From contig LBOM01000001.1 of assembly GCA_000989515.1 (NCBI GenBank), forward strand, positions 61,260 to 125,259: a DNA stretch of 64,000 bases, in the 5' to 3' direction. Below are positions 1 to 64,000 of this stretch, piece by piece. The notes below the pieces were generated by a model. That model was not told the origin of the DNA, made no database searches, and was given only the letters and a program-made list of their open reading frames with translations. Position 1 is the stretch's first letter, and each line of letters begins with the position of its first letter. The position numbers and the translations under genes are program-made. Source of the DNA: Candidatus Nomurabacteria bacterium GW2011_GWE1_32_28 (GTDB lineage Bacteria > Patescibacteriota > Minisyncoccia > Phycocordibacterales > UBA9973).

Positions 1-60
1 TCTTATGCACCGAATGTTGATCTTGTTCCTACTTTTGATCAATAAAATCAATAACATAAT

Positions 61-378
61 ATGTTAATGGATTTATTATTTACAAATACAGCTTATGCAA
101 GTGTTGATTCTTTTGTTCAAAATATTAATAGGGTTATTATAAATCCTATTATAGTATTTCTTTTTGCTTTGGCAGTGTTTTATTTTTTGTATGGTCTCTT
201 TCAGTTTATTTCTAATCAAGAAAATGAAGAAGCAAAGACGAAAGGCAAGAATCACATAATGTGGGGGATTGTTGGGATAGTCATAATGATGGGAGTATTT
301 ACTATTTTAGGTGTTATTATGAAGACTTTCAACATAGAAGGAATAGATCCAGAACAGGGAACTGTTCAGTTTGATTAA
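61..378 (+). CDS. small two-helix membrane protein resembling T4SS pilin (TrbC/VirB2-like)
   Basis: 105 aa with an N-terminal hydrophobic segment, a central 'SNQENEEAKTKGK' loop and a second TM helix (IMWGIVGIVIMMGVFTILGVIM). This layout is typical of TrbC/VirB2-type pilins common in reduced genomes. The call is by eye only. Confidence 0.4.
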   Translation: MLMDLLFTNTAYASVDSFVQNINRVIINPIIVFLFALAVFYFLYGLFQFISNQENEEAKTKGKNHIMWGIVGIVIMMGVFTILGVIMKTFNIEGIDPEQGTVQFD

Positions 379-464
379 TTAGATTAATGGTTTGTAGCTA
401 AATATAAAAACATAAAAGCCAGCTTATAAGCTGGCTTTTATGTTTTTATATAAATTTTTGATAC

Positions 465-1220
465 TTAAGCGTGTTTCATTGGTTCTGACATATATACTTC
501 TTCTGAACGATGAACATATCTCCATAAGAATATTATTGCCACTATTAGTATTACAAAAAATATCCATTGGACGATACCATTTGGCATAAAGCTATTTGAT
601 CCGAGTAATGCATTTGCAGTCAAGCTACCATAATTTTCATCTATATTATTTGTAGATACTGTGTTGTTTGTTTCTATAGTATTTGTATTGATTATATCAG
701 TAGTATTGTTGTTTATTGTTTTATTAGTTGTAGAAATAACAGTGTTATTTTTTATAGTGAAGATAGAAGCATTTGAATATCCTCCACCTGGTTCACCATT
801 AAAAACAGTTAAAAAGAATTTATCTTGGTTGTATACATCACTAGGATAAATATCTACCATAAGATGATTAGAATCTATAAAAATAGTCACACGGTCAGAA
901 TTATTTTTTCTAATTACTGAATTTGGAGTAAAGCCACTTCCGGTAATAATGATAGTTGTTTTGTTTCTTATTTCATCTATAGAATTTGGTTCTATGGATG
1001 AAATAGTTGGTGATGGATTATAGTTTGTTTTTTTACTAATAATATAAGGAGGATATAGACTAGATTCTATATAAGCCTTAGTTTCTGTTGGTAAAAAAAC
1101 TATTATACTAAAAACTGAAATAGCCAATATTTCTAAGGTTAAAAGTATTTTATTTGTTATTATTTTATTATTTATATTACTCATACTAATAAGTATAGCA
1201 CTTATTAATACAAAAGTCAA
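465..1220 (-). CDS. membrane-anchored surface protein with IPT/TIG-like domain and Asn/Thr-rich stalk
   Basis: 251 aa with an N-terminal signal-anchor and an IPT/TIG-like stretch (PTISSIEPNSIDEIRNKTTIIITGSGFTPNSV...GEPGGGYSNASIFTI). A long N/T-rich low-complexity region follows, then a C-terminal TM helix. Confidence 0.5.
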   Translation of the reverse strand: MTFVLISAILISMSNINNKIITNKILLTLEILAISVFSIIVFLPTETKAYIESSLYPPYIISKKTNYNPSPTISSIEPNSIDEIRNKTTIIITGSGFTPNSVIRKNNSDRVTIFIDSNHLMVDIYPSDVYNQDKFFLTVFNGEPGGGYSNASIFTIKNNTVISTTNKTINNNTTDIINTNTIETNNTVSTNNIDENYGSLTANALLGSNSFMPNGIVQWIFFVILIVAIIFLWRYVHRSEEVYMSEPMKHA

Positions 1221-1221
1221 G

Positions 1222-1303
1222 TGCTGGAGGAGGGACTCGAACCCTCAAACCTTGCGGTACTAGTTCCTAAGACTAGCGCGTATACCAATTCCGCCACTCC
1301 AGC
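1222..1303 (-). tRNA. tRNA-Leu (anticodon TAG), long variable arm
   Basis: The reverse complement gives GCTGGAG acceptor, a D-arm, anticodon loop CUUAGGA, a long variable arm, T-arm GAGGG-TTCGAGT-CCCTC and acceptor CTCCAGC plus discriminator A. Confidence 0.85.
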
Positions 1304-1342
1304 AATATGATTTAAAAAACTCAAGTTAAAAATTTTAACTTG

Positions 1343-1415
1343 TCCGCCCACCAGGGATCGAACCTGGGACATTCTCCTTAAGAGGGAGCTACTCTACCAG
1401 CTGAGTTATGGGCGG
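1343..1415 (-). tRNA. tRNA-Lys (anticodon CTT)
   Basis: The 73-nt cloverleaf on the minus strand has D-arm ACTC-AGCTGGTA-GAGT, anticodon loop CTCTTAA and T-arm CCAGG-TTCGATC-CCTGG. The acceptor is CCGCCCA/TGGGCGG, so the first pair is C1-G72. Confidence 0.8.
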
Positions 1416-1452
1416 TAAAAATAATTATCAATTATAAATCACTAATTGATTG

Positions 1453-1534
1453 TGCCCGAGGTGGGAATCGAACCCACATCCCTTGCGAGACACGATTTTA
1501 AGTCGTGCGCGTATACCAGTTCCGCCACTCGGGC
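1453..1534 (-). tRNA. tRNA-Leu (anticodon TAA), long variable arm
   Basis: Acceptor GCCCGAG/CTCGGGC with discriminator A, anticodon stem-loop CACGA-CTTAAAA-TCGTG, a long variable arm and T-arm GTGGG-TTCGATT-CCCAC. Confidence 0.85.
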
Positions 1535-1586
1535 AATTATAAAACCAACTTATCTATTATATATTTTTATTTTCAAATTACAATTG

Positions 1587-1658
1587 AGGCCTGGGGCGGA
1601 ATTGAACCGCCGCATAGAGATTTTGCAGATCTCTGCCTTACCACTTGGCTACCAGGCC
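1587..1658 (-). tRNA. tRNA-Cys (anticodon GCA)
   Basis: 72 nt with acceptor GGCCTGG/CCAGGCC and discriminator U73, which is typical of tRNA-Cys. Anticodon loop is CTGCAAA and T-arm GGCGG-TTCAATT-CCGCC. Confidence 0.85.
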
Positions 1659-1673
1659 TTAAGTTTATGAAGT

Positions 1674-1994
1674 CTAACCATTTCTGAGTAATTCGTCAAT
1701 TTTTTGTCTGTTTTTTTCTCCACGATCAATTTGTATATCTATAAAAGGGATTGTTTTTATTTGCATATTTTTCTTTAAGAAAGTGCGCAATTCTCCTCTT
1801 TTTCGTTTTGCAAAATCTAAGGCATCGTGTTCTTTTTCGTTTGGAAGAACTGTTATAAAGATAGTTGCACGTTTTAGATCAGGAGAAACATCAGAATAGG
1901 TTACTGTAATCAGAGACGTATGATTATTTTCACGTCCTAAAAATTGAGCACTTAATTCTTTTATAAAGTTTCCTACTTTTTCATTTCTTTCCAT
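1674..1994 (-). CDS. rbfA: ribosome-binding factor A
   Basis: 106 aa, similar to RbfA by eye. It lies immediately downstream of infB in the conserved infB-rbfA order. Confidence 0.75.
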   Translation of the reverse strand: MERNEKVGNFIKELSAQFLGRENNHTSLITVTYSDVSPDLKRATIFITVLPNEKEHDALDFAKRKRGELRTFLKKNMQIKTIPFIDIQIDRGEKNRQKIDELLRNG

Positions 1995-3544
1995 TATTTT
2001 TGTGTTACATTAAATGATTCTATAATATCTCCTTCTACAATTTCCATTTTTGATTCGATCATCATTCCGAATTCTGCACCTTCTTCAACTTCTTTTACTT
2101 TTACTTTACTTTTTTCTAGATTTACTATTTTACCACGTCCAATTTCAAATTCTCTTCGCATTATTTTTACTGTTTTGTTTAATACTATACGTCCTTCTAT
2201 TGTTTTTCCACCTAGTATTTGACGTTCCTTGCTTTTATTAAAAACTCTAAGAATCTTTGCTTTTCCAATTGTTTCAACTGTTTCTATTTTAGGTCTTCTT
2301 TCTTCCATTTCAGCTTCAAGCCATTCTGTCATTTTGTATATAATATCAAAAAAAGAAATAGTTATTCCTCTTTTTTCTGCTAATTCAATTGCACTTTTGT
2401 CTATCTTGACGTTAAATCCGATTACTAATATATTTTCAGATCCACTTATTGTTTTTATATCTGATTCTCCTATAGGTCCTACTCCTTTTTGTATAATCTT
2501 AAATTTAGCATTTTTACTTACAGTAGCGTTAAATTCGTAGTTTATTTTATTTATTTCTTTTTCTATCGCTTCTAGTGAACCTGAAATATCAGCTTTTAAT
2601 ATTATTGGAATTATTTTTGTATCTGTTTGTAAAAATGAATTATCTTGTTTTTGTTTATCTTGTTTGTTGTTAGAAATTTTATCTTTTTCCCAATCATTAA
2701 TATATTTTTCTACATCTTTTTTGTTTTTAAAAGATTTAAATTCTGCACCTATTTTGGGAATTTTCGAGAAGCCGATAAGACGCGCAGGAGAAGAGAAACT
2801 TGCTTCAGATATTTTTTCTCCTAAAAAGTTTTCCATAATATTTGTAGAGCAAGTACTATCTTCTACTACAATAGTCATTCCTTTGAGCAGGGTTCCATTT
2901 TTAATGATAATAGTTGCTACTATTCCACGCTTGGGATCAAGATTTGCTTCAAGTATAAAACCAGAAGCATTTTCTTCTCTATCTCCAACAAAATTTTCCA
3001 TTTCAGCAAGAATATTTATTAAAGATAATAGATCATCTATTCCTTTTCCTGTTTTAGCAGAGATTTCAACAAATGGTATTTTGCCACCATAATTTTCAAG
3101 ATATATTTCATTTTCTGCTAATTCTGTTTTTGTTTTTTCAATATTTGCATTTTCTTTATCTATTTTATTTATTGCAACTATACATGGTATTTTATTTTCA
3201 ACTATAGTTTTCCAAGCTTCAATTGTTTGTGTTTTTACACCATCTTCAGCAGAAACAATTAAAATAGCAATATCAGCAATCTGACACCCTCGTTCGCGCA
3301 TTTTTGAAAAAGATTCATGTCCTGGGGTGTCAATGAAAGTTATTTTCTTTTTTTGTTTTGTGTCTGTTTGTGTATGTATAACTTCATAAGCAGAGGTATT
3401 TTGAGTTATCCCACCTATTTCTTTCTCTACTATGTTTGTTTCTCTAATATAATCCAAAAGTGTAGATTTACCATGGTCAATATGCCCCATTATTACAACT
3501 ACTGGTGATCGTTCTATGTTTTTATTTTCATTTATTTTTTCCAT
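1994..3544 (-). CDS. infB: translation initiation factor IF-2 (short form lacking N-terminal domains)
   Basis: G-domain motifs VVVIMGHIDHGKSTLLD and DTPGHESF, then NKIDK, then the IF-2 C-terminal beta-barrel domains. The protein is 516 aa. Confidence 0.9.
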   Translation of the reverse strand: MEKINENKNIERSPVVVIMGHIDHGKSTLLDYIRETNIVEKEIGGITQNTSAYEVIHTQTDTKQKKKITFIDTPGHESFSKMRERGCQIADIAILIVSAEDGVKTQTIEAWKTIVENKIPCIVAINKIDKENANIEKTKTELAENEIYLENYGGKIPFVEISAKTGKGIDDLLSLINILAEMENFVGDREENASGFILEANLDPKRGIVATIIIKNGTLLKGMTIVVEDSTCSTNIMENFLGEKISEASFSSPARLIGFSKIPKIGAEFKSFKNKKDVEKYINDWEKDKISNNKQDKQKQDNSFLQTDTKIIPIILKADISGSLEAIEKEINKINYEFNATVSKNAKFKIIQKGVGPIGESDIKTISGSENILVIGFNVKIDKSAIELAEKRGITISFFDIIYKMTEWLEAEMEERRPKIETVETIGKAKILRVFNKSKERQILGGKTIEGRIVLNKTVKIMRREFEIGRGKIVNLEKSKVKVKEVEEGAEFGMMIESKMEIVEGDIIESFNVTQK

Positions 3545-3999
3545 TATATTTTTGCTTTATTTAAAACTTCTTTTTCTTCTGTGGTTAGTTCATATTCTGA
3601 AGTTCCATTTTTGATTGGTTTTGCAAATATACTCATTCTTTCTCTTGAATATAGACTTGAAAATACCACTCCATCACCATCTTCATTTACCATACCAACA
3701 GCAAAACTCTGATTGCTGCCTTGATCAGGAAAAGGATTGAATCGTATTGTTTCTAAACCTCTGATACTTTTTTTAAGTTTTTGATTTATGTCGACGATAT
3801 CTTTTTCTATTTTTTCTTTTGCTAATTTTAATTTTGAGATGTTTTCTTCTAATGTTTCTATATTTTCTTCTAAGTCTTTAGCTTTTTTGCCAGCAAAAAA
3901 TCTTTTTAAACGTTTTTCTGTCTTTATTATCCAAGCAAAATTTAAGAAGGTAGTAATTCCAAAAAAGATAAATAAAATTGTTTCGAGCTTTATATTCAT
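3544..3999 (-). CDS. hypothetical membrane-anchored coiled-coil protein
   Basis: 151 aa with an N-terminal TM helix and a Lys/Glu-rich predicted coiled coil. It sits where nusA usually lies upstream of infB. Confidence 0.45.
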   Translation of the reverse strand: MNIKLETILFIFFGITTFLNFAWIIKTEKRLKRFFAGKKAKDLEENIETLEENISKLKLAKEKIEKDIVDINQKLKKSIRGLETIRFNPFPDQGSNQSFAVGMVNEDGDGVVFSSLYSRERMSIFAKPIKNGTSEYELTTEEKEVLNKAKI

Positions 4000-4023
4000 A
4001 TCGTTTCAATATATACTATTTTA

Positions 4024-5184
4024 ATGGTAAAATCAAACCAAAAATTAAAGAAAATATATTTAGATTATGCTGCATCTATATCAGCAAATCCGAGTTCTCT
4101 ACATATTTTAGGAATAGAAGCTAAATTAAAACTTCAAAATGCTCGAATAGAAGTTGCTAGTTTTTTAAAAGCTAGACCTCAAGAAATAATCTTTACAAGT
4201 GGAGGAACAGAATCTAATAATCTTGCAATACAAGGAGTAATTAATAAATTTTTTGAATTAGACTTTAAATTTATTCCACATATTATTACGACAAACATAG
4301 AACATCCTTCTGTTTTGGAAACTTTTAAAATACTTAAAAAAAGAAAATTAGTAGAAGTTTCTTTTGTCTCAGTTGAAAAAAGTGGAATAGTTGATCCTAA
4401 AAAAATAAAAAAAGAAATAAAAAACAATACTATACTTATATCTGTTATGTATGCAAATAACGAAATTGGTACTATTCAACCAATAAAAGAAATTGCAAAG
4501 GAGATTAGGTATTATAAAAAATATAAAAAAAATCTTTCTATTTTTCCATTATTTCATACTGATGCCGTACAAGCAGTAAATTATTTAGATTTAAATGTAG
4601 AAAAACTCGGTGTAGATTTGCTTTCACTTTCTGGGACAAAAATAGAAGATGCAGGAAGAGTTGGTGTTTTATATAAAAAGAATTCTGTTAAAATTTCGGC
4701 AATATTTGGTGGAGGAGATCAAGAGATGGGGCTACGTCCAGGAACAGAGAATTTAAAAGAAATTTTAAAATTTTCTAATGCATTAAAATTTTTACAAAAA
4801 AATAAAGATAAAGAAAATGAAAGATTAAGTAAACTCAGAGATTATTTTATTAAAAAATTATTAAAAAGTTTTTCAAATATTATTCTTAATGGAGATTTAG
4901 AAGAAAGATTGCCAAATAATATAAATATCACTTTTTTAAAAATTCCTAGTGATTTATTGGTTATAGAACTTTCTGCAAAGGGGATTATGGTTTCTTCAAA
5001 AAGTGCTTGTAGTAGTTCTCAAAAAGGGGGTTCTTATGTCATAGAGTCTATTAATTCTGAATTAGATAAAGAAATAGGTGGAGTACGTTTCTCCTTAGGT
5101 AAAAAAACAAATAAAGCTGATATTGATTATACAATCAAAGTTTTGTTTAAAATTTTAGAAAAATTAAAAAAGTGGTATAAATAA
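4024..5184 (+). CDS. cysteine desulfurase (class V aminotransferase, IscS/NifS family)
   Basis: N-terminal IYLDYAAS, PLP-lysine region SLSGTKI and C-terminal catalytic cysteine loop SSKSACSSS. Confidence 0.75.
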   Translation: MVKSNQKLKKIYLDYAASISANPSSLHILGIEAKLKLQNARIEVASFLKARPQEIIFTSGGTESNNLAIQGVINKFFELDFKFIPHIITTNIEHPSVLETFKILKKRKLVEVSFVSVEKSGIVDPKKIKKEIKNNTILISVMYANNEIGTIQPIKEIAKEIRYYKKYKKNLSIFPLFHTDAVQAVNYLDLNVEKLGVDLLSLSGTKIEDAGRVGVLYKKNSVKISAIFGGGDQEMGLRPGTENLKEILKFSNALKFLQKNKDKENERLSKLRDYFIKKLLKSFSNIILNGDLEERLPNNINITFLKIPSDLLVIELSAKGIMVSSKSACSSSQKGGSYVIESINSELDKEIGGVRFSLGKKTNKADIDYTIKVLFKILEKLKKWYK

Positions 5185-5229
5185 TTTTACTACTGGAAAA
5201 ATACTTAACACTTGTGATATAATCTTAAA

Positions 5230-6012
5230 ATGGATGTAAAAGAATTAAATAAATCACAATTAATAATGCTTGCGATATTGCTTTCTTTCATAACTTCTAT
5301 TGCAACAGGAATAGTCACAGTAACTTTAATGCAACAAGCACCAGCATCTGTTACTGTACCTATAAATCGTGTAGTTAGGGAGACGGTTGAAAAGATAGTT
5401 CCACAAGAAGGCAATACTATTACAAACACAATCATTATAAAAGAGGAAGATTTAGTTGTGGATGCTATTTCTAAAAATCAATCAGCAGTTTTTTCTATAA
5501 CAAAAGAGATCTTAGACTTAGATGGTAAAACTACTGAAGTCGGATCTGGAAGAGGATTTGTAGTTTCTGATGATGGAATAATTGTAGCTGACAATGCTCT
5601 TGTTTCAGAAGGACAAGTTTATTATGTTAAAAACAATAGTGGAAAGTTTAAAGCAGATTTTGTTTTATCTGATGCAAGTGGATTCTCATTTCTTAAGATA
5701 GGTGCTCCACTTGATGAAAAAAACAAAATTGCTTTTTCTGTTCCAGTCTTTGGTGATTTAAGTAAAATGAAAGCAGGGCAGAAGGTTTTGATTTTAGGTA
5801 ATGTGATATCATCTTTTATGTTTGAAGGTGATAGAGATATTAATATAAATGTTACAAAATCAAATTCTGGTGGATTAGTCCTTAATCTAGATGGTGAAGC
5901 TATAGGAATAGCATTATCTGGTGATACTTTGTCTTTTAGTTCAATTGATTCTATTAGAGAAGCTCTAAAATCTAAAGACGCTACACTAAATACTGAAATA
6001 AAAACACCATAA
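5230..6012 (+). CDS. membrane-anchored trypsin-like (HtrA-family) protease homolog, possibly inactive
   Basis: N-terminal TM anchor, then a GSGRGFVVSDDGIIVADNALV stretch and SNSGGLVLNLDGEAIGIAL, which aligns to the HtrA GNSGGPLVN serine motif. The catalytic His position reads Ala and the Asp position appears lost, judged by eye. Confidence 0.5.
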   Translation: MDVKELNKSQLIMLAILLSFITSIATGIVTVTLMQQAPASVTVPINRVVRETVEKIVPQEGNTITNTIIIKEEDLVVDAISKNQSAVFSITKEILDLDGKTTEVGSGRGFVVSDDGIIVADNALVSEGQVYYVKNNSGKFKADFVLSDASGFSFLKIGAPLDEKNKIAFSVPVFGDLSKMKAGQKVLILGNVISSFMFEGDRDININVTKSNSGGLVLNLDGEAIGIALSGDTLSFSSIDSIREALKSKDATLNTEIKTP

Positions 6013-6093
6013 AATAAGTAATTACGAATTAAAAATTACGAATTACGAATTAAAATTTGAAATTAATAATTTGAAATTGAGAATTAAATATAT

Positions 6094-8802
6094 ATGCCAC
6101 CACTTAATAAATTTACAACTAAATCAAAAGATGCAATCAAAAAAGCTCATGAACTAGCTATTGAGCGTGGACAAAACCATGTATCTTCTTTGCATTTACT
6201 TGCCGCGCTTTTATTACAAGAAGAAAGTATGGTAAATTCTATTTTAGATAGATTAGAAATAGATACTATGTTTTTAACTGATTCTATTTTAGAAGCCATT
6301 GAAACTCCAGAATCTCATAGTACTCTTTCTCCTGCATATCAGATTTATCTTAATCCTGATTTAGCACAAGTGATAGAACATTCAGTAAAATTATCAGAAT
6401 ATATGAAAGATGATTTTGTTTCAACTGAACATCTTTTTATTGCTATGCTAGAAATTACTGGAGAAGCACGAGAAGTTTTGGCACGTTTTAGAATTCTCAA
6501 AGAGCCTGTCATGAAAGTATTAGAAGAGCTTCGTAGTCAAAATATTACTGATGTATCAGAACCTAAAAAATTTAGATTACTTTTAAAATATACTCGCAAC
6601 TTAACAAAACTAGCAAAAGAAGATAAATTAGATCCGGTTATAGGCCGTGATAATGAAATAATGCGTATTATACAAATTCTTTCTCGTAGGACAAAGAATA
6701 ATCCTATTTTAATAGGAGAGGCTGGAACTGGAAAGACGGCAGTAGTAGAGGGCTTAGCTGAGCGTATTGCAAAAAATAATGTTCCGGAATCTTTAAAAGA
6801 CAAAGAACTTGTTTCTCTTGATCTAGGTTCTCTTATAGCAGGTACAAAATATCGAGGAGAGTTTGAAGAAAGATTAAAGGGTATAATGAAAGAGATAGAA
6901 AGAGCTGAAGGAAAAGTTATTCTTTTTATTGACGAGATTCATACTATTGTAGGTGCTGGAGGATCAGAAGGTACGATGGATGCTTCAAATATGTTGAAGC
7001 CTGCGCTTTCTCGTGGAGAGTTGAGAGCAATAGGTGCAACTACATTAAAAGAATATCAAAAATATATTGAAAAGGATCCGGCATTAGCTCGTCGTTTTCA
7101 GCCTGTCTATATTGATGAACCAAATGTTGAAGATGCTATTACTATTCTTCGTGGACTTAAAGAGAAATATGAACTTTTTCATGGAGTACGAATTACTGAT
7201 AATGCAATAATTTCGTCAGTAAATCTTTCTACTCGTTATGTCACAAATAGATTCTTACCAGATAAAGCAGTGGATTTAATTGATGAGGCTTCTTCTTCTT
7301 TAAAAATTGCACTTGAAAATAAGCCACCTATTTTAGAAGATACACATAGAAAAATAATGCGTTTAGAGATTGAAAAGGAGGCACTTAAAAAAGAGATTGA
7401 AAATAAATCAGAAGATAGTAAAAGTACAAAAAATAGAATAAAAGAAATAGATAAAGAAATTGCAAATTTTAGTGAAAAAACAAAAGAGCTTGAATTAAAA
7501 TGGCAGAATGAAAAAGATATTGTGATTGAAATTCGTTTGATTAAAAAAGAATTAGATACTTTACGTTTATCTGCTGAAGATGCAGAAATGAAGGCTGATT
7601 TGTCTCGTGCTGCAGAAATACGTTATGGAAAAGTTCCTACTCTTAAAAAAGAATTAGAAACAAAACTTTTGCGTTTGAAAAAACTTCAAAAATCACGAAG
7701 GATTTTAAAAGAAGAAGTTACTGAAGAAGATATTGCAGAAGTCGTCGCACGTTGGACTGGTATTCCTCTTACTAAAATGTTAGAAGAAGATCGTGAAAAA
7801 CTTCAGAGAATAGAAGAAGAATTAAAAAAGAGGGTAGTAGGTCAAGATGAAGCAATAAAACGTGTTAGTGACGTAATTCGTCGTTCTCGTGCAGGAATAG
7901 GAGATCCAGAGAGACCAAGTGGATCATTTATATTCTTGGGTCCTACTGGTGTTGGTAAAACAGAACTTACAAAAGCTCTTGCTCAATTTATGTTTAATGA
8001 TGATAGTGCTCTTATAAGAGTAGATATGTCTGAGTATATGGAGAAACATTCAATATCAAAATTGATTGGTTCACCTCCTGGGTATGTTGGCTATGATGAA
8101 TCAGGACAACTTACTGAATCTGTTAGACATCGTCCATATTCTGTGATTCTTTTTGATGAGATTGAAAAAGCTCATCCTGAAATTTTTAATATGTTGCTTC
8201 AAGTAATAGATGAAGGAAGATTAACAGATGGAAAAGGTAGAGTAGTTAATTTTAAGAATACTATTATTATTCTTACTTCAAATATTGGTTCCCAATTTGT
8301 TGAGAAAATGGAATCAATTGGATTTTCTAATAATTCTGATAAAGAGAATTATAGCAACATGAAAGAAAAAGTAATGGAAGCCATGAAGGATCATTTTCGA
8401 CCAGAATTTATAAATCGATTAGATGAAATAATTATATTTGATATTTTAACAGAAGAAGCCATCAAAGAGATAGTTAATTTAAGGATAAAGGTTGTAAAAG
8501 AAAGACTCCTTGCCAAGAATATAGATTTTAAAATTTCTGATGATGCTTTGTCTTACTTAGCAAAAGAAGGATATAACCCACATTATGGTGCAAGACCACT
8601 TAATCGTTTAGTTCAGAATAAGATTTTGAATCCTGTAGCAAATTATATTATTTCTAATAGTGCAAAAGGTGGAGATACAATTTTTGTTTCTTTAAAAAAT
8701 AATGAACTTATTATTGAAACAAAAAAAGGTCATACCAAAGGACAGATAAATAAAATAAAAAGCTCAATAAATATAGATTCTAAGCTTTCAAGTAAAATTT
8801 AG
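6094..8802 (+). CDS. clpB: ATP-dependent chaperone ClpB
   Basis: 902 aa with an N-domain, two AAA+ modules ([15 protein letters not shown] and [15 protein letters not shown]) and a long coiled-coil middle domain. Confidence 0.9.
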
Positions 8803-8817
8803 ATCAATATTAAAAAT

Positions 8818-8843
8818 ACCAAGAGGAAACTCTTGGTATTTTT
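8818..8843 (+). terminator. rho-independent terminator after clpB
   Basis: Hairpin ACCAAGAG-GAAA-CTCTTGGT followed by ATTTTT. Confidence 0.7.
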
Positions 8844-9040
8844 AATATGGTGCGCTGTACTCGAGAATGTTAGAACTGAATTAATGAATTATAGGGGTGA
8901 GTTGTATATCCCCAACCTTTCTATGTGGGCAGAAAGACAAATGTGATTTTACCCCACACCCTTGTATACTATATGTTTGAGGGGCATAGATGTGAGGAAA
9001 GATCAATATCGATGACTCTTTGATAGGTACTTAGTAAAGA

Positions 9041-9931
9041 TTACTTATACCAATCTCCGGATCCAACATATTCTTTAAAGGTTTTTAATACTAGTAAGGT
9101 TACTTTACCTACTTTGCCGTTTCCAATAAAACTATTATCTACTTGTACAACAGGGGCTACTTCTTTACCGCTACTTGCAAGAAAAACTTCATCTGCTTCT
9201 AATAAAAAATCTAAGTTAAAATCTTTCTCAATTACCTCAAAATCGTCCTTGAGATTATTTACAATAACACCTCTTGCTGAACCATAAAAAACATTATTTT
9301 TAGGTGTATAAATTTTACCGTCTTTGATAACAAAAATATTACTATTAGATGTTTCAAACACTTGTTCTTCTGAATAATATAGAGGTTCAAATATACCCTT
9401 TTCTTTATTAAGATGTGCTTGTTTAATTCCTTCTATGTAATTAAAATTCTTTGCTTTAGGCACATCTCTTTTATATTTTATAGTATTTAATATAACACCC
9501 TCACTGTAGATTGTAGGATCTTTTACTTTAAATGTATCCATGAATATAATAATAGTTGGTTCACTTTTTTGATACATAGAATCAGAAACTCCACCAGAAA
9601 TATGAATCCTTATGCTTTTTTCTTTACCATCATTATTTAATTCTAATAATTTATTTACTGCTTGTTCAATTTCTGAAAAAGAAAAATTATGCCTAAGTTC
9701 TATTAATTTAGTAGATTCCATAAGTCTATCTATGTGTTCTTTTAACTTGAAAGCCCTTCCTTTGTAAGTTCTTATGTATTCAAACACACCGTATCCTCTT
9801 GAGTATCCCAAGTCTCTCGGAGAAATAAGTAACTCTTTTTCATCAACAAAGTTGCCATTTAAATATTGTTTATAGTTTTGCATATTATTTATATATAATA
9901 TATTATTACGAAATTTCTTTTCTGCATTCAA
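9041..9931 (-). CDS. class IV aminotransferase (branched-chain / D-amino-acid aminotransferase family)
   Basis: 296 aa, similar by eye to the IlvE/Dat fold-type IV PLP enzymes (GYGVFEYIRTY, EHIDRLMES). Confidence 0.65.
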   Translation of the reverse strand: MNAEKKFRNNILYINNMQNYKQYLNGNFVDEKELLISPRDLGYSRGYGVFEYIRTYKGRAFKLKEHIDRLMESTKLIELRHNFSFSEIEQAVNKLLELNNDGKEKSIRIHISGGVSDSMYQKSEPTIIIFMDTFKVKDPTIYSEGVILNTIKYKRDVPKAKNFNYIEGIKQAHLNKEKGIFEPLYYSEEQVFETSNSNIFVIKDGKIYTPKNNVFYGSARGVIVNNLKDDFEVIEKDFNLDFLLEADEVFLASSGKEVAPVVQVDNSFIGNGKVGKVTLLVLKTFKEYVGSGDWYK

Positions 9932-10583
9932 TAATTGCTTTACTAATTAACACAAAACAATCAAAAAATTCATCCAATGTAAGTTGTGAATTAATTTTAG
10001 GAACATAATCATAAAGTTTAAGTGTATACAATTTCTTTAGAATGTCCTTTTGGCTTAATTTATTAACAGAAGTATGATTGTGCTCACCCTTAAACAACAA
10101 AAGATTCCTAGAAATTCTCCAAAAATACTTTTCCAAGTATACTCTTTTTTGATCATCATCAATTTTAGAAGTAAAAAATTTATGACGTACCATTTGAAGA
10201 TGCTCAATTGTTCTAATCAACAAACTGTGTCTATACTCAAACTTACTAATTTTTGAAAATTCCTTTTTAAGTAGATTCTCACCATAAATGCAATTGCCTT
10301 TGGCTAAATATTCTAATTTAAATTCTCTTGTATAAAATGAAATTTTTTTTATTAATTCCTCGTATGTGTAGATATTAAAATCTAACTTTTCGTATTTAGT
10401 ATTTAATAGATTAAAGAAAGGCAAAAGAGACGAATTTACCTCTTTGACTACAATAATTCCATCCAAATCATTAACTTTCTTTTTATTTGAAATTGCAGAG
10501 CCATAGATTATAACAGATAAAATCTTCTTCTTATCTTTTAAATTTCTAATTTCTTTTTTTAAATTTGAAAAATCTTTTTTCAT
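9906..10583 (-). CDS. nucleotidyltransferase-domain protein
   Basis: NTase-fold motif IYGSAISNKKKVNDLDGIIV (GS...DxD). Confidence 0.55.
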   Translation of the reverse strand: MKKDFSNLKKEIRNLKDKKKILSVIIYGSAISNKKKVNDLDGIIVVKEVNSSLLPFFNLLNTKYEKLDFNIYTYEELIKKISFYTREFKLEYLAKGNCIYGENLLKKEFSKISKFEYRHSLLIRTIEHLQMVRHKFFTSKIDDDQKRVYLEKYFWRISRNLLLFKGEHNHTSVNKLSQKDILKKLYTLKLYDYVPKINSQLTLDEFFDCFVLISKAIIECRKEIS

Positions 10584-10584
10584 T

Positions 10585-11421
10585 TTATTTATTGTTAAGA
10601 TATTGAACTTCTTCCTGTAACATTTTAATCAACTCTGGGTTTTCTAAATTAGAAATATCTATAAACCCATAAGCTTCGCCTTTTAATTCTATCCCAGTTT
10701 TTAAATATTCCTCCCAAATTTTGAAAGGTAATTCTCCTTTTTGGATAATATAATTTTTATTTAAAATATTATCTGCAACAATAGTTAGACCTTTAAGCAC
10801 ATGATAAGTTAAACCATGTGCGACAATTACTATTTCAGTATTTTTTTCAAACTTTTCTGTTTTGTTGCTCATATCCAAAACAGAATTAAACATTCTTAAT
10901 AATGGCTCTTTGTAGCTTTCTCCACTTTTATTAAAAAACGATACTAACTCTGGGTATTTATAGTCACCATTTTCTAATAAAAATGGGTCACCAAATCTAT
11001 AATCCAAATTTTTATTTATAGAAAATTCGCTCAAGTAAATTTTTCCAGCTAATTTTAATCCTTCAAATACTTGACCTACTACATACTCATCAGGAAGAAT
11101 AAACTCTCCTTGGTCATTTCCATCCAAGTTACCCTCTATGTTAAATATAATTTTTATGTCATTACCTAATTTATTTTTTAGTTCTTTTGCTATTAATTTT
11201 GATGTTTGTTTAGATCTTAATTTAGAGGAAGAGATAAACAAAACAGCCTTTTTACCATTTGTTTTTATTTTTTCAACAAGAGCATTCACAATCTTAATAA
11301 GAGCCTCCTGATTGTCGGGATTTTCAATATCTAAAGGAGCATCTCTTTTCCATTTTTCAAGATCATCATATTCTTCTAAATGACCAGCGAATATAATTTT
11401 TTTATCACTTCTACTTTCCAT
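10585..11421 (-). CDS. hypothetical protein (possible histidine-phosphatase superfamily)
   Basis: 278 aa with a VIVAHGLTYHVL stretch reminiscent of the histidine phosphatase C-terminal His motif. The N-terminal RHG motif is not canonical. Confidence 0.3.
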   Translation of the reverse strand: MESRSDKKIIFAGHLEEYDDLEKWKRDAPLDIENPDNQEALIKIVNALVEKIKTNGKKAVLFISSSKLRSKQTSKLIAKELKNKLGNDIKIIFNIEGNLDGNDQGEFILPDEYVVGQVFEGLKLAGKIYLSEFSINKNLDYRFGDPFLLENGDYKYPELVSFFNKSGESYKEPLLRMFNSVLDMSNKTEKFEKNTEIVIVAHGLTYHVLKGLTIVADNILNKNYIIQKGELPFKIWEEYLKTGIELKGEAYGFIDISNLENPELIKMLQEEVQYLNNK

Positions 11422-11425
11422 AGAT

Positions 11426-11878
11426 TTATTTCACAATGATACTTTTAAACGAAGTATCGGTATTTTGTATTAATTCAATAATGGGTTTTGGTCTTACATC
11501 ATGATTATTTATATCTTCTACAGAAACTTCTATGAAATTTTCAGGTATAGCCAGTTGATAAGAATCACCGACTTCGTAAACAAAACATATTTCATGAACA
11601 TTTTCTCCATTGTTTGAATAAAAGTTTTCTAAAGTTGCTCTTAATTTCAAATCCTTTGGTGTGAATCCGAGTTCTTCTTCAACTTCACGAATTACTGCTT
11701 CTAAAGAAGACTCATTAAGCTTAACCTTGCCTCCAACAGTAAAAATATAACCCTTACTGCTTTTTTCAAACAAATAACCATTAAGACCTTTTATTAATGC
11801 TGCGACCCTAATATAAAGAGTAGTGTTTTCTAATTTGATTGATAAATCCATAGTTTTATTATAACAAAAGATATACAA
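11426..11878 (-). CDS. NUDIX hydrolase
   Basis: Nudix box GGKVKLNESSLEAVIREVEEELGF, matching Gx5Ex7REUxEExGU. Confidence 0.75.
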   Translation of the reverse strand: MYIFCYNKTMDLSIKLENTTLYIRVAALIKGLNGYLFEKSSKGYIFTVGGKVKLNESSLEAVIREVEEELGFTPKDLKLRATLENFYSNNGENVHEICFVYEVGDSYQLAIPENFIEVSVEDINNHDVRPKPIIELIQNTDTSFKSIIVK

Positions 11879-11892
11879 AAGAGTAGTTAAAT

Positions 11893-12636
11893 CTAATTAA
11901 ATTCACTAATTATTCCATTTGGGTTATATAAATAAATACTTTTTGGACCAATGACCTCAAAAGAATTATTTTTAACAATAAGAGCTACTCCTGGAGGAAT
12001 ACAAACAACATTACTATCATTACTCTCACTTAGAAATTCAAACACCTTTAATTCATCACCATCTTCAAAATGTGTCAAAAAAGAAGAACTATTTAAAATA
12101 GAGAGACCAAACTCTTCAATATATTTATGTTTTTTATTCTCTGGTAAATATTTATCTTCAATAAAAGTAGAAATCTTTTGACCAAACAAAACAGCACCAG
12201 CACTAGCACCATAAACAATTCCTCCTAGCTTTAAATACTGGATAAGCTTTTCAGTAAAGTTAGCTTTATTAAATAAATGTAATAATCTGTAAGTATTACC
12301 TCCGCCTATATACAAAGCGTCGTAATCAGAAAGAGATTCAATATTTTCCAATTTTGTGCATAAAATAAAATCTAATTTATTATTTTTATCAATTTTTAAA
12401 AATTTATCTTTTAACCATTTTAATGATTTTTTGTAGACATTCATATCTCCGCTCTTGGCGATTGGAATATATAAAATTTTAATTCGATCTTTATTTAGTA
12501 AAACATGTTCTAGGAAAAAAGTATCTATGATTTGGGTAACACTCTCCGAACCTCCTCCAGATAAAAATAAGATACTCTTATCACTATAGTCATTGTTTAA
12601 ACTGGCTATTTGTATTAAAGAATTTTTTAAATACAT
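11893..12636 (-). CDS. peptidase S51 family (dipeptidase E / cyanophycinase-like)
   Basis: DALYIGGGNTYRLL motif characteristic of the S51 family; 247 aa. Confidence 0.6.
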   Translation of the reverse strand: MYLKNSLIQIASLNNDYSDKSILFLSGGGSESVTQIIDTFFLEHVLLNKDRIKILYIPIAKSGDMNVYKKSLKWLKDKFLKIDKNNKLDFILCTKLENIESLSDYDALYIGGGNTYRLLHLFNKANFTEKLIQYLKLGGIVYGASAGAVLFGQKISTFIEDKYLPENKKHKYIEEFGLSILNSSSFLTHFEDGDELKVFEFLSESNDSNVVCIPPGVALIVKNNSFEVIGPKSIYLYNPNGIISEFN

Positions 12637-12702
12637 AAAAGTATTATATCAGTTCCAACCCATTAAGCACCAGCAAAAATAATCCTTAATAACTAAGGCT
12701 CA

Positions 12703-12810
12703 AAATTTTGTGCGCCGGGTAGGAATTTCTCTCTTTACAGGAGCAGTATACCTTTTACATATTCTTTCAGAATATAGGTAAAAGCTTTTCGAATCCTACA
12801 TGGAAGCAAG
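12703..12810 (-). pseudogene. degenerate duplicate of tRNA-Tyr 3' end (acceptor 3' strand plus T-arm split by about 62-nt insertion)
   Basis: A 21-nt exact repeat AATTTTGTGCGCCGGGTAGGA occurs at 12703-12723 and 12870-12890. The first copy resumes the T-loop/T-stem (TTCGAATCCTAC) only after a 62-nt insert. No acceptor 5' strand complement is present. Confidence 0.45.
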
Positions 12811-12847
12811 CAGTTGCTTCCACTCGGCGAGACATAAATTAAAAAGC

Positions 12848-12876
12848 TTGAGCAGAAGCTCAGCTTTTTAATTTTG
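12848..12876. terminator. hairpin plus T-run downstream of tRNA-Tyr
   Basis: AAGCTTGAGC-AGAA-GCTCAGCTT stem with T/A runs on both sides. Confidence 0.5.
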
Positions 12877-12959
12877 TGCGCCGGGTAGGATTCGAACCTA
12901 CGTAGCCCGAAGGCGACAGATTTACAGTCTGTTGTAATTGACCGCTCTACCACCGACGC
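12877..12959 (-). tRNA. tRNA-Tyr (anticodon GTA), long variable arm
   Basis: Acceptor GCGTCGG/CCGGCGC with discriminator A, D-arm GTAGAGC, anticodon loop CTGTAAA, a long variable arm and T-arm GTAGG-TTCGAAT-CCTAC. Confidence 0.85.
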
Positions 12960-13028
12960 ATTTATACAAAATAACATAAAATAATTTTTTTTGCATCTTA
13001 TTAAGGATGTTAAATTTAAAATGTATAT

Positions 13029-13619
13029 TTGTGTTATAATAGTAATATGAAACAAAAGGGATTTTTTAATATTATATTTCTTATTTTAGCAGTTATGCTT
13101 GCTAGTATAACTACGTATTTAATTTTAACTAAAAAAGTGGATGCACCTGTGAATGATAATCCAATAATACAAGAACCAACTAAAATTGGATGTGATTTTG
13201 ATAAGGACACTCGAATTAATATAATCGATACATTTATTGATGGTTGGTCAGAATTTGAAAAAAAAGTAGTACAACGTCCAGTATTAGGCTCTACCATATG
13301 GGGAAAACCAAATTACTATCAGTTTATTGGAAACAATAGAATGTTTATTAATTTTGAAGATGGGCATATAGCACTTGCTTCTGTTGTTCAATATAAATGT
13401 TATGAAGATAATGCTATGGATTTTTCTAGTTTAGAGATTTTTAATGATTTTCCATTTGACGAAATTAAATGGAATAATTTATATGGTCAATATGGTGATA
13501 AAGATTATGGTGTTTATTCTTATACAGAATCAATTTTTAAGGGTGGTGAAGTAATTAAATATAATGATTGGACAGAGGTGCCAGAGAATCTTTTTATTTT
13601 GCATCCAAAAGGGTATTAG
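13029..13619 (+). CDS. hypothetical protein with N-terminal TM anchor
   Basis: 196 aa. The likely true start is Met7 (MKQKGFF, near 13047). It has one TM helix and then an aromatic-rich soluble domain. Confidence 0.45.
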   Translation: MCYNSNMKQKGFFNIIFLILAVMLASITTYLILTKKVDAPVNDNPIIQEPTKIGCDFDKDTRINIIDTFIDGWSEFEKKVVQRPVLGSTIWGKPNYYQFIGNNRMFINFEDGHIALASVVQYKCYEDNAMDFSSLEIFNDFPFDEIKWNNLYGQYGDKDYGVYSYTESIFKGGEVIKYNDWTEVPENLFILHPKGY

Positions 13620-14113
13620 GTTTTAATTTAATATCTATTAACAACAAAAAATATGAGTTGTTGGTAGGTTTTTTGTTTATTTTTAAAAATAGTTTCGATT
13701 TAATTTCCAATAGTCTTTAATTTTAATACTTTACTTTTTTATTTAAGTATGCTATTATATTTTTATATTTAGTTCTTTATTTTTTAAATAACAAAAAGGA
13801 GGTATTTATGTTTATTACATTTTTTAGTAATTTTTCTAAAAATAAAAATAAAGGTAAAACAAGGTATGAAAAAAACCTTGAAAAAAGTATAAGAAATAAG
13901 AATAATTATTTGTTTTTTGGATGTATATTTATTCTTTTATTATTACTTTTTTTTATTTTACCCAAATTATCTTAATTTTTTTCTAGCCATTTTCTTTTTA
14001 TTAAGAAAATGGCTATTTTATTTGTTATTTTATAAAATCTATGCTATTATTATTTTAATTGAAATCAGGCCTAAAGGCTTTTTTTATTTAAATAGATAAA
14101 TTATATTAAAATT

Positions 14114-15919
14114 ATGGAAATTAGAAACATAGCAATCATCGCACACGTTGACCATGGTAAGACGACTCTTACTGATGCTTTAATGAAGCAAAATGGTGGT
14201 TTGCAAGATGAAAACATATCAATGGATTCAAATGCTCTAGAAAAAGAGCGTGGTATTACTATTTATTCAAAGAATACCTCTATCATGTATAAAGGTACTA
14301 AGATAAATATTGTAGATACTCCTGGCCATGCTGATTTCGGTTCTGAAGTAGAACGTGTATTACGTGCCGTTGATTCTGTGCTTCTTTTGGTGGATGCTGT
14401 AGAGGGCCCAATGCCACAAACAAGGTTTGTTCTTAAGAAATCTCTTGAATTGGGATTAAAACCTATCGTCGTTATAAACAAGATAGATAAACCAGCCTCT
14501 GATCCTCATCGAGTTCATGAAGAAATTTTAGAATTATTTTTTGAATTAGGTGCAAATGAAGAACAAGCAGATTTTGAAACTGTATATGCAATAGGACGTG
14601 AAGGAAAAGCATTTAAAAATCTAGATGATAAGTCAGAAGATTTGTCTCCACTTTTGGATAGAATATTAGAGAAAGTTCCTCCAGCTTCTTTAGACGAAGA
14701 TGGAAAGATGTCCGCGCAGGTTTTTAATTTAGGATATGATAATTTTTTAGGCCGTATGGCTGTCGCGAGGATTTATTCTGGAAAGATGACATCTCCTAGT
14801 CAGGTTTTTATTAAAGGAGAAAATGGAACACGAATAGGAAAAATAACTAAATTATTTGGTTTTGAAGGAATAAATAGAAAAGAAGTAAGAGAAGCAACAT
14901 CAGGAGATATTGTGCTTTTGGCTGGAATACCAGATATCTATATTGGAGAAACTATTTGTATAGATGAAAGTATAGAACAACTTCCTCATATTGCTATTGA
15001 TGAACCTACTTTGTCATTAAACTTTTTAGTAAACGATTCTCCATTTGCTGGACGAGAAGGTAAGTTTCTTACTTCTAGACAAATTAAAGAAAGACTAGAA
15101 AAAGAACTTGAGATAAATGTAGGGTTAAAGGTTGATTTTTCTCCTGATCAAGGAGATAAGATGGGTCCTAGTTTTTTCAAAGTTTATGGAAGAGGAGAGC
15201 TTCATATTGCTATTTTATTAGAAAATATGAGACGAGAAGGATTTGAAATACAAGTTTCCCAACCGGAAGTAATCATTAAAGAAAAAGATGGAGTTAAAAC
15301 AGAGCCTTATGAGGAATTAGTAATTGATGTTCCCGTTGAATTTTCTGGTGCAGTTATAGAAAAAATAAATAAGAGAAGAGGTCTTATGATAGATATGATG
15401 GAGAAACAAGGTATTGTAAGAATTGTATTTAATATACCAACACGTGGTTTATTAGGATATCGTGGTGAATTTATTATAGACACAAAAGGGGAAGGCATAA
15501 TGTCTTCTAGGGTTACAGGTTTTGAAAAATATGCAAATGAGATAAAAAAAAGAGAGTATGGTTCTATGGTTTCTATGGTAGCAGGAAAGGCAGTTTCTTT
15601 TTCACTTGCAAATCTACAAGAACGTGGTTCAATGTATATTGAACATGGTACGGAAGTATACGAAGGTATGGTTGTAGGTAATGTACTAAAAGGAGAAGAT
15701 ATGTCTGTAAATCCTATAAAAGGTAAACAGCTTACTAATATGAGAGCATCAGGTACAGATGAAACAGTTTATCTTAATCCAGCTTTTATATTGAGCATAG
15801 AACGAGGTTTGGAGGTTATGAATGGTGATGAATATTTAGAAATCACTCCAAAATCAGTCAGAATTCGTAAAAGATATTTAACAGAGCTTGATAGAGTAAA
15901 ATCACAAAGAAAAAAATAA
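14114..15919 (+). CDS. typA: translational GTPase TypA/BipA
   Basis: MEIRNIAIIAHVDHGKTTLTD, DTPGHADF, NKIDK and the BipA C-terminal domain; 601 aa. Confidence 0.9.
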   Translation: MEIRNIAIIAHVDHGKTTLTDALMKQNGGLQDENISMDSNALEKERGITIYSKNTSIMYKGTKINIVDTPGHADFGSEVERVLRAVDSVLLLVDAVEGPMPQTRFVLKKSLELGLKPIVVINKIDKPASDPHRVHEEILELFFELGANEEQADFETVYAIGREGKAFKNLDDKSEDLSPLLDRILEKVPPASLDEDGKMSAQVFNLGYDNFLGRMAVARIYSGKMTSPSQVFIKGENGTRIGKITKLFGFEGINRKEVREATSGDIVLLAGIPDIYIGETICIDESIEQLPHIAIDEPTLSLNFLVNDSPFAGREGKFLTSRQIKERLEKELEINVGLKVDFSPDQGDKMGPSFFKVYGRGELHIAILLENMRREGFEIQVSQPEVIIKEKDGVKTEPYEELVIDVPVEFSGAVIEKINKRRGLMIDMMEKQGIVRIVFNIPTRGLLGYRGEFIIDTKGEGIMSSRVTGFEKYANEIKKREYGSMVSMVAGKAVSFSLANLQERGSMYIEHGTEVYEGMVVGNVLKGEDMSVNPIKGKQLTNMRASGTDETVYLNPAFILSIERGLEVMNGDEYLEITPKSVRIRKRYLTELDRVKSQRKK

Positions 15920-15993
15920 TTCTTTTATTTGACATTAAGTCAACTAAGTGTATTATATATAGAGTATAATATTTAATATTTTTAAAAATAATT

Positions 15994-17022
15994 ATGTCAA
16001 CAATATCTTTTAAACCAAAACAAGTTACAAAAAGAATTACATCACATCTTCAGGATCGTACACGTGATGTGGTGATGAATCGTTTTGGATTGACACCTGA
16101 TTCAAAAAGTAAAACTCTTGAGGAGATTGGTAAAAAATATAACATTACAAGAGAACGTGTTCGTCAGATTGAAGACGTTGCTTTGAATTTAATAAAAAAG
16201 TCTTCTGCATACAAAGAAGAACAAGCAATATTTGAAGAACTTAAACAATTAATATATTCTTTAGGATCAATTGTTGCTGAGCATGATTTGTTGTCTCATA
16301 TTTCAAAAGATAAAAATACGCAAAATCATATTCATTTTTATTTAGAATTAGGAGATTTGTTTAAAAAACATAGAGAAGATAATCATTTTAAGACTCGATG
16401 GAGTGTTGATGATGAAATTGTTGACAAAGTACATGATTCTCTTAAAAAACTTTATTTAAGTTTAAATGATGAAGATCTTGTTTTAGAAACTGAAATGATA
16501 AAGAAGTTTTTTGATGAAATGAAAGATGTTACTGAACATTACAAAAACGAAGAGATTGCTCGAAGATGGCTTTCTATGTCTAAAACTATTTCAAAGAATC
16601 CATTAGGTGAATGGGGAAAAACAAGCTCACCAAATGTACGCACGCGTGGAGTTAAAGATTATGCTTTTCTTGTAATGAGAAAGCATGGTTCTCCTATGCA
16701 TTTTAAGGAAGTTGCAGACTCTATTTCTAAAACTTTTGGACGTAAGACTCATTATGCTACTTGTCACAATGAACTTATAAAAGATTCCAGATTTGTCTTA
16801 GTTGGGCGTGGTCTTTATGCATTATCTGAATGGGGATACAAGACAGGGATTGCTAGAGAGGTTATAAGAGATATTTTAAAAAGAGAGGGGCCACTTTCAA
16901 AGGAAGACATCGTTGAAAAAGTTATGAAAGAGAGGTATTTTAAAAAAAATACTATTTTAGTTAATCTTGTGAATCTTAAATTCTTTAAAAAGAATAAGAA
17001 TGGTCTTTATACTATAGTTTAA
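15994..17022 (+). CDS. DNA-binding protein with sigma-70 region-4-like HTH plus HARE-HTH domain
   Basis: The N-terminal LEEIGKKYNITRERVRQIEDVAL matches the sigma-70 region 4.2 pattern. The C-terminal GSPMHFKEVADSI...RFVLVGRGLYALSEWGY matches the HARE-HTH pattern. No sigma regions 2 or 3 are recognisable. Confidence 0.5.
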   Translation: MSTISFKPKQVTKRITSHLQDRTRDVVMNRFGLTPDSKSKTLEEIGKKYNITRERVRQIEDVALNLIKKSSAYKEEQAIFEELKQLIYSLGSIVAEHDLLSHISKDKNTQNHIHFYLELGDLFKKHREDNHFKTRWSVDDEIVDKVHDSLKKLYLSLNDEDLVLETEMIKKFFDEMKDVTEHYKNEEIARRWLSMSKTISKNPLGEWGKTSSPNVRTRGVKDYAFLVMRKHGSPMHFKEVADSISKTFGRKTHYATCHNELIKDSRFVLVGRGLYALSEWGYKTGIAREVIRDILKREGPLSKEDIVEKVMKERYFKKNTILVNLVNLKFFKKNKNGLYTIV

Positions 17023-17094
17023 TACTTTCTCAAAAGACATATCTTTAATAGATATGTCTTTTTTATTTACTTTATACATATTTTATATTAAAAT

Positions 17095-18477
17095 ATGTAT
17101 GATATGAATATTCTAATAAAAGAAATGAAAGAGTTTTGGTTGGTACTTGCTTTTTTGATTCTTGGTTATTTTGTTTTACAATTTGATATTGTAGCTTTTT
17201 GGGTATATAAAATATTTTTAGGACTTTTGCCTATCGTTATAACAATAACTTTGGGTATAATTACTTATTTTTTTTGGCTTCATTACATTAGAGCTAATTT
17301 TATTTCTGGTATTGATTGGGTTTTACTTGAAATAGTTCCCCCAAGAGATGTAGAAAGATCACCAAAAGCTATGGAACTTTTTATTACAAATGCTCTTTAT
17401 CATACTAGTATGAAAAGTGGACTTGAATTATATTGGCAAGGAGCAGTTTGGTTTTGGTTTTCTTTAGAAATAGCATCTATTGATGGTCAGGTTCATTTTT
17501 ATGTTCGTACTCCTACACGTACTAAGGGATTATTAGAAACTCAAATATATGCCCAATTTCCACAAGCTCAAGTGAAAGTAGTAGAAGATTATACTTTGGC
17601 TGTTGATAAGATAAGTCCTGAAAGTAAATGGAATCTTTGGGGATGTGAATTTTCTTTGCTAAAACCTGATTCTTTTCCTATAAAGACTTATGTTGATTTT
17701 GGGTTAGATAAAGATCCCAAAGAAGAATATAAAATTGATCCTATTGCTCCGGTTATAGAACTTTTTGGTTCTATCGGAAAAGGTGAACAAATGTGGATGC
17801 AGATTGTTGTAACACCTTCAAAAAAAGAATATCCTGTACATGCAGGTATCTTTACTAAAACTCATGATTGGGTAAAACAAGCAGAAATGGAATTAGATAA
17901 AATAGCAAAACCATATACAAAGATTGAACATTTTCCCGATGGTTCTATTCAAAAATCAGGACGTACTCCTGATTCAGTAAGGCCACTTATTGATGCTATA
18001 AATAGAAAAATGATGAAAGTAGGTTTTGATACTGGGATTAGGGTTTGTTATGTCGCAAAGAAGGAGGTTTTTGATATGAGCAACAGAAGAAATATTCGTC
18101 TTATCTTTCGACAATATGCTCAACCTTACATAAATCAGCTTGAACGTATCAATTCTACTCAGGCTGATGCTTTTGGGACAAATTTTCTTGCTACCTTTTT
18201 TCCATTATCTAATAAAAAAGTTATGCGTTTAGCAGACAGAATGCTTGAAGAATACAGAGAAAGAGAATTTTTCCATCCACCAATGAGACATAAAATACAC
18301 CTACCTTGGCCTATTTCTCCTGTTTTGTTTCCTAATTTTTTTCATCATCACATAAATGTCTTGAATACTGAAGAGATAGCAACATTATGGCATTTCCCTG
18401 GTCAAATATTAAAAGTTCCTACATTAGAACGCATAGAATCAAAAGAAGCATCTCCTCCTACTAATTTACCTATATAG
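17095..18477 (+). CDS. hypothetical integral membrane protein
   Basis: 460 aa with 2-3 N-terminal TM helices and a roughly 350-aa soluble domain. No recognisable motif. Confidence 0.5.
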   Translation: MYDMNILIKEMKEFWLVLAFLILGYFVLQFDIVAFWVYKIFLGLLPIVITITLGIITYFFWLHYIRANFISGIDWVLLEIVPPRDVERSPKAMELFITNALYHTSMKSGLELYWQGAVWFWFSLEIASIDGQVHFYVRTPTRTKGLLETQIYAQFPQAQVKVVEDYTLAVDKISPESKWNLWGCEFSLLKPDSFPIKTYVDFGLDKDPKEEYKIDPIAPVIELFGSIGKGEQMWMQIVVTPSKKEYPVHAGIFTKTHDWVKQAEMELDKIAKPYTKIEHFPDGSIQKSGRTPDSVRPLIDAINRKMMKVGFDTGIRVCYVAKKEVFDMSNRRNIRLIFRQYAQPYINQLERINSTQADAFGTNFLATFFPLSNKKVMRLADRMLEEYREREFFHPPMRHKIHLPWPISPVLFPNFFHHHINVLNTEEIATLWHFPGQILKVPTLERIESKEASPPTNLPI

Positions 18478-18480
18478 CAT

Positions 18481-19425
18481 ATGGAAGATTTATCATCATT
18501 AAATGATTCTGTTTCTACAGATAATAATATTTTTAAATTTAGTTCTTTTAAGAAAAAGTTTTATTATTTTCTTGTTTTTTTAATTACATTATTTGTATTT
18601 ATATATTTTTTGTTTTTTTCTATACCAAGTAATTTTCCGATAAATTATGTTTTAAATATTAAGGAAAATTCAAGTTTAAGATATACGTCTAAATATTTAC
18701 AAGAAATTAATATAATTCGTTCAAGGGTTGTTTTTGAAACTATTGTAATAATTTTAGGAGGTGAAAAATATATAACATCAGGAGATTATTTTTTTGAAAA
18801 TAAATTATCTGTTTTTAAAGTTGCTAGACGTATAGTAAAAGGAGAACGCCATATAGCACCAGTCAAGGTGACAATACCAGAAGGTTTTAATATATCTGAT
18901 ATTTCTAAACTTTTTGTTTCTAAATTACCTAATTTTAATAAAGAGAAATTTTTGTTAGAAGCAGGCCCTCAAGAAGGTTATCTTTTTCCAGATACTTATT
19001 TCTTTCTCACAACAGACAATGAAGAAGATGTATTATTACTTATGAGTAATAATTTTAAAAAAAGAATAGTGACTTTTCAATCATCAATAGCAACATCTGG
19101 CAAATCAGAAAAAGAAATTATAGTTATGGCTTCATTAATAGAAGAAGAATCTAAGGGGGATGTAGATAGAAAAATTATTTCTGGAATTTTGTGGAAGAGA
19201 ATTTCTATAGGCATGCCTCTTCAAGTAGACGCAGAACCTAACACATATAAAGTTAAAGGTTTACCACTAAATCCGATTTCTAATCCTGGAATAAAAGCAA
19301 TAGAAGCTGCGATATATCCAGAATCTTCAAATTATCTTTATTATTTACACGACAAAAATGGTAATATTCATTATGCTAGGACTTTTGAAGAACATAAGTT
19401 AAACAAGCAAAGGTATTTGAAATAA
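18481..19425 (+). CDS. mltG: endolytic murein transglycosylase MltG (YceG-like)
   Basis: N-terminal TM helix and the family signature EGYLFPDTYFF. Confidence 0.75.
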   Translation: MEDLSSLNDSVSTDNNIFKFSSFKKKFYYFLVFLITLFVFIYFLFFSIPSNFPINYVLNIKENSSLRYTSKYLQEINIIRSRVVFETIVIILGGEKYITSGDYFFENKLSVFKVARRIVKGERHIAPVKVTIPEGFNISDISKLFVSKLPNFNKEKFLLEAGPQEGYLFPDTYFFLTTDNEEDVLLLMSNNFKKRIVTFQSSIATSGKSEKEIIVMASLIEEESKGDVDRKIISGILWKRISIGMPLQVDAEPNTYKVKGLPLNPISNPGIKAIEAAIYPESSNYLYYLHDKNGNIHYARTFEEHKLNKQRYLK

Positions 19426-19443
19426 AAAATAAAAAATATAAAA

Positions 19444-19526
19444 TAGCTACTTTTTCACGACTCGCACTCTAATCTGGCGTCATTGTGTATCTTGCAGTAG
19501 CGTATGTCGAGAAAAGTACTATTTTA
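19444..19526. repeat. intergenic repeat element copy A (about 80 nt, terminal inverted repeats)
   Basis: TAGCTACTTTTTCACGACTCGCAC...AGTAGCGTATGTCGAGAAAAGTACT. It is conserved with the copies at 20097 and 21399, and the ends are inverted repeats. Confidence 0.7.
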
Positions 19527-19546
19527 AGTTTTTTATAAAAATTTAT

Positions 19547-20074
19547 ATGAAAAAACATAATTTAGCTTTTATAGATATAGAAACAACAGGACTTGATGTA
19601 ATAAATCATGAGATAATTGAAATTGGTTGTGTCATAACAACACCAAGATTAAGAGTGATTGAGAAATTTGAATTAAAAATAAAACCAGAACATATAGAAA
19701 ATGCTGATCCAGTAGCTTTAAAGATCAATCACTATAAAGAGGAAGATTGGAAGCATTCTCATTCTTTATTAGATGCTATGAAAATTCTTTCTAAAAAAGT
19801 TGAAGATTCCATTATGGTTGGACAAAATGTGTCCTTTGATTCAGGATTTTTGGAATATAACTTTTTAAAAATTGGATTAAAAAATACTATGCATTATCAT
19901 AAATTAGATACTATTTCTATCGCATGGTCTAAATTACATAATAAATCATATATTACTCATCTTTCTTTACGTGAATTATGTAAATATTTTGATATAAAAA
20001 ATGAACGTCCGCATAGTGCCTTATCGGATGCATATGCTACATATGAGCTTTACAAGAAGCTAATGAGTTTGTAG
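19547..20074 (+). CDS. DEDD-family 3'-5' exonuclease (DnaQ/epsilon-like)
   Basis: Exo I FIDIETTGLD, Exo II, and Exo III HSALSDAYAT. Confidence 0.75.
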   Translation: MKKHNLAFIDIETTGLDVINHEIIEIGCVITTPRLRVIEKFELKIKPEHIENADPVALKINHYKEEDWKHSHSLLDAMKILSKKVEDSIMVGQNVSFDSGFLEYNFLKIGLKNTMHYHKLDTISIAWSKLHNKSYITHLSLRELCKYFDIKNERPHSALSDAYATYELYKKLMSL

Positions 20075-20096
20075 AATTAAAATTTAAAATATAAAG

Positions 20097-20177
20097 TAGC
20101 TACTTTTCACGGCTCGCACTCCAACCTGATTTCATTGTCTATCTTACAGTAGCGTATACCGAAAAAAGCACTACTTT
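20097..20177. repeat. intergenic repeat element copy B
   Basis: TAGCTACTTTTCACGGCTCGCACTCCAACCTGATTTCATTGTCTATCTTACAGTAGCGTATACCGAAAAAAGCACTAC. It carries an A-T to G-C compensatory change in the terminal stem relative to copy A. Confidence 0.7.
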
Positions 20178-20192
20178 GTATTTTTAATAATT

Positions 20193-21383
20193 ATGAAAAA
20201 GAAAACAGTATTTGTAGGAATATCGGGAGGAGTAGATAGTGCTGTTTCGGCTGCATTATTGAAAGAACAAGGTTATGTTGTCATTGGAGTTTTTATACGC
20301 ACATGGCATCCAGATTTTTTAGAATGCAACGAAGAAGAAGAAAGACTTGATGCGATGCGTGTCGCAGCACATTTAGATATTCCATTTTTAACTTTTGATT
20401 TATCTGATGTGTACAAGAAAGAAGTTGCAGATTATATGATATCTGAATACAAGGCAGGCAAGACGCCAAATCCTGATGTTATGTGTAATAAAGAAGTGAA
20501 ATTTGGAGCTTTTCTTAAAAAAGCTATTTCTATGGGTGCTGATTATGTTGCTACAGGACATTATGCACAGAATTTTTTTATGAAAAATTCTGGTAAAAAA
20601 GCTTCCTTAATGTTTTTTTCACAGTCTGGCCGGGGTTCGGGGCCCCGGGGAACCGAGGACTTGATAAAAAATATTGAAGGAACTTTTTTATTTAAAGGAG
20701 TAGATACTTCTAAAGATCAAAGTTATTTTCTTTGGACATTAAAACAAAATCAACTAAATAGAATTTTATTTCCAATTGGTCATTTAAAAAAGACTGAAGT
20801 TAGAAAATTTGCTAAGAAATTTAATCTACCTGTTGCAGAGAAAAAAGATAGTCAGGGTATTTGTTTTTTAGGTGCTGTAGATTTAAAAGATTTTTTGAAA
20901 CATTATATTAAAGAAAAAAAAGGAAAAGTTTTAAATCAAGATGGAGAAGAAATAGGCTATCATGATGGTGTAGTCTTTCATACATTAGGGGAAAGACATG
21001 GTTTTGTTATTACTAAAAAAGGTTCAAAAGATGGAGCTTATTATGTAATTGATAAAGATTTAAAGAAAAATATTTTATATGTGTCACAAGATAAAAATTT
21101 TCAAAGGTCGGCCTTAAAATCTTCAAAAAGGGCCGACCTTAAGAATTTAGAAATTTTTTATTTTAAAATTAAAGATATAAACTGGATTTCTGAAATTCCA
21201 AAAGAAGACAAAGATTACACAGCTCAGATTCGTTATCATGGAGAATTTTTAGATTGTAAAATAAAATATGAAAAATCAGATATAACACAAATAATTTTTA
21301 AAAAACCTGTTTTGGTTGCATCTGGTCAATCTTGTGTAATTTATGATAAAGATATTTGTTTGGGTGGTGGTGTGGTTTTATAA
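20193..21383 (+). CDS. mnmA: tRNA-specific 2-thiouridylase MnmA, with two GC-rich in-frame insertions
   Basis: PP-loop VGISGGVDSAV with conserved Cys and catalytic regions; 396 aa. It contains GC-rich palindromic segments at 20624-20660 and 21104-21140. Confidence 0.85.
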   Translation: MKKKTVFVGISGGVDSAVSAALLKEQGYVVIGVFIRTWHPDFLECNEEEERLDAMRVAAHLDIPFLTFDLSDVYKKEVADYMISEYKAGKTPNPDVMCNKEVKFGAFLKKAISMGADYVATGHYAQNFFMKNSGKKASLMFFSQSGRGSGPRGTEDLIKNIEGTFLFKGVDTSKDQSYFLWTLKQNQLNRILFPIGHLKKTEVRKFAKKFNLPVAEKKDSQGICFLGAVDLKDFLKHYIKEKKGKVLNQDGEEIGYHDGVVFHTLGERHGFVITKKGSKDGAYYVIDKDLKKNILYVSQDKNFQRSALKSSKRADLKNLEIFYFKIKDINWISEIPKEDKDYTAQIRYHGEFLDCKIKYEKSDITQIIFKKPVLVASGQSCVIYDKDICLGGGVVL

Positions 21384-21398
21384 AAGTAAAAAACAGAA

Positions 21399-21479
21399 TA
21401 GTACTTTTTCACCACTCGCACACGAACCTGACGTCATTAATTATCTTTTAGTAGCGTATGTCGAAAAAAGTACTATTTT
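21399..21479. repeat. intergenic repeat element copy C
   Basis: TAGTACTTTTTCACCACTCGCACACGAACCTGACGTCATTAATTATCTTTTAGTAGCGTATGTCGAAAAAAGTACT with near-perfect 11-12 bp terminal inverted repeats. Confidence 0.7.
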
Positions 21480-21511
21480 GTTTTTTACTTATTGCGATGT
21501 ATAATATTTAT

Positions 21512-21991
21512 ATGGAACAATTTTTTATAGAAAATGGTGATTTTATTTTAAAATTAACAGTAGCTGTTTTGTTGGGTATGTTTATCGGTGCTGAACGTCT
21601 TTTTGTACACAAAGAAGCTGGTATGAAAACTCATGCTCTTGTTTCTATGGGTGCAGCTATTTTTATAATTATTTCTGAAACAATGGCAGAAAAATATATA
21701 AATTTATCAGGTTTTAATCCCATAATGATGGCTTCTAATATTATTGTAGGTATTGGTTTTCTTGGTGCTGGTATTATAATGTTTAGAGATTCTCATCTTT
21801 TGGGTCTTACAACAGCTGGTGGACTTTGGGTGACATCTGGTATAGGTATGGCTGCAGGGTTTGGACTTTTTAATCTTGCAATTATTTCGACTATTTTAGT
21901 ACTCTTTATTTTTATAGTTATGAATATTTTTGAAAAACCAATTAGAAAAATTTCAGAAGAAAATTTCTTAATAAAAGAAGAAGCAAAATAG
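21512..21991 (+). CDS. MgtC/SapB-family membrane protein
   Basis: The ORF-track start at 21458 (ATGTCGAAAAAAGTACT) lies inside repeat copy C. The MgtC-like N-terminus begins at MEQFFIENGDFILKLTVAVLLGMFIGAER (21512), and the motif KEAGMKTHALVSMGAAIF is present. Confidence 0.65.
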   Translation: MEQFFIENGDFILKLTVAVLLGMFIGAERLFVHKEAGMKTHALVSMGAAIFIIISETMAEKYINLSGFNPIMMASNIIVGIGFLGAGIIMFRDSHLLGLTTAGGLWVTSGIGMAAGFGLFNLAIISTILVLFIFIVMNIFEKPIRKISEENFLIKEEAK

Positions 21992-22000
21992 TTATTTTAT

Positions 22001-23740
22001 ATGGAATCAAGTGAAATTAGATCAAGATTTTTAAAATTTTTTGAAACTCGCGGACATAAAATAATTCCTTCTTCTTCCTTAGTGCCAGAAAATGACCCTT
22101 CTGTGCTTTTTAATATTGCTGGCATGCAGCCTCTCATGAAATATCTCTTAGGAGAAAAACACCCAGAAGGTAAACGTTTAGTTAATATTCAAAAATGTAT
22201 TCGAACTATTGATTTAGATGAAGTAGGAGATGCCACTCATTTAACATTTTTTGAGATGATGGGGAATTGGTCTCTTGGAGATTATTTTAAAGAAGATGCA
22301 ATAAAATGGAGTTACGAATTTTTGACAAACAAAGAAGAAGGTATTGGTCTTGATTTAAATCGTTTATATATAACTGTTTTTAGTGGAAATGATGATATTC
22401 CATGTGATACTGAATCAGTAGAAATATGGAAATCTGTTGGTATTCCTGAAAGTCGTATTTATTTTAAAAATTCTAAATCAAATTGGTGGAGTGCTGGATT
22501 AAATTCTCCAGCTGGTCCTTCTACTGAGATGTTTTATGATTTAATTGGAAATCTTGGTGATATGAATCAAGAACAATTTGAAACAGCTGAAGATGAACAA
22601 AAAGTTGTAGAAATCTGGAATGATGTTTTTATGGTGTATAAACAAGAAGATGGAAAAGTTTCTGGCGAACTTCCAAATAAAAATGTTGATACTGGCGCAG
22701 GACTTGAACGTATTACTACAGTTATACAAGGAAAAAGTAATATTTATGAAACTGATGTTTTTGTATCGGTTATGGATTTAATAAAGAAAAATTCTATAAA
22801 TTATAATGAAAAATCTGCAAGGATTATTGCTGATCACATAAGAAGTGCAATCTTTTTAATTTCTGATGGTGTTAAACCTTCGAATAAAGATCAGGGTTAT
22901 GTTCTTCGCAGGTTAATTCGTCGTGCTGTTTTTAAAATGAAAAGCTTAATGCTAAATTCTTTAGTTGGTGTTGAAATTATTAATTATTTTATTAATACTT
23001 ATTCAGATACATATGAGCAGTTAAAAAAAGTAGATATTAATTCTGTTTTTAATACTGAAGAAGAAAAATTTTTAAAAACACTTCAAGATGGAATGAAGGA
23101 ATTTGAAAAAGGAATTGATCCTTTTATACTTTTTACTACCTATGGATTTCCAATTGAATTAACTATTGAACTTTCAAATGAAAGGGGGAGTGCAATTAAT
23201 CTTGAAGATTTTAATAAAAAAATGGTAGAGCATCAGAAACTTTCTCAAACTTCTTCTGTTGGTATGTTTAAGGGTGGGTTAGCAGATGCAGGAGAAGAAA
23301 CAAAGAGATTACATACAGCCACTCATCTTATGCGTCAAGCATTGGAAGATGTTTTAGGAGAAAAAATAGTTCAAAAGGGAAGTAATATTACAGCTGAGAG
23401 ATTACGATTTGATTTTTCTTTTTCACGAAAAATGACTGATGAAGAAAAGAATAAAGTAGCAGATATTGTAAATGAAAAAATACAACTTAAACTTCCTGTA
23501 CAAAGAATAGTTATGAAAAAAGAAGAAGCTGAAAAAACAGGAGCCGTTCATATTTTTGGTGATAAATATGGAGAAGAGGTTAGTATTTATTACGTAGGAG
23601 AGACATTAGAAAGTTCTTATTCTAAAGAATTTTGCGGAGGACCTCATGTCAAAAATACTGCAGAATTAGGAGAATTCAAAATTTTAAAAGAGGAAGCTGT
23701 CTCAGCTGGTGTTCGAAGAATAAAAGCTGTACTATTTTAA
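22001..23740 (+). CDS. alaS: alanyl-tRNA synthetase, compact form lacking C-Ala domain
   Basis: Class II catalytic core (FFETRGH, QKCIRT, FFEMMGNWSLGDYFK, DTGAGLERI), tRNA-recognition region IADHIRSAIFLISDGVKPSNKDQGYVLRRLIRRAV and editing domain HTATHLMRQALEDVLG...CGGPHV. The protein ends after the editing domain at 579 aa. Confidence 0.85.
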   Translation: MESSEIRSRFLKFFETRGHKIIPSSSLVPENDPSVLFNIAGMQPLMKYLLGEKHPEGKRLVNIQKCIRTIDLDEVGDATHLTFFEMMGNWSLGDYFKEDAIKWSYEFLTNKEEGIGLDLNRLYITVFSGNDDIPCDTESVEIWKSVGIPESRIYFKNSKSNWWSAGLNSPAGPSTEMFYDLIGNLGDMNQEQFETAEDEQKVVEIWNDVFMVYKQEDGKVSGELPNKNVDTGAGLERITTVIQGKSNIYETDVFVSVMDLIKKNSINYNEKSARIIADHIRSAIFLISDGVKPSNKDQGYVLRRLIRRAVFKMKSLMLNSLVGVEIINYFINTYSDTYEQLKKVDINSVFNTEEEKFLKTLQDGMKEFEKGIDPFILFTTYGFPIELTIELSNERGSAINLEDFNKKMVEHQKLSQTSSVGMFKGGLADAGEETKRLHTATHLMRQALEDVLGEKIVQKGSNITAERLRFDFSFSRKMTDEEKNKVADIVNEKIQLKLPVQRIVMKKEEAEKTGAVHIFGDKYGEEVSIYYVGETLESSYSKEFCGGPHVKNTAELGEFKILKEEAVSAGVRRIKAVLF

Positions 23741-23774
23741 TTTTTTTGATTTTATTTATGATATAATTATATAT

Positions 23775-24950
23775 ATGGGAATCTTTTTTAAACGAAAAGA
23801 TGAAAAAGAGTTGGTACTAATTTTTGATATTAGGTCTTCTTCTGTTGGAGCTGCTATTTTTGAAGTACAAAAGATGGGAGTTCCTAAGATAATTCTATCT
23901 ATTCGTGAGCCTATAGTATTTCAAAGTGAAATTAATATTGATAATTTTTTATTTTTAACTATAAAAGCACTTGAGATTGTAGCTAGTAAGGTGTCTATTA
24001 TGAGTACAAGTAGACCCAAAAAAGTTTTTTGTATTCTTTCATCACCTTGGTATGCTTCTCAAACCAGAACCATAAAGCTTGAAAAGAACACACCTTTTGT
24101 GTTTACTTCTAAATTAGCCAATGAACTAATAAAAAAAGAGATTAGTATTTTTGAAGAAGAACATATAAAAAATTTTTCCGATACTAATAACAAAACTCGT
24201 CTTATTGAATTTAAAAATATGAAAACTTTATTAAATGGGTATCAAACTTCTGACCCGTTTAATAAAAAAACAAAGAAACTCGAGATGATTATTTTTATTT
24301 CTATTGCAGGCGATCAGATATTAAAAAAAATAGAAGAAACAATATTTAGGCATTTTCATTATAGTGATGTAAAATTTTCTTCTTTTGCTATGGCTTCTTT
24401 TGTTGTAGCACGTGATATGTTTATAGATCAAGATAGCTTTCTTTTGGTTGACATTGGCGGAGAAGTAACAGATATTTCAATGATTAAAAAAAATATATTA
24501 AATTATTCTATTTCATATCCTTTAGGATATAATTTTATTATACGTAGAATAGCAGACAGTTTAAACAGCACTTTAGACGAAGCAAAATCTTTAATCTCTC
24601 TTTATAGAGATGATCACGCAGAAGAATCTACTCAAAAAAAACTTGAACCTATTATTGGTAAATTAAAAATGGAATGGTTGAAAGGATTTCAAGAATCATT
24701 AGTTAATATTTCAAGTGATATTTCCATACCAGCGACAATTTTTATAACAGTTGACCAAGATTTAGCAGATTTTTTTTCTAAAATTATTAAAACTGAACAA
24801 TTTAATCAGTACACATTATCTGAGTCAGAATTTAAAATTATTTTTTTGGGAACCCAAACCCTTAACGATATAATTGTTTTTAAAGATAAAATATACCGTG
24901 ATCCATTTATTGCGATTGAAGCTATTTATATTAATCGTTTTATTTGTTAG
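23775..24950 (+). CDS. actin-like ATPase, PilM/FtsA-like
   Basis: The N-terminal LVLIFDIRSSSVGAAIFE resembles the PilM GxDIGSSSIK pattern. The later VDIGGEVTDISMI resembles the actin-fold DIGGGTT motif. Confidence 0.4.
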   Translation: MGIFFKRKDEKELVLIFDIRSSSVGAAIFEVQKMGVPKIILSIREPIVFQSEINIDNFLFLTIKALEIVASKVSIMSTSRPKKVFCILSSPWYASQTRTIKLEKNTPFVFTSKLANELIKKEISIFEEEHIKNFSDTNNKTRLIEFKNMKTLLNGYQTSDPFNKKTKKLEMIIFISIAGDQILKKIEETIFRHFHYSDVKFSSFAMASFVVARDMFIDQDSFLLVDIGGEVTDISMIKKNILNYSISYPLGYNFIIRRIADSLNSTLDEAKSLISLYRDDHAEESTQKKLEPIIGKLKMEWLKGFQESLVNISSDISIPATIFITVDQDLADFFSKIIKTEQFNQYTLSESEFKIIFLGTQTLNDIIVFKDKIYRDPFIAIEAIYINRFIC

Positions 24951-24959
24951 AATACATTT

Positions 24960-26237
24960 ATGGCAAGAAACTTACTTCAAGATATGGTAAAAGTTAAAAC
25001 TCCTCAAAGACTTATAAAACAAAAGTCTACTGATGATATTGAGATTTTTTTTGATAAAAATAAAGAAAAAGAAATCGTTTTTAATAAAATAAATAAAAAT
25101 AATAAAAAATCAAAATATAGATTTTATTTTATTGCATTTATCTCTGTTGTATTTCTACTTTTCGCACTTTCTTTTTTATTTTCAGGAGCAAAAATAACAA
25201 TTTCTCCTAAGATAAAGGAAATATCTATCAATGAAAATTTATCTGCTATAAAAAATTTAAATACATCAGGCTTATCTTTTGATCTTGTAGTTGTTTCTGG
25301 AGAAGAAGATAAAACAATACAAGGTGGGGAAGAAAAAGAAGTAGCTGTAGTGGCGAGAGGGACTGTTATACTTTATAATTCTTTTAGTTCTCTTTCACAG
25401 ACGCTTGATGTTGATACCAGACTAGAAGGATCAAATGGAAAAATTTATAAAACTAGTAAGAAAATAAAAATACCTGGAATGATAAAAGATAAACCAGGAA
25501 GTATTAAAGTTGATATTTATGCATCAGAAGTTGGTGAAGAATATAATAGTACGCCGATAGATTTTAAGATTTTTGGTTTTAAGGGAACAGAAAAATATTC
25601 TAAATTTTATGCTAGGTCAGAGGGAAATATAATTGGTGGATTTATAGGGAAAACACCCGTAGTTTCTTCTCTTGATAAAGTGAACATAGTAAGTGAATTA
25701 AAAGTCGCATTAGAAGAAAAGCTTCTAAAGAAGGCAATGGATCAAATTCCTAGTGGTTTCATTCTATTTAAAGATGCAGCAGTTTTAGAAATTGATGATA
25801 AAAATATTAGTTTTACGACCAATGAAGATAATATGGTATCTGTAAATGTTAAGGGCACTCTTTATGGTTTTCTTTTTAGTGAAGATAAAATAATAAAAAA
25901 AATAGCTGAAGGTGTTATAGATGAATATGATGGAGGAGAGGTTTATATACCAAATATACGAGATTTAGTTTTTTCATTAGATAATAGTAAAGATATTGAA
26001 TTTACTGATGTAAAAAATATAAGTTTCAATCTAAAAGGAATTCCTAAAATTATTTGGAAAATTGATGAGACAAAATTCATTTCAGATATTTTAAATAAAA
26101 ATAAAAAAGATTTTAATAAAATTTTACTACAATATTCTAGTATAGACTCTGCAGAATTGGTCATCCGTCCTTTTTGGAAATCTTCTTTTCCTGAAAAAAG
26201 CAAAAGTATAGAGTTGATAGTAAATTATCCTAAGTAA
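24960..26237 (+). CDS. single-pass membrane protein (possible PilN/PilO-like partner)
   Basis: 425 aa with one TM helix (FYFIAFISVVFLLFALSFLF) and a large extracytoplasmic domain. It immediately follows the actin-like ATPase. Confidence 0.3.
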   Translation: MARNLLQDMVKVKTPQRLIKQKSTDDIEIFFDKNKEKEIVFNKINKNNKKSKYRFYFIAFISVVFLLFALSFLFSGAKITISPKIKEISINENLSAIKNLNTSGLSFDLVVVSGEEDKTIQGGEEKEVAVVARGTVILYNSFSSLSQTLDVDTRLEGSNGKIYKTSKKIKIPGMIKDKPGSIKVDIYASEVGEEYNSTPIDFKIFGFKGTEKYSKFYARSEGNIIGGFIGKTPVVSSLDKVNIVSELKVALEEKLLKKAMDQIPSGFILFKDAAVLEIDDKNISFTTNEDNMVSVNVKGTLYGFLFSEDKIIKKIAEGVIDEYDGGEVYIPNIRDLVFSLDNSKDIEFTDVKNISFNLKGIPKIIWKIDETKFISDILNKNKKDFNKILLQYSSIDSAELVIRPFWKSSFPEKSKSIELIVNYPK

Positions 26238-26310
26238 GTTCAATAAAAAAGTTTATTAACATATATAATATTGACCTTTGTTTATAAATTTAGTATGATA
26301 TATTAACTTA

Positions 26311-26532
26311 ATGAGTGACCCAAAAAATGAAAAAATTCTAACAGTGAGAGGAATTATTACTGAATCATTACCCTCTACTTTGTTTAGAGTAAAGATAGAA
26401 GATGATAAAGAAATTTTGGCATATCTTGGAGGTAAAATGCGTATGCATAGAATAAAAGTTTTAATAGGAGATTCGGTTGAAGTTGTACTGGATCCTTATG
26501 GTGGAAAAGGAAGAATAATTAAAAGGTTGTAA
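26311..26532 (+). CDS. infA: translation initiation factor IF-1
   Basis: 73-aa S1-like protein, similar to IF-1 by eye. Confidence 0.85.
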   Translation: MSDPKNEKILTVRGIITESLPSTLFRVKIEDDKEILAYLGGKMRMHRIKVLIGDSVEVVLDPYGGKGRIIKRL

Positions 26533-26647
26533 TTTTTTTTATAATGGTGTATTATACTAAATATAGTTTATGAAAAGTTTTTAGTGTTAAGAAATAAGGG
26601 TTTTTTCCCTTATTTTTGTATGTTTTAATAAAGTTTAATTTATTTTT

Positions 26648-26758
26648 ATGCGAATTAGATCAACAGTTAAAAAAATATGTAGTAAATGTAAGATGGTTAA
26701 ACGTCAGAGACATTTACGTGTAATTTGTTCTAATCCTAAACATAAACAAAAACAATAA
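26648..26758 (+). CDS. rpmJ: 50S ribosomal protein L36
   Basis: A 36-aa ORF below the ORF-track cutoff, [36 protein letters not shown], in the conserved infA-rpmJ-rpsM position. Confidence 0.85.
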
Positions 26759-26761
26759 TTT

Positions 26762-27142
26762 ATGAGAATACTTGGAATAACAGTACCAGATGAAAAGAGA
26801 CTTGAAATTGCACTGACATGTCTTTTTGGTGTTGGTATATCAACTGCAAGAAAAATTTTAAAACAAGTTGATATTGATGTAGGTAAAAAAACAAAAGATT
26901 TAACTCCTGATGAGGAAAATAAGATTCGTGGAATAATCGAAGCTATGAAAATAGAAGGAAATCTAAAAAGAGAAATTTCAGGAAATATAAAAAGATTAAA
27001 GGATATTAAAACGCATAGAGGTATTAGACATATAAAAAGATTACCAGTTAGAGGTCAAAGAACAAAAACTAATTCTAGGACAGTTAGAGGAAACGTTAGA
27101 AGAACGATGGCTTCCGGTAAAAGAAAAGAGAGTAAAACTTAA
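26762..27142 (+). CDS. rpsM: 30S ribosomal protein S13
   Basis: MRILGITVPDEKRLEIALTCLFGVGISTARKIL. Confidence 0.9.
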   Translation: MRILGITVPDEKRLEIALTCLFGVGISTARKILKQVDIDVGKKTKDLTPDEENKIRGIIEAMKIEGNLKREISGNIKRLKDIKTHRGIRHIKRLPVRGQRTKTNSRTVRGNVRRTMASGKRKESKT

Positions 27143-27149
27143 ATAATTT

Positions 27150-27593
27150 ATGGGAAAGACAAAAACTACAATTAAACCAACTGATGAAGCTTTAAAAGAA
27201 ACAAAAGTAGAAGCAAAAACATCTACAATCAAAACACCTAAGAAGAAAATAACTTCTGGTATTTTGTTTATTGATGCAACCTTTAATAATACGAAAGTTT
27301 TATTTGGAGATAAGTTAGGAAATACACTATTTTGGTCAAGTGCTGGGAGTTTGGGTTTTAGAGGAGCAAAGAAGGGAACTCCATTTGCAGCTTCTAAGGT
27401 AGGAGATTTGATTGGTGAAAAAGCTGCTAATCTTGGAGTTAAGGATTCAGGTGTGGTTGTAAGAGGTGTTGGATCTGGACGTGAACCAGTAATAAGATCA
27501 TTTATGGCTCATGGTATAGAGATAACTTTTATAAAAGATGCTACACCAGTACCACATAATGGTCCAAAACCAAAAAAACCACGAAGAGTATAA
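27150..27593 (+). CDS. rpsK: 30S ribosomal protein S11
   Basis: FIDATFNNTKVLF...SSAGSLGFRGAKKGTPFAA. Confidence 0.9.
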   Translation: MGKTKTTIKPTDEALKETKVEAKTSTIKTPKKKITSGILFIDATFNNTKVLFGDKLGNTLFWSSAGSLGFRGAKKGTPFAASKVGDLIGEKAANLGVKDSGVVVRGVGSGREPVIRSFMAHGIEITFIKDATPVPHNGPKPKKPRRV

Positions 27594-27625
27594 GAATTAT
27601 CAATTATGAATTATAGATTTAAGAT

Positions 27626-28231
27626 ATGATAAGCAAACCAAAATTTAAAATAGGAAGAAGATTAGGAGCTGGGGTTTACGATAAATGTCAAACTGCAAAG
27701 TTTTCAGCTTCTTCTGGTAAGTTTGCTGGTCCTGGTGCACGTCGTCCAAAGGCATTATCAGAATATGGTGCTCAACTTATTGAAAAACAAAAAGTTCGTT
27801 TTTCTTATGGTATTACTGAGCGTCAACTTTCAAATTATGTTAAAAAAGCTTCTCTTGTAAAAGGTTCAGGTGCTGTAGAAAAATTTTATGAAAATCTTGA
27901 AACTCGTCTTGATAATATAGTTTATAGAATGGGTCTTGCACCAAGTAGGCGTGCTGCTAGACAGATGGTTTCTCATGGACATTTTATTGTAAATATTCAT
28001 AAAGTAACAATACCATCTTATGAAGTAAAAGTTGGAGATATAATAAAGATTCGTGAAGGATCTAAGGTAAAAAAGATTTTTGATAATTTAACAGAAAGAT
28101 TAAAAGATTATAATACACCTTCTTGGATTTTGTTTAATGTATCAAAAATGGAGGGGAATATCATAGCTAAACCCAAAAATACAGAGACTTTTCTTGATTT
28201 AAATGCTGTGCTTGAGTTTTATAGTCGTTAA
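27626..28231 (+). CDS. rpsD: 30S ribosomal protein S4
   Basis: 201 aa with an S4 N-terminal region and an S4 RNA-binding domain. Confidence 0.85.
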   Translation: MISKPKFKIGRRLGAGVYDKCQTAKFSASSGKFAGPGARRPKALSEYGAQLIEKQKVRFSYGITERQLSNYVKKASLVKGSGAVEKFYENLETRLDNIVYRMGLAPSRRAARQMVSHGHFIVNIHKVTIPSYEVKVGDIIKIREGSKVKKIFDNLTERLKDYNTPSWILFNVSKMEGNIIAKPKNTETFLDLNAVLEFYSR

Positions 28232-28327
28232 TTTTATTATTGATCTCCGCTATAAGCGGACAAGTATTATTAAAGTTTAAAAGTAACTTTTTCCACTCAT
28301 GATTATGGGTGAATAAAAATAAAAATT

Positions 28328-29311
28328 ATGCCTGAATATAAAATAATAATGCCTTCTAAGCCTCGTATTGTTTTAGAAGAAGATAATAAGGGAGTATTTG
28401 AGATAGATGGTTTGTATCCCGGTTATGGTCATACATTGGGTAATTCCTTAAGAAGAATTATTCTTTCTTCTTTACCAGGTGCTAGTATTACTTCTATAAA
28501 GATAGATGGTGTTTCTCATGAATTTCAAACAATGGATGGAATCAAAGAAGATGTAATTGTAATGATTTTGAATTTAAAAAAGATTCGTTTTAAAATGATA
28601 TCTGATGAACCACAGGTTGTTACTCTTTCTATAAAAGGACCAAAAGAAGTTACTGCAAATGATATAAAAGTTGGAGGACAAGTAGAAATATTAAATCCAG
28701 AACTTCATATCGTAGAAGTTACAGGTAAGGTTAATCTAGATATTGAGATGAAGATTGAGAAAGGATTGGGTTTTGTTTCAAAAGAAATTTTACAAAAAGA
28801 AAAAGTAGATATTGGTACAATTACCGTTGATGGTATATTTACTCCAATTCGTCGTGTTTCTTATGATGTTGAAAATATGCGTGTTGGAGACAATACAAAT
28901 TATAATTTATTAAGAGTATCGATAGAAACAGACGGAACACTTACTCCTCGTGAAGCATTTTTGAAATCTATAGAGATAATGATAAATCAATTAAAATCTA
29001 TTATTGATTTTAAAGAACCAGAAGAAGAAATAAAAGAAGAAAAGAAGTCTGCTTCTTTTATAGATAAAAAAGAAGAAGTCGAAAGCGAAAAGAAGTCTGA
29101 TGATTTTATCGATGTTTTGAAAACTCGTATAGACAGTCTTGATCTTTCAACTAGAACATTAAATGCTCTTAATACTGCAAATATTAGGACACTTGGTGGT
29201 CTTGCAAGAAAAAAGCGCGAAGATTTGCTTGAGGTTGAAGGTATTGGAGAAAAAGGAATAACTGAAATTAAAAAAATACTTAGTAAATTTGGGCTTAATT
29301 TGAAAGAATAA
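28328..29311 (+). CDS. rpoA: DNA-directed RNA polymerase subunit alpha
   Basis: 327 aa with an N-terminal dimerisation domain and a C-terminal alpha-CTD (LDLSTRTLNALN). Confidence 0.9.
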   Translation: MPEYKIIMPSKPRIVLEEDNKGVFEIDGLYPGYGHTLGNSLRRIILSSLPGASITSIKIDGVSHEFQTMDGIKEDVIVMILNLKKIRFKMISDEPQVVTLSIKGPKEVTANDIKVGGQVEILNPELHIVEVTGKVNLDIEMKIEKGLGFVSKEILQKEKVDIGTITVDGIFTPIRRVSYDVENMRVGDNTNYNLLRVSIETDGTLTPREAFLKSIEIMINQLKSIIDFKEPEEEIKEEKKSASFIDKKEEVESEKKSDDFIDVLKTRIDSLDLSTRTLNALNTANIRTLGGLARKKREDLLEVEGIGEKGITEIKKILSKFGLNLKE

Positions 29312-29357
29312 TAAATCAATTACGAATTAGCAATTACGAATTACGAATTAAAAAAAT

Positions 29358-29711
29358 ATGAGACATAGTAATAATAAAAGAAAATTTGGAAGAGATAAGA
29401 ATCAAAAAAAGGCTTTATTAAATTCCTTGGCACTTAATTTGATTGTGCGTGGAAAAATAAAGACGACAGAACCTAAGGCAAAAGAGCTTCGTCCATTTAT
29501 TGAAAAACTTGTAACTAAAGCAAAAAAGGGTGATATGGCAACACGAAGAATCGTTATTTCTAAACTTTCTAATCGTAGCAAGGAGGTTAAAAAACTTTTC
29601 GAAATTATTGCACCTAAATATTTAGATCAGAAGGGTGGATATACTAGAGTTTTAAAACTTGGAGCTAGGAAATCAGATGGAGCAGAGATGGCTTTAATAG
29701 AATTTGTATAA
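29358..29711 (+). CDS. rplQ: 50S ribosomal protein L17
   Basis: MRHSNNKRKFGRDKNQKKALL. Confidence 0.85.
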   Translation: MRHSNNKRKFGRDKNQKKALLNSLALNLIVRGKIKTTEPKAKELRPFIEKLVTKAKKGDMATRRIVISKLSNRSKEVKKLFEIIAPKYLDQKGGYTRVLKLGARKSDGAEMALIEFV

Positions 29712-29732
29712 TAAATTAGGTATTTTAAAAAA

Positions 29733-30101
29733 ATGAAAAAACAAGATAATAAAATTAAAGAAAAAATAATAAATGCAGAAGGAAGAACGTTGGGTAGAGT
29801 TTCTACTGAAATAGCATCTTCACTTATGGGAAAGACTAGTGCTTCATTTGAGAGGCATGTATATTCTGGTGGTCCTGTAAAAGTAATCAATGCATCAAAA
29901 ATAAAGATTACCGAGAAAAAATTAGATGAAATTTATCATACTAGATATTCTGGATACAGAGGTGGACTTAGAATATTAAAAGGAACAGAGACCAAAGAGA
30001 AAAAGGGTATGAGTGAGTTGGTAAAACTTGCAGTGTATCATATGTTGCCAGGTAATAAATTAAGAAGAGAGATGATGAAAAATTTAGTAGTTGAGGAATA
30101 A
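29733..30101 (+). CDS. rplM: 50S ribosomal protein L13
   Basis: 122 aa, similar to L13 by eye, adjacent to rpsI. Confidence 0.8.
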   Translation: MKKQDNKIKEKIINAEGRTLGRVSTEIASSLMGKTSASFERHVYSGGPVKVINASKIKITEKKLDEIYHTRYSGYRGGLRILKGTETKEKKGMSELVKLAVYHMLPGNKLRREMMKNLVVEE

Positions 30102-30106
30102 TTTTT

Positions 30107-30532
30107 ATGGAAAATAAAACAATAAAAGAAAAATATATTGAGGCAGTAGGAAGAAGAAAAACTTCAACTGCTAGAGTGCGTATTTGGAAATCAGTAAAAC
30201 ATATTTTTATTATTAATGAAAGAGATGCAAAAGAATATTTTAAAACAGAAGAAGAACGTCGTTTAATTGCAGATCCTATAATTAAAGGTTTGACCGGTGA
30301 AGAAAAAATTGATCATAAATGGAAGGTTGAAGTAAAAGTTTCAGGTGGAGGAGCCCATTCTCAAGCTGAAGCAGTACGTCATGGATTAGCTCGCGCCTTA
30401 GTTTTATCTGATATAGAACTACGTGGAAAGATGAAGACATTGGGATATCTTAAACGAGATCCTAGAGCAAAAGAACGTAGAAAATTCGGACTTAAGAAAG
30501 CTCGTAAAGCTCCTCAATGGTCTAAGCGTTAA
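30107..30532 (+). CDS. rpsI: 30S ribosomal protein S9
   Basis: GRRKTSTARVRIW ... GGGAHSQAEAVRHGLARAL ... C-terminal KRDPRAKERRKFGLKKARKAPQWSKR. Confidence 0.9.
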   Translation: MENKTIKEKYIEAVGRRKTSTARVRIWKSVKHIFIINERDAKEYFKTEEERRLIADPIIKGLTGEEKIDHKWKVEVKVSGGGAHSQAEAVRHGLARALVLSDIELRGKMKTLGYLKRDPRAKERRKFGLKKARKAPQWSKR

Positions 30533-30590
30533 AATTTATCTTTCTAAAATACCCCTTGAAAATAGGGGTATTTTTTGTTAGTATGAATAT

Positions 30591-31214
30591 ATGAAAGATA
30601 AAGAAGAAAAAGAAGATAATTTAAATGAATCTGTTGAAAATATTGAAGAAAATTCTGTTTCGTCAGATGATTCTGAAGTTCTAGAATTTGAATGGAATGT
30701 TGATGGTGAAGAAGATTTAAAGAAAACTTTAAAGAAATTTAGGGCTGATTTGAAAGAATGTAAACTTCAGAAAGAAGAATATCTAAATGGCTGGCAGAAA
30801 GAGCGTGCTGATTTTGCTAATTATCGTAAACAAGAAGATGACAGGAAAAATAATTTTTCAGAGGCAGTACGTGAACGCATCCTTACACGTTTCTTGAGTG
30901 TGTTGGATAGTTTTAATATGGCTTTTGCAAACAAAGAGTCTTGGAATAAAGTTGATGAGAATTGGCGCAAGGGAGTAGAATATATATATGCTCAATTAAA
31001 TACTGTATTTGAAGAATACGATGTAAAAGAAATTGGCATGGTGGGAGAAAATTTTGATCCAAATATTCATCAGTCTATAGATATGACAAAAACAGAAAAA
31101 AAAGAAGATAATCATAAAGTATCAGAAGTTATTCAGAAAGGTTACAAATTGGGCGACAGAGTAATTCGAGCTGCCCGAGTTAATGTTTTTGAATATAATG
31201 AAAACACAGAGTAA
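30591..31214 (+). CDS. grpE: nucleotide exchange factor GrpE
   Basis: An acidic N-terminus, a coiled coil, and the GrpE C-terminal beta domain (GENFDPNIHQSIDM...VIQKGYKLGDRVIRAARVNV). Confidence 0.8.
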   Translation: MKDKEEKEDNLNESVENIEENSVSSDDSEVLEFEWNVDGEEDLKKTLKKFRADLKECKLQKEEYLNGWQKERADFANYRKQEDDRKNNFSEAVRERILTRFLSVLDSFNMAFANKESWNKVDENWRKGVEYIYAQLNTVFEEYDVKEIGMVGENFDPNIHQSIDMTKTEKKEDNHKVSEVIQKGYKLGDRVIRAARVNVFEYNENTE

Positions 31215-32853
31215 AACATGTGAACATTGTAAAAATGAATTTACCATTAATGATGGTGAGCTTTCTTTGTATGAAAAAGTTGGTATAGAATTGCCGACTA
31301 TTTGTAATTTTTGTCGCATTAAATTACACTTGTCTTTTTGGATGTTTGGAAAATTTCGTAAAGGTAAATCAGATCTTTCGAGAAATAGTTTAATTACAGT
31401 ATTACCAGAGAAGAATAGATATCCTATTTATACATCTTCCGAATGGTATAGTGATAAATGGGAGGCTATGGATTATGGTCAAGACTATGATGGAAATAGA
31501 TCTTTTTTTGAACAATTACAAGAACTTCAAGAAAAAGTTCCTCATCCTCACCAAACTGGAGTTAAAAACACTAATTGTGATTGGTGTGATGATGTTTGGA
31601 ACTCTAAGAATTGTTATTTAGCACGTTCGATGGTAGGTTGTGAGCAATTATTTTATTCCTATAGAAACTATTTTGTTAAAAATTCTATTGATGTAGATGT
31701 TTGTTTTAATAGTGAAAAGTGCTATGACGCTGGAGAATGTCATCATTCATATAAACTTTTTTATTCTAAACATTCTCGTGATTGTATAGATTCATTCTTT
31801 TTATATGATTGTAAAAATTGTCAGGATTGTTTTATCTGTTGGAATTTACGTGGTAAATCATATTGTATAGAAAATATTCAATATTCTAGAGAAGAATATT
31901 TAGAAAAATTAAAGTCATTTAATCTTGGTTCATATAAATCAATACAAAATTATAAAAAGTATTTTGAGGAAATAGTTCAAAAAGAAGTAGTTCATAGACC
32001 AAATTTTAATTTCAAAACATATAATTCTTATGGTGATTATTTATTAAATTGTAAGAACTGTCATAATTGTAATACAATCAGTGAATCCGAAGATAGTTAT
32101 AATTGTGTTAGGGGAATTAGTCATAAATCTAATATTGACGCAAATGGTTGTTGGAATTCTGAATTATTAGGCAATTGTGCTAGTTGCATAGATGCTTATG
32201 CAGAAAAATATTGTGCCTGGTCATCTTCTCGATATTCTGAATATTTAGATTTATGTATTGAATGTGAATATTGTTTTGGTTGTGTTGGTTTAAAAAAGAA
32301 AAAATATTGTATTTTAAATAAACAATATGAAAAAGAATCCTTCGAGAAACTCAAGGCAAAGATCGTTGAAGATATGAAAAATAATGGAGAATATGGTCAA
32401 TTTTTACCATATTCTATGAGTGCTGGGCCGTTTAATTTTTCTAATAGTTTTTTATATTTTCCTGAAACTAAAAAAGAAGATATTTTAAAACTTGGTGGCT
32501 ATTGGGAAGATGTTAATGAAAGTGATATAGAGGGAGTGCCTACTAGTGAATTGCCTGATGACATAAAAGATGTGAAAGATTCTATCATAACTCAAGCATT
32601 AATCTGTTCTCTGACTGGCTGGCGTTTTAATATAGCCCAAAATGAGCTTTCTTTTTATAAAGAGAATAATATTCCACTTCCGAGATATCATTTTGATGTA
32701 CGAACAAAAAATCGTTTAAAATATTTAACAGTTTTACAAGCATATTCATATAAGTGTTTTTATTGTGAGAAAGAGGTGGAAGCCTATTATTTACCAGAAT
32801 GGAATTATCAAAAAATTGCTTGTGAAGAGTGTTATAAACAAAATATAAATTAA
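31183..32853 (+). CDS. large cysteine-rich protein, paralog 1 (multiple CxxC zinc-ribbon-like modules)
   Basis: 556 aa with about 45 Cys. N-terminal ribbon CEHC-x22-CNFC, repeated modules such as C-x2-C-x2-C-x2-C...KYCILNKQYEKE, and a C-terminal ribbon CFYC...CEEC. The start (31183 or ATG 31198) overlaps the grpE stop at 31214. Confidence 0.7.
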   Translation: MFLNIMKTQSKTCEHCKNEFTINDGELSLYEKVGIELPTICNFCRIKLHLSFWMFGKFRKGKSDLSRNSLITVLPEKNRYPIYTSSEWYSDKWEAMDYGQDYDGNRSFFEQLQELQEKVPHPHQTGVKNTNCDWCDDVWNSKNCYLARSMVGCEQLFYSYRNYFVKNSIDVDVCFNSEKCYDAGECHHSYKLFYSKHSRDCIDSFFLYDCKNCQDCFICWNLRGKSYCIENIQYSREEYLEKLKSFNLGSYKSIQNYKKYFEEIVQKEVVHRPNFNFKTYNSYGDYLLNCKNCHNCNTISESEDSYNCVRGISHKSNIDANGCWNSELLGNCASCIDAYAEKYCAWSSSRYSEYLDLCIECEYCFGCVGLKKKKYCILNKQYEKESFEKLKAKIVEDMKNNGEYGQFLPYSMSAGPFNFSNSFLYFPETKKEDILKLGGYWEDVNESDIEGVPTSELPDDIKDVKDSIITQALICSLTGWRFNIAQNELSFYKENNIPLPRYHFDVRTKNRLKYLTVLQAYSYKCFYCEKEVEAYYLPEWNYQKIACEECYKQNIN

Positions 32854-32854
32854 A

Positions 32855-32892
32855 AAGGTAGCAAACTCTGCTATAGCAGAGTTTGCTACCTT
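32855..32892. other. 17-bp perfect hairpin (AAGGTAGCAAACTCTGC-TATA-GCAGAGTTTGCTACCTT)
   Basis: It lies directly after the paralog-1 stop codon and has no trailing T-run. Confidence 0.6.
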
Positions 32893-33091
32893 GAATGATA
32901 TATGGAATACAAAGATGAAATAAAAAATATTTACCCCGTACTAATTTTTTATTTAAGTAATATAATGGTTAATATAATTAAACTAGATAAATGTTGATAA
33001 AATATGAATAAAGAGTTTAAAAATTTAGTACTGGGGTGTCAGAATCCCGAAGGAAAGCAAAGCTTCCTACGGAACAGGTTGTAAAAAAATT

Positions 33092-34864
33092 ATGGAAACT
33101 AAAACATGTCAAAATTGTAAAAACGAGTTTATCCTAGAAAAGGAAGATTTTAATTTTTATGAAAAGATAAAAGTCCCTCCTCCTACTTGGTGTCCGGAAT
33201 GTAGACTTATTCGTCGTTTAGCTTACAGAGAAGATAGAAATTTATATAAACGTATTTGTGATAATTGTAATGAAAATATAATAAGTATCTTTAGACCAGA
33301 CAGTTCAATTAAAGCTTATTGTCCAACTTGTTGGTATGGTGATAGTTGGGATGGAATAGAATATGGTAGGGATTATGATTTTTCTCGTTCATTTTTTGAA
33401 CAGTTCCATGAATTGCAAAAAATTGTACCAAACCAAGCTACTGGTTCAAAAAACTCAACGGATTGTTCTTATTCTAATAATAATATTCGTTGTAAAAATT
33501 GCACCCTTACTTTTGATGGTTTTCAATCCATAAATTGTTATAACTGCCAGACACCTCTTTTTTCAAGAGATTCTTTTGATTCTGATATAGTTGTTAATGC
33601 AGATCATGTATATGAGACATTAAATTCAACTGGTGTTTATAATACTAAATTTGCTTATTTTTCAGATGAATGCCTTGATTGTTCTTTTATCTTTAATTGC
33701 ATTGGATGTATAGATTGTTTTGGGTGTGTTAATTTAAGGAATCAAAAATATTGTATCTTTAATAAGAAATACACAAAAGAAGAATATAAAAAAGAAATAG
33801 AAAAATGGGATTTAGGAGATTATAAAATTTTAAAGAAAGCAGAAGAAAAATTTTTAGAGCTTTATTATAAAATTCCAAGACGTTTTTCTTTGATAACAAA
33901 TTCTTCTAATGTAATAGGCGATGATATAAAAAATACAAAGAATTGTAAGACTTGTTTTGCTACAAGAAATGGTATAGAAAATTGTAAGTATATATTTTTG
34001 AGCGGCTTATTATTGAAAGATAGTTATGATGTTACTTTTGGTGGAGATAATTCAGAAATTTTTTATGAAAAATCTGGAGGTATGCAATCTCAAAAATGCA
34101 TGTTTAGTAGAGCTTGTCATCATTCTAATGATGTACAATATTCGGATAAAATATATAATTGTTCTTATATTTTTGGTTGTTCAAAATTAAGGAATAAAAA
34201 ATATTGTATTTTAAATAAACAATATACAAAAGAAGAGTATAAAGAATTATTACCGAAAATTATAAAACACATGAATGATATGCCATATGTAGATAAAAAA
34301 GAAAGAATTTATAAATATGGTGAATTTTTCCCTACAGAGTTATCTCTTTTTGCATATAATGAAACATGGGCACATAAATATTTTCCTTTAACCAAAGAAG
34401 AGGTTTTGTATGAAGGTTTTAATTGGTATGATGAAAAAGATAGAAATTATAAAATAACAATGAAAACAGAAAATATACCAATTCACATAAAAGATGTGTC
34501 TGATTCAATATTAAATCAAGTAATAGAATGTGAACATAATAATAAAAATTGCAATCAACAATGCACAGGTGCTTTTAGGATATTATCTAATGAATTACAG
34601 TTTTATAGGCAGATGAATATAACACTACCTCGCTTGTGTCCAAGCTGTCGTTATGGACAACGTATAAAAAAGAAAAATCCTTTGAGATTATGGCATAGAA
34701 AATGTATGTGTAATGGAGTACAATCAAGTAATAAGGAATATAAAAATACTATAAAACATACACACGGAGATAAACCTTGCCAGAATGAATTTGAGACAGC
34801 AATAGATCCAGAGAGAAAAGAAATAGTATATTGCGAAAAGTGTTATCAAGCTGAATTTGTATAA
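33092..34864 (+). CDS. large cysteine-rich protein, paralog 2
   Basis: 590 aa, collinear with paralog 1. It shares the N-terminal CQNC...CPECR ribbon, the internal repeat KYCI(F/L)NK(K/Q)YTKEEYK and a C-terminal CxxC ribbon. Confidence 0.7.
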   Translation: METKTCQNCKNEFILEKEDFNFYEKIKVPPPTWCPECRLIRRLAYREDRNLYKRICDNCNENIISIFRPDSSIKAYCPTCWYGDSWDGIEYGRDYDFSRSFFEQFHELQKIVPNQATGSKNSTDCSYSNNNIRCKNCTLTFDGFQSINCYNCQTPLFSRDSFDSDIVVNADHVYETLNSTGVYNTKFAYFSDECLDCSFIFNCIGCIDCFGCVNLRNQKYCIFNKKYTKEEYKKEIEKWDLGDYKILKKAEEKFLELYYKIPRRFSLITNSSNVIGDDIKNTKNCKTCFATRNGIENCKYIFLSGLLLKDSYDVTFGGDNSEIFYEKSGGMQSQKCMFSRACHHSNDVQYSDKIYNCSYIFGCSKLRNKKYCILNKQYTKEEYKELLPKIIKHMNDMPYVDKKERIYKYGEFFPTELSLFAYNETWAHKYFPLTKEEVLYEGFNWYDEKDRNYKITMKTENIPIHIKDVSDSILNQVIECEHNNKNCNQQCTGAFRILSNELQFYRQMNITLPRLCPSCRYGQRIKKKNPLRLWHRKCMCNGVQSSNKEYKNTIKHTHGDKPCQNEFETAIDPERKEIVYCEKCYQAEFV

Positions 34865-35037
34865 TAAAATGAAAAAGATAAAAAATAAAATAGAATATTT
34901 AAAACAAGTTTTACCAATACTTTGGCAGACTATTAAATTTAGAGTTAAAGTATTATGGTATAAGATAAAAAATTAGCCCCCACAAGTTGAATTTGTGGGG
35001 AATTTGGAGATTTAGATTTTTGTGGTATAGTAAAAAT

Positions 35038-35059
35038 AAGGCAGAAATGCCTTTTTTTT
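35038..35059 (+). terminator. rho-independent terminator-like hairpin abutting ABC exporter start
   Basis: AAGGCA-GAAA-TGCCTT followed by TTTTTT. Confidence 0.55.
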
Positions 35060-36835
35060 ATGAAAAAAGATTATTCAAATTTACACCTTAGGTTGGTGTT
35101 AAAATATTATTGGCAAGTAATTAGGCATTTTAAATTGTCTTTTTTTACTGTTGTTATTTTTACAATAATTTTTTCAGCATTAGATATATACATACCTCTT
35201 CAATATTTAAAATTATGGAATGTTTTAAGCAATAATGATTTTGCTTTTATTGAATCTGCAAAATCTATAATTATTTTTATTTTATTTTTAAAAATAATTG
35301 GTTGGGCCATACGTAGAGTTTCAGGATTTTCTCTTGCTTATTTTGAGTCTGGAGTTATGGCAGGACTTCGTGAACAAGCTTTTTCTTATATGAGCAATCA
35401 CTCTTATTCATTTTTTGTAAATAATTTTACAGGATCATTAACTCAAAAAATAAATAAATATGCAAAATCTTTTGAAAGATTAACAGACAGGATGGCTTCT
35501 GATGGATTACCATTACTAGTAAGGGGACTAGGTGTATTTGTCGCTGTTTATACATTACTTCCTAAATATGCTTATATATTAGGAGTATTTTCTATAATAT
35601 TTTTGTTTACTGCCCTTATTTATACGAGATATAAAATTAAATATGATGTTATAGCTGCACTAGCCGATACTAAAACTACAGGAGTTTTGTCTGATTCAAT
35701 AAGTAATCATTCTTCTATTCAGATTTTTACTGGTCATTCTTATGAAAAAGAAAGGGTTAGTGAAACAATACAAGAACAAAAAAAAGCTACAGTTTTCAAC
35801 TGGTATTTATGGGAAGGACTTAGTTCTATACAAGCAGTTTATTCTGTTGCTATAGAATTTATTATTTTTTGGGTTGCCATAAAGGATTGGAGTTTGTCTA
35901 TTATTGCTTTACCTTTTATCGTTTTACTTCAGAGTTACATAATTCGTTTGATTGATAATTTGTGGAGTTTTGCTGGAATTATACGTGCATTTTATGATGG
36001 ATTTGCTGATGCTCAAGAGATGGCTCTTATTTTAGATACGCCTTATGAAATTATAGATAATAACCAAGAATCTATAAAAGACATAAAAGGAGAAGTTATT
36101 TTTGATGATGTGACTTATGTTTACAAAAATAATAATACAAAAGTATTAGATAATTTTTCTTTAACAATATCACCTGGACAGAAAATCGCAATTGTTGGTT
36201 CTTCTGGAGCAGGAAAGACAACATTTGTTCGTCTTATGATGAGATTATTTGATTTAACCTCAGGAAAGATTTTAATTGATAAAATAGACATTAGTAAAAT
36301 TACTCAACAAAATCTTCGTGAGCATATAGCTTTTGTTCCACAAGATCCTGTGCTTTTTCATCGTACCCTGATAGATAATATTCGTTATGGTAGAAGAGAT
36401 GCTACAGATGAGGAAGTCTTGATGGCTGCTCATTTAGCCCACTGTGACGATTTTATAGATCAATTACCTCAAGGCTATAATACATATGTAGGGGAAAGAG
36501 GTGTAAAACTTTCAGGTGGAGAAAGACAACGTGTAGCTATAGCTCGAGCTATACTTAAAAATGCACCGATTCTTATTCTAGATGAAGCGACATCTTCCCT
36601 AGATTCACATTCAGAATCTTTAATTCAAGATGCACTTATAAAACTTATAGGAGGGAAGACAACAATAGTAATTGCTCATAGACTTTCTACAATAAGACAA
36701 ATGGATAGAATTATAGTTCTTGAAAAAGGAAAAATTATTGAAGATGGAACACACGAAGAACTTTTAAATAAAAAAAGTGGTCTTTATAAAAAACTTTGGG
36801 ATCTTCAGGCTGGAGGTTTTAAAAATATAATCTGA
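35060..36835 (+). CDS. ABC exporter, fused permease-ATPase (MsbA/type I exporter family)
   Basis: Six-TM N-terminal domain, then an NBD with Walker A GSSGAGKTT, signature LSGGERQRVAIARA and Walker B ILILDEATS. Confidence 0.85.
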   Translation: MKKDYSNLHLRLVLKYYWQVIRHFKLSFFTVVIFTIIFSALDIYIPLQYLKLWNVLSNNDFAFIESAKSIIIFILFLKIIGWAIRRVSGFSLAYFESGVMAGLREQAFSYMSNHSYSFFVNNFTGSLTQKINKYAKSFERLTDRMASDGLPLLVRGLGVFVAVYTLLPKYAYILGVFSIIFLFTALIYTRYKIKYDVIAALADTKTTGVLSDSISNHSSIQIFTGHSYEKERVSETIQEQKKATVFNWYLWEGLSSIQAVYSVAIEFIIFWVAIKDWSLSIIALPFIVLLQSYIIRLIDNLWSFAGIIRAFYDGFADAQEMALILDTPYEIIDNNQESIKDIKGEVIFDDVTYVYKNNNTKVLDNFSLTISPGQKIAIVGSSGAGKTTFVRLMMRLFDLTSGKILIDKIDISKITQQNLREHIAFVPQDPVLFHRTLIDNIRYGRRDATDEEVLMAAHLAHCDDFIDQLPQGYNTYVGERGVKLSGGERQRVAIARAILKNAPILILDEATSSLDSHSESLIQDALIKLIGGKTTIVIAHRLSTIRQMDRIIVLEKGKIIEDGTHEELLNKKSGLYKKLWDLQAGGFKNII

Positions 36836-36920
36836 GAAAAATTGAATATCAAAAATTTTCTGGCGGACAAAACGAAGCCAGTGCCCGCAGGCGAAAACTT
36901 TTATATTAACTTTTTCTTTA

Positions 36921-37019
36921 AAAATATTAAATTTAAAAGATTTTAAGAGTCGTGTTTGTTCCCTGTCTTCACGGACTCCGAGTGCGAAGGCTTAGAAATC
37001 TTTTAAATTTAATATTTTT
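36921..37019. repeat. 23-bp perfect inverted repeat enclosing 53-nt GC-rich core, between convergent genes
   Basis: AAAATATTAAATTTAAAAGATTT at 36921-36943 pairs with AAATCTTTTAAATTTAATATTTT at 36997-37019. The core GAGTCGTG...CACGGACTC forms an inner hairpin. Confidence 0.6.
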
Positions 37020-37530
37020 TTATACTTTCTAAAAAAGCTAGTTTTGTTTCCTCATCAATTTTGTCTGTGACGATTATTATTAGTTCTGTTCCCAATTTTA
37101 AATCCTTTTTAATATTAGTAAAAAGATGTTCATAGGGTAGGGGAGAAATCCATACTGTATTTTTTATACAAGTAAAATTTGCTTTCTTTAAAAGATAACG
37201 TAATGCTTCACGTTCATTTTTTCTTTCTTCTGGAATATCTATAATTATAATTCTCCATAATCCATCCCAATTTGTAGAGACAAGAGCACTACCTCCTTCT
37301 AGTCTAATCGAGTTTAATTTGTTTTTTCCTTTTTTTGTAAGTTTTAAATAATCTTTATTATCAGATTTAAGTATTTCTATACAACCAGATTCTATCAAGT
37401 TTTTTATTGAACGTGTTAAAGCATAAGTTATTTTAGGATCTTCAGTATCCTTTATAGATTCTAATGAAATAGCTGGTTTTTCAGCTAAAATTTTAAGTAT
37501 TTTATTAGAATATTCAATTTTTCTTGACAT
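37009..37530 (-). CDS. small wHTH-containing putative transcriptional regulator with C-terminal alpha/beta domain, divergent from dnaK
   Basis: 173 aa. The N-terminal about 90 aa is winged-helix-like. The C-terminal WDGLWRIIIIDIPEERKNEREALRYLLKK...TVWIS resembles the PaaX / Cas2-like fold; this is by eye only. Confidence 0.4.
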   Translation of the reverse strand: MSRKIEYSNKILKILAEKPAISLESIKDTEDPKITYALTRSIKNLIESGCIEILKSDNKDYLKLTKKGKNKLNSIRLEGGSALVSTNWDGLWRIIIIDIPEERKNEREALRYLLKKANFTCIKNTVWISPLPYEHLFTNIKKDLKLGTELIIIVTDKIDEETKLAFLESIKKY

Positions 37531-37558
37531 ACTTATATATTATAATATATACTGTCGT

Positions 37559-37590
37559 TTGACAAGTATTTTGCGGTCACGAAATACTTG
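37559..37590. promoter_or_regulatory. dnaK promoter -35 (TTGACA) overlapped by 9-bp inverted repeat CAAGTATTT-N10-AAATACTTG (candidate operator)
   Basis: Perfect -35 hexamer at 37559-37564, with IR arms at 37563-37571 and 37582-37590. Not CIRCE. Confidence 0.5.
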
Positions 37591-37659
37591 CAAAATATTT
37601 AATTAAGGTATATTATATTAATATAATTAATAATTATTATAAATTTAACTAAGAAATAT

Positions 37660-39567
37660 ATGTCAAAAATAATAGGAATAGATTTAGGTACTACGAATTC
37701 TGCAGTCGCTTTTATTGAAGGTGGTGTGCCAAAAATAATAGAAAATGTCGAAGGTAATCGTACAACGCCTTCTGTTGTTGCAACAGCAAAAAATGGTGAT
37801 CGTATTGTTGGTCTTCTTGGAAAAAGACAAGCTGTTACAAATCCTGAAAATACAATTTCTGAAATAAAACGTTACATGGGTCATAGATTTGATGATCCAG
37901 AAGTACAAAAAGATAAACCAACAGCTCCTTTTAAAATTGAAGCTGGAGAAGATGGAGGAGTAAAAGTAAAAATGTCAGATAAATTTTTTCGTCCAGAAGA
38001 AATTTCTGCAATGCTTCTACAAAAAATAAAAGCTGATGTTGAAGCTAAATTAGGAGAAAAAATAACAGAAGCAGTTATTACTGTTCCAGCATATTTTAAT
38101 GATGCACAAAGAAAAGCAACAAAAGATGCAGGACAGATAGCAGGTCTTGATGTAAAACGTATTATAAATGAACCGACTGCTGCTGCTCTTGCTTATGGAT
38201 TTAATAAAAAGAAAAATGAAAAAATAGTTGTGTACGATTTTGGTGGAGGAACTTTTGATGTTTCTGTTCTTGAAATTGGTGATGATGTTATTGAAGTTAA
38301 ATCCACTGATGGTGATAGTCATATGGGTGGAGGTGACATTGATCGAAAAGTTATTGCTTGGATTGCGGAAGAATATAAAAAAGAATCAGGCGTTGATGTA
38401 AGAAAAGATCCACTTGCTCATCAAAGATTAAAAGAAGCAGCTGAAAAAGCAAAACATGAGCTTTCTACAACGATTGAAACAGAAATAAATATTCCATTTA
38501 TTACTTCTGATGCAAGTGGTCCAAAACATTTACTTTTAAAAATGTCTCGCGCAACTCTTGAATCTTTAGCGAAAGAATATATAGATCGTTCTATCGAAAT
38601 AACGAAAAGAGCTCTTGAAGCATCTCCATTTAAAATGAATGAGATAAATGAAATTATAATGGTTGGTGGACAAACTAGAATGCCAGCAATAGTGGAAGCA
38701 GTTAAGAATCTTTTTGGGAAAACTCCAAATATGTCCATTAATCCTGATGAAGTTGTGGCTTTAGGTGCTGCTGTGCAAGCAGGAGTGCTTGCTGGAGATG
38801 TTCGTGATGTATTATTATTGGATGTTATACCTCTTTCTCTTGGTATTGAGACACTAGGAGGAGTTGGTACAAAATTAATTGAAAGAAATACAACTATTCC
38901 GGCTTCTAAATCTCAAGTATTTTCGACTGCTGCTGATAATCAAACTTCTGTTGAGATTCACATAGTACAAGGAGAACGTCCTATGGCAACTGATAATAAA
39001 TCTCTCGGACGTTTTATTTTGGACGGAATTCCACCAGCACCTCGAGGTATGCCACAAGTGGAAGTGACCTTTGATATTGATGTAAATGGAATATTAAATG
39101 TTACAGCTAAAGATAAAGCTTCTGGTAAAGCTCAATCAATAAAAATAGAAGCAAGTTCAGGATTAAAAGAAGAAGAAATTAAAAAAATGCAAGAAGATGC
39201 TGAACTTCATGCAGATGAAGATAAAAAGAAAAGAGAAATCGTTGATATAAAAAATACAGCTGAGATAGTTATTTATACTGCAGAAAAATCATTGAAGGAT
39301 AATGAAGCAAAAATTCCATCTGATATTAAAGATAATGTGAATGCAAAGATTACTGCATTGCGTGGAGTAAAAGATGGTGCAGATGCAGATGCTATTAAAA
39401 AAGCTACAGAAGAATTATCTGCTGAAATGTCTAAAATTGGTGAAGCTATGAGTAAAGCTGGAGCTGAGACTCCTCAGGGAGGTGCACCAGAAGAACAAAA
39501 CCAAGAAGTTCGTGATGCTGAATTTAAAGAAGGAGAGAAAACTGAAGAAGAAGATCCAAAAGTATAA
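37660..39567 (+). CDS. dnaK: molecular chaperone DnaK (Hsp70)
   Basis: [23 protein letters not shown] and a C-terminal lid; 635 aa. Confidence 0.95.
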
Positions 39568-39593
39568 TTTTTTAGCGAACTTGATTTCAAGAC

Positions 39594-39632
39594 AAAACTA
39601 AAAAGCCTCTATCGAGGGGCTTTTTAGTTTTG
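39594..39632 (+). terminator. long hairpin downstream of dnaK
   Basis: CAAAACTAAAAAGCC-TCTATCGAGG-GGCTTTTTAGTTTTG. Confidence 0.55.
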
Positions 39633-39657
39633 TCAATTTCTGGTATAATTTACCTGT

Positions 39658-41799
39658 ATGGATTTGCACGAAATACCAAAAAATAAAGAAATTACATATA
39701 TTGGTAATACTTCTTATAGGGATAAAAATGTTCTTTTTGGAATAAAACGCAAAGATAGGCGTCAACATGTTTATATTCTTGGAAAGTCAGGTACAGGTAA
39801 ATCTGCATTGATGTTTAATATGATTATTCAGAATATAGAAAATGGAGATGGTGTCTGTATGGTTGATCCACATGGGGAAAATGTTGAAGATATTCTTTCT
39901 GCTATTCCTCCTCATCGCATGAAAGATGTTGTTTACTTTAATCCTGCTGATGCTGATTTTCATATTGGATTTAATGTTTTAGAACTCATTGATCCAAAAT
40001 ATAAACATCTAGTGGCTTCTGGATTGATGGGGATTTTTACTAAAATTTGGGCAAATGCATGGAGTGCTCGTATGGAATACATTTTAAATAATGCAATCTT
40101 AGCATTACTTGACACTCCTGGTTCTACGCTTTTAGGTATACCAAGAATGCTTGTAGATAAAGATTATCGTCAGAAAATAATTACCAATTTAAAAGATCCA
40201 GTTATTAAAGCTTTTTGGGTACATGAATACGAGGCTTGGCAAGATAAATTTAGAAATGAAGCCATAGCACCTATTCAAAATAAAGTCGGACAATTCCTCT
40301 CTACTTCTATTATTCGAAATATTGTAGGTCAATCTGTGAGCACTATAAATATTTTTGACATAATGAATGAAGGAAAAATTTTTCTTGTGAATGTTTCTAA
40401 AGGACGTATTGGTGAAGACAACTCGTCACTTTTGGGAGGTATGATCATTACCAAAATTCAACTTGCTGCAATGGAACGTGTACGTATTCCTGAAGATGAA
40501 AGAAAAGATTTTTATCTTTACGTAGACGAATTTCAGAATTTCGTTACTGAAGCTTTTGCTGGTATTCTATCTGAGGCTAGAAAGTATAGATTAAATCTTA
40601 CTGTTGCTCATCAATATACTGCTCAGCTTATTTCAGACAAAAATTCAAGCGTAAGAGATGCTATCTTTGGTAACGTTGGTACTATGATGGTTTTTAGAGT
40701 AGGAGCAGATGATGCAGAATTTTTAGAAAAAGAATTTGAACCAGAGTTTACCCCTCAAGATATTGTAAGTCTGCCAAATTTTAAAATATATTTGAAATTA
40801 ATGATAGATGGTGTATCTTCTCGTCCATTTTCAGCAAAAACTCTTTCACCAATGGTAAAATCTGGCAATAAAGAAATTGAAGAAGAAGTCATTAAGTCTT
40901 CTCGTGATCTTTATTGTAAATCAAAAGAAGAAGTAGAAAGAGAAATAAACGATTGGAGTGGTATGTCTATCGGTGATGATAATAACAATGGTGTTGAGAA
41001 ATTTCCTGCAAGATGTTCTCTTTGTAAAAAAGAGACAACTGTGCCATTTAAACCAGAAGCTGGTAGACCTGTGTATTGTAAAGATTGTATAGCAAAGATA
41101 AAATCAGGTGAAGTTAAGCCCATAAAAGGATCTATGCATCAGATCAAGGAAGATGAATCTAAGTTTTTTCAACCTCTAGCTGATTTAGGTATAGAATTTA
41201 AACAAAAAAATGGAAATGGAAATGTGAACATTGAAAGGTATCCAGAAAGAATTGATAAACCAATAGAAGATCACTTAGTCAAAAAAGTTTTTTCTAAAAA
41301 TACTCCAATTTTAAAACCAAAGATATTTTCTTCAATTAAAAAAGTTTTTACTAAAGCTAAGCCTATTCAAAAAGAGAATTTAGCTCTTAAAGAAATTCTT
41401 AATAAAACTCTTTCAGAAAATAAAATTTTAGATGAAAAAGAGAAAGAAGTAAAAGAAAAAAAAGTAGAACCCACTATTTCTCTTAATGAGTTAAAAAATC
41501 AAAAACCTGAATTAAAAATTAAATTGAATGATAGATCAGCTAGTTCAGAAGAAATGAATAAATTGAAAGATTTTATCTCAGATAAAATAGTACCTATAGA
41601 AGTTGAAACTTCAACTCCTCAGACAAAGGCTGATCAGCCTTTGACTGAAACCCTAACACCAATTCAAGCTCCAATACTAGAACCAGTACAAATAACAGCA
41701 ACTGAACCAGAAAAAAAAGAAGAATCAATTAAGAAGATAGATTCAATAAATAAAGTTAAAGAAGTCCCAGAAGATGTTTTGAGAAAAATCTTGGAATAA
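39658..41799 (+). CDS. soluble FtsK/HerA-superfamily ATPase resembling T4SS coupling proteins (TrwB/TraD/VirD4-like), with C-terminal CxxC-x17-CxxC zinc ribbon and Lys/Glu-rich tail
   Basis: Walker A RRQHVYILGKSGTGKS followed by MVDPHGE, as in the TrwB pattern. Walker [12 protein letters not shown], then ARKYRLNLTVAHQY. No N-terminal TM helices. Zinc ribbon CSLCKKETTVPFKPEAGRPVYCKDC. 713 aa. Confidence 0.55.
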   Translation: MDLHEIPKNKEITYIGNTSYRDKNVLFGIKRKDRRQHVYILGKSGTGKSALMFNMIIQNIENGDGVCMVDPHGENVEDILSAIPPHRMKDVVYFNPADADFHIGFNVLELIDPKYKHLVASGLMGIFTKIWANAWSARMEYILNNAILALLDTPGSTLLGIPRMLVDKDYRQKIITNLKDPVIKAFWVHEYEAWQDKFRNEAIAPIQNKVGQFLSTSIIRNIVGQSVSTINIFDIMNEGKIFLVNVSKGRIGEDNSSLLGGMIITKIQLAAMERVRIPEDERKDFYLYVDEFQNFVTEAFAGILSEARKYRLNLTVAHQYTAQLISDKNSSVRDAIFGNVGTMMVFRVGADDAEFLEKEFEPEFTPQDIVSLPNFKIYLKLMIDGVSSRPFSAKTLSPMVKSGNKEIEEEVIKSSRDLYCKSKEEVEREINDWSGMSIGDDNNNGVEKFPARCSLCKKETTVPFKPEAGRPVYCKDCIAKIKSGEVKPIKGSMHQIKEDESKFFQPLADLGIEFKQKNGNGNVNIERYPERIDKPIEDHLVKKVFSKNTPILKPKIFSSIKKVFTKAKPIQKENLALKEILNKTLSENKILDEKEKEVKEKKVEPTISLNELKNQKPELKIKLNDRSASSEEMNKLKDFISDKIVPIEVETSTPQTKADQPLTETLTPIQAPILEPVQITATEPEKKEESIKKIDSINKVKEVPEDVLRKILE

Positions 41800-41855
41800 G
41801 ACATAAAAATTCTAAGTTTAACTTATTAAAAGAAATAATAAAATAAATCATAAAA

Positions 41856-43343
41856 ATGTCAAAGCCAAATAGGGTTCAAATAATAAAATATGGTCCACCC
41901 CCACCTGAATTACCTGTATTCGGAAAAGTCAGACCTGAAGAGGTTTCTTTTATTGGACGTACAAATTATGTGGCCTCTCTTGAAGAGAAGAAATTTATTT
42001 TTGGTATTAAACGTATAGATCGCAGGCGACATCTTTATATAATTGGTAAATCTGGTGTAGGAAAAACAAAATTAATAGAACTTTTTTTAAGACAAGATAT
42101 TACTTATAATCATGGTTTGTGCCTTATTGACCCGCATGGAGATGTTGTTGATTCGATACTTGATTATATTCCAAAAGAACGTATTGAAGATGTTTGTATA
42201 ATTGATCCTTCTGATGTTGACTTTCCTGTTTCTTTTAATCCTTTAGCTAATGTTGATCCAATGTTTAAATTTCAGTTAACCCAGGGTCTCATAGAGGTAT
42301 TTCAAAAACAATTCGGAGCAAATTGGACACCACGTCTAGAGCACGTTTTTCGTTTTACTTGTCTTGCATTACTTGATTATCCTCATGCCACAATGAGAGG
42401 GATGATTTCTATGTTGACTGATAGAAATTATAGACAGAAAGTAATCGAGTATATTACTGATGATATGGTGAAAAGATTCTTCGCTATTGAATTCGCAGAT
42501 TGGTCTGAGAAATTTGATACAGATGCTATTATTCCACTTGTAAACAAATTAGGACAATTCTTGTCTGATCCATTACTACGAAATATTTTTGGACAGAAGC
42601 AAAATAAAATAGATATGGGTAAGCTTATGAATGAAGGTAAAATAATTCTTATTAATCTTTCAAAGGGGCGTCTTGGAGAGGAGAATTCTTCTTTTCTTGG
42701 TTCTATGTTTTTGACTAAAATAAAACAAGCTGGAATGGAAAGAGCAAGTATCCCTGAAAAAGATCGTACAGATTTTTATCTTTATGTTGATGAGTTTCAA
42801 AACGTAGTTACACAAACATTTGAGAATATTTTATCAGAAGCTAGAAAATATGGATTAAATTTAACCATCGCCCATCAATATGTAGGACAAATTTTACCGA
42901 AAGTTCACCAAGCTGTACTTGGTAATTGCGGTAGTATTATTACTTTTCGTGTTGGAGGAGAAGATGCAGTAAAAATGAAGCCAGAATTTGCTCCAATATT
43001 CGAAGTGAAAGATATGATTAACTTAGCTGTAGGAGAAATATTTGTTAAAATGACTATTGACGGTGAATCCTATGATCCATTTTCAGCTGAGACTTTGAGG
43101 GTTTTGCCACCTACCCATAGATCATATAGAAGTGAAATAATTGAAGCATCTCGTAGAAAGTTCTCAATATCTAAAGATGATGCACAAAAACTTATTATGG
43201 AAGAAGAAGCAACTATTATAAGAAGTACAGAAGAAAAAGCTATAATTGAAGGAAAAGGAAAGAAAAAACCAGATGAAGAAGGCGAAGAGGAAGAAAAAGA
43301 AGAAAAAATTAGTAGTTCTCAAGAAGCTGAACCTATGATATAA
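41856..43343 (+). CDS. second soluble TrwB/VirD4-like FtsK/HerA-superfamily ATPase (paralog), acidic C-terminal tail
   Basis: [19 protein letters not shown]...[32 protein letters not shown]. 495 aa. The stop is 8 nt before the dnaJ start. Confidence 0.55.
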
Positions 43344-43350
43344 TACCCTT

Positions 43351-44457
43351 ATGAGTAAAGATTATTATGAAATTTTGGGGGTAAATAAAGGGGCTTCAAA
43401 AGATGAAATCAAAAAGGCTTTTTATAAATTAGCCCATAAATATCACCCTGATAAAAAAGAGGGAGATGAAAAAAAATTCAAACAAGTGAATGAGGCTTAT
43501 CAGATTCTTTCTGATGATTCGAAACGTTCAAAATATGATCAATTTGGGTCTGGTTTTGAAAATATGGGACAAGGAGGATATAGTGGAGCATCACAAGGTG
43601 GTTTCGAAGGATTTGATTTTAGTAATTTTTCTGGGGGATTCCAGAATGGAGCTTCAGATTTTGATTTTGGGAATTTGAATGATATCTTTAGTGATTTTTT
43701 TACAGGTGGAGGAAGAGGAGGAAGAACACAAGCTAGACGTGGGCGAGATATTTCTACCGAAATACAGATTTCTTTTTCTGAGTCAATTTTTGGGACTAAT
43801 AGAAAAATTTTAATTACTAAGACTTCAAACTGTGCTACTTGTAGTGGTTCTGGTGCAAAATCTGGAACTAAGATGGAAACTTGTAAATATTGTAATGGAC
43901 AAGGAAAAGTTCGAGAAGACAAAAGAACTATTTTAGGTACTATTTCAAGTACAAAAATTTGTGAAGAATGTCTAGGCTCTGGCGAAGTACCAAAAGAAAA
44001 ATGTGAAAATTGTAAGGGAAAAGGAGTGTTGCGTCGCGAAGAAGAAATTTCTATAAATATACCAGAAGGGATAAGAGATGGAGAGATGATTAGGATGACA
44101 GGTGGTGGTGAAGCTATTTCAAAAGGAACAGCAGGTGATTTATATATTAAAATAAATGTTGCTTCACATGCAGTGTTTAAAAGAGAAGGTAATGATCTAG
44201 CAATGGATTTAGATTTGAAACTTTCCGATGCATTATTAAGTACGGAATATCCTATAGAAACTCTAGATGGACAAATAAGTGTAAAGATTCCAGAAGGTGT
44301 GTCTATAAATGAAATTCTTCGTGTTAAAGGTAAGGGTGTGCCTTCCTCAAAAAGTAGACGTGGGGATTTGTTGATTAAATTAAAAATTAAACTCCCATCA
44401 AAAATTTCCAAAAAATCTAGAGAAATTATCGAACAACTGAGAAAAGAGGGAATATAA
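43351..44457 (+). CDS. dnaJ: molecular chaperone DnaJ
   Basis: J-domain with HPD (YHPDK), a G/F-rich region, four CxxCxGxG zinc-finger repeats and C-terminal domains. Confidence 0.9.
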
Positions 44458-44462
44458 AAAAT

Positions 44463-45041
44463 ATGTTACCAGAGAATATAATTTATCTTGGAGTTTTAAT
44501 AAATTTATTATTTTCTATTCTATATATAAAAAGTATTATTTATGGAAAAACTAGGCCAAATTTAATTTCTTGGTTTGTTTGGATGTTGGCACCATTTGTT
44601 GGGACATTCTTGGCACTTAAGGCTGGAGCGGGATTTTCTGTTTTAGGTATATTTATGGCTGGTTTTGGTCCCTTTTTAGTTGTAATGGTTTCTTTGTTTA
44701 AAAAAAATGCTTTTTGGAAAATAGAACGATATGATTTAATTTGTGGATTTTTCTCTCTTTTAGCTTTATTACTTTATATAGCTACGAACAATCTTTGGAT
44801 TTCTATTCTTTTTGCGATAATCAGTGATGGATTGGCTGCGGTACCAACAATTATAAAATCTTGGAAATTCCCAGAAACTGAAAGTAGTTCGGTTTATTTA
44901 GGAGGAATCATAAATAATATTGTATCTTTATTAATTATAAAAAACTGGATTTTCTCCATATATTCTTTCAATATTTATTTTATAGTAATAAATATTATTA
45001 TAATATTTGCGATTTTTTACAAAAAGATTCTAAGAAATTAA
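44463..45041 (+). CDS. hypothetical polytopic membrane protein
   Basis: 192 aa with about 6 predicted TM helices. Confidence 0.45.
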   Translation: MLPENIIYLGVLINLLFSILYIKSIIYGKTRPNLISWFVWMLAPFVGTFLALKAGAGFSVLGIFMAGFGPFLVVMVSLFKKNAFWKIERYDLICGFFSLLALLLYIATNNLWISILFAIISDGLAAVPTIIKSWKFPETESSSVYLGGIINNIVSLLIIKNWIFSIYSFNIYFIVINIIIIFAIFYKKILRN

Positions 45042-45917
45042 TTTGTTTTTAAATTTATGAGCCATTATTTTATAACAAATTAAAGCCGCTCCAAATTCTG
45101 TTAGTGCTGACTCTTTTTGTGGTGAGACTTCTACGATGTCAGCTGCTATTAAATTTTTAGTGTTTATAATTTGAGTAATTAAATCTAATCCATAATGCCA
45201 ATCTAATCCTCCTTGTACTGGTGTGCCTGTGCCTGGCATAAAAGAAGGATCAAAACCATCAACATCTAAAGTAATATAAACTTTTTTGGTTTTTATTGAT
45301 TCTAAAATTTTATTTATAGGGGTCTCTTTACCATCACAGCCAAATACTGTTATTGTATTTTTATTATTTTGCCAATATTCATATTCATATTTTGAATATG
45401 TTCTTATTCCGACTTGCACGATAGGGAAGCCGAGTTCATGAACTCTACGCATTACACACGAATGAGCAAATTTATCTTTTTTGTTACTATAATCACTACT
45501 GTCATCTCTTAAATCTTGATGAGCATCTATTTGTAATATTGTTATTTCTTTTGGATTTTCTTTTTTTGAAATTGCTTCTAATGCCCCATAAGATACAGTG
45601 TGTTCTCCTCCGAGCATAATTATAAATTTATGATCATTATATATTTTTTCGTATTGAGTGCTTATTTTTTTTGAAGCTTCTTTTCCACCTATATTTTTTA
45701 AACCTGATATTTCTTTTTTAGCAGTTTTTATTTTTTTTGCTGGTTCACACTTTAAATCAATGTCAAAAAGTTCTAAATAGTTATCTAAGCATTCTATTAT
45801 TTTATTTGGACCTTTTGCCGTCCCGCCTAAAAAAGAAACACTGTGCTCATATGGAGCACTTAATATTACTAAGTCTGCTTCATCTACATTTTTTGTATTT
45901 ATTATTTTATCTATCAT
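45030..45917 (-). CDS. arginase/agmatinase/formiminoglutamase-family hydrolase
   Basis: Mn-binding motifs GGEHTVSYG, IDAHQDLRDD and TLDVDGFDPSFMPGTGTP. Confidence 0.7.
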   Translation of the reverse strand: MIDKIINTKNVDEADLVILSAPYEHSVSFLGGTAKGPNKIIECLDNYLELFDIDLKCEPAKKIKTAKKEISGLKNIGGKEASKKISTQYEKIYNDHKFIIMLGGEHTVSYGALEAISKKENPKEITILQIDAHQDLRDDSSDYSNKKDKFAHSCVMRRVHELGFPIVQVGIRTYSKYEYEYWQNNKNTITVFGCDGKETPINKILESIKTKKVYITLDVDGFDPSFMPGTGTPVQGGLDWHYGLDLITQIINTKNLIAADIVEVSPQKESALTEFGAALICYKIMAHKFKNKLIS

Positions 45918-45960
45918 ATTTGTTTAATATTACTAAATAATTTTATCTTTAGCAAAAAAT

Positions 45961-47316
45961 TTAGATTTTAGAAATTTTTGGTCCCTCGGAAGAATCTTTT
46001 ATTTCGTATCCTAATGAATTTATTTTATTTCTTAATTCATCTGATTTTTTGAAATCTTTATTTTTACGAACCTCTTCTCGTTCTTCAGATAATTTTATTA
46101 TTTCTTCTGGAATTATTTCTTTTTTAACATTTTCAAAATCAAGTCCTAAAACTTTATCAAAATCAAGAATTGTTGCTTTTTTATCAGCAGGGGAAAGATT
46201 AGCATCTTTTACTAAATCCCACAGAAGAGATAAAGCTCTTGGTGTATCTAGATCATCTTCTATGTATTCTTTAAACTTTTGCTGGTATTCTTTACTTATT
46301 TTACCAATATCGTTTCCAAGGTCAATATAGAGCCCATAAAGACGTTTTAACGCTATATCTGAACCCTCTAGTGCTTCCCATACAAAGTTTATTCTAGTTC
46401 TATAATTAGCCATTAAAAGCCAGAATCTATAAGAAATTGGGCTTATTCCCTTATCTTTTATATCTTTTAGAATATAGAAATTATTATATGATTTTGACAT
46501 TTTTTTCTGATCAACAAGAACCCATTCATTATGCATCCAATATTTTACAAATTGTTTTCCTGTAGCACCTTCTGATTGAGCTATTTCATTTTCATGATGT
46601 GGAAATATATTATCAACACCACCTGTATGAATATCTATTTGTTCCCCTAGATTTGTCATAGACATAGCAGAGCATTCTATATGCCAGCCAGGTCGTCCTT
46701 TCCCTAAATCAGTTTTCCAAAAAACATCTCCATCTTTTTTGTCCCATGCTTTCCAAAGTGCAAAATCTTGAATATTGTCTTTTTCATATTCATCTGTTTT
46801 TATTCTTCCAGACGCATTGTCTTTTTGTTTTTCTAAAACAAGGTGAGATAATTTACCATAGTTTTTGAATTTTTTTATATCGAAATAAATGCTATTGTCT
46901 GTACTTTTATAAGCTAAGTTTTTTTCTAATAATTTTTTTATTATATTAACCATTTGATCAATATAATCAGTTGCTTTAGTGAATTTACTTGGTTCTAGGA
47001 GATTTAGACTTTTTAGGTCTTTAAAAAATTCTTCTGTGAAAAATTCTGTAAATTCTTTAAGTGTTTTTCCTTCTTTTTGCGAATTTAAAATAGTTTTATC
47101 ATCTATATCTGTTATATTCATTATTTGTTTTACATTAAAACCTTCATACAGTAAAACACGTTTTAGAATATCTGCAAAAATGTAAGCTCTATAATTTCCA
47201 ATATGAGGATAATTATAAACAGTTGGTCCACAAGAATACATTTTGATTTCTTTTGAATCAATTGGTATGAAATCTTCTTTTTTTCTTGTGAGAGTGTTGT
47301 AAAATCTTAATGACAT
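45961..47316 (-). CDS. cysS: cysteinyl-tRNA synthetase
   Basis: HIGH (PHIGNYRAY), KMSKS and zinc-binding Cys residues. Confidence 0.9.
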   Translation of the reverse strand: MSLRFYNTLTRKKEDFIPIDSKEIKMYSCGPTVYNYPHIGNYRAYIFADILKRVLLYEGFNVKQIMNITDIDDKTILNSQKEGKTLKEFTEFFTEEFFKDLKSLNLLEPSKFTKATDYIDQMVNIIKKLLEKNLAYKSTDNSIYFDIKKFKNYGKLSHLVLEKQKDNASGRIKTDEYEKDNIQDFALWKAWDKKDGDVFWKTDLGKGRPGWHIECSAMSMTNLGEQIDIHTGGVDNIFPHHENEIAQSEGATGKQFVKYWMHNEWVLVDQKKMSKSYNNFYILKDIKDKGISPISYRFWLLMANYRTRINFVWEALEGSDIALKRLYGLYIDLGNDIGKISKEYQQKFKEYIEDDLDTPRALSLLWDLVKDANLSPADKKATILDFDKVLGLDFENVKKEIIPEEIIKLSEEREEVRKNKDFKKSDELRNKINSLGYEIKDSSEGPKISKI

Positions 47317-47327
47317 ATTTTAATTAA

Positions 47328-48383
47328 TTATGAATTGTTTTCTTGATTAAATTCATTTTTATATATTGAAATTAATGTATAGAGTAAACTAATAGAAAGT
47401 GGGCCAATAAGAATGCCTACTGGTCCCAAAAGAGCTATTCCACCCAATACAGAGAATAGAATTAAAAATGGTGGAATATTTATTTTTTTACCAAAAATAA
47501 AAGGAGCTAATAAATTATCAATCATAGCTACCAAAAAAGTAGACCATATTGCTAAACCAATTGCTTCTAATGTATGGCCTGTAGAAAATAAAAAGATTAC
47601 AGATGGTACTGAAATTAATGCAGTTCCTACTGTTGGAACAAGAGATACAATAGCTGCCAAAACACCCCAAAGTGCAGGAGTGGGAACACCAAAGACAGCA
47701 AGTCCAAATCCCATTAGTATACCTTGTATTATAGCTATAAAAATACTTCCTGTTATTACTCCTTTTATGGTTAAAAAAAGTCTTGAGATTATTTTTTGAT
47801 CATCTGTATTCGATAGTGGGCTTAAATTAATTAAAGATTTTTTCCATTCTGTGCCATCTTTTAAAAAATAAAAAATAGAAAGAAGCATCAGGAAAAAAGA
47901 TAACATTGTAGTAAGAGTTGTACTAAATATTTTTGCTATATTGTTTGATAAAAAATAAAGAAAATCTGACACTTTTTGGTTTATGTCAAAAGATATCCCT
48001 TGAGGTAATATTTTATTTATTGAGTTATCTATTGAATCAATAAAAGGTGCGACATTTCCACTATTTGTAATAGTAATATATAAATCTTGAGATTGATTAA
48101 AAACTATTATTCCTATTCCAAACAATGGACCACATATTAATATTGTGAAAAAAAATACGATAAGAAATGAAGAAAGCCAATTGGGAATATGTTTTTGGGT
48201 TAGCCATTTATGTATTGGATGTAAAACTATTGCAAAAGAAGCACCCAATACAAGAACTATCCAAAATGGACTTAAAATAAGAAAACTACCGATGAAAGTT
48301 ATAAATAATATAAGAAAAAAGAAATACCTTTCAATAATTTTTGTTTGCATTATGTATAAAATATGAAATCTTAAGATGTTCAT
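47328..48383 (-). CDS. AI-2E family transporter-like membrane protein (UPF0118)
   Basis: 351 aa with about 8 TM helices and a topology typical of PerM/AI-2E family proteins. Confidence 0.5.
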   Translation of the reverse strand: MNILRFHILYIMQTKIIERYFFFLILFITFIGSFLILSPFWIVLVLGASFAIVLHPIHKWLTQKHIPNWLSSFLIVFFFTILICGPLFGIGIIVFNQSQDLYITITNSGNVAPFIDSIDNSINKILPQGISFDINQKVSDFLYFLSNNIAKIFSTTLTTMLSFFLMLLSIFYFLKDGTEWKKSLINLSPLSNTDDQKIISRLFLTIKGVITGSIFIAIIQGILMGFGLAVFGVPTPALWGVLAAIVSLVPTVGTALISVPSVIFLFSTGHTLEAIGLAIWSTFLVAMIDNLLAPFIFGKKINIPPFLILFSVLGGIALLGPVGILIGPLSISLLYTLISIYKNEFNQENNS

Positions 48384-48491
48384 ATTTAATTTAATTTATA
48401 AAAATCTCGACTTAAATATCATTATAACCTAGATAATAAGTATAGCATAACTAATAAGTTTCTTGTTATATTTATATATCCTTTAAAATAC

Positions 48492-48845
48492 TTGCGTTTT
48501 TGGCTGATTTCGTATAATATGAGTTATATGAAATTTGCAGTTATAAAAACAGGCGGAAAACAGTATAAAGTCTCAAAAGATGAGCTTGTTTCTATTGAAA
48601 AAATAAAAGGGGAATATAAAGTAGGAGATAAGGTTTCTTTTGATAAAATTTTATTAGTTGATGATGGGAAAAATACAACCATAGGAACACCTTATATTTT
48701 AGAAGCAAAAGTAGATGCTGAAATTGTAGAAATTGGACGTACTAGAAAAGTTCTAGTTATGAAATACAAACAGAAATCTCGCTATCTACGCCGTAATGGT
48801 CATCGTCAACCATTTTTTAAAGTAAAGATTTTAGATATAAAATAA
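48492..48845 (+). CDS. rplU: 50S ribosomal protein L21
   Basis: MKFAVIKTGGKQYKVSKDELV. The true start is probably Met13 at 48528; the upstream ORF-track extension is likely artefactual. Confidence 0.85.
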   Translation: MRFWLISYNMSYMKFAVIKTGGKQYKVSKDELVSIEKIKGEYKVGDKVSFDKILLVDDGKNTTIGTPYILEAKVDAEIVEIGRTRKVLVMKYKQKSRYLRRNGHRQPFFKVKILDIK

Positions 48846-48848
48846 AAA

Positions 48849-48873
48849 AACTTCTGAATTAAGAAGTTTTTTT
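48849..48873. terminator. bidirectional terminator between rplU and recR
   Basis: AACTTCT-GAATTA-AGAAGTT flanked by A-run and T-run. Confidence 0.65.
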
Positions 48874-49486
48874 ATTGTCGATTTTTAAGAGCATTTTTTA
48901 ATGTATCGTTATCTGAGTATTCGAGTTCGGTACCTGTAGAAAGACCTTTACCAAGAGAAGATATTTTAATATTTAGAGGTTCTATTATTTCTTTAAGTTG
49001 GTTTCTTAAATAAAAATCAGTGTGATTTCCCTGAGGAGTAGAGGAAAATGCCAAGACTATTTCTTTTAATTTATTTTTTTGAGTTTCTATCTTTTTTATT
49101 AATTCCTTCATTCGTATTTTTGAATTTGTATTTTTTTCAACGATAGGTACAAGTCCTCCTAATATAAAATATTTGCCATTATAAACTTTACTTTTATGAA
49201 TACTTTCTAAGTCTGAATCTTTTTCAAGTATCATTAAAGAGGAAATATCTTTATTTTCATCTATGCAAATTTCACATTTTGTATTTTTTTTATTTTCTAA
49301 AAGGAAAAATTTAAAACATTCAGGACATTGCGATACTTCTTTTTTTAAATTTTTTATGGAGTCAGCTAAAATATCTCCATAACTTCCGTTTCTAGACATT
49401 AGAAAATATACAAAACGTTTTGCTTGTCGTTCGCCGATACCAGGGAATTCTTTAAATATTTCAGTTAGTTTTTCTATCGTGTTCAT
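48872..49486 (-). CDS. recR: recombination protein RecR
   Basis: HhH (FPGIGERQAKRFVYFL), C4 zinc finger CPECFKF...CEIC and a Toprim domain. Confidence 0.85.
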   Translation of the reverse strand: MNTIEKLTEIFKEFPGIGERQAKRFVYFLMSRNGSYGDILADSIKNLKKEVSQCPECFKFFLLENKKNTKCEICIDENKDISSLMILEKDSDLESIHKSKVYNGKYFILGGLVPIVEKNTNSKIRMKELIKKIETQKNKLKEIVLAFSSTPQGNHTDFYLRNQLKEIIEPLNIKISSLGKGLSTGTELEYSDNDTLKNALKNRQ

Positions 49487-49489
49487 TTT

Positions 49490-50890
49490 TTAAAACTCAT
49501 CTAAACTTCCTAATACTTTAGCTTGAGAAAATTCACTTATACTACTTTTTTCGAGACTCAAAAAAGTAGTAGTTTTCTCATCAAAGTAAAGATCGACTTT
49601 GCCAGTAGGGCCATTTCTGTGTTTTTCAATTAATATTTCAGCAATATTTGTTTTTTCAGATTCATCTTTTCCTTTATCTTCTCTATGAATAAACATAACA
49701 ACATCGGCGTCTTGTTCAATAGATCCTGAATCTCGAAGATCTGACAATCTTGGCTTACCTCCACGACTTTCAACTGCACGAGAAAGTTGAGAGAGTGCCA
49801 ATACTGGTACATCGAGTTCTTTTGCTAAACTTTTTAATGATCTTGAAATCTCTGTTACTTGATTGACCATGGAATCATAACTTTTTGAGGTAGTCATAAG
49901 TTGCAAGTAATCAACTACAATAAGATCAAGCCCTTTTTCCATTTTCAATCTACGAGAAAGAGCTTTCATTCGTACTATTGAATTACCTGGTTGGTCATCT
50001 ATGTATATTTTAGCTTTTGAAAGTTTGTCTAAAGAATCACGAAGTTGAGAGAAATCTTTATCAGAAGATAAATGTCCAGTACGTAGATTCCATGCATTTA
50101 CTCTTGATTGCGCAGAAAGCATCCTGTCTACTAATTGTTGCGATGACATTTCTAGCGAAAAAATTAATACTGATTTTTCATGGGTAACAGAACACATACG
50201 AGCAATATCTAGTGCTAGTGTTGTCTTACCTACAGAAGGTCTCGCTGCTAGAATAATTAAATCAGATTTTTGTAAACCAGAAAGTATGCTATCTAAATCT
50301 GCAAAACCTGTAGGTAGTCCTCGAAGTGAACCTTTGTGTTCATGCAATTTTTCGAGACGTTCCCATGCTTCAGGTAATGCATCTTTTAAATTTACAAATT
50401 TTTGACTTTTTGGAGATGAAACAACACTAAATATTTTCTTTTCTGCCATATCTAAAATATCATCCATGTGATCATCTCCTTCTTCAAAAGCAAGTTCAGA
50501 GACATAGTCTGCTGCCTCTATTAAACTTCTCAATACGTATTTTTTTTGAACTATATCTGCATAATGTTTTACATTTGTTGAAGATGGAACAACATTTACT
50601 ATTTCTGCTAGATATTGATTTCCTCCTACTCTTTCTAATAATTTCTGTTCACCTAGTTTGGTAGAAAGTGAGAGCATGTCTATTGGTTCATTTTTTAGAA
50701 ATAAATCAAGCATTGCTTGAAAAATTAATTTATTTTTTTCTACATAGAAAGAATCTGCATTTATAATATCTTCTACTTCATGTATCGCATCCTTGCGAAG
50801 CATTATAGAACCCAATACTGCTTGTTCTGATGGGATACTTTGTGGGGGGATACGTATGTTATTTTTATTTTGTTTTATCATCAAAGTCAT
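49490..50890 (-). CDS. dnaB: replicative DNA helicase DnaB
   Basis: N-terminal domain (IPPQSIPSEQAVLGSIM), Walker A ARPSVGKTT and the RecA-like C-domain. Confidence 0.9.
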   Translation of the reverse strand: MTLMIKQNKNNIRIPPQSIPSEQAVLGSIMLRKDAIHEVEDIINADSFYVEKNKLIFQAMLDLFLKNEPIDMLSLSTKLGEQKLLERVGGNQYLAEIVNVVPSSTNVKHYADIVQKKYVLRSLIEAADYVSELAFEEGDDHMDDILDMAEKKIFSVVSSPKSQKFVNLKDALPEAWERLEKLHEHKGSLRGLPTGFADLDSILSGLQKSDLIILAARPSVGKTTLALDIARMCSVTHEKSVLIFSLEMSSQQLVDRMLSAQSRVNAWNLRTGHLSSDKDFSQLRDSLDKLSKAKIYIDDQPGNSIVRMKALSRRLKMEKGLDLIVVDYLQLMTTSKSYDSMVNQVTEISRSLKSLAKELDVPVLALSQLSRAVESRGGKPRLSDLRDSGSIEQDADVVMFIHREDKGKDESEKTNIAEILIEKHRNGPTGKVDLYFDEKTTTFLSLEKSSISEFSQAKVLGSLDEF

Positions 50891-50973
50891 TCTAACATAG
50901 TAAAAAAAAAGTAAAAGTAAAAAAGTTATTAAACGTGTTATTAAAATGGGGACAAATATGGTAATATTATAGT

Positions 50974-51921
50974 ATGTCTAAAAAGGTACTATTATCAGGC
51001 GTAAAACCAACAGGAGCACCACATATTGGTAATTATTTTGGTGCGATGAAGCAATTTGTTGATTTACAGAAAGATCATTGTGGATATATTTTTATTGCTG
51101 ATTATCATGCATTAAATTTTATTCAAAATAGGGAAGAAATGCAAAAAAATATAATTGGTGTTTTGCTTGATTATTTGGCTATCGGCCTTGATCCTGAAAA
51201 ATTAATATTATTTAAACAATCAGATATTAGTGAACACACAGAACTTGCATGGATTTTTGATACTCTAACAACAATGCCATATCTTATGCGCGCACATGCA
51301 TTTAAAGACGCAGAAGCAAAAAATAAAGAAATATCTATAGGGACTTTTAATTATCCCATGCTTATGGCTGCAGATATTTTGATCTATAATCCTGATATTG
51401 TGCCAATAGGCTCTGATCAGAAACAACACGTAGAAATAGCTCGTGATACTGCAGAAAAGTTTAATCGCATTTTCGGAGAGACATTTAAATTACCAGAATC
51501 TAAGATAATAGAAGAGGTTGCAATTATTCCTGGTGTGGATGGAAAGAAAATGTCTAAAAGTTACAACAACCATATTCCTCTTTTTGCAGGATATGAAGAA
51601 ATTAAAAAATGTGTGATGAGTATCGTTACAGATTCTGGTGAAGGAATTCCAAAAAATGTTTATGCAATACATAAACTTTTTAGAAGTGAAGAAGAATTAA
51701 AAAATATTTATAAAGAAAAAGAAGGTAAATATAAAGAATTGAAAGAATTACTTATAGAAGATATTGAGAAATTTATCGCACCACTTCGAGAAAAAAGAAA
51801 AGAGTTTGAAAAAGATATTCCTAAAATCTTAGCTATTTTAAAAGCAGGTGGTGAAAAAGCAAAAAAAATAGCAGAAGAAAAAATGAAAGAAGTACGTGAG
51901 AAAATAGGTGTTAGTGTTTAA
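50974..51921 (+). CDS. trpS: tryptophanyl-tRNA synthetase
   Basis: HIGH region GVKPTGAPHIGNYFGA, KMSKS; 315 aa. Confidence 0.9.
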   Translation: MSKKVLLSGVKPTGAPHIGNYFGAMKQFVDLQKDHCGYIFIADYHALNFIQNREEMQKNIIGVLLDYLAIGLDPEKLILFKQSDISEHTELAWIFDTLTTMPYLMRAHAFKDAEAKNKEISIGTFNYPMLMAADILIYNPDIVPIGSDQKQHVEIARDTAEKFNRIFGETFKLPESKIIEEVAIIPGVDGKKMSKSYNNHIPLFAGYEEIKKCVMSIVTDSGEGIPKNVYAIHKLFRSEEELKNIYKEKEGKYKELKELLIEDIEKFIAPLREKRKEFEKDIPKILAILKAGGEKAKKIAEEKMKEVREKIGVSV

Positions 51922-52099
51922 GAGTTTTCCACAGGTGATATTGTTGTTTGTCCTATAAGTGATATAATATAAGTCCCAATATGAAAAGTTATAGAAATAT
52001 AAAGATTAATAGTTTCTCTCTTATTATCCCTATTAAAAAGGAGCTATTATTTTTGTATAAAAATCTATAATAAATAAAAAGATTAAAAAATATAAAAAT

Positions 52100-52140
52100 A
52101 AAACTGGCTCCGAATAAAATCGAAGCCAGTTTTGCGTTTT
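52100..52140 (+). terminator. terminator-like hairpin downstream of trpS
   Basis: AAAACTGGC-loop-GCCAGTTTT followed by GCGTTTT. Confidence 0.5.
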
Positions 52141-52263
52141 AGGTAAAATTTGATTCTGATGTATGTGTTGCTAATTTGGAAACTTATACACCAGCCTCAA
52201 ATTAGATAAATGTTTTTTTTGGGGGTGGATTTTGTTCATTATAAATAAAAAAGGAGTTCAATT

Positions 52264-52500
52264 ATGAAAAAATTTGATGAAGATCGTCATTTTGGTGGAG
52301 ATAGTTTTTCTTCTTCTTTAAGCAAAGAAGAAAAAGAAGATTTACTTCTTTCATTGAAGAAAAAAGAAGAAGAAGCAAATGAAGCAATGTTAGAATTAGA
52401 AGAAGTTAAAAAGGTATCTAATATGAAAAAGGATTTTGGTAATCTTGTTTCTAGTTCCTTTTTTGATTTAGACGCTGATGCTCAACTTCCAAGATATTAA
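52264..52500 (+). CDS. small acidic hypothetical protein
   Basis: 78 aa with a strong SD (AAAAGGAG) 8 nt upstream and a Glu/Lys-rich helix. Confidence 0.45.
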   Translation: MKKFDEDRHFGGDSFSSSLSKEEKEDLLLSLKKKEEEANEAMLELEEVKKVSNMKKDFGNLVSSSFFDLDADAQLPRY

Positions 52501-52564
52501 TTGGAAATTTAGTAAAAATTTTGGTTTGAAGTAATTCTCATAAGGGATTAATCAGACAATAGAT

Positions 52565-52601
52565 AAGCAGCAGTAGGGTATTCCTACTTGCTGCTTTTTT
52601 T
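52565..52601 (+). terminator. rho-independent terminator
   Basis: AAGCAGCAGTAGG-GTATTC-CTACTTGCTGCTT followed by TTTTTTT. Confidence 0.7.
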
Positions 52602-52639
52602 ATGTTTGTTTGTTAAAGGATCTGTGATATTATATTAAA

Positions 52640-52825
52640 ATAGCCTTTGAACCAGCCAACACTGGGGAGGTGAGAGAAGAAAACCATTTGGTTATTAGAA
52701 CTCTCCGTTTGCCGCGTTAAGGTTTTAATTAAGTTAAAAGTAGGGTGGTACCGCGACACAAAAATCGCCCCTGCAAATTTATCAATTAAGATAAGTTTGG
52801 AGAGGCGATTTTTGCTTTTCTAATA
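52640..52825 (+). promoter_or_regulatory. T-box riboswitch leader controlling aspS
   Basis: Canonical T-box sequence AGTAGGGTGGTACCGCGA at 52740-52757. A terminator follows: AAAATCGCC...GGCGATTTT then TGCTTTTC. An upstream Stem I-like helix carries a GAGAGA motif. Confidence 0.75.
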
Positions 52826-52836
52826 CTAAAGTAAAT

Positions 52837-54255
52837 ATGAAAAACAGAGTATATATAAAAGATTTAAAAGATAGTGTTGGTAAGGAGGTGATTATTGCTG
52901 GGTGGGTAAATATTAGACGTGATCAAGGTAAGATGGTCTTTTTTGATATGCGTGATATGACAGGTCTTATACAGTGTGTGTCGTTACCAAGTCACGCAGA
53001 AGCCACAGAAATAGCAAAAGAAATTCGTCCTGAATGGGTTTTAAAACTTACAGGTATGGTAAATAAGCGTCCAGATAAAAATATAAAATTAGATGTATTA
53101 AATGGTGATGTTGAACTTGAGGTAATAAATATTGAAATTTTAAATAAAGCAGAAACACCAGCTATCGATGTATCAACTGATGGAAATGAAATAGGAGAAG
53201 AGCATAGAATAAAATATAGATATCTTGATTTGCGTCGAGGTCGTATGCAGAAAAATATTCGTAATAGACATAAGGTTGTAAAATTTATTCGTGATTATTT
53301 AGATAAAGAAAATTTTACAGAGATAGAAACTCCAATACTTTCAAAATCAACAGCTGAAGGAGCTCGAGATTTTATTGTACCTTCTAGGCTAGATAAAGGT
53401 AAATTTTATGCACTTCCTCAAGCTCCACAACAATATAAACAGCTTTTAATGGCTGGAGGAATGGAAAAATATTTTCAAATGGCAAAATGTATGCGTGATG
53501 AAGATTTACGAGGAGATCGTCAACCAGAATTTACACAACTTGATATGGAAATGAGTTTTGTTGATCGTGAAGATGTAATGAATTTAAATGAAGCTTTGTT
53601 GATAGAAATTATTCAAAAACTTTATCCAGAAAAAGAAATTCAAGAGATTCCATTTCCAAGAATTACTTACAAAGATGCAATAGAAAAATATGGTAATGAT
53701 AGACCAGACTTTCGAAAAGATAAAGATAATAAGAATTTGTTAGCTTTTTGTTGGGTTATTGATTTTCCTTTCTTTGAGAAAACTAGTGATGATAACAATC
53801 CACAAGCAGAAGGTGAATGGACTTTTACACACAATCCTTTTTCTGCAGCACAGCCACAATTTCATGAAGATTTATTAAATAAAAGAAATATTCCAAATAT
53901 TCTTACGAATCAATATGATATTGTTTTGAATGGTTTTGAGATAGGTGGTGGATCTATAAGGAATCATGAGCCAGAAGCACTTTTGGCTGTTTATCACATT
54001 ATGGGAGTTAAAAAAGAAGAAGTAGAAAAGACTTTATTTTATATGCTTGATGCATTTAGATCAGGCACTCCTCCACATGGTGGTATTGCTTGGGGTTTTG
54101 ATAGATTAATGATGTTGTTAGAAAATGAACCAAATATCAGAGAAGTGATGGCATTTCCTAAAAATGGTGAAGGCAAAGATCTAATGATGAATTCACCTTC
54201 TGAAGTATCAGAAAAACAATTGAAAGAACTAGGTATAAAACTTGGAAATAATTAA
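52837..54255 (+). CDS. aspS: aspartyl-tRNA synthetase (compact form)
   Basis: N-terminal OB fold, class II motif 2 FRDEDLRGDRQPEFTQLDME and motif 3 PPHGGIAWGFDRLMMLL; 472 aa. Confidence 0.85.
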   Translation: MKNRVYIKDLKDSVGKEVIIAGWVNIRRDQGKMVFFDMRDMTGLIQCVSLPSHAEATEIAKEIRPEWVLKLTGMVNKRPDKNIKLDVLNGDVELEVINIEILNKAETPAIDVSTDGNEIGEEHRIKYRYLDLRRGRMQKNIRNRHKVVKFIRDYLDKENFTEIETPILSKSTAEGARDFIVPSRLDKGKFYALPQAPQQYKQLLMAGGMEKYFQMAKCMRDEDLRGDRQPEFTQLDMEMSFVDREDVMNLNEALLIEIIQKLYPEKEIQEIPFPRITYKDAIEKYGNDRPDFRKDKDNKNLLAFCWVIDFPFFEKTSDDNNPQAEGEWTFTHNPFSAAQPQFHEDLLNKRNIPNILTNQYDIVLNGFEIGGGSIRNHEPEALLAVYHIMGVKKEEVEKTLFYMLDAFRSGTPPHGGIAWGFDRLMMLLENEPNIREVMAFPKNGEGKDLMMNSPSEVSEKQLKELGIKLGNN

Positions 54256-54833
54256 AAATTAAATTTTCCTTCAGAGATTATCTCTTCTATATTTTTTCTA
54301 TGACTAGGTTTTTCACGTATTTGTAAAGCTTCTGGTAAGTCTTCTATTTTTCCAGGTTTTCCGACTGCTATTATTATTTCTATTTCATAATCATCAGGAA
54401 TAGAAAGTTCATTTTTAGCAAGTGAATAATCAAATCCACCAATACCATGTGTGATTAGTCCTATGGTTGTTGCCTGTAGTGCGAGATTTTCCCAAGCAGA
54501 ACCAGTATCGAAAGAATGACTTTTTGATGGAGTTCCATTATCAAAATTTTTCTTAGAAATTACCACGACAAGAACAGAAGCATTTTTAGACCAACTTTTA
54601 TTATAATCTACAAGAAAAGATAAAAATTTGTCAAAATTGGGTGTATTTTTATATGCATAAATGAATCTCCAAGGTTGAGCATTCATAGAAGAAGGAGCCC
54701 AACGTGCAGCTTCAAAAAGAGTCATAATTTCTTCTTCTATTATTTTTTCTCCAGACATAGCACGAGGAGAAAAACGATTTAAAAATATATCATTTATTGG
54801 ATATTTTGTTGTTCTATTGTTTATTGTTTTCAT
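54252..54833 (-). CDS. nitroreductase-family protein
   Basis: RFSPRAMSGEKI...EAARWAPSSMNAQPWRFIY. Confidence 0.7.
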   Translation of the reverse strand: MKTINNRTTKYPINDIFLNRFSPRAMSGEKIIEEEIMTLFEAARWAPSSMNAQPWRFIYAYKNTPNFDKFLSFLVDYNKSWSKNASVLVVVISKKNFDNGTPSKSHSFDTGSAWENLALQATTIGLITHGIGGFDYSLAKNELSIPDDYEIEIIIAVGKPGKIEDLPEALQIREKPSHRKNIEEIISEGKFNF

Positions 54834-54903
54834 CCTTTGATTATAGCACTGTTGTTAATAGTTTTTTCAAGGGATTAATTTTGAGAAAATTAAAAATAAT
54901 TAA

Positions 54904-55302
54904 TTACGAACTCAAAGACAATCCTTTCTTAAGTTTAGAAGAATTGTGATGATGATTTGAATTTAATTTTTTAGAAGTATTTGATATTCTGGATAAAATT
55001 AAACGATATCCACCAGGTGGACCTTTGAGCCATTTTGATATTCTTGCAATAGTCGTAGAAGAAAGACCTGTATCTTCAATAATCGTATTATATTGGACAT
55101 CTTGAGAGAGAAGGGATGCAGCTTCTAGTCTATTAGAAAATTCTTTTATTTCTTTTTCAGTCATAAGATCACGTAGAAATCGTCTAGTTTCATCTGCATT
55201 TTTTAAAGCCAAGATAGCTTTTATTAATTGTATTTTTTCTTTTGTTTCCCAATTGATTTCTTTCATATAATCTACTTTAGTAAAGTAAAGTACTTTAGTC
55301 AA
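54904..55302 (-). CDS. YerC/YecD-family TrpR-like DNA-binding protein
   Basis: FLRDLMTEKEIKEFSNRLEAASLL...TGLSSTTIARISKWLKGPPGGYRLILSRI matches the YerC/YecD pattern. Confidence 0.65.
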   Translation of the reverse strand: MTKVLYFTKVDYMKEINWETKEKIQLIKAILALKNADETRRFLRDLMTEKEIKEFSNRLEAASLLSQDVQYNTIIEDTGLSSTTIARISKWLKGPPGGYRLILSRISNTSKKLNSNHHHNSSKLKKGLSLSS

Positions 55303-55397
55303 GTAAAGTAGAGTAGTAAATGTGGATAACTTTATCCAACTAAAGTAGACAGTTTTGTAATTTTTGAATTTTTTTTAAAAAAGTATATAGTATATAT

Positions 55398-56789
55398 ATG
55401 AAAATAACTTTTAAACAAAAAAATAATGATATAAAAGGGGACGTACTTTTTGTATCTATTGATTCTAAAAATAAAGACGAAACTATAAAAGAAAATGGTA
55501 AAAAGACTCTCTATTTAAAATGTGATGAATTAGAGAAAATGAATTTAAGAAAGCTTTTTTTACTTGTGCGTAAAATGATAATAATGGCAAAAAGTTCTAA
55601 GGCTGAAAAAGTTGCTTTTGATTTTAACGATTTTAAATTTAAAAATATAGAATTAACAGATGTAGAGTTAGCAGAAATAATAGGTACACAACTTGATTTT
55701 GCAAATTATGAATTTGTGAAATACAAAACTCCAACGAAAGAAGAATTTGGTTTTATTAAAGAGATTATTATTTTAGGAACTAATAAAGAAATAGAAAAAG
55801 CAATCTTAAAAGGTCATATTATTACAGATGAAGTAAATAAAACTCGTTCACTTTCAAATACACCAGGTGGAGATATGACACCGCATATTCTTGCAAAATG
55901 TGCTAAAGATGCAGTCAAAGGTTTGCCAGTTAAGGTTATTGTATTAGGAGAAAAAGAAATGGAAAAGCAAAAGATGCAGGCAATACTTTCTGTAGGGAGG
56001 GGAAGTGATGAAGAATCTAAGTTTATTATTATGGAATATATGGCTGGAAAAAAGGGAGAAAAGCCAATTGTGCTCGTAGGTAAAGGAGTTACTTTTGATT
56101 CAGGGGGACTTAATTTAAAGCCATCAGGCTCAATGACTGGTATGAATATGGATATGTCGGGTGGAGCAGCTGTAATACATGTACTTACACTTGCAGCAAA
56201 AATGAAATTAAGGAAAAATATTATTGCTCTAATACCTTCGGTTGAGAATTTTGTTTCAGGTAAAAGTTATCGTCCAGGAGATGTTATACGTTCTATGTCA
56301 GGACAAACAATTGAGATTTTAAACACTGATGCTGAGGGAAGAGTAATATTGGCAGATGCTTTGACTTATTCTCAAAAATATAATCCAGAAGTTGTTATTG
56401 ATGTAGCTACACTAACAGGAGCAGCATGTGTTGCACTAGGTGAAAGAGCGTCAGCTATTTTTACCAATGATGATGAATTATCAAAGACACTCGAAAAAAT
56501 AGGTGAACAGACTGGAGACTATGTTTGGAGACTTCCAATGTGGGAAGAATATGAAAATGAAATAAAAGGAATTCTTGGTGATTGGACAAATATTCATAAT
56601 AAAGATTCGAGATATGGAGGAGCTACTTATGGAGCTATTTTCTTATATCAATTTATTAAAGGTTATAAATGGGCTCATATAGATATGGCACCACGTATGA
56701 CTTCAATGACTGGCGAATATTTAGCTCCAGGCGCACTCGGTACGCCCGTAAGACTTTTGTATAAATTTATTGAGGGATATAAAAATTAA
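55398..56789 (+). CDS. pepA: leucyl aminopeptidase (M17)
   Basis: M17 signature NTDAEGRV and metal ligands (VGKGVTFDSGG). Confidence 0.85.
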   Translation: MKITFKQKNNDIKGDVLFVSIDSKNKDETIKENGKKTLYLKCDELEKMNLRKLFLLVRKMIIMAKSSKAEKVAFDFNDFKFKNIELTDVELAEIIGTQLDFANYEFVKYKTPTKEEFGFIKEIIILGTNKEIEKAILKGHIITDEVNKTRSLSNTPGGDMTPHILAKCAKDAVKGLPVKVIVLGEKEMEKQKMQAILSVGRGSDEESKFIIMEYMAGKKGEKPIVLVGKGVTFDSGGLNLKPSGSMTGMNMDMSGGAAVIHVLTLAAKMKLRKNIIALIPSVENFVSGKSYRPGDVIRSMSGQTIEILNTDAEGRVILADALTYSQKYNPEVVIDVATLTGAACVALGERASAIFTNDDELSKTLEKIGEQTGDYVWRLPMWEEYENEIKGILGDWTNIHNKDSRYGGATYGAIFLYQFIKGYKWAHIDMAPRMTSMTGEYLAPGALGTPVRLLYKFIEGYKN

Positions 56790-57342
56790 ATATTTTCGTA
56801 TTTTATTTTTTATGAATATAAAAAATGTCTCAAAAAATAAATTAATTACTGTAAATGATAAAATGCAGAAAGGCTATAAGTATGAACTTTTAGAACCTAT
56901 GGGTAAAAATTTTCAGGAAAACTTTAAGCCAGACCTAACTCCAAAGCAAATGCTTAAGCTTGGAGTTTTTGGGGGAAAATATATGACTGATTGCAAGAAA
57001 GAATTTCCTAAAGATTGGTTTACTTATGCAAAACTTTCAAGTATAAAACATGATCCAAAACTAAATTATTTTAGAGTTAATGCTAGTCAGTCTTTATCTA
57101 TTTGGAGAAAAAAAGAATGGATAAATAAGAAGCATGATCCAAGGGGTTGGTTTCAATGGTATTGTAGATATTATATGGGTAGAAGAATTCCCGAAGAAGA
57201 CATAAGGCAAATAAAAAGATGGAAAGCCATAAATCGTCACATCGCTCAAATATCAAAAAATTGTAGACCTAAGGATTTATTTTGTAGAAGAGTTCAGCGC
57301 CAAGCTGTTCTTCATTGGGCTTACGATAGTAGAAATATATAA
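56770..57342 (+). CDS. hypothetical protein (Trp/Tyr/Arg-rich C-terminal motif)
   Basis: 190 aa with a conserved-looking GWFQWYCRYYMGRRIPEEDIRQIKRWKAINRH stretch. No family assigned. Confidence 0.4.
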   Translation: MRDIKIKYFRILFFMNIKNVSKNKLITVNDKMQKGYKYELLEPMGKNFQENFKPDLTPKQMLKLGVFGGKYMTDCKKEFPKDWFTYAKLSSIKHDPKLNYFRVNASQSLSIWRKKEWINKKHDPRGWFQWYCRYYMGRRIPEEDIRQIKRWKAINRHIAQISKNCRPKDLFCRRVQRQAVLHWAYDSRNI

Positions 57343-57344
57343 TT

Positions 57345-58562
57345 TTATATTGCTTCAACTGACTCTATGTTTATATGATTATGGGGCGTAATATTTTTAT
57401 ATGTTTTGGAAACAAAAATAAACGTTATAGATATTATTATTCCAGCTAATACATATGGCAAGCTAGCTGATACTACATATACAGCTCCTCCTACTAGTGG
57501 TCCTATTATCATTGATAAAGACATTATGGAAGCAAGTATTCCCATCATTTCACCCTGTCTGTTTTTATCAGAAAAACCTATTATTTGGCTATTCATAACT
57601 ACTCTTAATGTAGAGTGTCCAAATGCTGTGATTATAAGTCCGAACATAAAAGCAAATTTATAAGGTAGAGCCATTACAAAATATCCTAAAGCAAAAGGTA
57701 CTAAAAGATATACCATTAAAAAAGATTCTTTAAAATATTTTAGCCATACTTTTCGAAGAAAAAATGCTTGGTTGATAGAAATAATTATTCCAGTCAAGGT
57801 CATAAGAAAACCAGATGCTACTACTGTCCAAGAAAATACTTTTGTAATATACAAAGCGAATATAGATTGATTTAAAGATACAGCAATACCAAAGAAAAGC
57901 CATGCAAGATAAAATGGTAAAACTTTTTTATTTTTAAATGCTTTCATTATAGGTGAAAATGGATTAAGAGAAATTTTATCTGTTGTATTTTTATTATGAT
58001 TTGTTTCTGGTAAAAAGAAATATGCCAATATTGTATTTATTGTCGCGAGTATTCCGACTATAATAAAAGGCATTTTTATACTGATACCAGACAATACTCC
58101 ACCCACTAATGGCCCTATTATAAAAGCTATTCCAAAGATGGCACCTATTAATCCGAGATTGTGTGATCTTTCTTTGTCATCTTTTGAAATATCTACAAGA
58201 TAATTTTGGGCAGTAGAAATATTTCCAGCAGCAGCACCATCTATTATTCTTCCTAAGAAAAGACCCCATATCGTTTTTGAAAAAGCAAATATTATCCAAC
58301 CAATAGCTGAAGAAATTAAACTTATAAGAAGTACTGGCCTACGTCCTTTTCTATCAGAGATCATTCCTAGTATTGGAGCACTAAAAAATGCAAAAAGAGA
58401 AAAAACAGCAAAAAGTAAAGTTACCACTATGTCTGGTACATCAAATGATTCTACATAATATGGAAGAATAGGTATGATGAGTCCTATTCCGAGTACATCT
58501 AAAAATACTGTGAATAGTATAATTATCTTAGGTGAAATATTAAATTTATTTTTTTCTCTCAT
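57345..58562 (-). CDS. MFS transporter (drug-efflux-like)
   Basis: 12 TM helices and MFS motif A GMISDRKGRRPVLL. Confidence 0.8.
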   Translation of the reverse strand: MREKNKFNISPKIIILFTVFLDVLGIGLIIPILPYYVESFDVPDIVVTLLFAVFSLFAFFSAPILGMISDRKGRRPVLLISLISSAIGWIIFAFSKTIWGLFLGRIIDGAAAGNISTAQNYLVDISKDDKERSHNLGLIGAIFGIAFIIGPLVGGVLSGISIKMPFIIVGILATINTILAYFFLPETNHNKNTTDKISLNPFSPIMKAFKNKKVLPFYLAWLFFGIAVSLNQSIFALYITKVFSWTVVASGFLMTLTGIIISINQAFFLRKVWLKYFKESFLMVYLLVPFALGYFVMALPYKFAFMFGLIITAFGHSTLRVVMNSQIIGFSDKNRQGEMMGILASIMSLSMIIGPLVGGAVYVVSASLPYVLAGIIISITFIFVSKTYKNITPHNHINIESVEAI

Positions 58563-58644
58563 ATATATACTCTAGCATAATTTTTTTTATTTTTTACTTG
58601 AAAGCTTTCAATTTAAGCAAAAATAGGTTATTCTAGATAGTTCA

Positions 58645-60138
58645 ATGGCGAAAGATGAAGTAATTTTAAGATTTGATAAAGTTTCATTTGAATATGGACA
58701 CAATAAACCAATTTTAGATGATGTTTCTTTTCCACTTCGACGTGGAGCAAAGATAACAATAATGGGACAAAATGGTGCTGGAAAAAGTACTATTTTTGGA
58801 CTTATTACTGGAATCTTAAATCCTGAATCAGGTACAATAGTAAGAAATAATAAGCTAACCATAGCTACAGCAAAACAAGTTATGGCAAGAGGTGATTTGA
58901 CTTTAACTATCCGTGAATTCTTTGAGAAGTCTTTTCTTGAAAATGGTATTACTAAAAAAGTCTATGATATAGATCCACGCATTGATGATGTTTTAGAAGT
59001 TGTAAATTTAAAAGGTCATGCCAAACTTCATGATAGAATATTAAAAACATTCTCTGGTGGACAGCTTGCTCGTATACTACTAGCAGGAGCACTTATTCAA
59101 GATCCAGATTTACTTTTATTGGATGAGCCGACAAATAATCTAGACCATGCAGGTATTACTCACCTTACAGATTTTTTAACAAAATATAAAAAGACAGTTG
59201 TTGTTATTTCCCACGATGCAGAATTTCTCAATGCTTTTACGGATGGTGTTCTTTATTTAGATATTTATACACGTAAAGTTGAACAATATGTAGGTAACTA
59301 TAAGAATGTGTTAAAAGATATTACTGCACGAGTAGAAAAAGAAAATATGAAAAATGCTCAGCTTGCGAAAGAGATTCAGGCAAAAAAAGATCAAGCAAAT
59401 GTTTTTGCACACAAGGGTGGACAGCTTCGTCTTGTAGCAAAACGTATGCGTGAAAAAGCAGAGGAACTTGAAGATGATATGGTGGATGTAAGAAAGGAAG
59501 ATAAAACTATTAAGAATTTTACTATTCCTGTTCAAGAAGATATCAATGGAGATATTATTACGATAGATTCTTTTACGACGATGAATGCAAAGAATGGAAA
59601 AATTGTAAAACATAAAGCAAGTATAAAAATGAAGAAGAATCAGCATTTACTTTTGAAAGGTCCGAATGGCATCGGTAAAAGTACATTACTAGAACATCTT
59701 GCAAACAATACAGCTGAAGGTGCGAAGATTCTTGATGGTATACGTATTGGTTATTATAGACAAGATTTTTCAACTTTGAATTTTGAACATACTGTGTATG
59801 AATCTCTTGCAAGTGCGATGCTTGCTGGAGGAGTACCCTTAAATGAAGAACGTATGAGAGCTACAGCTGCTAGTTTTTTGATTACAGGAGAAATGATACG
59901 TACAAAAATAGGAAGCTTGTCTGAAGGTCAAAAAGGACTTGTTTCTTTTGCTAGACTTGTCTTAGAGCGACCTGGATTACTCATTCTTGATGAGCCTACA
60001 AATCATATAAATTTTAGACATATTCCTGTTATTGCAGAAGCTATCAATGAATATAAAGGTGCATTAATATTTGTATCTCACTTACCAGAATTTGTTGCTA
60101 AAATTCGAATAGATGAGACTCTCGATTTGGGAAAATAA
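58645..60138 (+). CDS. ABC-F family ATPase (tandem NBDs, no TM domain)
   Basis: Two Walker A sites (GQNGAGKST, GPNGIGKST) and two signatures (FSGGQLARILLAGAL, LSEGQKGLVSFARL). The interdomain linker is typical of EttA/Uup-like proteins. Confidence 0.8.
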   Translation: MAKDEVILRFDKVSFEYGHNKPILDDVSFPLRRGAKITIMGQNGAGKSTIFGLITGILNPESGTIVRNNKLTIATAKQVMARGDLTLTIREFFEKSFLENGITKKVYDIDPRIDDVLEVVNLKGHAKLHDRILKTFSGGQLARILLAGALIQDPDLLLLDEPTNNLDHAGITHLTDFLTKYKKTVVVISHDAEFLNAFTDGVLYLDIYTRKVEQYVGNYKNVLKDITARVEKENMKNAQLAKEIQAKKDQANVFAHKGGQLRLVAKRMREKAEELEDDMVDVRKEDKTIKNFTIPVQEDINGDIITIDSFTTMNAKNGKIVKHKASIKMKKNQHLLLKGPNGIGKSTLLEHLANNTAEGAKILDGIRIGYYRQDFSTLNFEHTVYESLASAMLAGGVPLNEERMRATAASFLITGEMIRTKIGSLSEGQKGLVSFARLVLERPGLLILDEPTNHINFRHIPVIAEAINEYKGALIFVSHLPEFVAKIRIDETLDLGK

Positions 60139-60373
60139 AAAAAACCTAGAAAGAAAGTTTTTAAGGGGTTTTGAGCGCGACGGCGTGAAAACTTCAGAAT
60201 TTTTTAAGCTTCAAAAAATTTGTACCGACAAAAATTTTACTTTTTAGGTTTTTTTAAAAAACTCTTACTTGGCATAACTTTTAAAAAACCACACATAAAA
60301 ATCTGCTGATTTTTTGCTATGCTCGGCTCGTCAGCCTGTGCAATGCTTTTTAAAAAGTACGCCTGCGATGAGT

Positions 60374-60402
60374 TTCTTGTTATTTTTCTAAGGTGCTATA
60401 AT
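60374..60402 (+). promoter_or_regulatory. sigma-70-type promoter with extended -10 (TGcTATAAT)
   Basis: -35-like TTCTTG with a 17-nt spacer, and TGCTATAAT at 60394-60402, about 35 nt upstream of the SPFH gene. Confidence 0.55.
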
Positions 60403-60437
60403 GAGAAGAGTATATTATTAGCTTAACAAAAAATTTT

Positions 60438-61190
60438 ATGCAATTTTATTATTATCTTGTTATTTTATTAGTTTTAGTATTTTCTAGTGTTCGTCAGATA
60501 AATCAATACGAAAGGGGAATTAAATTTACCTTTGGTAAGTTTGCTGGGATAATGGAGCCTGGATGGAGAATAGTCTGGCCTATTATTCAGAGTTATCAAA
60601 AAGTAGATGTTAGAATAAAAGCTGTAGATGTTCCTGATCAAAATACTATCACTAAAGATAATGTGACCGTTAAAGTCAATGCTGTTATTTATTATAAAGT
60701 TAGTGATGCTGAAAAAGCTATCATTGAAGTGGAAGATTTTAGATATGCTATATCTCAATATGCTCAGACGACTATGAGAAATATTGTAGGTGAGGTCACC
60801 TTGGATGAATTACTCTCTAGTAGAGAAAAAATTGCAGATAGAATCAGAGAAATTGTTGACATAGAAACAGATGCTTGGGGTTTGAAAGTAAATAATGTTG
60901 AACTTAAAGATGTCAGCCTACCTGCAGATATGGAAAGAACTATCGGTAAACAAGCAGAAGCTGAAAGAGAGAAAAGAGCAGTCATAATTAATTCAGAAGG
61001 AGAGCTTGCTGCATCTGAAAACATATCAAAGGCAGCACGCATGCTTGCTGCTTCACCAGGAGCTCTTCATTTAAGAACTCTTCAATCAATAAATGACATG
61101 TCTTCTGATCAGAGTAATACTGTTGTTTATATGTTGCCAATAGAAGCTCTTCATGCATTAGAAGGCTTTGCAAATTTAAAAAAGAAATAA
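60438..61190 (+). CDS. SPFH/band-7 (stomatin-like) membrane protein
   Basis: N-terminal TM helix and an SPFH domain with a coiled coil (RTIGKQAEAEREKRAVII). Confidence 0.8.
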   Translation: MQFYYYLVILLVLVFSSVRQINQYERGIKFTFGKFAGIMEPGWRIVWPIIQSYQKVDVRIKAVDVPDQNTITKDNVTVKVNAVIYYKVSDAEKAIIEVEDFRYAISQYAQTTMRNIVGEVTLDELLSSREKIADRIREIVDIETDAWGLKVNNVELKDVSLPADMERTIGKQAEAEREKRAVIINSEGELAASENISKAARMLAASPGALHLRTLQSINDMSSDQSNTVVYMLPIEALHALEGFANLKKK

Positions 61191-61246
61191 ATAAATGAAT
61201 GAATTAGAACAAATAAAAAAAGATATAGAGGAAATAAAAGAAAGGA

Positions 61247-61438
61247 ATGTTCGAGTTGAAAAAGATAAAGCTTGGGAGACAAGGTAAGAGTAAAAGACAA
61301 GAAGATCATCTTGAATTTGCTTTATTTACCAAGGAAGAATTTATGAAAGAGAAAAAGATTTATCCAGTTGCATTAAAGAAACAAATATTAAAGTGGTTAA
61401 AAGATAAAAAAATATTTTGGGTTAGTCAAATTAATTAA
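61247..61438 (+). CDS. small basic hypothetical protein
   Basis: 63 aa, Lys-rich, directly upstream of the zeta-toxin-family gene. Confidence 0.3.
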   Translation: MFELKKIKLGRQGKSKRQEDHLEFALFTKEEFMKEKKIYPVALKKQILKWLKDKKIFWVSQIN

Positions 61439-61478
61439 ATAAAAGTTTTAAAATGTATGGGTATGTTATAATCATTAT

Positions 61479-62189
61479 ATGACAGAGGAAGAAATTGAAG
61501 TGAAGAAACAAGCGGAAAAATTTGCTCGTGATAATAAAAAAAATATAGCAAAAGAATTAACTGATCAAAAAATATTTCCTCCAGATGAATTTCCTGTATC
61601 AGTTTTTATGGCAGGTTCTCCAGGAGCAGGAAAAACTGAATCTTCAAAAAATCTTATTGAAAAACTTACTAAAGATAAACATTGCGTTTTACGTATTGAT
61701 CCAGATGAACTAAGGCCGAAATTTAAAGAATACAATGGAACAAATTCGGATCTTTTTATTGGAGCTGCTTCTATTGTTGTTGAAAAAATTCAAGACCTTG
61801 CACTAAAGAATAAACAAAGTTTTATATTTGATGGAACATTATCTAAGTTGGATATTTCTAGGAATAACATAATTAGATCTTTAGATAAAAAAAGATTTGT
61901 ACAAATTGTGTATGTTTATCAGTCACCTCTACAAGCATGGAATTTTGTAAAGGCTCGAGAAATTAAAGACGGCAGAAAAGTTCCGAAGGATGCTTTTATT
62001 GAAGAATATTTTTTGGCTAGAGAAAATGTTAACAAATTAAAGAAAGAATTTGATAATTCTATTAAAGTTGATCTTGTTGTTAAAAATATAGATGGTACTG
62101 ATTTTAGTTATAGAGAGAATGTTGATATAATTGACAATTATATAATGGAAAAGTATACTAAAGATGTATTAAAAACTTTAATTGTTTAG
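61479..62189 (+). CDS. zeta-toxin-family P-loop kinase
   Basis: Walker A FMAGSPGAGKTESS, substrate motif VLRIDPDELR (zeta VIDNDTFK) and DGTLSKLD (zeta EGTGRT). Confidence 0.55.
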   Translation: MTEEEIEVKKQAEKFARDNKKNIAKELTDQKIFPPDEFPVSVFMAGSPGAGKTESSKNLIEKLTKDKHCVLRIDPDELRPKFKEYNGTNSDLFIGAASIVVEKIQDLALKNKQSFIFDGTLSKLDISRNNIIRSLDKKRFVQIVYVYQSPLQAWNFVKAREIKDGRKVPKDAFIEEYFLARENVNKLKKEFDNSIKVDLVVKNIDGTDFSYRENVDIIDNYIMEKYTKDVLKTLIV

Positions 62190-62464
62190 TTATATTTTAA
62201 TAAAATATGTTAAAAATAAAAGATAAAAAATCAAAAGATGATGATAAATCAAGCACCTTTTCTAAGTTTTTTAGAAATGCTTCTTCTGGAGAAAAAAAGA
62301 GGGTATTTTTAGATGTTGCTAAAAAAGCAAGTAAAAAACAGTTTGAAGTTATAAAAGATACTAGTTTTGCTCGATAAAAAGATAACTTCCTTAATCTATT
62401 TTAAAGTAATATGCAAAAGATTCATATTGTAAATAACCTGCAAGATAAATAAGTTTTTAAATAA

Positions 62465-62839
62465 GTGAAAAAGAATTTAAAAACAAAAACAAAAAAAGAA
62501 ATTAAAGTTGAGAAGATACTAAAAACTTTTAAATTTAAAAGTAGGGTTATTGTTTGGAAAAATGGAATAGAAAAAGAAGATGATAGTGGAGCTTGGCGGT
62601 TTGCTCGAGTTCCAGAAAAAATGTCGGCTGAGATTAAGAAAATGCAAAAAGAGAATCTTCGACGTGGCTGGGGTGCTATTTATGCTAAAGCTAAGATAGG
62701 AAAAAGTGAATGGGTGACTTCTATTTTTCCAGATAGGTATTCTCCTACATATATTTTGCCACTTAAAAAACAAATTCGTTATGAAGAGAATCTTTATGAT
62801 GGTATAGACATAATAGTCACAATAGGAATCTGGTTTTAA
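62465..62839 (+). CDS. DUF1905-family protein
   Basis: GAWRFARVPEKMSAEIKK...RRGWGAIYAKAKIGKSEWVTSIFPDRYSPTYILPLKKQIR matches the DUF1905 pattern. Confidence 0.55.
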   Translation: MKKNLKTKTKKEIKVEKILKTFKFKSRVIVWKNGIEKEDDSGAWRFARVPEKMSAEIKKMQKENLRRGWGAIYAKAKIGKSEWVTSIFPDRYSPTYILPLKKQIRYEENLYDGIDIIVTIGIWF

Positions 62840-62882
62840 ATTTAAGATAATTAAATAGGGGATATAAATAAAAAAGCTTCGT

Positions 62883-62918
62883 TAGTCCTTGGGAGATCCT
62901 AACGAAGCAAAATATGGG
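62883..62918 (+). other. 10-bp perfect hairpin GCTTCGTTAG-N13-CTAACGAAGC
   Basis: It lies downstream of the DUF1905 gene and could be a terminator stem; the U-run is 10 nt further on. Confidence 0.4.
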
Positions 62919-63067
62919 GTCTTTTTTAGATAGCTTGATTATTCCATGTTTAGGTTGGAGAGGAACCTAAAGAACAATCTACTAAAAGAAAGTATAGCAT
63001 ACTCTGTCTAATTTGTCAAGTAGTATAAAAAGAGTGATATGGTATTATAAAAATATAATTAAATAGT

Positions 63068-63174
63068 GTTATATCAAGAGTGGTGGTAGAGAATTGGCTC
63101 AAAGACCCCACAGCAACCCACAAATGGGTGCTAATTCCAACCTGTATTATTAAATTAATACTAGGAAAGATAGG
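63068..63174 (+). promoter_or_regulatory. SAM-I (S-box) riboswitch aptamer upstream of metK
   Basis: TTATATCAAGAGTGGTGGTAGAGAATTGGCTCAAAGACCCCACAGCAACC...GGGTGCTAATTCC...GAAAGATAGG matches the SAM-I consensus in P1, the kink-turn, GCAACC, GGUGCUAAUUCC and GAAAGAU. Confidence 0.85.
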
Positions 63175-63194
63175 TTTGTGTTTAGTCTACGCAG

Positions 63195-63230
63195 AAAATC
63201 TTTCCTTATTTATGAGGATTTTTTATTTTT
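63195..63230 (+). terminator. SAM-I expression-platform terminator
   Basis: AAAATCTTTCCT-TATTTATG-AGGATTTT followed by TTTTATTTTT. The ATCTTTCC segment can alternatively pair with the aptamer GGAAAGAT as an antiterminator. Confidence 0.65.
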
Positions 63231-63232
63231 AT

Positions 63233-64000
63233 ATGATTAAAACAGCAGAATTTGTAAGCCCTAAACACCCAGATAAGATTTGTGATTTAATTGCAGATAG
63301 TCTTTTGGATTTATATTTACAAGGTGATAAAAATAGTAGAGTCGCAATAGAAGTAATGGGTGGACATAATTTAATAATAATAAATGGTGAGGTAACTTCA
63401 AAAATAAAAATAGATATTGAAAAGATTGTGCGAGATATAGTAGGTGAAGATTATAAAGTGATTTCTAATATAGTTTTACAAAGTCCTGAAATAGCACATG
63501 GAGTAGATGCTGGTGGAGCAGGTGATCAGGGAATAATGAAAGGTTATGCTACAAGTGAGACGAATACTTTTATGCCTCTTGAATATGAATTGGCAAGAAG
63601 TTTATGTCAAAAAATTTTTAAAGTATATCCTTATGATGGAAAAACACAAGTGACGATAGATGGAGATAAGGTCATTACTGTTGTAGCTAGTTTCCAAAAT
63701 ACAAAAAATGATAAATTATTGGAACTTGTAAAAAGTATTATAAAAGCTGACGAATATCTGATTAATCCAGCTGGTGAATGGATTCAAGGAGGATTTGATT
63801 CAGATACGGGACTTTCTGGTAGAAAACTCATAGTAGACAATTATGGTCCTGAAATAAATATTGGTGGTGGTTCTTTTTCTGGGAAAGATTATACAAAAGT
63901 AGATAGATCTGGAGCATATATAGCACGCAAGATAGCTGTCGATTTGTTGAAGAAATATAATGCAAAAGAAGTATATACAAAATTAGCTTATGCTATAGGT
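63233..64000 (+). CDS. metK: S-adenosylmethionine synthetase (5' partial, runs off window)
   Basis: MIKTAEFVSPKHPDKICDLIADSLLD...GAGDQGIM... Confidence 0.85.
   Translation, partial: MIKTAEFVSPKHPDKICDLIADSLLDLYLQGDKNSRVAIEVMGGHNLIIINGEVTSKIKIDIEKIVRDIVGEDYKVISNIVLQSPEIAHGVDAGGAGDQGIMKGYATSETNTFMPLEYELARSLCQKIFKVYPYDGKTQVTIDGDKVITVVASFQNTKNDKLLELVKSIIKADEYLINPAGEWIQGGFDSDTGLSGRKLIVDNYGPEINIGGGSFSGKDYTKVDRSGAYIARKIAVDLLKKYNAKEVYTKLAYAIG

Follow-up and report, generated by a model that had tools for sequence, protein, structure and literature searches.

The T-box leader ahead of this aspS gene raises the question of which tRNA the riboswitch reads and by what architecture. From the sequence, the original prediction described a canonical T-box, an intrinsic terminator and a short Stem I upstream of aspS in a reduced, AT-rich genome, and proposed that the leader senses tRNA-Asn. 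We analyzed the leader and its gene within the window (the whole 64-kb stretch of DNA under study) and compared them with related loci. We conclude that aspS is probably controlled by a transcription-attenuating T-box with an ultrashort Stem I that is tuned to tRNA-Asn (anticodon GUU).

A T-box leader and intrinsic terminator precede aspS

The T-box before aspS is genuine. RF00230 matches positions 52638-52775 with 53.1 bits (E-value 6.5e-11 locally and 9.2e-9 over the whole 64 kb), and the predicted canonical T-box is found as the core AGGGUGGUACCGCG at 52742-52755. The score lies below the RF00230 gathering score of 93 because 74 Stem I positions of the model are deleted in the alignment of the aspS leader, a deletion that also bears out the short Stem I. 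A whole-window Rfam scan at the gathering threshold left the T-box leader undetected; it is visible only with E-value thresholds.

The downstream gene is aspS, as proposed. Its 472-aa product is a bacterial-type AspRS without the GAD insertion, with a score of 606.7 bits to the AspRS profile NF001750 (cutoff 443; the match falls in two stretches) and the Pfam domains tRNA_anti-codon and tRNA-synt_2. The identical protein has been deposited for Ca. Nomurabacteria GW2011 genomes (GWE1_32_28, GWF1_31_48 and GWF2_30_133) and for GCA_003511065.1, and the host is, as predicted, an organism with a reduced, AT-rich genome, a CPR bacterium. The gene is monocistronic and is apparently the only aspS at the locus, and a convergent nitroreductase gene directly follows it. 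The leader and its gene comprise the following features:

52610..52638, + strand: possible promoter (TTGTTA, 17 nt, TATTAA), read directly from the sequence
52643..52671, + strand: ultrashort Stem I (RF00230 alignment, covariation, 91 ileS leaders of the same geometry)
52658..52661, + strand: specifier AAC (Asn) at 52658-52660 with the conserved 3′ purine A52661 (cross-leader column comparison)
52672..52705, + strand: Stem II with S-turn (RF00230 alignment to Stem II GAA/AGUA; helices covary)
52706..52723, + strand: Stem IIA hairpin and IIB pseudoknot (RF00230 alignment; IIA covariation)
52724..52739, + strand: weak, A/U-only Stem III region (invariant columns of alignment A2)
52740..52774, + strand: discriminator/antiterminator (fold of -11.9 kcal/mol, RF00230 posteriors near 1, covariation)
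52759..52819, + strand: intrinsic terminator hairpin and U-tract (folding and shuffle control)
52837..54255, + strand: aspS

Stem I opens with a K-turn, in which the C-stem pairs GCC (52643-45) with GGU (52669-71), the bulge is UUU, and G52649 A52650 form sheared pairs with G52667 A52668. A helix of only 4 bp (CCAG 52652-55 with CUGG 52662-65) is capped by a 6-nt apical loop, CCAACA (52656-61). Stem I ends in this loop, and the distal platform of longer T-boxes, consisting of an AG bulge and distal loop with interdigitated T-loops, is absent. Stem II has a lower helix (GAGAG 52672-76 with CUCUC 52701-05), two purine strands (AAGAAAA 52677-83 and UAUUAGAA 52693-52700) and an upper helix (52683-85 with 52690-92). 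It is followed by Stem IIA (CGU 52706-08 with GCG 52714-16) and by the IIB pseudoknot (GCC 52711-13 with GGU 52721-23), which was identified by eye; a pair that changes from G-U to A-U in locus L185 supports it. An invariant AA (52738-39) closes the Stem III region directly before the antiterminator.

The antiterminator combines helix A1 (52740-45 with 52769-74) and helix A2 (52753-56 with 52765-68) around the T-box bulge UGGUACC (52746-52), whose UGGU (52746-49) is the predicted partner of the tRNA NCCA end. The terminator that had been proposed is confirmed, with a folding free energy of -30.3 kcal/mol and a z-score of -7.9; none of 200 shuffled sequences folds as well. Its 5′ arm shares sequence with the 3′ strands of both A1 and A2, making the two folds mutually exclusive, and it ends 18 nt before the aspS start codon. 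Upstream, the possible promoter would place the transcription start near the 5′ end of the T-box, and a strict sigma-70 promoter scan found nothing.

Comparison with homologous leaders supports this structure. In alignment A2, which holds 14 Asp and Asn leaders including the window's (11 with GAC, 3 with AAC), the 27 proposed pairs are paired in 95.8% of cases and compensatory changes occur at 14 of them. None of 500 shuffles matches the observed values, and a slide control peaks only at 0. The Stem I helix is 100% paired in the 14 leaders, with three of its four pairs changing on both sides, and Stem IIA is likewise 100% paired with two covarying pairs. The antiterminator helices A1 and A2 are 93-95% paired and include one compensatory G-C/A-U pair, while the Stem III helix receives no covariation support in this alignment. 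A43, A44 and UAGAAC are invariant in 14 of 14 leaders, and 12 of 14 also have an equivalent terminator. A custom model, R1, was built from 14 homologous leaders, the window's among them, and the window is its top sequence, at 138 bits; R1 also recovers the leader of locus L007, which is absent from its training set.

Position and identity of the specifier

The specifier is AAC at 52658-52660, in the apical loop of Stem I and 36 nt upstream of the site that the original prediction had favored. The RF00230 alignment could have placed GAC or GAU at the specifier and put AAC there instead; in its register, only AACA (window) or GACA (L026) fits between the strands of the Stem I helix. The same loop column was then read across other leaders. 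It is AUC in 91 unique ileS leaders from the metagenome set, which were retrieved by a pattern derived from the window and whose downstream reading frame encodes IleRS wherever one is readable. It is GAC before 12 AspRS genes (11 in alignment A2 and L007) and AAC before AspRS in the window, L175 and L118. The leader of an AsnRS gene, L198, has a short Stem I loop that contains AAC with an A on its 3′ side, and in the L023 and L025 leaders the Stem I loop, of 5-6 nt, contains UGG, according to Rfam and the custom model. The column comparison supports tRNA-Asn, and not tRNA-Asp, as the likely ligand of the window's aspS leader. The proposal of tRNA-Asn sensing is thus upheld by the alignment register and its calibration against ileS, aspS and asnS leaders, while the internal-loop argument first offered for it was wrong.

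The window's leader shares 88-89% identity with that of L185, which reads GAC. Each of the three AAC leaders is closest to a GAC leader, implying three or more independent changes. The base immediately 5′ of the codon also differs: it is U in 11 of 11 GAC leaders and C or A in all three AAC leaders. The T-box bulge base is not diagnostic, being C or U in the GAC leaders, U in the window and C in the other AAC leaders. An ARAGORN search for tRNA-Asn and tRNA-Asp across the DNA collected returned one irrelevant tRNA-Asp only, and no tRNA-Asn. Three independent assemblies carry the AAC-bearing leader in identical form. Together, the recurrence of AAC, the accompanying change at the -1 base and the three identical assemblies suggest that the codon is a deliberate switch and not noise.

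asnS, GatB and competing readings

Sensing of tRNA-Asn at aspS would make sense if the AspRS is non-discriminating and feeds Asp-tRNA-Asn to GatCAB. The 64-kb window contains no asnS, and there are no gat genes in the window or within 10 kb of aspS. In relatives whose AspRS is 84-87% identical (L185 and L207, the former with a GAC T-box), aspS and asnS are paired. The related AsnRS clade directly follows aspS in L185, L207, L210 and L212-L218 and lies about 2 kb downstream in L211, so that every sighting of it adjoins or is near aspS; the window has no asnS in precisely the syntenic position that the gene takes in the relatives with 84-87% identical AspRS. GatB occurs in relatives at the 82-85% level and is widespread across the clade; clusters at or above 80% identity number more than 120 for GatB and about 25 for AsnRS. 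One GatB, P0353, has a similar source profile but shares no accession with the window's AspRS. The predicted corollary of a non-discriminating AspRS working through transamidation is supported only circumstantially, by the lack of asnS in the window, by the gap in the asnS slot and by the GatB of the clade. An adjacent asnS is also lacking at several GAC leaders, which makes a connection of the codon with asnS suggestive but not strict.

The leader could sense tRNA-Asn while AsnRS is encoded elsewhere in the genome, in which case the switch would boost a back-up route to Asn-tRNA-Asn during asparagine starvation. AsnRS does exist in close relatives, and the Asn T-box that Saad reportedly described in 2012 on the transamidation operon of Clostridium acetobutylicum, an AsnRS-bearing organism, provides a precedent. 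We nevertheless consider this arrangement unlikely, though a serious contender, as the otherwise constant asnS neighbor of aspS is absent and none of the AsnRS matches was traced to the window's assembly or samples; matches P0128, P0143, P0258 and P0272 belong to other populations, with AspRS proteins of 446-448 aa. A genome-wide absence of AsnRS would fit these observations.

A second possibility is that the T-box still answers tRNA-Asp, either by tolerating AAC as a near-cognate codon, with a first-position A-C mismatch, or by sensing both tRNAs. In favor of this, the switch governs aspS and its closest homologues carry GAC; relaxed or dual specificity has also been reported for some T-boxes, as in lysK (AAA with a tRNA-Asn response) and glyS (PMC4574755). 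However, GAC is otherwise strictly kept, in 11 of 11 leaders of the alignment and in L007. Ultrashort T-boxes make no elbow contact and rely on the codon-anticodon duplex and the S-turn clamp, and there a single change weakens binding more than 1000-fold (PMC7583486). A tRNA-Asp response is also difficult to reconcile with an AAC that arose three times, always with a change of the -1 base, and that in one case (L118) stands before a gene whose product is classed among the archaeal-type aspartate-tRNA(Asn) ligases (NF003483, 525 bits). We judge it improbable.

It is still less probable that tRNA-dependent regulation is absent and the leader is a relic, decaying or terminating constitutively, in which the G-to-A change was the first step of T-box loss. 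Close relatives with 77-87% identical AspRS (L084-L086 and L207-L209) do have aspS without a T-box and so add no further AAC leaders, and therefore the element is dispensable in the clade; among the matches listed in reference genomes (AspRS at most 67% identical), about 37 CPR loci include 3 with an aspS T-box. It is fair to call T-boxes uncommon outside Firmicutes and a few other phyla, as the original prediction did, yet the ultrashort leader type is recurrent in CPR bacteria. Against decay, all the conserved elements are intact in the window, which tops a family model partly built from it, the leader is identical in three assemblies and the same change appears independently in L175 and L118. 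A strong terminator ahead of what is apparently the only aspS would be harmful without antitermination, and selection should act strongly against a dead specifier when a -30 kcal/mol terminator stands ahead of an essential gene.

Finally, the hairpin at 52672-52705 is very hard to credit as Stem I with its specifier, AAC or GAA, in the internal loop AUUAGAACU (52694-52702), as first proposed: that sequence is present and contains AAC, and its GAAC resembles the two-codon specifier loops that Saad reportedly described in Clostridium in 2013, but RF00230 aligns the hairpin to Stem II, the sequence to its AGUA S-turn strand and the preceding K-turn hairpin to Stem I, while UAGAAC is invariant in the Asp and Asn leaders and also present in 91 ileS leaders that have AUC elsewhere; a core shared by all three leader types cannot be what sets specificity.

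Mechanism and relation to known T-boxes

With AAC in the Stem I apical loop as the specifier, the leader probably acts as follows, given the roles assigned to the apical-loop specifier, K-turn, S-turn and pseudoknot (PMC7583486). The nascent RNA would fold into the K-turn and 4-bp hairpin, whose 6-nt loop displays AAC followed by A. The purines of the Stem II S-turn would clamp the codon-anticodon duplex and the IIA/B pseudoknot would complete the fold, while the tRNA elbow, with no distal Stem I platform to meet it, would be left without contact. When an uncharged tRNA-Asn is bound in vivo, its NCCA end would pair with the bulge UGGU and stabilize the antiterminator, allowing RNA polymerase to enter aspS and more AspRS to be made. 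When the tRNA is aminoacylated, the antiterminator would fail, the -30 kcal/mol terminator would form and transcription would stop. The resulting AspRS, if non-discriminating, would supply GatCAB with Asp-tRNA-Asn, either as the sole or as the regulated route to Asn-tRNA-Asn. A point against this scheme is that a 6-nt apical loop leaves little room to hold a codon-anticodon helix of 3 bp.

T-boxes with an ultrashort Stem I have been described at actinobacterial ileS genes, with structures from M. tuberculosis and N. farcinica (Sherwood et al. 2015, as cited in PMC7583486). The aspS leader shares their succession of K-turn, 4-bp helix and 6-nt loop of the form NN-codon-A, their lack of a distal double-T-loop platform, their S-turn strands UAGAAC/GAAGAAA, their IIA/B pseudoknot and their UGGN bulge. 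Counting from the first base of the C-stem, the window's codon occupies nt 16-18, the purine nt 19 and the invariant As nt 38-39, compared to C18, A19, A38 and A39 in N. farcinica ileS (PMC7583486); as the start of the N. farcinica numbering is unconfirmed, we count this positional agreement as consistent only. The ultrashort class has been characterized as translational, restricted to ileS and specific to tRNA-Ile (10.1101/2023.02.28.530422; PMC7583486). In contrast, the present leader has an intrinsic terminator with a U-tract instead of an RBS sequestrator, its gene is aspS, its specifier is AAC (GAC in relatives) and its host is a CPR bacterium.

In other respects the leader resembles canonical transcriptional T-boxes such as B. 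subtilis tyrS and glyQS. It has the T-box sequence, the competition between antiterminator and terminator, a basal Stem I K-turn, a Stem II with IIA/B, and a specifier and purine placed directly 5′ of the helix strand leading into the K-turn. Unlike them, it has no upper Stem I with a specifier internal loop, AG bulge and distal loop, although transcriptional T-boxes generally need a long Stem I (PMC7583486). The current generalization is that such T-boxes require a long Stem I and an elbow platform to capture tRNA fast enough, and that ultrashort T-boxes occur only as translational switches of ileS. Covarying ultrashort leaders with strong terminators contradict this generalization, and they form a family that includes CPR aspS and some ileS and Trp examples.

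In its regulatory logic, the leader is closest to a system in Clostridium acetobutylicum, where, according to citations of work by Saad et al. from 2012 and 2013, an Asn-specific T-box (the NT-box) reportedly governs an operon encoding a non-discriminating AspRS and GatCAB. In both cases an Asn codon lies in a T-box that governs an AspRS gene, and in both the proposal is that uncharged tRNA-Asn regulates the first enzyme of tRNA-dependent Asn-tRNA-Asn synthesis. The NT-box reportedly has a long Stem I and serves a multigene transamidation operon in a Firmicute that possesses AsnRS as well, so that the operon is only one among redundant routes; here, Stem I is ultrashort and aspS is monocistronic. 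No publication that connects T-boxes to CPR or Patescibacteria came up in literature searches.

These comparisons can be joined in a wider reading, which we offer tentatively. Ultrashort T-boxes may not be confined to Actinobacteria, to translational control or to ileS; in CPR bacteria they would act co-transcriptionally and without elbow contact, and would have come to include Asp, Asn and Trp types. Three or more switches of the aspS codon from GAC to AAC would have taken place, each with a change of the base opposite tRNA position 37, tracking a dependence on non-discriminating AspRS and GatCAB for Asn-tRNA-Asn. If so, the specifier would be a reporter, readable from sequence, of the discrimination status of AspRS and of asnS loss. 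An Asn codon at aspS, where the nearest homologues have Asp, would then be regulatory logic that follows the indirect pathway to Asn-tRNA-Asn, and the leader alone could be used to predict a non-discriminating AspRS and asnS loss in uncultured organisms with reduced genomes. At about 135 nt, these natural transcriptional tRNA sensors also lend themselves to kinetic and engineering studies.

A T-box leader with an ultrashort Stem I upstream of aspS

At gathering thresholds, an Rfam scan of the window reported no family at 52638-52822. With E-value thresholds, the Rfam T-box family RF00230 matched 52638-52775 at 53.1 bits (E = 6.5e-11 in a local search and 9.2e-9 over both strands of the whole 64-kb window), the sole T-box of the window. 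The score falls below the gathering value of 93 because 74 consecutive model positions, comprising the entire upper Stem I, are deleted, leaving just four residues (AACA) between the two basal helix strands. The T-box core AGGGUGGUACCGCG lies at 52742-55 and the antiterminator folds at -11.9 kcal/mol, while a rival hairpin at 52759-52814, followed by a U-tract, reaches -30.3 kcal/mol (z = -7.9; 0 of 200 shuffles equally stable). The antiterminator, its competing hairpin with U-tract and the Stem I deletion thus bear out the T-box, intrinsic terminator and short Stem I of the original prediction, and the element is a genuine and well-supported T-box.

Features of the leader and its gene (window coordinates; leader anatomy from the RF00230 alignment read together with the sequence)
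52638-52822 (+), T-box leader region, between the upstream genes' terminator and the ORF 52837-54255
GCC 52643-45 with GGU 52669-71 (+), Stem I K-turn C-stem; 3-nt bulge UUU
G52649 A52650 with G52667 A52668 (+), sheared G-A pairs of Stem I
CCAG 52652-55 with CUGG 52662-65 (+), 4-bp helix of Stem I
CCAACA 52656-61 (+), 6-nt apical loop of Stem I
52672-52705 (+), Stem II, with purine-rich S-turn strands GAAGAAAA and UAUUAGAA
52706-16 (+), Stem IIA, with the IIB pseudoknot to 52721-23
Stem III (+), weak helix of A/U only
Expression platform (+), discriminator/antiterminator, then terminator
52837-54255 (+), aspS, bacterial-type aspartyl-tRNA synthetase, 472 aa; NF001750 606.7 bits, cutoff 443

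The terminator closing the upstream genes is the hairpin at 52572-52588 found in a terminator scan. It follows, with a U-run, a 78-aa Lys/Glu-rich ORF (52264-52500) between trpS and the T-box, which has no family match; relatives carry a small ORF of 68-71 aa at this position.

We tested 27 proposed pairs on an alignment of 14 unique Asp/Asn leaders, including the window's, using 500 shuffles and a slide control. We found that 95.8% of cells were paired and that 14 of the 27 pairs had changed on both sides; no shuffle reached the observed measures, except for the count of both-side-changed pairs, reached by one of 500. When the 3′ partners were shifted by 1 to 3 columns, pairing fell to 33-50%, and the covariation score, 0.53 in register, fell to at most 0.18. 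Numbered from the first C-stem base, the codon occupies nt 16-18, the purine nt 19 and two invariant As nt 38-39, which is consistent with C18, A19, A38 and A39 of the N. farcinica ileS leader (PMC7583486), although the start of that numbering may differ. Every cell of the ultrashort Stem I helix is paired (100%), with covariation in three of its four pairs. Invariant unpaired positions are the K-turn GA/GAG, the loop xAC-A, two As of the 5′ S-turn strand, UAGAAC, the AA 5′ of the antiterminator and the T-box.

Position and calibration of the specifier

The specifier triplet of a canonical T-box and its conserved 3′ purine lie directly 5′ of the helix strand entering the K-turn. By this register, the window's specifier is read as the Asn codon AAC (52658-60), followed by A52661, and the Infernal alignment of Stem I to RF00230 likewise placed AAC there, rather than GAC or GAU. 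The original prediction, that an AspRS leader reads an Asn codon, therefore holds in its Asn reading but not in its structural reason: AUUAGAACU (52694-52702), offered as the specifier internal loop, is rejected as the 3′ S-turn strand of Stem II, whose UAGAAC is identical across the ileS, aspS and asnS leaders compared. The specifier lies in the Stem I apical loop.

Among the matches listed from a reference-genome scan with an AspRS alignment was L026, an aspS locus of the Candidate Phyla Radiation (CPR), whose leader has an RF00230 register identical to the window's and GACA as its four residual residues. From the shared features we built a DNA pattern with the six loop bases free except the 3′ A. 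In 1.4 Mb of fetched loci it picked up nothing beyond L026 and copies of the window itself, shuffles of the window gave no matches, and a single run over a metagenome collection returned at least 120 stretches. Among the matches listed, nearly all have a perfect 4-bp Stem I helix. After de-duplication, 91 of them carry the Ile codon AUC; these are mostly GC-rich, lack a terminator and precede an IleRS of about 1050 aa wherever the downstream ORF is readable. The rest precede AspRS genes, with GAC or AAC as the codon.

Specifiers of aspS leaders among the matches listed
GAC (Asp): L026, L088, L089/L145, L114, L117/L179, L134, L139, L158, L178, L185, L205
AAC (Asn): window, L175, L118

Searching with a covariance model made from these 14 unique leaders identified two more cases: L007, before aspS, whose codon is GAC and whose Stem II has gained a 92-nt insertion, and L198, a short-Stem-I T-box with loop AACAG before a gene 44% identical to a verified CPR AsnRS. 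Across the leaders compared, the specifier column thus shows an Ile codon for ileS, an Asn codon for asnS and either an Asp or an Asn codon for aspS.

Asn versus Asp at the aspS leader

Three independent assemblies carry the window's AAC leader in identical form. Its nearest homologue among the leaders compared is that of L185 (88-89% identity, codon GAC), with 18 differences that include the first base of the codon and the base before it. The AAC leaders are each nearer to GAC leaders than to one another (window-L185 89%, L175-L185 76%, L118-L117 67%), which implies that G changed to A independently three times or more. All 11 GAC leaders have U directly 5′ of the codon (window 52657; alignment column 20), but the three AAC leaders have C, A and C there; in ileS leaders the position varies freely. 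This base would face tRNA position 37, and its change, apparently in concert with the specifier, would be expected from a switch of tRNA partner and possibly reflects the nucleotide at that position. With a -30 kcal/mol terminator ahead of an essential gene, a specifier that no longer worked should be lost. Opposite the discriminator, the T-box bulge carries U in the window, C or U among the GAC leaders, and C in both remaining AAC leaders; this base is not informative on Asp versus Asn and counts against a tidy story. Judged from the leader sequences, the Asn reading appears right.

No AsnRS or GatB was found in the 64-kb window by tblastn. In L185 and L207, with AspRS 84-87% identical to the window's, asnS overlaps the aspS stop codon, and all traced members of this 472-aa AsnRS clade lie beside or near aspS (directly after it in L185, L207, L210 and L212-L218; about 2 kb downstream in L211). 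The typical order in relatives is aspS-asnS-nitroreductase(-)-peptidase M17, while the window has aspS-nitroreductase(-)-trpR-like-peptidase M17, with the aspS stop overlapping the convergent gene; asnS is thus not in the place it usually occupies. No traced AsnRS protein came from the window's assembly or its samples, and the clade's AsnRS forms about 25 database clusters at ≥82% identity, compared to more than 120 each for AspRS and GatB at comparable identity. GatB lies 9-10 kb from aspS in L085 and L209; no GatB accession was linked to the window's genome, and no tRNA-Asn was found in the fetched DNA. An adjacent asnS is also missing beside several GAC leaders. The corollary of a non-discriminating AspRS with transamidation is plausible, on circumstantial evidence.

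The match of the window's AspRS to NF001750 is split in two, as the enzyme lacks the GAD insertion of about 120 aa. This domain is the usual marker telling bacterial from archaeal AspRS; the same combination of bacterial-type score and missing GAD is the norm in more than 120 protein clusters of the clade. The window's contig corresponds to DOJS01000007.1 (assembly GCA_003511065.1). Identical proteins are deposited for Candidatus Nomurabacteria GW2011_GWE1_32_28, GWF1_31_48 and GWF2_30_133, homologues of 72-90% identity are all Patescibacteria/Paceibacterota, and the host genome belongs to the CPR. Behind its AAC leader, L118 encodes an archaeal-type aspartate-tRNA(Asn) ligase (NF003483, 525 bits); L114, L139 and L205 are also archaeal-type by NCBIfam typing, and L185 has a bacterial-type AspRS (84% identical to the window's), then AsnRS (NF003037, 653 bits).

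Several neighbouring arrangements were also observed. Some close relatives carry at the window-type locus a 446-448-aa AspRS of chimeric look (L139:936-2279(-), L205:5100-6443(-), L210-L218), its first 120 aa 54% identical to the window's bacterial-type enzyme and its remainder 41% identical to an archaeal-type aspartate-tRNA(Asn) ligase and only 25% to the window's; in L139 and L205 it follows the same leader type. In L185, a DUF6941 gene (8842-9240(-)) separates the T-box from an AspRS ORF extended N-terminally by about 60 aa, and asnS comes next, so that one Asp-specific T-box would govern both synthetase genes. At L084:9830-10000, the gene for an 86% identical AspRS has no T-box; directly before it stands another structured leader, with a hairpin and a U-tract. 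A YerC/YecD TrpR-like gene neighbours aspS in the window (54904-55302(-)) and in the unrelated AAC locus L118 (3964-4287(+)).

Known T-box classes and a proposed mechanism

The closest family is the ultrashort-Stem-I (US) class of ileS leaders, to which the 91 AUC leaders belong and whose specifier is "mounted in an apical loop" (PMC7583486). A 2023 preprint describes that class as translational, with all members regulating ileS (10.1101/2023.02.28.530422), and according to a 2020 review transcriptional T-boxes generally need a long Stem I with an elbow-binding platform (PMC7583486). Among the matches listed, a terminator hairpin with U-tract occurs in 12 of the 14 US leaders of Asp/Asn type and in 8 of the 91 ileS ones. 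Those eight unique ileS leaders (L123, L130, L146, L167, L170, L180, L087, L199), with an apparent intrinsic terminator in place of a sequestrator, have lower GC than the actinobacterial majority. A literature search found no paper linking T-boxes to CPR or Patescibacteria; we observed two further CPR T-boxes.

Further CPR T-boxes (both with a 5-6-nt Stem I loop, UGG then G, and a hairpin and U-run after the T-box)
L025, 7676-7865, before a gene resembling trpE (its top NCBIfam match, scoring under the curated cutoff)
L023, 529-705, before a gene for a 744-aa PEP-utilising-enzyme-like protein (PRK05849-like, below cutoff)

An Asn specifier over AspRS has a precedent: Saad is said to have described in 2012 an Asn-specific T-box governing a non-discriminating AspRS in Clostridium acetobutylicum, which, unlike the window's leader, combines a long Stem I with a gatCAB operon. 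What is novel here is the combination of ultrashort architecture, terminator read-out, aspS, Asn specifier and CPR host, of relevance to riboswitch and aminoacyl-tRNA synthetase specialists.

In the proposed mechanism, uncharged tRNA-Asn(GUU) would pair with AAC of the Stem I loop, while the K-turn and pseudoknot would hold the S-turn purines of Stem II at the minor groove of the 3-bp codon-anticodon duplex, roles established in ileS structures (PMC7583486). The free NCCA end would pair with UGGU (52746-49) and lock the antiterminator, allowing RNA polymerase to pass 52759-52819 and transcribe aspS. Aminoacylated tRNA-Asn would be unable to complete the NCCA-UGGU interaction, and the terminator would form. 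As Asp-tRNA-Asn would also count as charged, the switch would report the AspRS-dependent first step of Asn-tRNA-Asn synthesis.

Elsewhere in the window, the 5′ end of an S-adenosylmethionine synthetase gene carries a SAM-I riboswitch at 63068-63176 (RF00162; 51.9 bits, exceeding the gathering score).
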